From Sarea resinae (taxonomy: Eukaryota): a stretch of DNA of 59,947 nt. The notes below the pieces were generated by a model. That model saw only the letters and a list, made by a program, of their open reading frames with translations, ran no database searches and had not been told where the DNA came from. The DNA lies in the NCBI GenBank assembly GCA_026026165.1, contig JAPEUD010000022.1:248001-307947 (forward strand). Direction: 5' to 3'. The first letter of the stretch is position 1; every line of letters starts with the position of its first letter. Of this stretch, positions 1 to 59,947 are shown one piece after another. The position numbers were made by a program, and so were the translations under genes.

Positions 1-437
1 GAAATGCGACGAAGTTACAGCGCTCTTGGTCTACAAGATCTCGCTTGTATGGAACGAGAAGAGGAAGATATCGACAAAGAGAAAGATAATCGAAGAGAAA
101 GAACACCTAGCTTGGAAAAGGTTTTGCTCATAAAAGGCACAATCATTTGAAGATCTGGCAAGGTCCTACCAGCGTGGCAGGCCCGCTCGCTTCAACTCTC
201 ATCACCCGTGCGGGCATAAGTCAAAAAGAAGGACGAAAAAAGAGAGGCGCCAGCATGGAACATCCGAACAATCCAACAGTGCTTGAGACTAGATCAGCAG
301 AGAGGTTGAGAAACAAACGGATTGAGTACTCCCGCACGCTAAGCTTGGTCACAACCACTTAAGTGAACGCCAAAGAAGATTCGTCCGTACGATAGAAGAT
401 GTGCATGCGAGAGAGCTGAGGTAGGTCGGGGTAGTAC

Positions 438-2693
438 TCATGACAGAGAGGGCGAGGGTGCCACAAATGACTTTTTCCTGCTGAACATGGTGCGCGTGCG
501 TGACTTATCCCGTGGTTTTTTCTCTGGGACGTCCTTTTTATTTGAGCGCCCGCGACCAGATTGAGCGTCAGCATCATCATTGTATTTAGATTTGTAGATC
601 CTGGGTCTCGTTAGCATTTTCTCAATGAAACAGGGGACTAATCCAATTGGAGCAAGTACTCACCAACTGTTGCCAACCATGCTCATGCCTTTGCTTTCGG
701 CCATTCGGTAGAATTTAGCGGCTTTCTTCAGGTCCTTTTTACAGCCAACACCTTGCGCGTAGCAAAAGCCTGCTTCGGCCATAGCATCGGCATCTCCCCA
801 ATTGCCGGCAATTTCGAAACAGCGCAGCGCCAAAGATTTGTCCTGCTCGATGCCCCATCCATTAAGGTGGCTGACGCCAAGCTCATAGATACTCAAGGCG
901 AATTGTGCTCTGCGCGTCTTCTTCTCGTTGACGTCGGTGGGCTTATCCTGATTAGCTTCATCTTCGTCGAGAGCCACTTCCAGACTCGCAAAGTCGGATG
1001 CCTTTCTCAGCCATTGCACACCCTCCTTCTGATTCGGCCTCATTCCCCATCCGTGCCGACAAGCTAAAGCGTACAAAAGCATAGCTGTAGGGTTATCCTG
1101 CTTGGCTGCTATTCTCAGGTGATAGGTTGATTCGTTCAAGGATCCACGCTCATGGCAAGCGATTCCCTTGGCAAGGTGATCTTCGGCGGAGAGATTGGCC
1201 GAGGTGGCAAGGGAGCGGTTAGAAGGAGCTTTGATTGTGCTGTTAGAGTCCACTGACGGAGTGTATGACTGTCGAACTGGTCCAGATAAGGGCTTAGTAG
1301 TAGGTGTCTCGGCGCTTGAGCGCTTCTGTCGGATTGTCTTATTGTCTGGAGTCCGTGGTCGTGGCCGATCTGATGCTGTACTCGGGCGAGGCGGTGAAGC
1401 AGGTGATGGGGGTCTGAGATCGGGAAAGGTCTCGCCGGAAAGAATATGGCTCGCCGCGTTGGGCTGCTCCCATTTGAATTGAGGGGAATCATTTTCAGCA
1501 TACACGACAGAACCTCGTTGAAGTAGCCTGCCGCGCGGCAAGGAGTATTTCGCATAGATGTAGGAAGGTGCTGGGCCATACGACTGGTCCGACGGTTCGA
1601 AATACTCCTCGCTGTTCATGCTTACTGGAGTGTGAGCGGTGTCATCTGTGAAAACATACGGCTGACTCTCGGACGAGGCTTGGCGGGAAGGGATATCAAA
1701 CGATGGCCGACTGGCTCGACTAAGAGGGCGAGAGAAGTTGAGAGCCGATCGAGGGCCACGACCTCCACCAATCGAATACTCTGAACTGATTGACGGGGAG
1801 CGGGGTGGCGCCATCCACGGAGACTGCGGTGACTGTGGCCTAGACATTCCGCTACTCGAAGAAAGTTTTCTAGTCCTCGAATCAAATGAAGTGCCCATCG
1901 ATCCAGATAGATCATCGTCCGAGTCTGCCGGGACCGATCGGATGCTTGCGGCTTGACGGACGTGAGGAGAGCGTGGAGGCGCCAGACCGCTCAAGGGGTG
2001 AGAGCGCGGGCCGTAAGGATCGTTACGATAGCCCGACTGTAATGTTTCAAATCGATTACCAGAGTCAAGGCTCTTTTGCAGCCTCAAATCAGAAGTCAAG
2101 TCTTGGACGGAGGCAGATTTAAAAGTCGTGCCCATCGGTTCTGGAGAGTCCACCCGTGGACCAAGTCGACCACGAGAGCCTATAGCCTTGCTCCTTTGGG
2201 TTTGCTTATCCTCGTAGCTAGAAACTTGTTCCACCTCGTCGATCGGACTAGGGAGGCCGAATTCCGAATCGCCATCTCTGGATGAAATCTCGCTCAAGCG
2301 CGTGTAGTATGACTTTGGCCGCATTTTGGGGTCCTCGACTTCTGGACTATTGCCAGACGGCTCTTCGTCTTTTTTCGGCGCTTGTTGTACACTGTAGTTG
2401 CCGTCTGTATCGACAGACCTGGAACGAAAGTAACCGGGGCGAGCTGCGGCGAATGCTTCGGCGTCCAGAGGTGGTAATCTACTCATGCGCCTGCCATTCC
2501 TCCGGCTCTCTTCTAATTGCTTGGCCATCAGTCGCGAATGTGCGGCAAAAGCGTCCAACGGAGAGAGCGCCGGAGGTACGTCTCCCTCTGCATGTTGAAT
2601 CCGAGGAGACAAATGCTGAGGTGAGTTCATGCCCTTTCGAGAAGATTGAAACGACGTGGAGCGAATGTCGATGAAATCGGGCCGTTGTGCCAT
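438..2693 (-). CDS. Sel1-repeat protein, Dsf2/Nif1-like (long S/P/R-rich disordered N-terminus, C-terminal SEL1 repeats)
   Basis: 677-aa ORF with SEL1 motifs (AMLLYALACRHGWG, IYELGVSHLNGWG, EAGFCYAQGVGC). Intron 663-601 (GTGAGT..CTAAC..CAG) joins GNSW to a last exon IYKSKY..FSRKKS; TGA at 438-440. Confidence 0.8.
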
Positions 2694-4668
2694 CTTGTGA
2701 GCGTTGGCGCGCCGCGGACGCTGTTGCCTGTTGAGAATCGATCCTAGTAGACTATCGTCTCTGGCGCATCCAAAGGGTTAGGGGTGTAGCTTGAGTTGGA
2801 CGCGTCAAGTTCATCGAAGCAGATGCGGTGTCACAGTCCTGGATCAGCTTTTGGCGGTGTTGTGGGCTGCCGATCTCTTGCGTCCAAATGGAAGGGCCAG
2901 GGTATTGGGAAGAAGAACAACGAACGTCTTGGGCCTGGCGAAAAGGTTCTTCGAGGAGTCGGCCGATGTTTAAAGAGAGAAATGAGCAGCAGCTGGGTTC
3001 GATCGACCGGTCACGGTTAGGAGCGTGTGTAGAGTGTGGGGAGTGGGGACATGGACATGGCCGTCGAACAAGAGCTTTGGTGGTGATGGTGGTGGTGGTG
3101 GTGAGCTCCCCATGGTATGTAGTATGTACTATGTAGTGGTGAACGTCTACCAAGTCACTCGACGCAGCAGACTCATAGTAAAGATACTTCTATTTCTATC
3201 CTCCGCCTGCAATTCGTACCTCGTAGGCTCGTACCTCATCTCTCGCTCTCTTCTCTCTGTCTGCCCCCCTTACCCCTGGAAATTACAAGTCGGCAAGCGT
3301 GCGAGACGGCGCGATTGCTAGCTCGCGCCCTGAATACCAAACAAATCGCAGACCTTGTCCACCCGAACGTGCCGTCTTCTAGTCCGGAGCCTCTCGTCTT
3401 CCTTTTGTCTTCCTGACTGCCCGAGCCCTAATGACCCCAGAGCATCTATCTGTGCCGGCCTGATAGAGGCTGAGAGAGAGACAACGAGGCTGAAAGGCAC
3501 CGGGGCCGCGAAGGGGGGGAGCGTTGTTGCCCCTGATCCAAGACATCGATGCCATCCATTGCAATCCAATGGTCGGCTACCACAATCCGTACCAGGGTCC
3601 TCACCCATCGTCATGCACACCTCATGCTGAACACTGAACACATTACTTCGTACTCTACCAAGTGCCAAGTATCGGCCCAGCGAAACGTCCTCGTTCTGGT
3701 ACCTTCCTTCGAGGTCCTCGGTCCTTCGTGCCAAATATGCTCACCATCGCAATCAAGCCCGATCAGCCTATCGCAGGCGAAGCCGACATGGTCAGCATTG
3801 TCATCATCGTCACTGTGAATCTCTCTGCATTCTCTTTCCATCCTCGTCGTCGTAGTAGGTGCTCAATGGTCAACTCATCAAAAGAAGAACTCCGGAGACG
3901 AAAGCAACAGAGAGGGCGACATGCCCTGCTCAGTAATTGCGTGCCTTGATAATACCCATCATCATCATTGATCCGCCCCTCAAAGCACCGAGCATTCTAA
4001 GAGCGGTACTCTACCACCTTCGTAACGTCTACCATGGACCCTTAATTAAGACACCAAGGTACCGACCTAGCTTGCACCAAGTACTCGTCGACCTCAGCTG
4101 CACTCGAACTCCACACCTCGCCGCGCCTTACCATTTCGTATTCTAGAGCCTCTTAGAGCGATCGAGGGGAGTCCTCCGTCCCTCGATGCACACGATTCTT
4201 CGGCACCGAAGCATCTCCAATAGGGTGACCCCCATCGACACGAAGGAGGGGCAGGGACGTCCGGACCGCGATGCTTACAGCATTTACTCCCCAAGACCCG
4301 TATATTATTCCTCACTACCTCGTAGGTACCTAAGACGGACCTCGGGGATATACATAGGTAGTACCACCATGGTAGTTGGCGAGAAGGGGTCAAGTCCCTT
4401 GGTCAACGAAAACGTCGTGAACCCTGGTACCTCGTACGGGGTAGGTTAGCCTTGAACGACCACTGCTTCGGCATGCCGAAGCATTCACTCGCCACAGCCT
4501 GGGGAATGCCTTCACGATTCTATTTTCAGCATGAGACACTCCTTACACCAATAGTGCGAAGCATATGGACCGATGTGCTCCATTTGAATGAATCTCCAAA
4601 TCCTTCCATAATTATGAGTACAGTCTTCTATCAATCTGCCAACCTATCTACTAATCTTTCTGCCAACC

Positions 4669-7461
4669 TCATCCGCGTTCTTGCCCGCCCCAAACCTTTC
4701 CCCCAAAGCTACCCATATCCCTCCTAAAGAATTTTCCGATATTCCTCAAATTGTCATTCAAGTTCGCCGTCGCATGACCCTCGATGCCCTGCGGGGGCGA
4801 TAACGTCCCCGAGGCCGAGAGTGGGCCAGTCGCCGCGGCTGTGACGCCATCGCGTGCTCGGGAGATGAGCGCTGAACCGAGGGTGGAGGGGTCGAAGCGG
4901 GTTGGTAAGGCGGGTGTCGACATCGTTGCCGCATTGCTCAAGGATCCGATGCCACCACCCCCATGCGACGACTGTATCTGGAGGGATGTCAATAGAGGTG
5001 ACTGTGCTACGAGGTTTTCTTGCGAGGCCGAGGCTCGATGGGCCTGGAATAGTTCGACCAGATGAGGCTGGTCCTGTCTGCGTACGCCTTTCAATTCCAG
5101 AATCTTTCGGAAGTTGGTGTCCGACTTGTCGCCGATATGTATGAGGTAGGCTTGAACGAGACCCTCCGGGGGGCTCGATCGAACTTGAATGGTCTTGAGG
5201 AGAGGATCGATCTTGGACATGATCTGATTTACCCGCTTGACGTATCTGAACGAAAATTAGCATACTACAGAGCAAATACCGAAGACATGGCTTACGCTGC
5301 AGGGGCTGCTGTTGGAGCTTCGGAACCAAGAGTTGGCAATTCTTCGAATCCCTTCTTCAGGACATACAGGTCCAGCAACATCTTTCCTCGGTTAGCATCT
5401 CGAAAACATCGTCGAGTTCTTTTCACATACCTGTTCTGCGCCCACTTCAGACACTGGTCTACACTGCACAATATTGTGGACATAGCTATTGACCAGAGCC
5501 TCGATAAGATTATCGCAGAAAGCTCGGGCGTACTGTTGTTTGTGCAGCATCTGTAAGATCTCGGAAGCCTTGGCCTTCACCTGCCTCAAAAGCTCCCCAA
5601 CATAGGAACTCTGATCGCCCACGCTTCCGAGCTTACTCCAAGGAGTATTGCGCATCTCACGCCAGCTTGAATCACAGTCCAGTTCTACCTTTCGAACAAG
5701 GGAGCGAACGGCGGCACTTGCTATTCCCATAAACGCATCTGCTTGACTTTGGAGGTCCACTTTCGCCTTGAACTCCTCATCAACCCTACCCTTAATCTTG
5801 TCCTCAAGCTGGGTGCACACCCCGTAGCAGTAGTCTGCCGTATTAAGAACCAAGATCGTGTCCTGAATAGAAGGTCCTTGACCAGGCTCGCTAAGGAAAT
5901 GAAGCAAGACTTGCTGTGCATATTGATCGAGGTATTTCGCAAAGGTCTTTGATAGTTCGACAAGAGACGTCCCTGTCGATAGCTTGGCGCACTGGCCAAG
6001 GATCGCGCGATAGAAGCTGAAAAGCTCCGTCGAAGATGCTATAACAAGCTGTGGCGAGAATTCCTCATCAGCTGCTTTCAGTGGTTGCTGACGATATCTA
6101 GGTATCATCAATGAAAGTTGCCTGGATGAATCAGCAGGAGAATACACAGTTACTGTAGAGTAGCATACTTGTCCTGGGCCTCGACCCACACGCTGAGATA
6201 AGGCTCAAAGGCTTCTGATATTGCTTGTCCAAATATCGGAACTCTCTCTTCTTTCGAGCTCAACGTATCAATCGATGCACGAGACTACCACAAGTAGTCA
6301 GTATAGATCTAAGCAGCTGAAGTTCGCATGCATACTTCATTCGCAAAGCGTCTTTCAAGGCTATGCTCAAAATCGAGGGTCTCTTGTAGACATGAGAGTA
6401 GAAGGTTGACATCCAGAGATTGCCCATCAGTTCTCCGCATGGAGCGAGAGAGAATGCCTTTGAAATCGTCCCGAGTGCCCTCACAAAAAGCATTCGCAAG
6501 TGTTTCATTAACTCTCCACGAAGAGGGAAATATGACTGCGTGCTCATCATCATAGGTTTTGAGCATTCGCTTGAACCAGGAATATCTGCGAGAAATATTG
6601 TCCAGCGAGCCGGCCTGGAAATATTAGTAATGCACACAGAGGTTTTCTTCCAGGTCAACTACCTCGTCATTGCCTCGAAAGACTTGTCGATATTCCCGTA
6701 ATTGTGTGTTACAATACCAAGTGATCAAACGAGAGCGAGCATTCTCCCCCAAAGCATCCATCACTAAGCAGGCCTCTGACAGCATCCCTTTCCGCTGAGC
6801 CACTTCCCCTTTCGCGAAGGTAATCTCGAAGTCTTCGCATACTTGTTCGAGGAGCTCTCTCTGTAGGTCGGCAACGTTGCGGCTAAGCTTGGCAATTTGG
6901 TCTATAGAACGGTATGATTTGAAGTGTGCCATAAGTTGAATGACGGCTTGCAAGAGCTGCGCACACTCTCGATACTGCCGCGTCTTGCTTAGGCCGCGAA
7001 GTTGCTCGTATGCGGTCGTCAACATCTGCAACCTCTTGAGCGCCGTCATGGAGAGTGTGAGATTCCTCTTCGTTCCATCCAGGCGTTTGATGTCCGCGGT
7101 CATATCGGTAATGGCCTGCTCTGTTTGTAGAGCTCGTTCCCGCACGCCCTCGATCTTCTCAAACAGTTCGGCGAGCTCAGCTTTTGCGGCCTGGATCCGA
7201 CGAACGCTCTCAGCGTCGGAAGCCGATTGCGTCTCGATGAGCTGCGCAATGTCTTCGTCCAGCTCATCTTGGTAGGCTCGCAATGCATCTGATGTGGATG
7301 ATACCGCTGGGAGGGTAGACGGGTGAGAGAAGATGGCATTCAGATGATCAATTGGATCATAATCATCTGCAGAATATCAGCATAAAGGGTCGTCAAAAAG
7401 AGCCAGATGTTATACCGGAGTCCAATGTGCTTTTGGCCGACACGCCATTCAACTGCGGCAT
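4669..7461 (-). CDS. VPS53: GARP complex subunit Vps53 (multi-exon)
   Basis: Spliced start MPQLNG..LDS|DDYDPIDHLNAIFSHPS. Conserved blocks KRNLTLSMTALKRLQMLTTAYEQL, WYCNTQLREYR, VLNTADYC, GAEQMLLD, NFRKILELKG lie in exons joined by GT-AG introns. Confidence 0.93.
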
Positions 7462-8067
7462 GGAGACAGCTGTGTGACCGCATTCGCTCGTCCAAGAAGC
7501 CTCTCGATACTCTCAGTAGATGTGAATACCCCAAGCCCCAATATCTTATTCACGCCCGAATCCTCGTCACTGCCTAGGCTGAGTGTATGCGTCAGGGATT
7601 CGTTCGACGCTTTCATGAGCGTTCACAGAGCTGAGGTGCCAAATCCGAGCCGAAGCGAACTTCATTTCAATGCACGTTGTAGGCAGTATCTTCGCTGTAC
7701 TTCGTACCTTCTTACGAAGTACCCCGGACTTTACTGCGCAGTACTACCCACCCATGCATGGTACGGAAGATTGAATTACTGCCACGCCTCAAAGAGGTTT
7801 GTTTCCCATTGGCTTCACTGGCGCTTTGCATTGTGTCTGCAATTCAAAACAATAGCCAAAGAATGCTACGAAGCCTTGCCGGTATTCTAAATAACAAAAG
7901 TGCACAAATTGGATATGACCATCTCATGATCTCAAGACTGGCGCCGACATTAAACCCCACGAACTTGGCCCCTGAAACGGCCGAACTCTCCCGCCTGCTC
8001 TCATATACTAGAACAGACAGAAGCAGTCCGACGGCATCTTCTCCCCTGGACGTTGACTTCTTGAGGC

Positions 8068-9380
8068 TTATGAGTGCAGAGCGTTGAACCCAGTTTCGAT
8101 TAAGCTCCTAGGACCCTTGACATCTGCTGTCCCTGTCCAGTAGAACAGGCCCCCTAATCCTTTGTCCTTGGCAAAAGTTGCCTTGAGCTTGACACTTCTA
8201 GGATTATCATACGACACGAATCCCCCGTCTCCGCCTACACAGAATGCTGCCCCGACTGATTCATCCACGGATTCGTTCGTGCCAGGTCTTGGAAGATCCT
8301 TGTATTCGAAAGTTCCTTCCTCTCCGCCTTGGCCACCGAAATTCTGCCCAACGCCATTAGCACCAAGGAATGACCTTCCGTACACTGGAACTCCGAGTAG
8401 AATCTTCTTCGCAGGGACCCCGTGGTCTCGTAAATAAGAGACCGCAGACTGGCAAGAAATAGAAGCAGCATCATTGTGTGGTCGACGTGGGCTATAGAGC
8501 TGAGCATGATGGCCCGACTTGTTCACCCATGGTCCTGAAAAATCGTATGCCATGAGGTTGATTAGGTCAAGGTAGTTTTGGGCCACGGCAAGATTGATGT
8601 TTCTTAATGCCCATTCACCAGCTGGCAAAGCTGACGATACGATGTACTGAGTGGAAGGAAGGTATTTCCGGATAGCGGCCAAAAGATGAATATAACTCTC
8701 GCCTTGACCTGGATCTGATGGGTGTTCCCAGTCAACTAAATCGTGCCAGACGTTAGCCTAATTTATAACCCTAGAGCGACATTTGAATGAATACCATCGA
8801 TGCCGTTGAAGCCGAATTGATTGACGAGAAGACGAGCTGTGCTTGCAAATCTCTCTCTCGCCGCTGGATCGCTTGCCACTGCAGCAAATGGTTCGCTTGC
8901 TTTTCCTCCACCGCCTATTGAGAGAATGAGTTTCAGGTGGCTATGCTGTGCTTTGAGCGCTGCGAAAGAGCGAAGACACCCGTGCGTGCCATCTACTTCT
9001 ATTTGAGAGTCTGCCCATTCGTCACTCAACTGCGACTGATTAGGTTGAGTCATGATTCTGCTGGGTTGCATCTCACATATACAGTGCCATCCTCCTTTAC
9101 CCTAGGCCATCCATAGGCAGAAGTTAGCAGCAAGTCAAGGACGATGCGGTGCACAAGGCGTATCTACTAACCATGCGAATGCATAGAATACGTGAGATAT
9201 GACATTAAGCTTCAATGAAGACGGAGGCTCCTGTCTATATATTCGCCAATTTGGATAATAGATAGCATTGGCAAATAGAGCGATTCCTGGTTCCTGGTGC
9301 GACGCGGACCGTCGAGGCCTATGTACATTCGGAGAGAATAATAGCCAATTAGGTGCAGGTGGTCCTAGAGGTTTCGACAT
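8068..9380 (-). CDS. GH18 chitinase (group A-like), no obvious signal peptide
   Basis: NAIYYPNW, HVFYAFA, LSIGGG, catalytic FNGID|VDWEHP reconstituted across an intron (about 8782-8737), NLMAYDF, GVPVYGR, GGLFYW. Confidence 0.9.
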
Positions 9381-11566
9381 GATGAGACGAAGCCACTATA
9401 AAATCGTTGTCGTGAGGTTGAGACTTTCGAAAAGAATCTCGAACCATGCTAACCCGAATGGAAGAGGGCGAGGAGGAGAGATAATAAAGTGTAGTATCAG
9501 AGGATCCAAGAATTCAGAGTACCAGGATATCAGAGACGATCAGGACGATCCAAGATCCGGCTCAGGGCTCTAGGGAAGGGCTCGCCCGCTAAATCAGAAG
9601 CCTGACGTGGCAATTGGACGATCAAGGTCAGTTGGGACCTCTGGAGCAGATTCCCAAGTACGCTGGAGCAGCTTTCTCCGGCCTTGATTCTCCAATGTCT
9701 AAGGTACGCCGGAGTAAACGGCTCGAGACCAAGGCCCCTTTTCAATCACATATATCAATTCTGGAGACTCGAGAGTGAGTTTGAGACACCTTATGAAGGT
9801 GGAGACGGGTCCGAAAGCTGTCTTTACTACGCAAGCTCCCCGGCCTCTCGTCTGGGTGAACGAGCAGTCGGCCCACGATGGCGTCTGACTTTGACAGATT
9901 GCCTGCTCTAGAATCGGCCAAGGTACCTCAGCCATCAACGTTAGGGTCTTAATGGCCAAGCGCGGGCTCCATCTTGAAGACCGAAGACGCAGGTTCTGCC
10001 GCATATGGCTGCGGCTTAGCGCATGGTGGGGGGAGGGGGGTTTTCTGTAGGGGCTCCGGGGCCTCTTCGGGCTCGGGCTGCTCGACAGTGGTAGGCGACA
10101 CCCATCCCAACGACAGGGAATCAAGACGGTCCCAGAGGCGGCGTCTCAGACGCGTTCATCCTACTCCATACTGCGAGTAGCTTCTGCACGAAGGAACGAA
10201 GATCTGCAGGTATTGCGCAGTCTAGAGAAGCAAGGCAAGTGCAAAGCGTCGATGATGCAGGCATCCATGGACGGCGCGAGGTGGACGTGGGCTAGCAGGA
10301 AGGGTTTGGGGACCGTTCCTCGATCGAAGGCTATGGCATTGCTTTTTTCTCCACCGTGCATCCCAGGCTTGGGAGGGGCGAGGGGGGAGATGGGCAGTAT
10401 TTACTATGGGGAAGAGGTCAGGTAAGGCAAGGTGAGATGATGGAAGGGGGCGGGATGTCGCCATGGTACAGCCTGGAGTAGCTCGCCAGCTGAATCACTC
10501 GCAGCAGTAGTGCGCAGAGGAGCCGATCAGCATTGCACAACGTGGTAATCCGTAAGGTACTGAGTCCCTCATGTTTGTTTTTGACCGTGGCAGCGGCCAC
10601 GCTGAATCATGATTACTCTTCGCACGAATCGTGATGCACCTCGGCCATGGCAAATGGCTAAATCCCATCTCATCGACTATGCATTTGATATACCGTAGTG
10701 GACGGGAGACCGACAGAGAGACCATAGCACTTGATGGGGCGGGGCAATACTTTCATCTCGCACTCGATACTCTAGCCTCAGTTCTCTCGGGTCTCCTTCT
10801 CTCGGGCCTCCCTGTTCCCTTCGCGCCTCGTTGAGACGTCGACGATGGAGCCATACGGCTGCTCTCCTGCGCAGTAGGCCCACTCGATCTGGGCCCACTC
10901 GACCCACATGGAAGATACAAGACTGGCATTCTTCTCGAGATGAGAAGCTGACTCCGTACGACATGTACAGACCAGGCGATGTACTTGATAGAGTACCAGC
11001 CAAGGTAGCCCATGGTGATGAGCATGAGCATCGCAGAAGCCAAGGAAAGCATTGCACATTGCATCCTCTCTGCAGGTCTCAACCCCTCCACTCGACCCGA
11101 GCAGTCCCAGACGATCGTGTTGACCAGACACGGTAGTGGCGATGGTGATGAGCACTAGCGATAACTGTTTCTGGCGATGGTGAGCATGAGAAGGTGACTG
11201 GAGGGCACGGGCATATCACAACTCACATTCGATCCAAACACGTTAGAAGCTCGACGGAGGTGCCTACCTACCTGCTCTACTGAAGTAGGTACTCGAGGCA
11301 CCTGATGTAAAGTAGTACGGAGTACTCTATTATGAGTTGGTACCTTACTCTGCTAACAGCATTGATGCATACCTACTACTATGTAAAGGTCGATGAACGC
11401 CGGAGAGTGCCGCAGTGGCATGGACGGGGCATCAATGATCTTTCCTGTCTTCAATCCGTGTCTCCATAACCGCCAGGGCAAGGCTGCTATCGATGATTGA
11501 TGATCCTCCATGCAATTGCCCTGATCCTTCTGCTTCCGTCCATGCTGATCTCTCTTATCCCGTCGG

Positions 11567-11623
11567 CATCATCATCACCATCATCATCACCATCACCATC
11601 ACCATCATCACCACCATCATCAT
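11567..11623. repeat. (CAT/CAC)n trinucleotide microsatellite
   Basis: catcatcatcaccatcatcatcaccatcacc... about 19 units, intergenic. Confidence 0.9.
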
Positions 11624-12286
11624 GCTCTCATCCTGGCACGATCGACATCGACAGCCCCCCCAACCGAGCACCGGCCAGCCGGGAAACCCCATCCCCTCCC
11701 ATCCAATTCGGTCCTCTCCCTCCAGCCTCCATCGCCAACGGCCCAAGAAAGCGCTCGAGCCTGCCTAGACCTTGTCGCTGGCCCGCCCGCCTCTCGCCTC
11801 ATCCCTCCGAAGAAGAGCAAGGTACTTCATACTACTAAAGTACTCCAGTACTTCAGTACTCCAGGGCTACGAGTACAGCCACCTATGAGCATCACCGATC
11901 ATCATCATCTATCATCATCTATCAAGCTTCTTCAACCCTCCCCACGACGTCCCATCCATCTCATCTCGCCTTACCACTTCCTCCAGAACGCCACACCTCC
12001 CCTTCCGTCGAAACCCTCGCAGCTCAAGCGAGACCCATGCCACCCAACCGCGTCTCTTGATCCTACTTCTATTCTCGGCATTTTTCCGACCTCGACCACG
12101 GAGAGCTCCACATCTGACCGACTTCCTGGACGAGAGACAGCAACCTGGAAGCCAACCCCCCCCCCCCAACACACCATCTCGATATTGATCGCAGCCCACA
12201 GCCTTCTCTGACTTCACCATCTGCCTCGCCAAACTTCACCGCCTCTCCGAGACAGCCGTCGGTCAGCTTGATTCCTGCAAACAGCC

Positions 12287-13316
12287 ATGGCGGTAGTGGA
12301 GGTCCAACGCGACACGGCGCCCGCCACCGCCCAGATTCTTGATCCATTACAGACACCCTCGTACACGTTCGGATTCAGCGACTTTCTGAAAAGAGAATAC
12401 CGTTTCGGTCTGGACCCCAACAGGCCATTCTGTAAGGCTTTCATCCAGGGGCACTGTCCGCTCGGCAACGATTGTCCGGACAAGCATCATGTCTCTTCAT
12501 CCTTCAACAAGTAATTGGCCATTTCCCCCTTTGCTCGTCCATTTGTTCGGTGATAACACTGGGCTTGCTTTGAGACTGAATCTCATGCTGACACATTTCC
12601 TTTCATTTTCAGCCTCGTCTGTAAGCATTGGCTACGCGGCCTGTGCAAAAAGGGCGACGCCTGCGAGTTCTTGCATGAATACAATCTGTACGTCCCAATT
12701 CATCGTCCTTGATCTCGTGTCACCGTCATAGATGCACTCTGCACACATCTTGACCCTAGTCGATGCACCTCTCTTCACATGCATACATCCATTGATCTGC
12801 ACTCCGCACCCCACCCCCACACACATCAACCCTTTACATGCCTCATGGTAAGGGAAAAAATCGTACTAACGACAACCAACTAGGCGTCGAATGCCCGAAT
12901 GCAATTTCTTCTCTCGCAACCTCTATTGCAGCAACGGTTCGGAGTGCCTCTACCTCCACATCGACCCGTCAACCCGCCTGCCCCCATGCCCCCATTACGA
13001 AAAGGGCTTCTGTCCTCTCGGACCAACGTGCAGCAAGAAACACGTCCGCAAAGTCCTCTGCCCCTTTTACCTCGCGGGTTTTTGCCCTGAGGGCAAAACG
13101 TGTAAATATGGGAACCATCCCCGCTGGCCGCAAGATCTGGCACCGCCCACTCGGAGACGCGAGAAGAACGAGGAAGAGTTGAGATTGGAGAGAGAGAGGG
13201 TGGAGATGGAAGAAGAGAAGGAATGGGAGAGGGAGAGAGAACGGAGGGGTCGGGAGGGTGGCAGGGGAAGAGGGAGGGGAAGAGGTGGCGGTGGGTTCAT
13301 GAGGAGGGGTGGATAA
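12287..13316 (+). CDS. YTH1: mRNA 3'-end processing factor Yth1 (CPSF30), CCCH zinc fingers, RG-rich tail
   Basis: Exons 12287-12510, 12613-12687, 12884-13316 give [66 protein letters not shown]. Confidence 0.95.
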
Positions 13317-14236
13317 GTTCAGGGTGTTTGTATTCCTTTGCTGTGCTCTCCGCGCATCTAATGGCGTTTTAATTTTATGATACCCCCTTTTCATCTTCTG
13401 GTCTATAAAAAATTTGGTATATCAAAATTACCTCGAAAATCTAGCTAGCTACAAATATAGAGTGTCGGGCGTTCCGTCTGCGACGATTGTCTAGCGAATC
13501 AATTTATCATCTAGGAACTTGTCCGACCGTCTCGCTCCAGATACCAGCAAGGACCGTACAACCGCCTTATTGTATGACTCTTAGTCGACCATTGGACCTT
13601 GGGCCCTTGGTACCTTTAATAGGAGGTAGAAGAGTTCGCCAAGAAGAAAATCGTCGAACGTCTCAGATGCCAGCCCCCACTTCCCCCAGCGGGGCGCCAG
13701 ACCCGAGCCATTCATTCATTCATTCATGACCCCAAAAAACATTATTCGTTGTTCGTCTCACGGTCTCGGAGAAACCGCGTACCCCGTACGTCCGTCCATA
13801 CGTCCAGTACGTTGGAACGAGCTGGAGAGACTGGAGAGACTGGGGAGACTCCACCTCGGGCTCAAAGGTAGGACGCGAAGGTAGGACATGTCAGTGTTTT
13901 TGTAGAAAATTTCAAGGGAGGTAAGGTAGGTAGGTAGGTAGATGGATGGAATATCACATGGGCTTTCGTCATGGATGGGAGCACATATGAGGTAGGAGGT
14001 AGGAGGTAGGAGGTGGGCTTGTGGATGGAATGCAGGTTGTGTGTGGACGGTATGCTACCTTGGGTATAAGTCATAATGGGTTGGGTGGGGGCTGGGAGGG
14101 CGTGGAGGGCGGAGAGGGTGGTGGGTAAGGTAGGTAAGGTGAGGAGCGTAGAGCAGGGTTAGGTCATCTGTAGTGCGGGACTACCTGCGTAAGTACCTAT
14201 CTGACCCGCGAGCGATTTCAAGATCGTTCATGCTTG

Positions 14237-14262
14237 AGGTAGGTAGGTAGGTAGGTAGGTAG
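14237..14262. repeat. (AGGT)n tetranucleotide microsatellite
   Basis: aggtaggtaggtaggtaggtaggtag. Confidence 0.85.
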
Positions 14263-14465
14263 TATAGAAAACATCGTTGTCAGTGCACATTGATATGAGT
14301 CATGAGAGAGGAGAAGTAGACGGCATAGTCAAGTATGAAGGACTATAAGCGCAGTCGTCCAGAGACAGAGTGCCCACAGGAGAGCAGGAGAGCAGGCGAG
14401 CAGTACAATCAACGGATAGAGCTCATCAACCACTATTTAGGCGTAAACTTCCTCAAGCAGAGCCG

Positions 14466-15767
14466 TTACAGGCCACTCTTCGACACTGCCATCTTCCTAC
14501 ACTCCTCATAATGTCCGATGAGCTTGGCTCTCGTGTACGTCGTCCGGGAGGCGATACCCCAATTCTCATAATCGGCATCATCCGGAGCAGGGCCCTCGAA
14601 CCGTTGCTGACACCGGCCACAGATGCACCACTTCTCCAGGACATCTCCGTCATCGCGGCGGTCCAGCCAGGGAAAGTAAACCGTGCTTTTGAGTCGGGTC
14701 CGGACCATCTTCAACAGCTCGCACCGATCGATCGGCAGCAAGTGGTGACGACCACGGTCAAGGGCCGTATGAGTGTAGAGAGAGGGACGTCGGCTTGGCT
14801 TGCGGTGATTCTCTGGGTCGGCACTGTGCAAGGCAAGCTTCTGCTCGTATCTCGAAAGTAGCTTCGTTCTCCTCCTGGCGGTAAAGTCGATCATGGCCTG
14901 GTGAGATCCGTGAATCGATAGCCCTGCTTGGTAGGCCATGTCCGAGTCGACAACATGGACGCGCAACGAACGGGACGCCCTGGGAAGTTTGCGGTGAAAG
15001 ATCGTCATGCTGGGTAGTGCCGAGATTGCCCGGGTGTTCAGTCCATAAGTCATCGTGGCGCAGGCGCGCGAGATTGGCCACCGTTCATGGGCCGTGAAGA
15101 GGCACTGAAGGCAGACACGGCTGCACGGGAGAAGATACAAGACGGCGCCGGGGTTGCCGCATAGGGCGCAAGCCGGGGAAACAAGGGCTTGGTAGATCTT
15201 GGCACAGGACATGTGCGAGGCAAGGCCGGAGGTGAGGACAGCACGAAGGACTTCGGGGATGTGGGTGACGATGGCCTGGTATGCGGGCAGAGCGTCGACG
15301 GCGAGTCTGACTCCTCGACTGACTGATCGCAGATCGATCAACTCCTGGATGCTGAGATGGTCAAAGGCCATATGCCAGAGCTCGAAAGGCATTTTGGTTT
15401 GCTTGGTGATCGGTCTTTCGTGGCGGCCGTTGTCGAGAGGACATTCAAGCTCGGAGACGAAGAAGAACATCTCAGGCAGCCCAGGGTAGGTGAGTTGTGA
15501 AAAGTCCCTTTCGACATCGGAGGACTGGTCTGAAGGCGATTCATCCATTACCGTATCACCGATGACCATGGCCGAATCGTCGTCGGCCTCTGATGTATCA
15601 TCAGCCGAAGCGCCGTCGATCATAGGAGCATCCATGGTTGACTGAAATCTGAACGTCTTGGACGCAAACGGTGAGCTATGAGTGGAGAAGTGGCTATAGC
15701 TAGAAGATGGTCTTAGCATGATGACTGTCCTTGTTATAGCATTTGTGCGGCTCCTAAACAAGCTCAT
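14466..15767 (-). CDS. F-box domain protein with Cys-rich (CxxC) motifs; start could be 15767, 15719 or 15635
   Basis: Single long ORF. F-box-like MPFELWHMAFDHLSIQELIDLRSVSR, then CALCG..LYLLPCSRVCLQC and C-terminal CGRC..HYEEC, as in a widespread fungal F-box family. Confidence 0.75.
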   Translation of the reverse strand: MSLFRSRTNAITRTVIMLRPSSSYSHFSTHSSPFASKTFRFQSTMDAPMIDGASADDTSEADDDSAMVIGDTVMDESPSDQSSDVERDFSQLTYPGLPEMFFFVSELECPLDNGRHERPITKQTKMPFELWHMAFDHLSIQELIDLRSVSRGVRLAVDALPAYQAIVTHIPEVLRAVLTSGLASHMSCAKIYQALVSPACALCGNPGAVLYLLPCSRVCLQCLFTAHERWPISRACATMTYGLNTRAISALPSMTIFHRKLPRASRSLRVHVVDSDMAYQAGLSIHGSHQAMIDFTARRRTKLLSRYEQKLALHSADPENHRKPSRRPSLYTHTALDRGRHHLLPIDRCELLKMVRTRLKSTVYFPWLDRRDDGDVLEKWCICGRCQQRFEGPAPDDADYENWGIASRTTYTRAKLIGHYEECRKMAVSKSGL

Positions 15768-16024
15768 TCACTTTTTTGACCATATCACGGATTGGCTTCA
15801 CGTTTTGAGGTCATGATTCACTCAGATCAGACTCCTAGAGTCACTCTGTATCTTGAAAATCTATACTCGATAGATGTGCGCACTGGAAATTGGGTATCGA
15901 GGGCATACGGGTATTATTATGAAACCACCCCCCTGAGTTATCTCATGGAGTATATATACCTGGAATGTAATATAATCTTTAGGCAACTGGGTATATAGCT
16001 TTGAATATCCGGCAACGACATATC

Positions 16025-19000
16025 TCATGGATCGTAGGAAGAGGTCGACAATTTGTCCAAAACCTGTCGAGCTGTATTTATGGCTTCTTGTGGGAGTCCT
16101 GTCAAGCCATCAGCATCGGTCCAAAGCGTCCATCTCCTGCTGACCCCGAAACTTCTCTTTCAAGCGCAAACAGACTTTCCAAAAAAAGAAAAAGAAAAAA
16201 AGACTCACCAGCCACCCTAGCGACCTTCAGTGCGTGGCTTCTATCGTTAACGCCTCTCCTTAATCTCCTCACATACATGAACCCGCCCTTGTCATCTTCT
16301 TTCAGATCAGTGCAGTAGCACGCCAAGCGCTTCATGTGCGAAGTGAGTCTTGCCAGAACATGGAAATGCGTGGCGAAAAGGACGCGGGATTGGTTGTGGG
16401 TATAGAGGTGGTGTAGGCAGGCGTACGATATCGCGATGCCATCTTCCGGCGTTGTGCCGCGGCCAACCTCGTCCATGATGACCTATTCGGTATATACTCA
16501 GTTAAGTGTTGAGAGAAGAGCGTTGACGTTGAGTAGGATTCATAAAGCAAGAAAGGTTCGATGGAACAGAGGGACAAACAAATGATCGTGGTGTAGCTTG
16601 TTTCAGGATTTCAGCGGTCTCTAGCATTTCGACCATGAACGTTGACTGGTCTTGCGACAAGTTGTCGGCCGATCCAACCTGTGCCACCATTATCGCTCGG
16701 TCAGTCGTCTCAATCATTAGTCGCCTAGAGAAATGGTATACGTACTCGGCTGAAGATCTTGTCAACAATGCCAATCTCAGCAAACTCAGCGGGAACGTAG
16801 GAGCCCGTCTGCGCGAGGATTGAGATCAGGGCGTTTTGGCGGAGAAAGGTGCTTTTGCCTGCCATATTAGGGCTGGGTTTCCATGTTAGTATATGTGTTC
16901 ATTAACAGGGATAATATCGTCAAAAGCAGACCCTGTAATGAGCCAGATGCGCTCCTGCTCGCCCACGAAGCAGTCGTTCGCGGTGAAACTTCTACCCTTC
17001 TCATCAAGGCCCAGTTCGACCGTCGGATGACGACCGCTGGCGACTTTATGGCTCGTGCTAGAGCAACTTATCAGCCTACACTCAATTATGCCCGGGAGGC
17101 AAAGACACAGACCCGAGATTTAGTATCGGACGAACAAGGCGTTGTTCCTCAGCCAGAGTGGCGTTGGAGCAAGCGACATCAAGCTCGTCCAACACGGCCG
17201 CGTTGCGGCGAAGTTTGACTAGATTGGTGATGACCTTCCTTCAAGTTTAGCCGATGTCGAGGACAATGCTGAATGGCAAACTTTACGTTTTCTCGCAACC
17301 CCTGAAACACCCGCTGCTCTTCTGCACGAATCTGCAGCTTTGCCTGGTCGATGCGGCAGCCCAGCTCTGTCCATTCTGGGAGATGGAAGGAGCGCGTTGT
17401 TTTACTCGAGCTAACGCTGCGAGCTTTACTTAGTACCTCCAGCGAAGCTTTGTGATCCTTCCCTCTAATATGGCAGATGTGTCCCAATCCAGGGGTCCAT
17501 CGCAGTGTCAGACTAGATGTTCCTTTTCGATTGTTAGCGAATGATCTGGATCAGGCAATTGGGCTTCTAACCCAGCCTTTTTCGTAGGTCCTCCACCAGG
17601 ATAATTTTCTCCTTTCTGAGCAGGCCAAGCACATCATGAAGCTTTTCCAATGCAGGACTCGCGCTGTTAAACGTTAGCCCAGAAACCAAATCGGGTGAGA
17701 GCCTTTTCCACCTTCGACACATTATCCAGATATCATCATCATTGTTGTCTTGTTCTTTGGCTTTGGCGTCAGCTTTATATCGGCCTTTTGGAGCATCTCT
17801 GAAATCATCTTCAGAGCCTTCAGCAACCATGACTTCTCGAGCCATGGAAGCCACCTCTGCGGCCTCGTTCTCTTCGATACGTGTCTGCTGGGACAATCCA
17901 TCCTCGTCGATGGCCGCAAGAATACGCTGCGAAAGGATACTCGGTTCGTGCAGATCCAGTCTACCTGCGATGGAAACCACTGATTGCCTAATGCTAGTGC
18001 CCTGTCCCGGCTGAGCTGAACCGTCTATCGAAGGATGTTGATGCTGCTTCTCGTAGAGAATTGCCGCGATTTCCTTTGTAGCTTCTACAGTCCGCGAAAT
18101 GCTGATCAAATCGTCCGCGTCACCCCTTCCCAGCGAGAACTTCTGTACCAGACGCTTTGAGTCATACGTGCGTCGGAGGAAGAGACCGATATGATCTCGT
18201 AGGTGAGGATCTTCAATGAAGCTGGAGACGAGGTCAAGACGCCCGTTGATCACAGGAAGAGACGTTGACGGAGAAGCTGGCTCGTGTTAGCCGGGATCGT
18301 CAGACTTGGCTTAGCACTTGTTTGTAATTAAGAGCTTGCGGTGTGCAACGTGAGTAGTAGAATCATAGGACGAGACATACTCAGCCAGTCCTTCAACAGC
18401 CTTGTTCCACTTTTGGTCACTGTCCTCCGAATAGCATGAAGAAGACTGCCTTTAGTCTGGTTGTCCCTCATAGTCACTGAAAGTTCAAGAGCTCTCATAG
18501 TGTTTTTGTCAATGGCCATGTTCTCTAAAGCTTGCTTCCGAATGGGAGGCTGCAGTTTCATTTTTATGCCTTGCAATCGGGTCTTCACGTATTCTAACAA
18601 TGAAGTTCCAGCCATTGCCTCTTCCGGCGTAAGCTCAGCATGAGTAGCTGCTGACACAGGATTTTCTAGCAATGAATCCCATGTCTCGGCCGATGGTGCT
18701 AAAGACGGCGAGGAATGATAAGTAATTAAATGGCGATCCTCCTCTAATACCGCCATGATCCCACTATCTTGGAAATCCTGTAAAGCTTGGTCTAAGATGA
18801 TCTCTCGAGGGCCTATTCGAGCAACATCAGAGCTCAATGAAGATAGGTTTGTGATCTGGGTAAAGAAGTCGCCGGTTGAGAGATCCAGCCAAGCAAGTCC
18901 AACAGGCTGCGATGTCATTTTTGCAACAGCAGGCTCATTGTTCCCTCCATCGCTGTTGGGATCCTCGAGTTCTACGGGATCTTGGGTGTGAACCGCAAGA

Positions 19001-19742
19001 AGAAAATTGTTCTCGTAAGGATCCATAAACTTCTCGTCGATCAGCGTCCCCGGCGTTATAATTCGGGTGACCTTCCGATCAAACAGAAGACCTCCGGATT
19101 TGACCTTGCCCGAGGCATTATTTGCAAACTCCTCGCTGATCGCGACGAATTTATTGAGATCCTGCACAAGTGTCTTAAGGAAGCGGTCAAGCTGGAAGAA
19201 GGGAAACCCGGCCTGCGTACAATCAGCATGTGAGCTTTCTGAGCATTACATTGGGCAAACGTGCCATTGGCACAGGGCCAGCCGTGGTCTTCTTATGCGC
19301 CACCTTGAGATTGAGCAACGGTCCATATTCTTCTGCTTGATCTAAATACAGCTAAACAACACGTCAGATTTGTCAATCGTGAAATCGAGAAAAGGCTGCA
19401 AACCTCATAGAATCCCCCAACCCGTGTCAGCAGCACGCAGTTCTCAAACCTTTGCATGTTATTCCATGCTTGCTGGACTACCGTTGGAAACTTTGGCGTC
19501 TCAATCTCCCCTTCTAGCGGTGTCGCAATTGCAGGCAAGCTACCTTGAGGGAGGTCGTTGAGTTTGACAGTGGTTCGCGATTTCGCGCCTCGACACCATA
19601 TTGGTGCGACGGAGGCCGGTATGCAGTGAGCACTGCAGCGATTGTGTTCCAGAGAATTCTCGCGGGCTACATATCGAGACCTCAGTTGAAGCAGGTGGCA
19701 TCTGCGTATCGAAATTGGTGGCCATTGTGAGGACCGCCACAT
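16025..19742 (-). CDS. MSH1: Mitochondrial MutS homolog Msh1 (multi-exon)
   Basis: R-rich presequence-like N-terminus, [21 protein letters not shown], Walker [35 protein letters not shown]. Last exon [11 protein letters not shown] ends at TGA 16025-16027. Confidence 0.93.
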
Positions 19743-20550
19743 TCTTACCTGGCACGTCAATGTGGCAGAAGTTACGCGCGAGCAGATGATGCGTAAATTG
19801 AACGTTTGAGGTACTGGGGAAAGTCAATTTAGTCCCCTGCAAAGGTAGATCATACGCCCTTTTCCACATAGAATCAATACAGACTACCAAAGTGGAATGC
19901 TACGAATTTGGGAGCAATAAATATAATTTGCATCAACAAAGCATAATTCCATGTCAATAAGCGCCACTTCCCACATCCTGTTGTCGTTTGGCAAGCAATG
20001 GGAAGGGTCGCACCGTATGGTCCATAAAACATACTCGCCATGCAAGGCTTCATCACTCAAGAAAAACTATTCTAGTAAATGCTTTTTGTCATTCGCATCT
20101 AACAGTTCGGGATGACATGAGATACCGAGAAGTGCAAAGGCACTGGTATGAAAACTGCCGGAGAGGCTAGAAAACTAAATAAGAAAAAAACATGTAGAAC
20201 GCCCGGCCAAGCAAATCTATGATACGCGATCTCAGATGGACACCGCTGAACGGAAGCGAACACGAAAACAAGACGTGATAGCTTGCTTGCTTCTGCTGAT
20301 GATAGACCGACAAGGAAATGGTATACGAGCCCCAGCATCGCAAGTGGGCGGGTATGAGAAGCCAAGCCAACCGATAACGAATATGACTTTCATCCCACAT
20401 ACTTTGAGAAGATGATAATGCTTCCGTCAACGTGAGAAATGCGCCATATCGTCAAATCAGCTTCCGCGACTAGGACTAATCCACCATCCCCCCAGTCCAG
20501 CCATGGTTCATCGTTACTTCATAACCTCATCCGCAACCTCTGGCATGCAC

Positions 20551-21979
20551 TTACTGCGAGGCGCATTGCATCCTCTCGCCTCCCGCTGGCATGTCGTCGT
20601 CCTCGTCCATACCACTACCCACACCCTCTGCCCTAGCCTGCTGGCTTTCGTCAACGTCATTCAGGTCGAAGTCCTCAACCATGGCATCAGGTGGTGGAGG
20701 GTTCTGGTGTTGGCGCTCGCCAAGAAGACGTTCCAATTGCGCAATGTCCTCAGGGCTCGAAATGAAGCCCTTCGGAGGGAATTTGACATCAAACTTGATG
20801 TACAGGTTACCGTAATTGTGATGGCGGTATGACGGCATGCCCTGACCCAAAACAACCTTGAGTTCACCTGCGCTCTGTCAGAATATTGATCTCAACCAGG
20901 ACATGGAGGGAAATGAACGTACCAGGGCTGATAACTTCACCGGGTTTGATATCTATGCTCAACCAGCGTTCATCAAGATGCTCAACGTTTACGGTACCTC
21001 CTGCAAGTGCTGTAACGAGATCAATCTCGGCGTGGTAGAAAAGGTCGTCATCTTTTCGTTGAAAGCGGGCATGTGGCTTTTGCTCGATCTCGAACTGAAC
21101 ATCACCGGGAAGCAGTCCAGGGACCTGGTCGCCCTCTCCACGGAACTCGATCTTTTGCCCACTCTTGACGCCCTTGTCGACGTGGACATGAAGCACCTTG
21201 CGCTCGATGACGGTCTTCTTTCCTCCGCACTGCTTGCATCGGTCCTTATCGCGAATGATTTCACCCTCTCCCTGACAATCAGGGCAAACAGTCTGGAACC
21301 GCTGGATCATGGGGCCCATTTGTCGCATCATGGTCTTCATACCATTACCATCGCAACCGGTACATTTCTTGACCGCGCCTTCCTTGCCTCCCAGGCCGTT
21401 GCATTTGGAGCAGATGACGGATTTTTGCAAAGCGAGCTTCGACACCTTTCCGCGGTAGATGTCTTCGAGAGACACCTTGTGGACGTGATGAATTGTTCGG
21501 GCCTTCTTTGGGCCGGTATCCCGCATCCCTCCACCAAACATCCCACCGAAGGCACCTCCACCGCCACCGCCAAAGAACTGAGAGAAAAGATCCTCTGCCG
21601 ACATTCCTCCAGCACCACCGCCAGATTCTAATCCTTCTTCGCCATATTGATCGTAGAGTTGTCGCTTTTGAGGATCCGAGAGTACCTCGTAAGCATGTGA
21701 TAGGTCCTTGAATACCTCTGCAGCTTCAGGATTGTGCGCATTCTTGTCTAAGTGAAGGAACGGTGGTCAGCGCACGTGCCTTGACGAGAAGCAAAGACGG
21801 TCGAGTGCATACCAGGATGGTGCTTCAGAGCACCCTTCTTGTAAGCCGACCTCAGTTGAGCTTCGGTGGCATCCGGGGAGACCTGAATAGCATTAATTCA
21901 CCTGACCAACTTCCGCACTGCGAAACCATGTCTGAATGCGTACCCCTAATATGTCGTAGTATTTGGTTTCCTTCGCCAT
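20551..21979 (-). CDS. YDJ1: Type I DnaJ co-chaperone Ydj1/Mas5
   Basis: [15 protein letters not shown] split by an intron, G/F-rich linker, four CxxCxG repeats, C-terminal CaaX CASQ; 3 coding introns. Confidence 0.97.
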
Positions 21980-22003
21980 GGCGGGAGGCGTGGTCGTGGT
22001 ATG

Positions 22004-22300
22004 CTACAGTGCGAGATGTTGATCACGACGTTGCAGGTCGACGAGAAGGCAGATGTGACCTCTGGAGAAGAGTTGAGGTTTCGATCGGCAGTTGTCCGCG
22101 AGGAACTGGCAGAACTGGAAGAACTGCTTGGGCAGCACCGTGTATCAGTATCAGAACAATTGGCTCTGGTTATAACAAAAGGCCCAACAGCGACAGTATC
22201 ATCACAATGGTGATACGTGCGGTATCGGTAGTATCAAAGAGCTGGGACTCTCGATACGAAGGCGATTTGTATGCAAGGTGATAGTCAAAGTACCACTCAC
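22004..22300 (-). other. Probable 5' UTR intron of YDJ1
   Basis: GTGAGT donor at 22300 and TGTAG acceptor at 22004, 24 nt before the ATG; branch site is weak. Confidence 0.5.
22135..22220 (-). ncRNA. Candidate intronic box C/D snoRNA
   Basis: Box C GTGATGA (22205-22199), CTGA at 22154-22151 and 22148-22145, flanking complementary GCAC-GTATCA / TGATAC..GTGC. C-to-D span is short. Confidence 0.3.
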
Positions 22301-23387
22301 TTGAAGGGTAGGAAGCTGCTGCACCAAGTTTCCAAGGTATCTGTCGTCCAAAAGGCTAAGTGAATGAAGATGTGGAGAGGGATGAGGTGAGAGGAAAGCA
22401 CTGTCTGGGTGAATACGTAGTAGAGAAGCTGTGGGTATGAAGATATTGAAGGCTCAAGCAGCTTCAGTAGTGGTAATACCTTAAGTAGTTCTTGCGTCGC
22501 TCAGGCAGACAAGCAGCACCACAGCCCAGTGGCCCACTGGGTCCCTCAAAAATGCGAAGACCCAGCTCGGGTAACGAGATGGCGCTTTACCCGACCTGGC
22601 CCATTCACTTCGCCGCGTTTCTTCCACATTCCACCGCCTGTCAAGCTGCGCGCAAAGTCACTGCGACAGAAGTGGAGGTCAAGGAAGACGATGATGACAG
22701 CATACATAGTAGACTGGTTTACTCTCACGTTGAGGACTGAACATAATCATCGGCGACAAAAGCCGCAAAACATTCCATCTGGTTATCTACCTTCTCGACG
22801 AAGCTGAAGGAAGTCGAAACAGACAGGACTGCTACGTAGTAGATGCCTATCAAGTCTTGAATCGTTCCGATTCTTTGCCTTTTGACTAACCCTATCCGCT
22901 TCAAAGGATTTGACGAGCCCAGACTGGCTGGACGGCCTAGAACAGTCAGCTCCACGAGTAATCATGAATGCCGTGGATGAATGGTCGCTGTCTGGTTTCC
23001 ATCGAGGGCCAAAGGGCGACGTACATGTACAGGATACAGAGTGCCGAGTCCGGTACGCAGAGGTACTTGGGTACTCGGTACTTCGTACTGTAGAATAGCT
23101 CAACCGATGGGAGAGCCGCAGGCTTTCTTTCGCCAATCTACCCAATCATGGCTTGCTCTGCCTCCCCTCACTGGCCAGGGCAGGCACTTATCGCGCCGAT
23201 ACGAATCAAATGACAAACCGCAGCATCAAATCCCGAACGACAACATGTAAGGCGAAGTCATTTCAATCGAGCCATAGGTAAGGTAAGGCAGACCTCAGAG
23301 TTCCGACGGATGTAGCCTCAAGGTAGCTGGTCCAGCACACAGCCGCACTTCAATATCTTTCCATTACTGCCAGACACTCGAGCATCA

Positions 23388-24094
23388 ATGGCGACCCCCA
23401 CCGATCAAGATCCCGGATTCCTCGCCGCCTTGGAAGAAGCCCGCAAAGGCGCCGCCGAAGGCGGTATCCCCATCGGCGCAGCCCTCGTCTCGCGAGACGG
23501 CCAGATCCTCGGCCGCGGCCATAATATGCGAGTGCAGAAAAGCAGTGCCACTCTCCACGTACGTAAATAGACACGTACCCCAAGATCAAGCCTTATTCGA
23601 TCGATATTGAGACCAGAATATTGTAATGCACGATTCACCAGCAGCTTGTCTGATCCGAAAGCATCTGTAGGCCGAGATATCCTGTCTCGAGAACACAGGC
23701 CGATTGCCAGGCGCAGCCTACAAAGGTGCGACCATGTACACGACGCTGTCGCCTTGTGATATGTGCACGGGAGCGTGCGTGATGTATGGCGTGCGGCGGG
23801 TTGTCTTGGGGGAGAATAACACATTTGTGGGTGGGGAAGCGTACCTGAAGCAACGGGGTATCGAAGTAGTAAATTTGCGAAATGCCGAGTGTGAGCGGTT
23901 GATGAAGAAGTTCATTGCGGAGAAACCAGGAGATTGGTAGGTCCATACCTAACTCGCGGGGTGCATTGGCGCTTATTGTCAAGGAGCCTGGATTTCAGCG
24001 GCATTATACGGCCTTTGAGTCTACCCAATTCCGAGAAATGTGACTGCTAACTATAAACTACCACCTCTCTAGGAACGAAGATATTGGCGAGTGA
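23388..24094 (+). CDS. FCY1: Cytosine deaminase
   Basis: EGGIPIG, GRGHNMRVQ, H|AE zinc motif split by intron 23559-23670, SPCDMC, last micro-exon W|NEDIGE* (24073-24094). Confidence 0.95.
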
Positions 24095-24249
24095 AAAAGA
24101 TTGCATATGCCAGGTAAAGCACAAGTCTGATTGATTTATGAAGTATGACAATGTACAGCATAAGAGCAGTCTATAGCTTTTGGTTGACATCGTGGTATCA
24201 TAGAGAGCATGACATAGGACAGGCATGAAGCATCAGAAGCTCTGTCTCC

Positions 24250-25590
24250 TCAGCTAGTAGTGAGCCGATGAATTTCTTCAAAATAGAATTTCAGATCATC
24301 CGGTTTAACGAAAGGAGTTATGCCTGCATAAGCAAAGTCAGCAAGTGTATGGGATAATGCGACAGATGACACGGGGAACGCGAGAACTTACCATGACCCA
24401 GATTGGCTATCCATCCTTGTTTGCCTCCCCCAAAGCCTGCCACCATCTCCTTCACGACCTGGGAGATGGCTTCTCTCCCTCCATATAGGACTCCCGGATC
24501 AGCGTTTCCTTGCAATACTACCCGCCCTTTTGCGATCTTCATCGCTTCGGCAGGGTCTTGCAGCCAGTCTAAACCAACAACGTCATATCCGGACTGACAA
24601 AGGTCATCTAAAGCATACCATGCTCCTTTCGCAAACACTGTCATCGGCACGCGAGCTTGGCCAAGCTGCTCTAACTTTTTTGGAAGATTCGCTGAGATGT
24701 AGCGAAGGTAAGGAAGTGAGAATTGTTGGAATGAAGATGGTGAAAGCTCTGCCGCCCATGAATCAAAGACTTGGATCATCTAGAATTGTATGATTAGCAA
24801 TGTTTGACTTGAGATGAAGCTCTCGAGTATATAGTACCTGTGCACCGGCAACGACCTGCAGTGCTAGATATTCTACACAAAGTTCTGATATCTTCTGAAG
24901 TAAAGCTTTGCTCTCCTTCGGATACCTAAACACCCAGGTCTTTGCTTGGATGAATAGTTTACTGCCCCCTCCCTCTACCATATAGCTCAGCAGAGTCCAC
25001 GGCGCACCACAGAAACCTAGCAGAGGCACTCGACCCTTGAGCTTCTGTCGTGTCATTGTAATTGCTTTATAGACGTAGTCCAACTCGCTCTTGACGTCAA
25101 CATCTCTCTTCATGATTTGCTCGTACTGCCCGTCACTGGGTGATTTGAGCGGATTTGGGAAATGGGGCCCCTTCTTGTCGACCATCTCTACCACCATTCC
25201 CATCGCTTGTGGTATCACAAGGATATCGGAGAAGATAATGGCAGCATCGATAAGGCCGTAATAGCGCTCGATGGGCTGGAGGGTCAATGTAGAGGCTATC
25301 TCGGGGGAGCGGCAGCACTCGAAGAAATCGCGGTTGCCTTTGGCTTCATGGTATTCTGGAAGATAACGGCCCGCTGTATAATGAAGGTTTAGTGCCCGTC
25401 ATGTTTAACGCAGGAATCAATCAATGCGCTCGCACCTTGCCGCATCACCCACATAGGTGGTCGCTCGACCTTTTCACCTACGCCTTGATTAGCTCATAGC
25501 GATTGCATGCCATCCAACAGAGAACGAAATAATACCTCTCGCAGTCCGGAGGAGCAAATCATTCTGCAGAGGCTCAAATTGATGTGCCAT
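24250..25590 (-). CDS. HEM12: Uroporphyrinogen decarboxylase
   Basis: [62 protein letters not shown]; 4 introns. Confidence 0.96.
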
Positions 25591-25896
25591 TGTTGATGTG
25601 GGCTCTGCGATGCTTGTAAGTGGGCGCGGGGTAATCGTGAGGCTCGGAGCGCCTGCAAGAGTAATTCGGCGACGTTTTGCTCGCAAGGACGTTGGGGTGA
25701 GATTACCGAACGGCTAACGGATTAGCGCAGATCTGGAGATGTCAGGGACCGAGTGACCTCAGAGGCTCGGCCCCAATTAAAGGTATGTATTTTGTACGTC
25801 TGATAATCTCTTTGATCGACTACGTTCACCTGCGTGTAATGGATCTGGGCATTTTCGAGAATAACATTTTCAATTTGACAGATGATACCGATCTAT

Positions 25897-27731
25897 TCAT
25901 TCGTCCTGTCCACGCTTTCGCAAATTTTCAAGCCCGTAAAATAGTTCCTGACAATGCTTTATATTGGATGAAGACCCCACATCCACTCCATAGCTGCCGT
26001 TGCTGTTCATTATCTTCGACCGCTGCTTCGAATCCGAGTCTTCTATCCAGGTATTACCGTCCTGTTGCGCAGAGCAAGTAAATGACTGCAGCAACGGAAC
26101 TGCTTGGTGTTCAGAGCTTCGCTGAATTGACGTAGAACAACGCTCATGAATGCCATCAATTGATACTATAATAGCCATCTCCCTTTCATCGACTGAAAGG
26201 TCTAGAATGTTTCCCTTGAGCGATAGACATTGGTGGAACGTCAGACAATTTTCGGCGTTGAATGAGAAACAGAATAGTGCGGATATCCTGTAGTACACTA
26301 GTCATTAAATCGGTATTTTTCGAAGCGAATAGTAGACTTACCCTTCACAAGCAAGCAGAATCTCGCCAGCATTTGCGCCTTTCTCGGACTCCCTGCCCCC
26401 AGAATACTCTCCCCTAAAGCTCCAGATGCCCGACACAGCAATCTTGAATCTGGCTTCATCGTCCTCGGTCTCATCGCCATTCGCATCATCGTCTCTGCTT
26501 TGATCTTCCTCCTGGCCTTCGGTAGCTGCTTTGACAGAGAGCCCACTGTTCGGTTTCGGGAGGATTATGGAGTTGTTTTTCAGGAAATCATCAACCTTGT
26601 CCTTGAGATCCACCTTTTGAATTAAGGCCCCTTTAAGCCAATTCCAAACAAAAAGCTCATCATCGCCTCCCGCGGACACTAAGACGTGGGGATAGAACGT
26701 CGGAACGCATATTCTGCTCACGAATTCCCTGTGGCCCAGACAGTACCCGTCTATGATATAATGTTGTGGTAACCCTCGAGACACTCGAATATGTTCGTCT
26801 CGATCCGAAGTCAGTATATAGTTGCGTTTTCCACCACTAGAAGTTGGATCAGGCAAGGTAACGTTGACAAGGTCAGTCAGCATTGATACATGTCCGATTA
26901 TGAGCTGATGCTCAAAGTCTGGCCCTTGCTTCTCTTTAGCAACTTCTTTCTTTCGGAGCTGGTCTTGAAGAGTTCGCAGATTACGAGCAGTGTGAACTGT
27001 CAGATTGGTAGCCGCTGGTATGAAAGCCTTTTTCGATGCTTCTTGAGCTTTGGCTTCAAGCTCATGTTCAGTATATGGCAGACCAAGAAGTGGAAGGGCA
27101 TAGACATCGCCAAATTTATCGGCGCAGAGTATGACGGTGTCGTCAGAAGCGATGACGACAGCGCAAGGTCTTTTGGGCATGTACCTTCTCTTCATTCAGC
27201 CGTGATATGTCAATTACACACATTGAGAACTCACCTTTCGCTAAAAGGGATCAATTTGCCATGCGTGTCGACTTCGAAGACTCGAAGACATTTGTCCTCT
27301 CCCGTGACCGCAACCACATACTTCCCACTTTGGGTTGAAGTCAAGAGAATCACCGAAGCCTTGGCGAGCTTTTCATTAATTGCCTTGATGGACTCCTGAT
27401 GAGACTTTCCCAAGCTTTGATTCTCTAGCTCTTGAGAAGGGGCCAACTCATGAGAAGGGGCCGACAACTTCCGTCTTTTCCCAGGAGGCTCGGCAGACTC
27501 TTCAGGCACATTCATCGAATGGTCATGTCCCTCCTCTTGACCATTTTCTTTCGGTGAGACACCATCGGGACTAGAAGTATTCTCTGGCCAGATCGACAAT
27601 AAGGTTCCATCATTGAGACTGAAGGAATATATTCGAGGACCGGCTGCAGCCAATAAGATTCCGGTCCCGGCTGAACCCCCGGGCCTGTAACACGCGCATA
27701 AGCATTGAAAAGGATGGTGCATGATATGCAC
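25897..27731 (-). CDS. TRM82: tRNA m7G46 methyltransferase non-catalytic WD40 subunit (start 27731 or 27722)
   Basis: HHPFQC, VAVTGEDK, MPKRP, ADKFGDVY, GHVSMLTD, TSDRDEHIRVSR, LGHREFV, C-terminal LENLRKR; 2 introns. Confidence 0.92.
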
Positions 27732-28030
27732 AGCTCATCTGCCAAAGAAGAGCCCCAAGAACTAGATCAATGGAAGAGAATCTCCCTGTTCCTTCTTCAA
27801 CAAGATTACTGGAGCTGGACGTTGATTCTCATTCTCTAAAGGGTAAACCTTACCTTACTAAAGTGGCATGGGAGCTGCAGTGAATGGGAAGGTATCTCAC
27901 GAAGTTGGAATATGGCGGGGAGGTAGTTCGTACTTTACAGGTACTGTAGCGCATCTGAGGTCACATAAATTGAGAAGGTACTCCAGAGGTAGTACATACT
28001 TCGTATACTGACGGACCGGAATAAATCTTT

Positions 28031-28037
28031 GCCCTAA
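28031..28037. promoter_or_regulatory. GCCCTAA/TTAGGGC element in the TRM82-RPP0 divergent promoter
   Basis: Resembles the Tbf1-type motif of ascomycete ribosomal-protein promoters; a single 7-mer only. Confidence 0.3.
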
Positions 28038-28209
28038 ATCTACTGGCGCTAAATGGGTGGCTCGGTTAGCAGCGCGCACACAGAACATATCGTGAAGTTG
28101 AGTCGCTTACTTTGACTACACTCATCAACCGTCCAACAAGCAGAACGGCACAATTTCAATAGATCATTTATCTTGACCCTTAAACATCCTAACTTCACTC
28201 TAAGAAGAT

Positions 28210-29266
28210 ATGGGGGGCAAGAACAACACCAAGGCCGCTTACTTTGATAAGCTAAAGGGCCTTCTCGAGGAGTACAAGTCGATCTTCATCGTCACCGTCG
28301 ACAATGTCAGCTCACAGCAGATGCACGAGATCCGCCAGTCTATGAGAGGCGAGGGTGTCGTTCTGATGGGCAAGAACACTATGGTATGAAAGACTCACTC
28401 AGAATGGACGGAGACGTTGACATGGATCCGAGGCTGACATGTTACTCTCAGGTTCGCCGTGCCATCAAGGGCTTTCTCTCTGACTTCCCGGAGTATGAGC
28501 GTCTCCTCCCCCATGTCAAAGGTGCGTGACCTAGAAACGTCCCATAGGATTCTGCTGATACCGAGCAGGCAATGTCGGTTTTGTCTTCACCAACGGAGAC
28601 CTGAAGGAGACTCGTGAGAAGATCCTCAGCAACCGTGTCGCTGCACCTGCCAGAGCTGGTGCTGTTGCCCCCGCCGATGTGTTCGTGCCGGCCGGAAACA
28701 CCGGTATGGAACCCGGCAAGACATCTTTCTTCCAGGCCCTCGGTGTCCCAACAAAGATTGCCCGTGGTACTATTGAAATTACCACCGATCTCAAGCTTGT
28801 CGAAGCTGGCAGCAAGGTCGGTGCGTCTGAGGCCACTCTTCTCAACATGCTTAACATCTCCCCCTTCACCTACGGCATGAGCATTTCCCAGGTTTACGAC
28901 CAGGGCCAAACTTTCGACTCCGATGTTCTCGACGTTGAGGAGTCTCAGCTTCTGAAGGCTTTCTCGTCGGCCATCACCACGATTGCGTCAGTTTCGCTCG
29001 CCGTGAATTACCCGACTCTCCCGTCTGTCATGCACTCAGTCGTCAACAGCTACAAGAAGGTGTTGGCCGTTGCTATCGAGACCGAGTACAGCTGGCCGGA
29101 GGTTGAGGAGCTCAAGGACCGCATTGCAAATCCAGACGCCTATGCTTCTGCTGCTCCTGCCGCTGCTGCTGGTGGCGCTGCCGCCCCGGCTGAGGAGACA
29201 AAGAAGGAGGAAGAGGAGGAGAAGGAGGAGTCTGATGAGGACATGGGCTTCGGTCTCTTCGACTAA
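28210..29266 (+). CDS. RPP0: 60S acidic ribosomal protein P0 (uL10)
   Basis: [40 protein letters not shown]-terminal [13 protein letters not shown]; introns 28384-28451 and 28522-28568. Confidence 0.98.
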
Positions 29267-30017
29267 GCAATTGGACACGATTGTCACGAAAGAGGCCGAA
29301 ATATACGACCCCGACACGTGCCATGGCATGCCTGATTTCTGCATAGATACTTGCATTTCTAATGAAAGGTAGACTGAAATCAGACAGCTCTGGGAACTTC
29401 ATGCCCTATGACCTCAAGATGTGATATTCAATGCTAATGAAGAAACGTTCGAGATGGCCAATTGAACAAGTGAGTCACTTTCTTACTTTTAATTTTCATT
29501 ACCCCATTGGCGAAAGATTATATATTTTTAACCCTGATTATCCTATGAGGATAAAAAAGCGACAACAACACTCTAATTTTTTCATGACGCCTGTCGAGAC
29601 AGACTTATCTCTTCGTTTATCTACATTTTTAGAGGAGTGTTCACTAATACGTTCTGTTAGCAGTGAAGAATGTCTGCAGTGTAGCCTTTTTCCCATGCGC
29701 CGTTAGTAGCCCGCACGAACTTGACAAATTCCCTGCATGCTCTTGTACATGAAATCGTACATTCGCCCCAGCTATTCAAAACATGACCTGCCAACGTTCC
29801 CCCCGGAGCTTTTCCAACCTTACCGAGCTTTCCCACAATATCATAATCCATGCATGTCGATGCGGCGTCGTAATTGATACCTAGTTAGAGGCAATGGAAT
29901 TATATTTAATAAGAATAGTATGCGCTCACAATAAGGCCTGTAGCAATTCTGTGTTGTGTCGGCACACGATGGGTACCTTGGTCTAGTTCGATAGAAAGGT
30001 TAACGGGTAGGCTGATT

Positions 30018-30998
30018 TCATTCAACTCTATTGTAAATTCTTGCCAGATCTATATGGAGCCAGTAGACTTCAAAACCCTCTATACCAATGCCATTTAAAC
30101 TCTTCATCACTCCTATGCTTTGTATATTATCTGTCAAGACATCCGCATGTCCTATACCGTCGGCGGCATATCGATCCATTCCTTGATTGAACATCCTCGA
30201 AGCCACGGCCTTCGCCATACCGCGTCCCCGATAAGGCTCCTCCACGTGGAGGCTCATCAGCGAGGCATCAGGCCCCAGGAATGCCCACGCGACAGGGGGT
30301 GAGGTATACCCACCACCTGTACTCTCTTCCCCGTCGACCTGATGGTAGACGGCCACGCTCGGCAGCAGAACCAGTGTCCTCTCCAATCTGGTGATCGAGG
30401 TCCTGCTTTGTACGAGGGGGTAATCCTCTCTCCGCACTTCACCAAAAATGAATCCCTTGGGCAAAGGCTTGACTGGCGGGAGATCCGACTGCGGGAGGAT
30501 GTGCCTTTGGAAAACAAACTTCTGATTTGGTGGCGTATGCCACGGCACGATGCCTGTCCTTTTCAGAGGTTCCAGAGTCCTCGCATGTACGGCTCCGACG
30601 AGAATAAGTTGGGGATTGTTATCACGTGGGTTTGGTGGCTCAGGAAGAGATTTGATATATCTGAAGAGCGAGAGAAGCTGTTCCGTACATATCCGGATAT
30701 TTTCTTCATGCTCCTCGGCCGTTCTATTTTTCTCCAGCTCCAAAGAAGTAAATAGCCATACCTCCGTCTCTGGCGCCCTCGAACGGTCACAGTAGGCTGC
30801 TACGAAATGTTTTGGAGTCGTAGAGGTTTCTGGTGGGAAAGAAGCTAGGATATGAGAATCGGGTGTGCGGCCGTGGAATTGAATGCGCCGAGTCAGAGAG
30901 ATGGAGGTGGGGAGGTGCGGGAGGAGATGCGGGAGGAGAGTTGAGCCGGTGGTAGGGTGCTCGTAGATAATGGTCGGTGAGGCTGTGGTGATGATCAT
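30018..30998 (-). CDS. GNAT acetyltransferase (FR47-like C-terminal domain)
   Basis: Intronless ORF; DRSRAPETEVW, AWAFLGPDASLMSLHVEEPYRGRGMAK (acetyl-CoA motif A), N..S..V. First ATG at 30998. Confidence 0.85.
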   Translation of the reverse strand: MIITTASPTIIYEHPTTGSTLLPHLLPHLPTSISLTRRIQFHGRTPDSHILASFPPETSTTPKHFVAAYCDRSRAPETEVWLFTSLELEKNRTAEEHEENIRICTEQLLSLFRYIKSLPEPPNPRDNNPQLILVGAVHARTLEPLKRTGIVPWHTPPNQKFVFQRHILPQSDLPPVKPLPKGFIFGEVRREDYPLVQSRTSITRLERTLVLLPSVAVYHQVDGEESTGGGYTSPPVAWAFLGPDASLMSLHVEEPYRGRGMAKAVASRMFNQGMDRYAADGIGHADVLTDNIQSIGVMKSLNGIGIEGFEVYWLHIDLARIYNRVE

Positions 30999-31949
30999 TG
31001 TCCTGTGTCTTCGTAGAGATTGATTGACTTGAATTGAAGGGCGCAACCTGGAAAGGGTTTGAGATATGAACTCTCGGGCTGACGCGACTATCACTGTTGT
31101 ATTGCTACGATAGTATCTAATTGTGATGAATTTATTGAAAGCAAAAAACGTGAGTCATCGGCTCATCGAACCTACTCCAAGGTAGTCTTATTTGGCACGC
31201 AGCCTGCATCCTCCCGTGTGTAAAACCACGTTGGCTAAAGCTTACTATGAATAAGTATAAGGCATATAAATTACACACCATGAAGCCTCATCACGACAAG
31301 AACGTTCATACATTCATAGGTCTTCTCGAAACAAGTCAAGGTAGGTATGTAGTAGGTAGGAAGGTAGGTAGATGGATAGAGCTATAGTTATTTTGAGCTG
31401 TGCTATGTTCCGTGTAAGGCTCCGTATTTCCTGAGTAAACAGCCCAGGTACGCAGCAGTCCCTCTCTCAGCCGAACAAAAGTTGCGACACAGTTCCAGAA
31501 CTGTCTGTGGGGTTGTATTTTTCGGGAAGGTTACACGAACAGATGGAAGTAAAGATTAGTAGTAGGGGAAAGATAGGGTGCATATACTTATGAGACATTA
31601 TGCGTGCCTGCAAAGGTATCCGTATCGACTACTTACTTCTGCCCCAGCCACCAATCACGATCGAATGATTGATCTTGGCCCCCAGTATTGATGGTACATG
31701 TGACATCGTACATGTCGCCGAGCTTCAACCTTCAATCGAACTTCGTGTCCTTTTCGTTAAAGCCGGGGTGTGAGTTCCATACAGGTAGTCCTCTTAAAAT
31801 CATCCCAAAGAATAAGAGAGACTTCTTCTTTTCTCCATCCCTCTCGTACAACCAGCACAAGCTTCACAGCCTAGGCAGCCACGTTCCATTCTCTCTCTAC
31901 AACTTCCTCGTCTGTCTACGTGCGAAGCGCGCGTCGACCGTCTGCTAAG

Positions 31950-33946
31950 ATGCGTTTCAACGTCTTGCTTGCAACGGCGCTGTGTTCCACCGCATCGCTG
32001 GTGGGCCACGTCTGCGCCGATGAGATTGATGATGCTCTTGGTGGGGATGCATCTTCTTCACTAGCTGAGACAGCTACTTCGTCGTCTCCGGAGAAGCCTA
32101 CTTTCACGGTATGTGAACCTTTTGCCAGAGCCATGACCTTGAAGCGTTCACTAACGATAACCGCCCGACAGCCAACAACTCTCAAGGCTCCCTTCCTCGA
32201 GCAGTTCACGGACAATTGGGATTCTCGATGGTCGCCGTCGCATGCAAAGAAGAAGGATGACAAAACCACAGAAGAGGAGTGGACCTACGTGGGTACCTGG
32301 TCTGTTGAGGAGCCCCACGTCCTCAAGGGCATTGAAGGCGACAAGGGACTCGTAGTCAAGAACCCTGCCGCGCATCATGCCATCTCGGCCAAGTTTGATA
32401 AGAAGATTGACAACAAGGGCAAAACTCTGGTTGTTCAGTATGAAGTGAAGCTCCAGAGTACGTGCAATGGTCATCTACTGACTCCGCTGGAGATTGAAAA
32501 AAATGGGTCGGCAGGGAAATGCTAATGAAGTATTCTTATAGACGGCCTGGAGTGTGGTGGAGCCTACATGAAGCTTCTTCAAGATAACAAGGCTCTCCAC
32601 GCCGAGGAATTCTCTAATGCCTCGCCCTATGTGATCATGTTTGGTCCTGACAAATGTGGCGCGACTAACAAGGTAAATGTCTCCCTCAAAAACTACAGGT
32701 CAGTTGACTGACTTCATGAAAGGTTCACTTCATCTTCAGACACAAGAACCCCAAGACTGGTGACTATGAAGAGAAGCACCTTAAATCCCCACCGATGGCT
32801 CGCATTGTCAAGACAACCACTCTCTACACCCTGATCGTCAAGCCAGACCAGACTTTCCAGATCCAGATTGATGGTGAAGCTGTCAAGAACGGAACTCTTC
32901 TCGAGGACTTCACTCCTGCGGTCAACCCTGAGAAGGAGATTGATGACCCCAAAGACACCAAGCCAAAGGACTGGGTTGACGAGTCCCGTATCCCCGACCC
33001 TGAGGCAGCCAAGCCAGAAGACTGGGATGAGGATGCGCCCTTCGAAATCGTCGATGAAGATGCGGAGAAGCCCGAAGATTGGCTCGAAGATGAACCCTCA
33101 TTCGTCCCCGACCCAGAAGCTGAGAAGCCCGAAGACTGGGATGACGAGGAGGACGGTGACTGGATCCCCCCAACTGTCCCTAACCCCAAGTGCGACGAAG
33201 TCTCGGGCTGTGGAAAGTGGGAGCCACCGATGATAAAGAACCCGGCCTACAAAGGGAAGTGGACTGCACCATATATTGATAACCCAGCCTACAAGGGCGT
33301 CTGGGCGCCAAGGAAAATCGCCAATCCCAAATACTACGAGGACAAGACCCCAGCCAACTTTGAACCTATGGGTGCTGTAAGTATCATTTGTGATCCGTAA
33401 AGTCAATGCTGTAGCTAACAAACGTTGACATAGATCGGATTCGAGATTTGGACCATGCAAAATGACATCCTCTTTGACAACATCTACATTGGACACTCGA
33501 TTGAAGATGCTGAGAAGCTCAAGGCCGAGACGTTCGACGTCAAGCACGCAATTGAGAAGGAGGAAGAGGCAGCCACTGCCCCCCCGCCACCGGAGAAACC
33601 CAAATCACCTTTGGATCTCAACTTCCTCGATGACCCTGTTCTCTACATCCGCGAGAAGCTTGACCTTTTCCTGACGATCGCCCAGAACGATCCAGTCCAA
33701 GCCATCAAATTTGTGCCGGAAGTTGCTGGGGCCATTGGTGTTCTCGTCGTCACTGTGCTTGGTGTTCTATTTGGATTGGTGGCCAAGGGCAGCAGTGCTC
33801 CACCTCAGGTCAAGAAGGCCGCAGAGAAGGTCAAGGAGACCGCGGCGGATGCTAAGGATGCGGTTGTCGAGGGTGCTGCCACTGGCGCAGATACTGCCAA
33901 GGCCGAGGTTAACAAGCGGACGACCAGGTCTTCGGCGGCAGAGTAA
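31950..33946 (+). CDS. CNE1: Calnexin
   Basis: Signal peptide [43 protein letters not shown] and NPAYKGxW repeats, [10 protein letters not shown] helix and basic tail; 4 introns. Confidence 0.97.
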
Positions 33947-34875
33947 GCGGAATGCCAAAAAAGATGACGTTGTGCTGTGTTAGAAGTATCTGGGGTTGAT
34001 CACTCGTGCTTTGCCATTACGATTACGGATGTGAGATGCGCGCGCAGAAGGGGATTGTCTGTTGTTGGTCGCCGAAAATTCTCTTGAACATGCTCTTTTT
34101 CTCTCGCGCTCGTCGCTGGTCAATGTAGACTAGGCGGATATCTACTCGCTGGTTGCGAAAGTCGTTAACATTGAAGATGATATGATTTCGTATATGGGAT
34201 CGGAGCAATTGCGCACCAGAGCGGCTAAACGGCTGCGTCGACAGCGAAAGAATCGACTTGAGTGGATACGAGTACAGGTTTGGTGATCTCTTCAAGTAGT
34301 CTGACGTTGGAACGAACGGTAAGGGTACCTACCGAGTACGTCGTGCCTATCACCACCATTTCCCCACAAGGGGCAACGTGTGTCGAAGGTTATTGTGGTC
34401 TTGCCGGGCCGGTGTGAAGGTCGAAGTACTCCGGAGTACCTCTCGCCCAAGCAGAGAGATGTGGAGCAGCCGCTGAATCGCAAACCCCGCATTCTCGCTG
34501 GTCTCAGGGACCCTCGGGCCTAGGAGCAACATCCCCATTCGACTCATTCTCTTACCGTAGCCATAGTACTCGTACTCGTACCTACATACCTTACATAGTA
34601 GTAGAGATACTCGGATCTGGGCCCGAGGGCCGGCCTTATGTAATTTCGTATATCGGAGGTAAGCTTTCTCCATACTTCATACCTTTACATACAACCCCTC
34701 AATCTAGAGTCTGGGATAAGTATTTCCGCGGTCGCCCAGCATTGACCATATCTTCGGGCTCCGCAGCTGCTTCCATACACTCTTAGAGCCAGGAATCGGA
34801 TTCGGGAGATTTGATCCTTCTTTCTCTTCTCCATTGCCATCGTCTTTTTGGTGTTGCGTGCAGCTCTATTCCATC

Positions 34876-36722
34876 ATGGCTGTTGCTCGGCGAGCTCTTT
34901 TGAGGTCTATTCCAGCACGGACGGCGAGGCCCTCGTCCCCGTCTGTTGCATGCCTCACGTCCAGATTACCTCGGCCTTTTCAGAGTCGCCGGAATATTTC
35001 ACGGCCTTTTCATGTCTCTACCCTTCGTTCAAAGCCTGCCACCACCACAGCTGCCAGCACTAAAGAGGATTATCCCTCTTCTCATGAGCCAGTGCAGTCG
35101 CCTATCGATACGCAGAACTTCGTTGACAATGAATTCGTCCCCTCAGCGGCTTCTACTTGGTTCGATCTTTACGATCCGGCCACGAACAATCTCGTGACCC
35201 GAGTGCCCCAGAGCACAGACGAAGAGCTCAAAGCCGCTGTTGACAGTGCCCGAGAAGCTTTTCCAGCATGGAAGGCTACGAGTCTATTAGCTCGGCAGCA
35301 GATCATGTTCAAATTTGTTGCCTTGATCAGGGAGCATTGGGATCGATTGGCAGCGAGCATCACTCTTGAGCAGGGCAAGACCTTTGCAGATGCCAAAGGT
35401 GATGTGCTCAGGGGGCTGCAAGCCGCCGAGACAGCTTGTGGTATCACTACACAAATGACGGGCGAGCTTCTGGAGGTTTCGAGAGACATGGAGACGAGAA
35501 GCTACAAGGAACCGTTGGGGGTGGTAGCCGCTATCTGTCCATTCAGTAAGTTCGGGCGGCATCGGCGTACCAAGAGGTGCCTGTTAATTGAGAGCCTTTA
35601 GATTTCCCCGCTATGATTCCCCTGTGGTGTATTCCCATTGCTACGATCACCGGCAACTGCATTGTCATCAAGCCATCCGAGAAAGATCCCGGTGCCACCA
35701 TGATCCTCGCCGAATTAGCAAAGGATGCAGGCTTCCCCAAGGGTGTCATAAACATCGTCCATGGGGCCGCCAACACCGTCGACTTCATCATCGATGAGCC
35801 CGCAATCAAGGCTATCAGTTTCGTCGGCAGCAACAAGGCCGGAGAGTATATTTATACTCGTGGTTCGGCCAACGGAAAGCGAGTGCAAGCCAATCTGGGA
35901 GCAAAGAATCATGCCGCTCTACTACCCGATTGCAACAAGAACCAGGCTCTCAACGCCATTGTAGGTGCAGCATTCGGTGCTGCTGGACAAAGATGCATGG
36001 CTCTGAGTGCCCTAGTTGCCGTGGGTGAAACCAAAGCATGGCTCCCGGAAATTGCGGAGCGTGCCAAGAAGCTCAGCGTGAATGGCGGGTTTGAGGAGGG
36101 CGCGGACCTTGGCCCTGTCATAACTCGTGAAGCCAAGGAGAGGATTGAGAATCTCATACAGACCGCAGAGGACGAGGGCGCGACGATCCTTCTTGATGGC
36201 CGAGGTTGCAAGCCAGAGAAGTATCCCAACGGTAATTTTGTAAGTCTCGGGTTTGCTCCATTATGCCATCGAAAATATCACACTGACTCCTTTTCTCCTT
36301 AGGTGGGCCCGACCATTATCACGGGCGTCAAACCGCATATGCAATGCTACAAGGAAGAGATCTTCGGGCCCGTCCTTGTCTGCCTAGAAGAGCCTACCCT
36401 CGACTCTGCCATTGATCTTATCAATGCCAACGAGTATGGCAACGGCGTCGCCATCTTCACTCGCTCCGGCGCTACTGCAGGTCGCTTCCAGCGCGATATT
36501 GAGGCTGGACAGGTCGGCATCAACGTTCCGATACCGGTACCTATCGCCACTTCTTTCTCCTTTACAGGAAATAAGAAGAGCATCGCTGGCGGAGGCGGGA
36601 ACTACTTTTATGGCAAGCATGGACTTAACTTTTACACTCAGGTCAAGACTGTCACCAGCCTCTGGCGGAGTGAGGATGCGGTTGCGACAAAGGCGAGTGT
36701 AAATATGCCGACGCATGGCTAG
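34876..36722 (+). CDS. Methylmalonate-semialdehyde dehydrogenase (ALDH6 family), mitochondrial
   Basis: Presequence [65 protein letters not shown]; 2 introns. Confidence 0.95.
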
Positions 36723-37224
36723 GAAGCAGGAAGCTTTAGTGGGATATAGTAGGCTACGCGGCTGAGAAATTGTATATGGACCGAGTAGTCATGGGCAGTG
36801 GCAAAGGATGAAAGTTCAATTTGGGTGCGAAATCACCGCAAAGATTTATATTTTGGTCACGATCAAGGATTGAGAAATATGTAAGAGATAGCCTGTTGAG
36901 CTCTACTGTAGCCATGCCGAATCAGGTTTGAGAGCAAGGATTTCGGTCGATCGGAAGTGAAGGGGATAATGAGAGGCTCCATGTAGTGATGCACTGATTC
37001 CGTAGAGGTCCTACATAACCTAAGTACCTACCGTGGGGGCTGCATATCGATGATGTCGTGCCATGCGATGTAATTGTTTATCGAGCGCTTTCGACCTTGT
37101 CCACAACCCCGTATTATAAGATTCAGCTTCATCTACAATTATTACCCGTCCCGTCCCTTTTTCAATCCAATGACCATGATTTACTGATTCACGTTCTTAA
37201 GAACCTGCTGCATTCTTCCTTTCC

Positions 37225-38985
37225 ATGGATCTGTCAGATCTCCCAAATGACATTTTCCTTTTGATCATACAATATCTGCCAGTACAAGATGTCATTCGGA
37301 GCCGCTTTGTTTCAAAGAGATGGAAGGCCGCATTTACGAACAGCCAGCTTATGCGGGACCTCCTAAAGCGAGATTATTGTAATGCATGCGAAGTTCGGCA
37401 GGTCACTGAAGCTGGACTCTTGGATGAGCAGCTTGCAGACCATGGGCAGATCGATTGGGTTAAGCTGCTTGATCGGGTCGCAGCACGGTACCAGGCCCTT
37501 CTTCTGGCCAAACCTCGCGTCATAGAAAGACTCCCCTTGTATAGTCCACAGCAGCAGCATTCGGGGCGCAGATTGCATTTTTACGGTGTCGCGGGCTGGG
37601 AGAGGCATCTTGAATATCTGCATCATGTGTTTGAATTCCACCATCCGGAGCCGTTCTGGGCTTATGATGATGGACTTTTGGCGTTCCCGGATATGGCCTC
37701 GGGCCTTTATGTGCTTCGTGATTTGGCATCGAATTCGACCATCAAAATTCCCTTTGAGACAGAAGGCAAGATCATGAGAAGAGTACGCATGAAAGACAGG
37801 CTGCTTGTCTTTGAATGGGCCGAAGAATATCCGTTTCATCGCCTCAACGAGACGGAAGAGGTCCATCGTCATTTCGCAACTGCGTACGACATTTTTCCTG
37901 ACGGGAAAGATGCATCATCAATACCGATTCTATCGGGCAGAGGCTCTTCTATCAATTGGCTCATCGAGTACCGCAATGAATGGAAGACACATTTCCTCGG
38001 CATGCCACTGAACAATAAAGACAGGTTCTTCACCGCCCACACACGCACCCACCACGCCATCTACACCTGGCAACCCAATCGCAGTGCCTGGGGCGAAGAC
38101 GAACCCCTCGAATCACTCGTTGTGTGGGACATCAGCTCTCGTTCTCCCTCTCCGTCTGCCACCCAGACCCGGTCCAGGCCAGACCATGAAGACTCCCCCT
38201 CTGCAAACCCCAGCGGCAATACTAAAACCAACACCGGCCCCCATATGATCAAAATTCTCAACTTCCGCGACTTAGCCTTCTACAACGTACGCCAGGGCCC
38301 CACGCCATCCCTATCCCATCTCGACATCGACGACGATCAGGTGTATTTCCGCGAAGAAGACTGCGCTTTCCTGTATGGCCACCAAGTCGGGGTGCACCGA
38401 GGTCGACTCTTCAGCGAGCGAGTAGTTGCCATCCCGCTAGTCGGTGATCATGGGCCTGCATGGGAGCAAAACAGGAATGATGAAAACACGGCACTGGGTG
38501 TAAGGATCAGGCCACCTGAGAAGTGGCAAGCTATGTGTGAACGGTTTCTTGTTGGTGCTCGTTTTCCTTGATGTTCTGCCATCTTACTCTCACCCCCTTT
38601 TCCCCCATCCTTTGTTTGACATCTTCATTTCCTTTCCCCTGACTTATAGCGCAACATATAGAACTGGCCGACACTTCGCCTCACTACCCTCCACGACAAG
38701 GCCGCAGGAATCTCGTTCTGGGCCGAGCAACTCCTTTGGCACCATGATGAGCCACACCGACGGCCGCCCATTTTCGCGGTTCAGATCGGAAGTTCTTGGA
38801 GGTTGAATTCTCCGGCGGCGGTATGGAGGGAGATTTTAGGTGGGTTCGAGATTGCGGGGGATGAGAGGTGGGTGATAGGTGAATGTAGAGGGGTGAAGGG
38901 ACGTGGAGAGGAAGACAGTCGGAAACTGGATAGAGAGGGAGGGCCAGAGGATGACGGTGACGAGCTCGTCGTGTGCCGATTTTGA
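37225..38985 (+). CDS. F-box domain protein; donor of the last intron uncertain (38500 or 38551), acceptor 38661
   Basis: N-terminal LSDLPNDIFLLIIQYL..RFVSKRW. Second exon 38662-38985 is open and ends GDERWVIGE..ELVVCRF. Confidence 0.8.
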
Positions 38986-39531
38986 GGCGATATACCGAGC
39001 ATTGCTCTTTCAGTCGAGCGCTTTTTGTGTTTTCTAAGCCTACGTCACGAATATCATCACGGCCGGTGCAGGAATAGGGGTTGATCTCTGACAAGCACCC
39101 CTTGTGAGTATCGTCGAGCATCGGACGACGAAGTGAAATGAGACGATCTCCCCTTTTTGGCAGAGACTTCAAGGCCAAGCCCAAGAAAAATTCCGGACTT
39201 GCCGTTGAACATCGGACAGATCAAACATCAAACGTCTAAACAATATTGCTTAAATACTTGAGGGCAAACTCCACGACATAGATATTCGACCATTCTTTGC
39301 CCGAACTCCAAAGCATCCACAGTCCTCGACCGTCCCGCTCTATCCTTGAAACATTCGGACCCAATCTGCGAATGAGACGTTCGATGAAAAAGTCGGCCCG
39401 GGATCCGACAGCTCTGGGAACCATCATCGAGCATCAGAGAAGGAGGACGGACTTGTAACGTAGACGCTCGGCGCGTTTGCCAGGCACTCCCGAACAAATC
39501 ACACAAACTCAGGGGATACAAAGCAATCTAG

Positions 39532-39576
39532 GACAGACAGACAGACAGACAGACAGACAGATGGACAGATGGACAG
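39532..39576. repeat. (GACA)n / GATGGACA microsatellite
   Basis: gacagacagacagacag...atggacagatggacag. Confidence 0.9.
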
Positions 39577-40794
39577 TCACGTCGCGTCCCGTCGCGTCGC
39601 GAAGAAATCTCGAAGATCGGGTGGGAGAGACTCCTCGAGTGAGGACGTCCAATGCTATGAACTCGCTCAAACCTTTCCCCCATGCTAGAAACAAGGTCCG
39701 GGAATATAAACCCCTACTATATAGTACCCCTACTATGTAGAGTACTAGGTATTGACGATTCGATCCCACACCGCCACACCTACCCCACTAGGTTAGAAAT
39801 AAAATAAGAAACAAAAAAAAAACAAAACAAAAAAAGCCACCAAGACATGCGAGTCAACAGAAACGTCCTACTCCAGCCAACTCGACGTGTCGACTTTCAT
39901 ATCATATGGGAAGTACTTCGTGTAAAGGCTATTTTTCTTCCGTTCAGGGGTTTTTCGTTTCCGTCCTGTGCTGTCCTTGGCCGCACGGTGCGGGTTTGGG
40001 GATGACGCTGGCTGGCTTTCGGAAGGTGTGTGAAGGGTTTGGATCTTTGGATCTTTGGATCGGGGTAAGACGGAAAGGGAAGAAAGGGGTTTAGGTTCTA
40101 GGAGGGTGGAGAGCGGATCGAGAGAGAGAGAGAGTCCTGATGTGGGCTTGAAGGAATAAATAGAGGGAGGGAGGGAGGGAGGGGAGGAGAGTCGAGGAGA
40201 GTAGAGAGTGAGACAAGAAAAAGGTCGATGGAGGTGAAAGGATGGCAAGATTACTGTCTTGTCTATATGGATATGAATATAATATCCGAGCTCCTGGTAT
40301 GATTGATGGTTGTTTTTTTTAGTCTCGGGGGTGGTGGCCTTTGGTATATTACTTATACTAGAGATATATAGGACCAGTGCTTTCCATCTAGATTAGACCT
40401 ATCGCTTTCCCTCTCAATCTCACTAGGGATGAGGAGGGTCACAAGAGGCGATTGAAATCTTAAAATATATAAATCTTCCCTAGATGCTACATTAACACAC
40501 AGCCACGGGAATAAAAAGCATAGATGAATTCATTGAGCCGAGTACATAGAAAAAAAAATTGAAAAATGACACCTTCGAGGACTTTGATCGAAAAAACTTT
40601 CGTCGAGCCGGAATCTATTCAATTCGTGACGAGGGAATCTGTGTATATTACCACCACCACCGGTGCTGTCCAAGACTCTTCTTCGTTATCTCTTCCTCTA
40701 TATCTCCACCCCCTCACTCAGCTATCCAAATCTGTCCTGTGGGCGGCCCTTCTCTACCTCTTTTGTTGTTTCCGTCTTCTTGGTTCGATAGCGT

Positions 40795-41641
40795 TTATGA
40801 AGTGGTTGACGTCTCAGGCGCAGATGCGGGCACGGAAGCGGACGACGTGGAGCCGGATTTGGAATGGCGCCTGAAGCCGAAGAGTTTGCGCTTTAGTTTG
40901 TCGGCGAGGCCGTCGTGCGATGGCTTGTCTTTTTCGAGGTGGATATTGCCTTCGCCGCCGCGCTTTGCGTCCATGGTCGATCAGCTTCGGAAGGAGGGTT
41001 CGGCGCGGGGGAGGAAAAGCATGCTTACGCCAGTGTGGTAATTCTCGTGCCCCTCACTCGTGCGCACCGCTGTCTCGGGGATGATCTCGGCGTCGCCGCG
41101 GGGTTTGGTGGCTGTCAGATGGGGGGAGCCGATGTTGCCTTCGCCGCCGCGCTGTTTCGTTTGCGGTGGGATTAGCGTCTTTCTTTGTCTGACCCGGTGG
41201 ACAAAGAGGTATGAGGGAATAGAGCTCCAGAACGATGACGGAGATGTGGGATTTACATACACCGGTGGAGAAGGCTCCGTCCGAGGACTGACCCTGTGGG
41301 CCTTCACGGACAATCTCACCGTCCGTGTAACTGATGCTCGAGGAGATGTCAGCGGGGGCCTTTGGGACTGCCGAAACTGGTTTGATTGAATGGAAGAGGT
41401 GTAGAAGCTGCGCATAGGAAACGGGATATTGCTGGGCCCGAGGATGGATCAGATTGCTTACGCGGTGGAGTCGGGCGCGATATTGCCTTGGCCTAGGTAG
41501 ATTGATGACGAGTCAGCTATCCCATTCCTCATGCAGATACCTCCTCGATGGCGCGCAGGACATGATCTCGTCGGGGCTGAGCGCGAGGAGAGTTTGCATA
41601 CCTCCTCGACCGTGCGACACGATGGGCGCATCTTCGGCCAT
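40795..41641 (-). CDS. Small GRGGxGNI-repeat protein (DUF3602 / Par32-like), 5 exons
   Basis: Spliced reading MAEDAPIVSHGRG|GQGNIAPDSTA|YTDGEIVREGPQG..FSTG|RGGEGNI..YHTG|RGGEGNIHLEK..GLADKLKRKLF. Donors GTATGC, GTAAGC, GTATGT, GTAAGC, each with a CTRAY branch; TAA at 40795-40797. Confidence 0.85.
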
Positions 41642-42964
41642 GATGGCGTACGTCGACTGTGTCGCGAGAGTTGAATGTGGTGGGTGGGTACGGGATGACG
41701 GTGTCGAGCGATTGAGATGGATTCAGGGGAGCTGAAGGCGGTGGTTCAGTATAACAGTGTCTTCGTCGAGGCTGGTGTCAGTCACAAAGATTGCAGATGA
41801 TGTGGTTGGTCGCGGATGGTGTGCGTGCGCAGGTGAGTTGAGTTGAGCTCAATGTGACGAGAGGAGATTGCGCCGGGGGGATACTGGGGCTACTCCGTAG
41901 AGAGGGGAGGGGAGTGGATATCCATTCTGCTACTTCGACCTGTGTTTTTCTTCTAGTCAATGGCTGAACACGGTCGGCTTTCACTGGGCTTGGAATCACA
42001 TCAGGCTATGGTCTCGCGGTGGTGGCTACTATGGTCTATCTGGTAAGGCTGTTGCGTCTCTTGTGTCATAGGGGCCGTCTTTGCTTTTGCCGTGGCTGGA
42101 GCAGGACACGAACGAGGAGAAGGGATCCAATCCATGGATCGTGACAGCCAAGACGCGAGAGCGGAGGGCGGAGGGCGGAGAGCCAAGAGCCAAGCAGTAG
42201 AGTGTACCCGCTGTCAATGGCTAGGGACTGCGGTATGATGCTCCAGACTTGATGATTTGATGATTCAATGAGTCGTACTCGGCACGGTCCATGGATCATC
42301 ATCGATCGGCGCTCATGAGCGACCTGGCTACTACTCTACTAGAGTACTGATGGAACCTTGCCGATTGCATCATCTGCGCCTCTCCAGCACCAAGCGAACA
42401 AAAACTCAAATGCTCTTTTCGAACGTGTTTCCGCGGCATCCAGAATGTCTCTGGAACGCCGTGGGACTCCGTCGGACTCCTCTTCCTGTTGACATTTGAC
42501 CAGAATCATGGACCGCCATGTGATTACTCGTCGCATCCGTGGTCCACTTCAGCACAGATAAGACCTCATCCCCTTATTGGGTCCTGCCTGGCAAACCGCA
42601 ATTATTACCTAAGATTTTCCGCTCTACCATGGCACGAACGAAGTCGGACACTAATGCTTAGTGAGACGAGACTAAGGTCAAATCGAGGAACGGAGGACAC
42701 GGCCGGTCACGGTCAAGGACGAGCCTACTCTTCTCTACTGCGCAGTACTCAGAGTCAGAGAGCTGAGACTATCGAGTAGTGGGGGGCCGTGTTTACATTG
42801 CTAGAGGATGTACTACAGACGTCTTCACGGGCATTATCGACTTTGAATAACGAGAATGGATCGAGAGCCATCGAGCACCGTCCCATCCTGATCAATTCCC
42901 CGACCTCCGTGATCGTCCTTCATCGACTTACCAGGGTCCTATCTCCTCGGAACCTTCTGGACGC

Positions 42965-44286
42965 TCACGCCTTGGCGGTGGCCGGTGGTGCGGCTCCGCC
43001 CGTGGTTGGCAATCCGACGTACTGCTTGAAGCTGTCGTAGATACCCCATTGGAGAGACGTCAGGGTACCGATCATGACAATCCTGACTGCGAGTCCATTC
43101 CAGAGACCGACAAAGCCAATGTCCTTGTATATACGGCCCATGGCTGCACCAAAGGCTTCACCCGGCTGGCGGTTGGCGTTGAGCTTGCTGACCATGACAT
43201 CGGCCGGGTGGGATACGATCGCGCACAGGATACCAGCAAGATATCCGGCCGTGAACGACACGCCCGTCTGCGCAAGTTTGCCATAGTCACTCTTGCTCCC
43301 AGGCATCCGGTCGTAGATCTTTTCAACGATCGTCTCAAAGGACGCGAACTTCATCATCGTATAGGGAATCTGACGACCCCAGAGAGGATACAGTCCCTTG
43401 TAGAGTCTTCCAGCTCGTCAGTCAAGACGGACCAACGGTGTTGCCCATTTGCTAACACAATACTTACCCGCTACTGGTCTCCAACGCCGTGATCTTCGAA
43501 ATACCATCAAAAGTACCCTTCGCGAAGGGGGGAATTGTGGTCTGCATTCGGACCTTGACTGCCTCGAAGGGGCAGAGAGCGATATCGGCGAGAAATTCCG
43601 CCGAAGCGCTGGCGGTGAGATACAGCCAAGTCTTATAGCGATACGCATTCTCTTCTCCAGCCAAGTCCGAATAGAACTTCTTGAAGAACTCGTAGCCGCC
43701 GTACTTGAAAGCGCCTTGGGCCTTTGACGTGTGAGAACAGTGCAATGGTGCACAATACGCTCAAGTTTGACCTACCGAGTAGCCAAACAATGTTGGGCTC
43801 CATCCAGTATAGATGCCCCGAATACCTTCGGCACGTCCAATCTTACCCCAGGCCTCGAAGTTGCCCTTGTACATCTTGGAATCCACCTGTCGACGACATT
43901 TGACCAGATCGAGCGGCGTAACAGCGGTATGAGTGACACCCTAGACTGAGTGAGCTATCGTTTCGAGGCGGGGACGTAGAGAAGCTGACACAGGCAAGAA
44001 GACCACCGAGAGTACAAGCAGCATAATACTTGGCGGAGTAAAGTTCAATGGGGCCAGTCTTCTCTTGAGTCTTCTGGCTGGCCTTGCTGATCTCTCGGGC
44101 AGCCTCATCGCTCAACTGGCCAGCTTTGTTCTTCAGATCGTCGACGGCGCTCCAGGCTGAATACAGCTCAGGACGCGCGTGGCGCTTGCTTCTCTTGAGT
44201 TGAGCTGGGCCATCTGACGACGGCCAGAGAGGGGCGGAGACTGAGAAGACATTTCTGAGAATTGCTTGGTCTGGGAACAAAGACAT
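42965..44286 (-). CDS. PIC2: Mitochondrial phosphate/copper carrier (Pic2-like)
   Basis: [71 protein letters not shown]; 3 introns. Choice of Pic2 over Mir1 is from recollection of the family. Confidence 0.88.
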
Positions 44287-45041
44287 ATTGAAGGCTGCCT
44301 TTGACGGCGCTTACTCGCTATCGTCGATTACCTTGGTTGCTCGATGTACGAATCAAGGAGGGAGGTGGTAGGTAAGAACATGGAAGGTCAGCCGGATGAC
44401 TTCGGGCTTCGCACTTGGAGTACGAATGTCAAGTATCGCAGAGATAACGCGGCAGCTGGGGTTATCGTCCATGTTATTGCTGCCCCTCAGACGAGGGGAT
44501 GACCTCACCCCCTCACGTGTTCCATCCACCTACTACAGTGCCTTAGTAGCTACTAGGTACTCGAGTACCGGAAGGTACCTAACGTGTGCACCTTCTGAAG
44601 CAATGGAAGCCGACGTCTTCTCCTCGAAGTTCGAACACGTTCACGAGTATTTTCCCAAACACCAGCGACTCTTGTTGACATGGCAGATGCGGAAGAAATG
44701 CCTATGGTATGGATGACAGCCGGAAGTGGAGCAGCTGAGTACGCCAGAGTAGTACTTTGAGATACTCGCGAAAGCGCAAGTGAAGGGCTGGTCTTGGAGT
44801 ACTCCTAAAGTACCAACTCAATATCGGTACTTTCTGTTTCGAATACGCTGCGGGGAGATCAGCAGCTCATCGGCGTTACATATTTCCGAGAATCGCATCT
44901 ACCTGTACGCGGGCTGCATGGATGAGTCGCGAGTTTAATATTCAATCAGAGAGCTCAAGACCGTGCGGTGACAATCCACGAGAGAAGCACTACTCTCCTG
45001 CGCATCCTAGAGCCTAGGCTCCATCACACGAATCGTCCATA

Positions 45042-45682
45042 ATGACTGCTTCAGTACCATCAGTAGCTTCCGAGAGCGTTGCTCAGCAACAGAAGTCGCT
45101 TTGGGCAGACAAATACCGTGGAGTGAGTATCCTGGCTGGCTCTTCATCCTTGCGCCCACGCCCCATCCGGTGGCAATATGGAGCGTTTTCAAACTCTGTT
45201 GGCTCGTTCATGGCGAACGATCGACCAAAGGCGCCCCTGTCGCTAACTGGTCTACATTGCAGGCAACAGTAGAAGACTTGGACCCCCCGCCAGCGCTCTC
45301 GTTTCACCCGTCAGATTCCATATCGTCCGCCCTCATCAGCGCGTATGAGAGAGACTATACCCACCTAACCGTCGTATCTCAGGATACTCGTGCCCTCCTT
45401 GGTTATCTAAGTATACCACGGTTGAAGGAACTGCTCAAGGATGGCGTTGTTGAAGAGAGGGACCCAGTGGAGAAGGCTATGCAGAAGTTCAGACGGAAGG
45501 GGAAGGTCTACAAAGTCATTACGATGGACACACCACTGGAGGAACTGGAGGAGTTTTACAATGGTGGGGTGCAAGGAAGTGGCAAGCAGGACTTTGCGGT
45601 GGTGACGGATCCAAGCAGGAGATTCGTCCTGGGGGTTGCAACGAGGGGAGATTTGGAAGAGTTTGTGAGAAGAAGGCCTTGA
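45042..45682 (+). CDS. CBS-domain protein
   Basis: WADKYRG|ATVEDLDPPPALS (intron 45124-45262), AYERDYTHLTVV, FAVVTD..RRFVLGVAT..DLEEFVRRRP. Confidence 0.8.
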
Positions 45683-46483
45683 ATGCTGGCCATTCTGTCA
45701 TCCACATATATGTAAAGAGCTACCGGAGTCTTGGGGGTTTCAAAGTCTTCGAGTGGACCACTCCAAGCGCAGTCGGAGTATGAGTCGTGACTGTCGTGAC
45801 TGCCATGACTGTCATGAAAGGCCTTACCGCGATGAGATCAGAATATCACTAAAACCTTTGTTACCTCAACTAAGCACTGGGAAACTTCCAGATTTAAATC
45901 CCCACCGAAAGCAATTAGGCGTTTCTTATATCAATTTCCCTTGAGAATTGAGCAATTATAGAAGACCTAATAATGAGTCAACTGAGGACTCGGTCGAGGC
46001 CCGCAGTGCTTCTCCATACCGTAGGCAAGTAGGTAGGTACTGTAGGTACGAAGTACTTACCTTAGGTTCCTCTGTGCGATACCATCTATCAGATCCCGGA
46101 TCGCGTAGTTGTATTGCCGCCCCTCAAGCCTTCACAAGGATCGACAGTCAACTCACGGATCACCGACACCTGGACAGCCACGATCATTGTCAACGCACCT
46201 TCTCGTCACCTTACACGGCAAGTTTGACTATGCGTTAATCCTAGTCCCACCCAGGTAGTCGTTCGGGCAACAGGATTCCTGAGCGAACTCATCTAGCCTT
46301 TGGCGCAAACTCTCGGTTCACGCGTCAAAACTCAACACGTCGGCTTGAGCGTCGACGAGTCGGGAGTGCGCCAGCCAACGATCCAAAGGGCAATTCAAGT
46401 GAAGGCGCTGCCAGGAGTCGCACTCCCCTGATAGAGCGGCCTAACGCATCGTTGCTACTCTCTGTCCCACGATTCACGAGGCA

Positions 46484-47780
46484 ATGGGGTCCACGAAGCG
46501 CAAGCATGGGGAAGTCGCCGCAGACAGTGAAGAGAAGGGAGACAGTGGATACACCTCGACGACCCCTCCCGCGCCAATCAGCGCCGAATGTCCTTTCAGT
46601 GTCGAGTATGCTAGACTCTCAAGGACTCTACGGAAGAAAGGAAGCAACGTTGAGCTCGATGAGAAAGGCCACACCGTAGTACCCAGGGTCGAGCGGACCG
46701 CATCAGCAAGGACGCTCGATACAGCATATATTGTCCGTCCGAATTCACTATGGGAAGCTACAAAGAAATATCGCAATTTTGTTGGTGCGTACCTCATCTC
46801 CCTGAGAGAATCAGAAAGTAGGGTTAATTTGCTTGTTTACAGTCGGTGAGGAGACATTCGGCATTGATGATTTCGTGTATATCAATCACTCCAATATTGC
46901 CCATGGTGCGTCTATAGCTAAGACCGATGAGCATCAATTCTGGATCGCCCGCGTTCTCGAGGTGAAGGCTAGGGACCAGCAGCATGTATATTTGCGTGTG
47001 TTCTGGGCGTACTGGCCGGAAGAGCTGCCCGGGGGTCGTAAAGAATATCACGGATCCGACGAGCTTGTGCTGAGCAACCATATGGAGATAGTCGATGCTA
47101 TGACGGTCACTGGGAAAGCCCCAGTATCGCATCTGATCGAGAACGATGAAGAGAATGTCATCGAGGGGCTGTACTGGCGTCAGACGTATAATGTCCTGTC
47201 GCAGAAGCTTTCGGTCAGTCAACTCATCTCTCTTTGCTTGCTGACTAGTCGCTAAACCTTCGCAACATTCCAGTCGGTTCGCAGACATTGCATCTGCAAA
47301 GGGTATTATAATCCTGACAAAATGTTGATCGGTTGCCCGAATCCCGATTGCAAGAAGTGGCTACACAAAGAGTGCATTCTAGCTGATGCGCGTAAGAGGT
47401 CCTATGATCGACTAGTGAAATCCGAAGCGGGCGAGACTGTTAGTACTGCCGAGTCTGAGGGTGCTGGTGAGAATGTCAGTGTTGGTGACACTATCAACGT
47501 AGGCGATACTGTCAAGGCGGAGGAGGAGAAGAAGGCAGTTGAAGAGGATGATGATGACGATGATGAGGGACCAAGAATTCGTGGCAAGCGCGTCTCACCA
47601 GCAAAGCAGAACTCCAAGCTCGACCAAGCGATCTGGGACACTCAATTTTCTGCAGATTTGACCACTGCCAACAAGGATGACACTCCAAGCAAGCTTCTCA
47701 TCACAGACCTTCGAGGAGAGGAGCCGAAATCCTGGGAGGAGGATATTAAGTGCTTGGCTTGCCAAGTCACCATCAAGTGA
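46484..47780 (+). CDS. BAH-PHD chromatin reader (EPR-1/BP1/EBS-like)
   Basis: BAH FWIARVLEV..VYLRVFWAYWPEELP..ELVLSNHMEIVD; PHD CICK..NPD..GCPNPDCKKWLHKEC with the last CLAC after a long acidic insert; 2 introns. Confidence 0.85.
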
Positions 47781-48421
47781 GCTTGACGATGTTTGCTAGA
47801 GCAATCGAAGAACTGGATCATTTGATAGGGGCAGGTGTTATAGGCTAATGACGTGGGAGGTGCATGTATTGCTTTGCTTTATCTCCAAGTTTTCTATCTC
47901 ATCCCGGATAACGGCGCGGGGTTTCTTGCAAGCGCAGGCTTTTTTCCTCTGGGCCATCTTCTCGGCGTCCAAAGATCTTCGGAAATCAATTGCTTGGCTA
48001 TTCAGCCCAAATGGTGTGCTAGCGGTAGACCTTTCTTTGAAAATGAAGGCAGCAAGAAAAGCCATTCATCGAGAGCAATCTGAATATCGCATTCAATTGA
48101 GTCTTGACTTTCGCCCGTACCTACAGCATGACTCAACTTTCACGAAACAATCCTAGAGCGTACAAATGAAAAAGACCCCAGTAAAGAGACTCTTTGAATC
48201 ACACCGCTTTGTATGATCTAATCGCTTGGTAAATGACATCGATCCAAGTTTCAAGCAGCCTGAGACACAATAACATCGCGCGTTCACGTGATGAGAATTC
48301 AAGCTTTCCATACTTGAAGTCGTGAACGACGACGTCCTCACCCAATATTCTTTTATTTTCCGTCGAATACTCTGCTCGAGCTTCTCTCTCATGTTCCCTC
48401 TAGTGTCTGGTTATCCGTGTC

Positions 48422-49244
48422 ATGGATCCATACACACTTTATACCGATAAGATTGATGAGCCTGCCGAGGAAAGGCCAATGCCTCTGGTGCCTCCACTGA
48501 GCTTTGCCCTGGTATCACCGGGTGTATACAGGTCAGGCACCTTCCAATATATTATTCCATAATCGAGATCCCTTGTATCTTCTTCCTGCTCGAGGATCGC
48601 TGACTGGATTGTTTTGTAGATCTGGCTACCCACTCGAGATCAATTTTCCAATGCTCGAGAGACTGCACCTTCGGACACTCATGTATGTCTCATATCCTAA
48701 TATCTGATTTTGAGACCACTTCGCCGCATTACTAATGCTCTGTACTAGATACTTGGCTGATCAGGAACCACTGGAAGAGACAGTCCAATGGGCCCAGCAA
48801 AAGGGTATTCAGATCGTACATTACCGCGTCTCTAACGTGCGGGAGCCGTTTGTAGAGAATGATCCCGTCGCTATCAAAGAAGCGCTGAAACTTCTTGCAG
48901 GTAGGCTCCTGATCGTCCTTCTCTTTCCCAACTCCTTAGGCTTCTCCTTCCCGACCCCGTCGAAATTCAGCTAGACTTCCCGCTTCCCCTCTCCTTACTC
49001 ACGCACAACCTCAGATTCGCGGAATTTCCCCATCCTCCTGCACAGCAATAAAGGCAAACACCGTGTCGGCGTGCTAGCAGGCTGTATGCGTAAACTTCTG
49101 CAATCGTGGTCCCTCGCTGCCATTAACGCTGAATATATGCGGTTTGCGGGCGAAAAGGGCGAGGCCGACTTGGAATTCATCGAACTCTTTGAGCCGGAGC
49201 TGGAGATAGAGGAGGAGTGGAAGCCGAGCTGGTTGAGAAGATGA
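48422..49244 (+). CDS. OCA2: Siw14/Oca-family phosphatase-like protein, Oca2 type (Cys-to-Ser P-loop)
   Basis: LVPPLSFALVSPGVYR|SGYPLEINFPMLERLHLRTLI|YL, FPILLHSNKGKHRVG, IRKLLQSWS-like block, DLEFIELF; 3 introns; TGA at 49242-49244. Confidence 0.82.
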
Positions 49245-49719
49245 ACCCGTCATGGACGTATGGGCGCATGTGCTCAACGAGAATTGTGCGTTTGTCTAAA
49301 GGAGGCGCATGCCTAATCTGGGATGGACAGTGGGCAGTGGGCTTCTGTGGACGCATACCAGAAGGCGACGCCGGGCGAGGACGAGCGCCATCGCTATTCA
49401 CAGACTGTGGATACCACGCCTGTCTGCTCTTTGACTGAATTTCTCCAATTTTCAGCACTAGTAGCATCGTCCACCAGTCCACACTCCTCTTCATGCGCCA
49501 AGTCTTCAGAGGTCGGGAACGCGGCGCGTCGACTCTATATTACATCAAAATATCGGATGCCAATGCCACCGGAACACTACGTCGTCCTGAGTGCGGTAGG
49601 AGTGGCTGTGGATGTGGTACCTAGCGGTAGTGAGAGCCGTTGCAGGAGTGCTGCTGTGTGTGCGAGTGTGGGTGTGGGTGTGGATGCAGGCATATATGTT
49701 TGGTTCACACGTACATCTT

Positions 49720-50090
49720 TCGCAAGCAGGTGTCGTGGCGTAGCTCGGGGAGATTCGTCTCCTCAGAGTCTTCGGGGGAATTCAACATCTCCCCCCTATG
49801 ATCGCCGCTATAAAACTTAGAACCCACGCTTCGCTGAAAAAGCAGAGGACCTGGGGCCTCTAGCTGAAGAAAACCTCGCGGTTTTGGTAGGGACTCCTCG
49901 AGAGTCCTGAGCTTTTTGCCTTTTGGGGGAGGTGCCTGGTCGTGTCCCGCCCGTTTCGAGGAGGCGCGTGTTGATGTTTTGCCTCTTTCGGAAGGGGGGT
50001 GTCTACCTCTGGCCGGCGCCGTCGAAGTCTATCCCGCGCCGCTAACCGTCCGCTGCCGGGTTCGATTCCCGTCATGAATTTACAGGTAGC
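49720..50090 (+). ncRNA. Candidate structured non-coding RNA of unknown family
   Basis: At least 7 hairpins, several closed by G-U pairs that favour the + strand. TATA-like 49692-49697, A-box-like 49736-49748, T5 49913-49917, B-box GGTTCGATTCC 50059-50069. Confidence 0.55.
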
Positions 50091-51173
50091 ACTATCAGAA
50101 TCGAATAAAAATGAACGACATGGTGTGTATGGCCCCATCCTCTCCTTTCCCCTTTCCCCTCCAGTCAATAACTCTCTTTCGCACCCGTTCCCATCCGATC
50201 TCAGGCTCAAGGAACACCATATCACACAGCCCCGACCCGACCCAGCCCAACATACTAACAAGCCACCAGCCTTCCCGCCAGACATCAGCCACCCCGCCCA
50301 GAAAACATCCCCCTCCTCCCGATCCTGTTAAGAAAGGGGAGATCTTACAAGATCTTCTATCCTATCCGATCCGATCCCATCCCATCCCATCATACCGGGG
50401 ATCGTGTAATCCAATCTCCGAGCAGCTCAAAACCTGGCGTCGAGGGATCGATCGAGGCTCCGAGGAATTAGCGGTTTGGTTGCGGAAGTTCAGCAGTGGG
50501 GTGGTTGAGAGGGGGGCTGGTGATTGTATTTGCTCGGTCTTGTGAAGAGGGGTAGTTAGCTAGCACTACCTTAGGTACCTTATATACACGGTTCTCTCTT
50601 CGTGAGCGAGCCAGTGAGCGAGCTGGGAGGCTCTTCCTCCTTTTCTACCTCCCTGGCTACCTATCTACCTACCTTACCTAGCTAGTAACCTCCCCGTTAT
50701 CTCAAGCAATGACATGGTTTAGTCTTCTTATGATGTCTCCAAGGTATCCTTTATGGTGCTGATAGTTAAAGAGAGAGGGAGGGAGGAGCCTGCCTACTGG
50801 GTTCAACTATACGCCTCTCACGTAGGGTTGGTGGATTATTCTGTTCTCCTCCAGTAGGAAACTCGGACATAGCACAGACGACACGAAAGCAACCGACTAG
50901 GCATGTATGTGTATGGGGTGGTCAACAATGTCAATGCGATCGATATGAATGTGGAGTAATCTTCGTATATTTTCCCGCAATATGGATATGCGTGCAAGCG
51001 TATTGGCCAGAGTATGTTCTCATTGGATGAAGAAGTGCTCCCTACATATGATACAACATCCCCCTCCACTCTCCTTTCGCCCCTCCCCTACCCCTGCATT
51101 GAGCTCTCCTTCAATCGGCCTTCTCATTCCAGATGCCACCAAACGCGGGTCGGCAAAAGATCCGATCGCACAT

Positions 51174-52388
51174 CTAAGACTCGGAGGCGGCGGCACCGGT
51201 GATAATTTCGACCAGCTCGCCCGTGATGACGGCTTGACGGGTGCGGTTGAAGAGGATCTGGAATTTGTTGATCATGTCGCCGGCGTTCTTGGAAGCATTC
51301 TGTTTCCAGGTTAGGATGGGGCTCGACTTGGACTACAAGCGTTTGGCTGATAGGATAACTTACGTCCATGGCGTTGCGTCTGGCTGAGATCTCGCAGGCA
51401 TGGCCTTCGGCGAGGGCCTAGGATTGATTGTCAGTGGATGGATCTCAGTTGAATACGGATGGGACTACTTGCCCAGTAGAGAGTGTTAGCCAGAGCGTAC
51501 TCGCGGAGATTGGAGAGCACCTCGTCGTCAATCTCGAAAGCGGCAAAGTTGGCTATGGAGAGGGTTAGCCCTGAATCACCAGATCCTTAATGGTGAGAAG
51601 ACTCACGAGAGTTGAGGATAGCCTCTTCGTTGAAAGCCAGAATGGGGGTCGGCTCGTAGCTCGTGGCGTTGACGAACTTGTTGTACAGGATCTGGATGTC
51701 CGAGTAGTCGGTCGGCAGCGAAACAATCTGATCGGCAATGGCTTGAGCGTCGGCGAAAGTGGGCACGTCCTTGCCGACGTTGGAGAAGCTGAGAACGATG
51801 TTCTTGCTGTTCGATCGACCTAGCTGTGCCTTTGACTTCTCACCCAAGACCACAATGTCCGCATCGGGCTTCTCGGCCAGCATGCGTCGGGTCGCCTTGC
51901 TCAGACCGGAGTGGATACCACCGCAGAGACCCTTGTCCGAGCTGGCCACGACAATCAAAGTCTTCTTTCCCTCACCCTCGAGGGGCTTCGTCTCGGCCTT
52001 GTCGAAGACGGTCTTGGAGTTCTCGCCGTAGACGCGGGACTCGGTCATGGCGCGCTGGGCACGGGTGAGCTTGGTCGAGGCCACAATCTTCATCGTCTTG
52101 GTGATCTTCTCGATGTTTCGGATCGACTTGAGACGGCCTTCGATTTCACGGAGCGTCGCGAAGTTGGCAGCATTGGGGGCCACCGGCCTGCCGAGGGGAG
52201 CCGCAAGGGCATCTGTTAGACCAATTGGGGCTGATGAAGGGGTGGGATGGCTTGAAATGACGATGCCGATTGCTTTGACGTCGTCTCTCTCCGGCTTTGA
52301 AGGTTCTGGGGGAGAAGGAAAATGCTTACCGGGCGACAGCCGCAGCACCGGCTCGGAGAGCGGGACGAGCAGCTCTCGACAACATCAT
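51174..52388 (-). CDS. ATP3: Mitochondrial ATP synthase F1 gamma subunit
   Basis: [12 protein letters not shown] presequence, [61 protein letters not shown]; 4 introns, one GC-AG. Confidence 0.97.
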
Positions 52389-53686
52389 GGTGCGAAGGAG
52401 TGGAGAGATGGGAAGATGAAGGTGATGATGATGGAGAGAAGAAGGATCAAGCGCCGGTGATCAATGGTCTCGATGAGAACTACTCGAGTACGAACGAACT
52501 GCTCGGCACTGAATTCAATTTCCCTGATGGAGGTCGAGGAAGGGGTCGACGGAGGCGGTCTCTCGGCAAAGAGCAGAGAGGTACTGGTGACGCTCGACGG
52601 GGCGCCCCGCTCGCGCACCGGGACGCGTACCGAGTACTTCGGATGGCGGGACCAGGAGCACGGCAACCGTACGAAGTCGAGCCGCAAGCCCAGTCCGCTT
52701 GGCCAGATCCCGTGACCGTGATGGCGTCCAGGACTTTGTCGCTGGGGTCGCTCTCGTCGCGCTGTGCACCTCCTGCACGGGCAGATACTGCCTCTCTACC
52801 TCGTCCGACGTACCCACCTGCTCTCCTGCGTACTTACTATGATACTTCCAAGGTTACCTACTACGTCGTACATCCGATGAAGTACTGGGTAGTACTTCAT
52901 CCGGTACCGACTACCGCGTACACTCCAGTACTCCCGTCCAGTCCAGCCCGGCCAGGCTGCGCGGCGCCGACGGGCAAAGAGAGGCCAGAAGGCGAAAGCG
53001 CCCAAAGTCGGAAATTCCATGCTCCCTCTTGCCATCTACCAAAGATTTGACGGCTACGGCTTCGCCTTCTCTTCCTCGTGTCGGTCTCCTTCAGGTACAG
53101 GCCCTCAATATCAAGGTACGGAGTGACTAGCTTCCCTCTCCCTCTTGCCCTCTTGCCCTCTTGCCCTCTTGCCCTCTCTCCCTCCTTCCTTCCTTCTTTT
53201 CTTCCTCATTCCTTCTTTGCTTTTCCGTGCCCCATTCCCATTGCCGCCCACCGTCAACAATCCTTCCTTCCTGCCTTCCCTACCCTCCTCCTCTTCCAAC
53301 CCTCTTTAGGCCCACCTGCCTTACCTCACCTTCCTCACTGCGTGGGCTCAGCTAATCACTCACTCACCTGCTTCAAGATTCCACCTTCACTTGCATTCAC
53401 TCTCACTCCCTCGACCATTCTCAGCAAGTTCGTTGCCACTGGCAATTCGTTTTTCTTCTCATACTGCCTTCGACGATCTCTTGGCCCAAGTGGCCCAAGC
53501 GTCTCAGGAATTGCCGTGCGAGCTGAGCGTCTCAACCCTCACTTCAGCTGCGGCCTCATCTCGCAAACGCGTCAGAACGGTCGCCATCCACGCGTTGCAA
53601 TTACAACAGGCCCTCAATTTCCTGCTACCAGGTCCCCGAACCGGAAACTCCATTTCCTGAGGAACCAGATCCGCATTTTGCCCATC

Positions 53687-56600
53687 ATGAGTTCCTCAGA
53701 CGATGATGCGCCCTTGGCTCGCAAGACGAATGGCTATTCGAATCATGGTAAGTCGATATCCAGCATCTTCGTCACGCTCGGTTGTTGTTTTCGACCTCTT
53801 GAATATGGCGTTAGAGCATTGCCGACTCGCCCAGCTACGACACTCTCTGCCCGCGCTGACCCATCAAATTTTTGTCGTGCACCACTTGCTCTTCGACTGT
53901 CGCTAACTCCTTTTGTCAGCCGAGTCTGCTCTATCGAAGGAAAAGGTTTCCGAAAGCGTGGATAAGGCGATGAATCGGAACAATCCTTCTGGTGATCACG
54001 TCGACCCCGGAATTTCACTTCGCAATGGCCCAGTAATCGAAATGGATATCGACGAACCCAATACCAATGGTGCCCTGACAAATGGTACCGGAGCAGGTAA
54101 ACGGAAGGCTCCAGGTCGCCGAGCGAGTGGAAAGACCTATAAAGAGGAGAGCAGCGACGAGGATGATCAACCTTTGGTGCGTTACCATTCCCGATGGCCC
54201 CTTTGAGACGAATCTGCGCCACGCCTTGCTTTGTTCATACACTGCCTCGTGGACCACAGCGCTGATCCTTCGATAGACTAAACGACGACGGACCTCGGCC
54301 GCCCAACGTCAGGCAGTATCCAGCTCAGACTCTGACGATGAACCCCTAGTGGCGAAGAAGAATAAGCGTCAATCGTCGTCCCCGACTCTCCTTCGCAAGC
54401 CCCACAAAGTCACCGAGGCAGATGTCGGCGAGTCTTCTGACTCTGATACTCCCTTGGGTGCAAAGCTGGTGAAAGAGAAGGCGGTCATCGAGAAACGCGC
54501 AGAGAAGGAGGCCAAAGCGATCCGCAAGGAAGAGAGGCAGTCCGCTGCAGCCAAGAAGCAGCCATCGAAGCAAGCCGCCGCGTCAAAGTCTAGAGCAACG
54601 AATGGGAAAAAGCAAACCAACGGTGTCGAGAAGGAAGAATCCGATGACGATGTTCCACTCTCCCGAAAGGCGCCAACCCGGAAGCCGAGTACCAGAGTCA
54701 AGTCGGAGTCCGCTACGCCAGCAAAGAAAGCTAGGGGCAAAGCTGTCAAGCAAGAACAAACGCAAGAGGACCTTGAAGCTGAAGCGGAGGAAGACGAGTA
54801 TCGATGGTGGGATGACCCTTCAAAGGGTGATGGGACCAAACGGTGGACAACGCTCCAGCATTCGGGAGTAATCTTTCCGCCTCCCTATGAGCCTTTGCCT
54901 AAGAATGTCAAGCTCCTCTATGATGGTGTACCAGTAACACTGCATCCTGATGCGGAGGAGGTTGCCGGTTTCTTTGGCATAATGCTCAATTCTACCCATA
55001 ACGTCGAAAATCCGACTTTTCAGAAAAATTTCTTCGATGACTTCTCTCAAATTCTGAAAAAGACTGGTGGCGCCAAGGATAGGGATGGGAAACCGGTCAA
55101 GATCAAGGAGTTCTCAAAGCTGGATTTCAAGCAAATCTTCGACTACTATGAAGCCAAGAAAATCGAGAGGAATTCTAGGTCTCAGGCGGAGAAGAAGGCC
55201 GAGAAAGCGGCTAAAGATGAGGCGGAGGCTCCATTCATGTACTGCATGTGGGACGGGCGAAAGCAGAAAGTTGGAAACTTCCGAGTTGAGCCCCCCGGGT
55301 TGTTTCGCGGTCGCGGAGAGCATCCGAAGACTGGCAGGGTAAAAGCACGGGTAGAGCCTGAACAGATTACTATCAACATTGGCAAAGAAGCTACTGTGCC
55401 GACTCCGCCGGAGGGTCATCGCTGGAAGGAGGTCAAGCATGACCAAGAGGGTACATGGCTCGCGATGTGGACAGAAAACATCAACGGCGCCTACAAGTAT
55501 GTCATGCTTGCGGCGAATTCAGACGTCAAAGGTCAGAGCGACTACAAGAAATTTGAGAAAGCGAGAGAACTCAAGGTTAGTGATTCGTTTTCCCCATTCT
55601 GGATGTTTGCTAAGTTGCCTTAGAAATACATCGATCGAATTAGAAAGGATTACACAAAGGATCTCAAGGCAAAGTTGATGGCTGATCGTCAACGTGCGAC
55701 TGCGGTCTATCTGATCGATCAATTTGCTCTCCGAGCGGGCAATGAGAAAGGAGAGGATGAGGCAGACACAGTCGGATGCTGTTCGTTGAAATTCGAGCAT
55801 GTTACGCTCAAGCCTCCAAACAAAGTGGTTTTCGACTTTCTGGGCAAGGATAGTATTCGTTTCTATGACGAGGTCGACGTCGATCCTCAGGTCTTCAAGA
55901 ATTTGAAGATCTTCAAAGGTGCCCCGAAACAGGAGGGTGACGAAATATTCGATCGTCTGAACGTAAGCTGCTTTGCCAGTTTGCCTTGCACATGCACATA
56001 CTGATTTTCACCCAGACTAGCTCGCTCAACAAGCATCTCTCCAGCTACATGCCAGGTTTGACTGCAAAGGTGTTTCGTACATACAACGCCTCTTACACCA
56101 TGTCGAATCTCCTCAAGGATATGAAATCTACGGGTAGCATCATGGAGAAGGTCAAGGATTACAACGAGGCGAACCGCAAAGTGGCCATTCTCTGCAATCA
56201 CAAACGTACTGTCACTGCTGGTCATGCGGGCCAGATGGAGAAGATGGCGGATAGAGTATGTATTTTCCTGTCAAGTCCATTCGCAATTAGCGCCAGAACC
56301 CCTTCACGTTCATTGTTCATCCGCTGACTGCCACTGCAGATCAAAGGGCTCAAGTATCAGAAATGGCGGGTGAAGCACATGATGATCGATGTTGATCCCA
56401 AGATCAAGAAGAAGAAGGGTACCCAGTACTTTGAGCTGGATGAAGACCTCGATGAGGACTGGATCAAGGAACATCAGGCGTATCTTGTTCAGGAGCAACG
56501 TCAAAAGATTGAGAAGAAATTCCAAAAGGACAATGAGAAGCTAGTCGCCGATAAGCAAAAAGAGATGAAGCACAAGGAGTTGACCGAACGCCTGAAGGCT

Positions 56601-56971
56601 GCGGATGAGCTTGAGAAGAAGTTCAAGAAAGAGAACAAGACCAAGAAGGTGGAGGCCGAAGGCAAATCTCCCAGTATCGAGAAGCTTGAAGCGAACATTG
56701 AGAAGCTTGACCAGCGCATCGAGACCATGACCTTGCAAGCCGAGGACAAGGAGAGCAACAAGGAGGTCGCGCTTGGTACCTCTAAGATCGTACGTATAGT
56801 CTGTGAGATCTTTTGACAGTACTGACGGATGCGCAGAATTACATTGATCCTCGTCTTACGGTCGTGTTCTCCAAGAAATTCGATGTTCCGATCGAAAAGT
56901 TTTTCTCCAAGACGCTCCGCGAGAAGTTCGAGTGGGCGATCAAGTCCGTCGAGGCAGATTGGGAGTTCTAG
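53687..56971 (+). CDS. TOP1: DNA topoisomerase I (type IB)
   Basis: [58 protein letters not shown], catalytic GTSKI|NYIDPR; TAG at 56969-56971. Confidence 0.98.
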
Positions 56972-58761
56972 AATTGGGCTCTCGCTCGGCTGATCGATCC
57001 CATGCATTCGACGTCCCAGCTGGCGAAGAAGTGCTGCTGGTACACTACCACTCTTTTCTTTTTCTCCGCTGGGATGTTTCTTTGTCTCGGGCAGTTCGGT
57101 CTGATTGCCAGGACGGTTCACTGACCCCGGCTGCCCTCTTGCATATTTGAGCCTCTGGTGGCTGTCCCGAAGTTGGCGGTTGATCACTTCTTCAAGCCAT
57201 TGCCAGATAGCCGTAGCGTTTCATGCATCATTGTTCCACGGTAGCCTTGATCTTTATAAATCCCCAAAAAGAAGCAATTCACGTCAAAGCATTAGCCTGA
57301 AGTCCCACGCCATCTGCATGTGCTCCGTCATTGTGATACCCGGTCCACGCACGTCAGCCCCACTTGCTCATCCGCATCAATCTCGGATAGCCAGTCTTGC
57401 GGGGCCGTGTTCAGCTAGATCAAGCATAGATGGCAGAGGGGGCCGTGGTTGAGAGTTTGCGGGCGAGGGCATCCAGGAATCGTGTCCACTCGATCAGCTC
57501 ACTCGAGTCGTGACTGGGATCGGGGGGGCAGGGAGGGGGGCGAGCGATCGATCAGCCGGCAGACTAGAGAGTCGGCGTCGAAGCTCATCTACCTTGCTCT
57601 ACAATTACCGACGGCCACCACGCGTGGAGGTTCATGCACCGGGCAATGATTGACGGTGTGCTCGCCGGCGCGAGGTCCATTGCGCCATGCATTCGTGATG
57701 GCTATCGAATGCAGCAGTCATGTACTCGGTAGTATGTAGTAGATGCTTTGATCCTTCTCCTGTACTGCATACCGACCCCGTCGTGCGTACTCATCGTAGT
57801 GCGTCCTACATCGGTATACGGAGTACTTCGTACTTCTTACTTCTTCCTCGGGTACGTTGTTGGGTGGTCGCGATGACCGGAAAGCTCTAACGGCAGGGCT
57901 ACCACTCAGATGGCGCAGGGCGCAGGTAGAGGGCAGACCCTTTCCACCTCGTGCATCTTCCGTGCAGATATCTGCTGCCGTGACACTCGCATCGATCGCC
58001 TGCGGCAGCGACGGGGGACGGGGGAAGGGGGAAGGGGAAATTGGGTAATGGGCTTGAAGGGTGCCTACATTAGCGACGTTCCTGGTGCAGGCGGTCAATG
58101 CGGTCAATGCTCAGAGGCCGCGGGCGTGAGAGGACCACGGTTGGAGAAGAACAAGACGAAAAAAGACGACATCGAAGTCGCAGAAGGAGCGTCGAGGACG
58201 AGGGCTGTACGGCGTACACATGGCTCGGGCATCCTCGGGCCCATCCCGAACCATCATGAGGACAGTCAGGCACTCGATAATAATAGCAGAGGAAGATATC
58301 TTTCTTGTTTACCGCAGTAGGCGTCCGTCGTTCATGAACGTGCCCCCTCCCACCGCCCCCCTCCCACCCGCCGCCCCCTGCCCCCTATCACCCTCCGGGA
58401 CACTAACTCAGACTACTATCGCCCCCCCGTGACCTCATCTTCCAGTCTCGCCCTCACCACTATCTCGCTGCTGCCCGACGGATGGCACGAAATGGTCTAG
58501 AGGAGTCAGTCGAAGGCGTACTACGTAGAGCACCGAGGCCCTGATGCACCGATGCACTGATGCATCGATCTCCAATCTCCCTCTTGTCGCGACGCTTTCT
58601 CTTGTTGTCTCTTTGCCCTTCCACTCCTTTCCGATCTTCTGATTCCCCTTCCGCTTGCCGCCTGCCGCTTGCCACTTTCCGCGCTGCACCCGGGGAGCAG
58701 CCAGCCTTCTTCTTTTTACACATCTCACTCCTCTGAATTCTATATCTCCTCAGCAAAGCCT

Positions 58762-58780
58762 CCCCCCCCCCCCCCCCCCC
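58762..58780. repeat. poly(C)19 tract
   Basis: Homopolymer about 130 nt upstream of the epimerase ATG; a G15 tract lies at 59898-59912 in a later intron of that gene. Confidence 0.9.
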
Positions 58781-58912
58781 ACACTCCCTCTGCTGTACGT
58801 TACTCAGGGGTCTCGTTCTTGGGTTTGGTCCTCGTTTGCGATAGCGTTCCCGCTCGATCCAAACTTTGCTTTGCCTCGGTAGTCGGAACCCTTACGAAAG
58901 TACGCCCCCAAG

Positions 58913-59947
58913 ATGACCGACGTGGTGGGGCAGGACGTCCCCACCCCGTTCGATGGAGAGAAACCCTCAGTCCTGATCATTGGAGGTTTGGGTATGCCAA
59001 CATCTTCACCTGCTTTTCACTTGTTCGGAGATTGATGATCTGTATCGACAGGTTACGTGGGTCGTTTCCTGGCATTGCACATCCACAAGAACAATCTCGC
59101 ATCCGAAGTCCGCTTGGTCGACAAGGTTCTGCCGCAGCTGGCATGGCTTGCGCCCGAGTTCGAAGAGGCATGCTCGCCGGACAAATTCATGCAGGCTGAT
59201 GCCTCAAGAAAAGGTCCGTCTATCTTCCTACCCATCCACAAAGGTCCCAAAAGTTAACAGTGTGCATTGGCTCGAAACAGAAGCCGTTGAGCGTGTCTTC
59301 GACCGGCCGTCGGGAAAGCAATGGGACTACGTCTTCAACTGTGCCAGCGAAACCCGGTATTCGCAAGACGATGAGGTCTACCGTCTACGGTCGACTGACC
59401 TGTCCGTCGCCGTCGGCCGTGAGGCCGCCAAACGCGGTGTGAAGTGCTTCGTCGAGCAGTCACTAGGGATGGTATATAAGCCGGACCCCACGCCGCGAAA
59501 AGAAACCGACAAGATCAAGCCCTGGCTGAAGATGGCGAAATGGAAGCTGGTGGCCGAAGAAGAGCTGGAGAAGATGGAAGGGCTGAACCTGGTGGTGCTG
59601 CGATTACCGCACGTGTACGGCGATTATGCGAGTAAGCATGTGGGCACGGCGTTGAGTCTGGCGCGCGTGTACCAGCATCTCGGCGAGGAGATGAAGTGGC
59701 TATGGGATAAGGATCTGCGGACGAATACGGTACATGTGCATGACGTGGCGCGGGCCATGTGGACGGCGGCCGAGTGGTATGCGCACGGGAAAAAGGGGTG
59801 GGATACCAGTTGGGGCAAGACGCCGATCTTCAACATCGTCGACCACGGCAACACCTGTAAGTTTTGAAATTTCGTATCCACCGATTAAGCTATTTTTGGG
59901 GGGGGGGGGGGGACGGGAGGGCGGTCTTGACCATGCACTAACGCAAA
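58913..59947 (+). CDS. NAD-dependent epimerase/dehydratase (extended SDR), runs off the window end
   Basis: SVLIIGGLG|YVGRF Rossmann motif across intron 58992-59051, VDK, DYVFNCA, LRLPHVYG, NTVHVHDVARA, FNIVD. Confidence 0.85.

Follow-up and report, generated by a model that had tools for sequence, protein, structure and literature searches.

What does the non-coding DNA at positions 49720-50090 of the 59,947-bp stretch of Sarea resinae analysed here (the window) encode? The original prediction had placed there an unassigned, highly structured RNA gene between OCA2 and ATP3, either an undescribed fungal RNA of about 195 nt or a divergent snoRNA, and all of the motifs that it named (21/21) were found at their coordinates. 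Domain matches of the neighbouring frames put these positions in a 1.9-kb non-coding interval flanked by convergent genes, in agreement with the proposed setting:

stop at 49244, + strand: gene for an OCA/SIW14-type phosphatase (PF03162), identified at the level of the family, within which OCA2 is not distinguished
other side of the interval, - strand: ATP synthase gamma gene (PF00231 domain match)

The neighbour named ATP3 is therefore borne out by its domain, and that named OCA2 as far as its family. From comparison of sequences within the genome, the element appears to be an undescribed gene for an RNA of no known family. The full reading, to which we give about an even chance, is a small multigene Pol III family with a type-2 promoter, a B box outside the gene and a folded RNA of 196 nt.

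Four dispersed copies of one unit

The assembly comprises 25.5 Mb in 143 contigs, and its intron-rich genes, a fungal SRP RNA and an snoRNA of Aspergillus type suggest a filamentous ascomycete. A DNA search of this assembly returned four loci on four contigs. The locus, which had been taken as single-copy, is one of four dispersed copies, namely the window copy, L002 (93% identical), L003 (90%) and L004 (69%), which align as follows:

49588-50079, + strand: duplicated unit common to the window copy, L002 (G000:C67) and L003 (G000:C60), 93.1% and 90.3% identical over ~493 columns
~49666 to 50080, + strand: part of the window aligned by the distant paralogue L004 (G000:C92), 64.7-69% identity

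L002 and L003 share ~630 bp with each other, reaching ~40 bp further upstream and ~100 bp further downstream than the window copy; this extra sequence (L002:1976-2078, L003:1400-1501) has diverged about as much as the spacer, and terminal repeats were not seen in it. Three DNA and three pattern searches of the genome found no paralogue past the same four loci, and three one-mismatch pattern matches were at control level and failed the covariance model; more distant paralogues are possible. The copies are not an assembly artefact, because the L002 and L003 variants are also present in contigs of sequencing run X1, which is possibly the source sample of the assembly. A snow metagenome (run X2) contained a 265-base piece identical to 49624-49888, while runs X3 and X4 gave over the unit a simple-repeat piece or nothing, which proves no absence, and no contig in the four DNA runs bridges the unit. 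Downstream of the element the window carries a pentamer microsatellite at ~50357-50393.

The four copies have different neighbours: Sir2 and separase genes at L002, a methyltransferase and a polyprenyl synthetase at L003, and an amine oxidase with an unnamed frame at L004. The window copy, L002 and L003 are each placed shortly downstream of a gene of the same orientation, with a converging gene on the far side; L004 lacks this setting, which argues against a 3' UTR element.

Promoter anatomy and predicted transcript ends

Scanning the four copies revealed an ordered set of elements, all on the + strand. The original prediction had overlooked the A box and the TATA element with its start site, and had counted the B box as the arm of a stem:

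49680-49686, + strand: heptamer at -41/-40 in 4/4 copies; each of them repeats it once more upstream and has a version differing by one letter within a downstream 24-mer
49693-49698, + strand: TATA-like element at -29, invariant in 4/4 copies and at the same place in the genome's U6 and SRP genes
49716-49722, + strand: pyrimidine-rich start region with 10 invariant bases; predicted +1 at G49722, after TTC
49736-49748, + strand: A box at +15 (+14 in L004), 10.1 bits (46 tRNA genes: 4.2-11.8)
49913-49917, + strand: T5 then GC, predicted terminator at +192 (+212 in L004), in 4/4 copies
50059-50070, + strand: B box at +339, ~145 bp past the terminator, 18.0 bits, equal to the best tRNA genes

The A- and B-box matrices were built from 46 of the 52 genomic tRNA matches, leaving out three mitochondrial-looking matches and three second members of duplicate pairs. 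The B box is the sole site of at least 15 bits on either strand of the 59,947-bp window, and it lies at +339, +340, +338 and +340 in the four copies with scores of 17.3-18.0 bits; other B-box sites in the units score at most 4.5 bits, except one of 11.0 bits at +217 in L003, beyond T5. The A box scores 10.1 bits in three copies and is weak in L004 (5.4 bits); in three of the four copies it is the best site of its unit. The TATA-like element stands at -29/-28 in 4/4 copies, and such a word occupies the same band in 20 of 46 tRNA genes versus 2.1% of random sites; the genome's U6 and SRP genes also have a G start after TTC, with TATA at equal spacing. Behind tRNA genes, T5 is the commonest first T run (18/46) and GC the commonest next dinucleotide (20/45), and the genome's SRP RNA reads through an internal T4. 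The heptamer is common by itself, with 29 such sites in the 60-kb window. A composite pattern of TATA, start and A box, built post hoc after seeing the element and U6, had a single match in the window, recovered each of the three paralogues and the U6 gene, and missed SRP.

TATA, start, A box, T5 and B box keep equal order and spacing in 4/4 copies. The distance from A box to B box is 323, 324, 322 and 325 bp, and the 15 indels of 1 to 32 bp that separate the window copy from L004 between the two boxes sum to +2 (p about 0.05 for so small a sum, in a post hoc sign shuffle). We regard this type-2 Pol III gene anatomy as probably real. If so, TFIIIC would bind the strong B box (~+339) and the A box (+15) across ~324 bp of nucleosome-wrapped DNA and would place TFIIIB on the TATA element at -29. 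Pol III would start at G49722 and stop at T5, so that the RNA would be 196 nt long and end in oligo-U. Such a promoter, in which the B box stays within 2 bp of its place despite 15 indels, offers a natural test of the reach of TFIIIC between A and B boxes. Pol III genes with B boxes so far downstream escape the usual tRNA, SINE and Rfam scans, and the pattern helps to find others.

ARAGORN and Rfam found no tRNA at the locus, and in alignments of the element to 49 genomic tRNA genes the best lay within the shuffle range. With the B box held fixed, tRNA similarity beat 258, 278, 296 and 294 of 300 shuffles in the four copies, each time with a different tRNA. At L004 (1400-1480, - strand) the surroundings of the B box resemble a decayed tRNA gene with a partial A box 39 bp upstream (10.3 bits), and when this region was compared with a threonine tRNA gene, its similarity exceeded that of 294 of 300 shuffles, a result that the other copies did not reproduce; the B box may have been left by a former tRNA gene. 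A tRNA with a giant intron was rejected: in L004 the stem of the T arm is broken, and pairing of the 5' end with the 3' end is confined to two copies.

Other Pol III genes of the genome gave separate observations. The U6 gene (L075:1501-1760; G000:C72) is interrupted by three introns of spliceosomal type, the first of which contains its B box (14.0 bits). Five pairs of equal-length tRNA matches lie on opposite strands 0.4-19 kb apart (G000:C35:229557/229948, C52:315755/316231, C52:217495/220707, C89:151041/152335 and C13:359371/377955), with the same isoacceptor in both of the pairs whose two members were read, which suggests that Pol III genes of this genome tend to undergo inverted duplication. 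A 50.7-kb AT-rich contig (G000:C16; L028, L045, L072) with clustered intron-less tRNAs is probably the mitochondrial genome.

The DNA past T5 bears on where the transcript would end:

49960-49983, + strand: 24-bp block past the terminator, invariant in 4/4 copies, with a second T4 followed by GCC at its end (49977-49980)

At up to 3 mismatches this block has four matches in the genome, all of them exact (control 0). Between the lineages, 32 of the 34 aligned bases of 49918-49983 (94%) are identical versus 150 of 191 in the RNA. The block may be a back-up terminator, a DNA-binding site, the sign of a longer RNA or a gene-conversion tract. Its invariance and the constant length from +1 to the B box (358-360 nt) speak for Pol III reading through T5 to give an RNA of ~260 nt, ending at the second T4, or of ~360 nt, with the B box inside near the 3' end. 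T5 is also predicted to lie in a helix with A5, and in 2/4 copies the ~360-nt form pairs an invariant 7-mer at +98 with the B box (mean 0.72 and 0.59). Read-through is nonetheless quite unlikely in our judgement. A conserved terminator after the B box was not found: T4 runs lie at +363, +388 and +392, and the window copy lacks one up to +520. The spacer shows three times the rate of variation of the first 195 nt and carries a 32-bp indel, the part past T5, which holds the last two stems of the original prediction, folds with z of -0.4 in the window and +2.1 in L004, and T5GC ends many tRNA genes. Because a common terminator past the B box is absent and the L004 spacer folds badly, we rank the long forms lower; of the two sizes proposed at the outset, ~195 nt, ending at T5, has gained support and 365 nt is left as the less likely rival.

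Conservation and fold of the predicted RNA

Across the three close copies, 9 of the 195 columns from start to T5 vary and indels are absent, versus 32 of 236 columns in the flanks (Fisher p=0.0016; the upstream part contributes 11 of 97 and the spacer 21 of 139). The fold compatible with all four copies was described as two domains:

49722-49917, + strand: predicted Pol III transcript, 196 nt (216 nt in L004), with two folded domains
49722-49835, + strand: domain 1, a long basal stem in which helix 49735-49740/49803-49808 closes a three-way junction, with a UUCG and a G/C hairpin
49808-49817, + strand: invariant A-rich TATA-like segment (+87 to +96), predicted unpaired (mean pairing 0.20-0.31), with a tandem duplicate in L004
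49836-49917, + strand: domain 2, an A5/U5 closing helix with three hairpins or a single rod

A 53-pair model, drawn from the same four sequences and thus from two independent lineages of one genome, had 97.6% of its cells paired and seven pairs changed on both sides. Its score was reached by 0 of 500 shuffles, and slid controls gave at most three double changes. Since four of the seven double changes fit one register shift at the UUCG hairpin, we count three to four independent compensatory events. The model contains 13 G-U cells versus one A-C cell, which favours an RNA on the + strand; the + orientation, which the original prediction had drawn from G-U pairs, gains from this count and from promoter elements that all read on +.

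The description of the whole interval as highly structured did not survive: 49720-50090 folds no better than shuffles, with z of -0.21 on + and +0.23 on -. The 5' domain (49732-49811) reached z of -2.9 (0/200 shuffles), with -3.5 and -3.4 in the close paralogues and -1.9 in L004, and the predicted 195-nt transcript only -1.4 to -1.6. The hairpins of domain 1 have pair probabilities of 0.87-0.99 in the three close copies and of 0.90 and 0.75 in L004, where the basal stems are poorly predicted (0.01-0.31) and the minimum-energy fold departs from the model (-78.2 versus -42.4 kcal/mol when forced). In domain 2, the rod and the three hairpins, the latter being the alignment consensus, are close in energy in 4/4 copies (-31.0 versus -28.3 kcal/mol in the window copy and -34.4 versus -34.5 in L004).

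As the main milRNAs of Neurospora derive from Pol III genes that end in poly-T (PMC3547838) and a domain 2 rod is possible in 4/4 copies, the transcript could be a Pol III primary transcript for microRNA-like RNAs with domain 2 as the Dicer substrate. Against this, the longest unbroken helix is 7-8 bp, the arms differ between the lineages and the three-hairpin fold is equally stable, which makes a pri-milRNA very improbable.

Would selection act on the RNA or on the DNA? A TFIIIC-bound barrier or promoter module with an incidental RNA, in which the internal TATA-like segment and the 24-mer are protein-binding sites, would account for the fact that the most invariant blocks are unpaired or outside the RNA. 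The fixed spacing suggests chromatin geometry, and at Neurospora milR-1 the recruitment of Pol III depends on an internal TATA-like element (PMC3547838). The compensatory changes, the 13:1 excess of G-U over A-C on one strand and the limitation of reduced divergence to start-to-terminator all run against this explanation, and we think it very unlikely.

From the paralogues, the promoter anatomy and the purifying pattern we infer an RNA gene, transcribed by Pol III with the ends given above, which supports the originally predicted undescribed fungal RNA of ~195 nt ending at T5. Its product would form two compact domains, selected as a folded RNA, and would most likely act through protein binding, as a scaffold or decoy, by way of the unpaired A-rich segment, and not by guiding modification. 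This segment is our best candidate for a protein-binding site; alternatively it could serve as an internal promoter element, as at Neurospora milR-1. With four exact occurrences in the genome and no further exact match on either assembly strand, the surrounding 14-mer gives no sign of an antisense target. More tentatively, and on balance doubtfully, the copies may represent a new fungal class of functional small RNP RNA with two old paralogous lineages, a B box held ~324 bp off by compensating indels and a switch of the 3' domain between rod and three hairpins. Several findings stand against the full reading of a Pol III family with an external B box: the small number of lineages, all in one genome, the modest z of the whole transcript, the departure of the L004 fold from the model, the weak A box of L004, a block past T5 that exceeds the RNA in conservation and is not accounted for by this reading, and an A-B distance (~324 bp) far above the 202 bp of SNR6. 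Gene conversion could have homogenised the core.

Known RNA classes, related systems and mobile elements

Over the locus, Rfam gave no match at gathering score, and searches of the window copy and L004 at E up to 10 returned chance-level matches only, in keeping with the novelty originally proposed. The sole gathering-score match in the window is a box C/D snoRNA, Afu_298 (RF01507), at 29510-29589 on the + strand (58.9 bits). A further observation past the element is a perfect branch-point word followed by CAG in non-coding DNA at 50253-50269 (+), where an obvious strong donor was not seen.

The snoRNA-like boxes on which a divergent snoRNA had been proposed are present as letters in the window copy and are not conserved among the paralogues. 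Changes affect the hexamer at 49865 in 2/4 copies, the hexamer at 49798 in 1/4 and CTGA at 49907 in 1/4, ACA at 50082 occurs in the window copy only, and there is no ACA before the T5 end. A divergent box C/D or H/ACA snoRNA, perhaps processed from a Pol III precursor, draws on CTGA just before T5 in three of the four copies and on chance-level SNORD74 matches of domain 2 in two copies (E 6.2 and 1.4; 12-14 bits, cut-off 41). A canonical C box is absent in 4/4 copies, the C-like GA is lost in L003 and the 3' D box in L004, so that a C box near the 5' end with a D box near the 3' end was not found. Nor were two pocket hairpins with an H hinge and an ACA 3 nt from the 3' end, and ACA is missing near the predicted 3' end. 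The stretch before CTGA is lineage-variable or a compensated hairpin; would-be guides lie in hairpins that change compensatorily, candidate C/D guides differ between the lineages, and antisense to U6, SRP and MRP is at shuffle level. We drop the snoRNA assignment as highly improbable.

Pol III also makes RNase P RNA, and a highly diverged nuclear form of it was considered, as an RF00009 search of the genome, scoring 15 of 1375 candidates, came back blank while U6, SRP and MRP were found encoded elsewhere. Neither P4-forming region is present in 4/4 copies, and RF00009 has no match at E up to 10, which leaves this identity barely credible. RNase P/MRP RNA was rejected on the missing P4 core strands in 4/4 copies and on the genome's MRP being encoded elsewhere. 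As a separate observation on the genome, the RF00009 search, in which 15 of 1375 candidates were scored and which had no positive control, found no nuclear RNase P RNA. The original prediction saw no hallmark of U1, U6, RNase P/MRP or a telomerase template, and comparison of the copies agrees, with these motifs missing or not conserved. The hammerhead core, Sm site, telomere template and U1 and U6 motifs were likewise missing or not conserved, and the element has no similarity to SRP. An HDV-like ribozyme and a Fanzor-type guide RNA were dropped after inspection by eye.

In metagenome contigs a 21-mer scan gave two matches, both inside one bacterial coding region, and a gapped pattern had no match in viral contigs and five in prokaryotic genomes. 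The covariance model scored only the four known copies among 42 sources (178 kb, prior matches included). Relatives outside this fungus were thus not found in the metagenome, viral and prokaryotic collections, which hold no fungal genomes as such, and the family is probably lineage-restricted, as judged against collections without fungal genomes. In the literature within reach, which excluded most subscription papers, we found no description of such a family; the accessible portions of PMC2377427, PMC5640933 and PMC1636426 describe none, and the Aspergillus candidates of PMC2377427 were compared via Rfam alone.

By analogy, the closest system in promoter type is S. cerevisiae SNR6, and the closest in kind are Yarrowia RUF70 and other lineage-specific Pol III RNAs (RUF6, 4.5S). 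SNR6 combines a TATA element with an A box inside the gene and, at a distance of 202 bp, a B box past the terminator; a positioned nucleosome bridges the two boxes, and the arrangement is spacing-sensitive (PMC5855946, PMC9136082, PMC1796607). The element resembles SNR6 in its upstream TATA, inner A box, B box past the terminator and apparently constrained spacing, and differs in the A-B distance (~324 versus 202 bp), the product (a non-U6 RNA versus U6) and its four copies. RUF70 (PMC2566860) is 70 nt long, without its own promoter and co-transcribed behind tRNA-Trp, whereas the element is stand-alone and 196 nt. With Neurospora pri-milR-1 to -4 the element shares Pol III, a poly-T end and TATA-like elements outside and inside the transcript; milR-1 lacks A and B boxes (PMC3547838), and a long unbroken stem of Dicer type was not seen in the element. 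Plasmodium RUF6 (PMC9670795) and rodent 4.5S RNAs (PMC10137851) are small Pol III families outside the universal set in other kingdoms, with which we claim no sequence relation. Past tRNA, 5S, U6, SRP and a few milRNA precursors, little of the Pol III transcriptome has been charted in filamentous ascomycetes. If correct, a stand-alone, multi-copy, structured Pol III RNA of 196 nt would be a new entry.

How did the copies disperse? Sharp-ended copies dispersed over unrelated contexts, three of the four flanked by converging genes, would fit a mobile element of SINE-like or DNA-based type, non-autonomous, driven by a Pol III promoter and with folds that serve its own copying. Fungi do have SINEs of low copy number, 140-493 bp in length (PMC5063351), and tRNA-derived ones of the AfuSINE2 type are similar in low copy number, length and possession of A and B boxes. 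In comparison with these SINEs, the element has no tRNA-like head spacing, no duplication and no tail, and its upstream promoter DNA is copied. The A-B distance of 322-325 bp comes without tRNA or SRP similarity (5S was checked via Rfam), and the boundaries are not at the transcript ends. The best target-site duplication is 5-6 bp, when 173 of 200 random pairs give 5-9 bp, and none of the copies has a 3' tail. Because the common sequence starts 130-270 bp upstream of the predicted start and this upstream DNA is also copied, retroposition of the transcript is an unlikely source.

Nor did the element show similarity to the 22 reverse-transcriptase loci examined, whose 3' ends were mostly not included, and the six of them with frames read are LTR-type, with no LINE among them. 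Only 6 of 46 substitutions among the copies are in RIP context, set against heavily RIP-mutated retroelements, and TpA/ApT is 0.77-0.96 in the four copies and 0.66 in the window versus ~2.0 in 15 of 20 retroelement loci. Short unlinked repeats may escape RIP. On this evidence a mobile element is unlikely, and a solo LTR was rejected, with only four copies, none near the 25 reverse-transcriptase matches and no duplication above chance. We propose instead that the copies of the putative Pol III gene spread by DNA-level duplication that carried the promoter along. The retroelements themselves comprise 25 reverse-transcriptase matches (L087-L108), 15 of the 20 fetched loci being RIP-like (TpA/ApT ~2, GC 30-39%), and at least three LTR-type elements retain open frames of more than 1000 codons (C108, C42 and C52).
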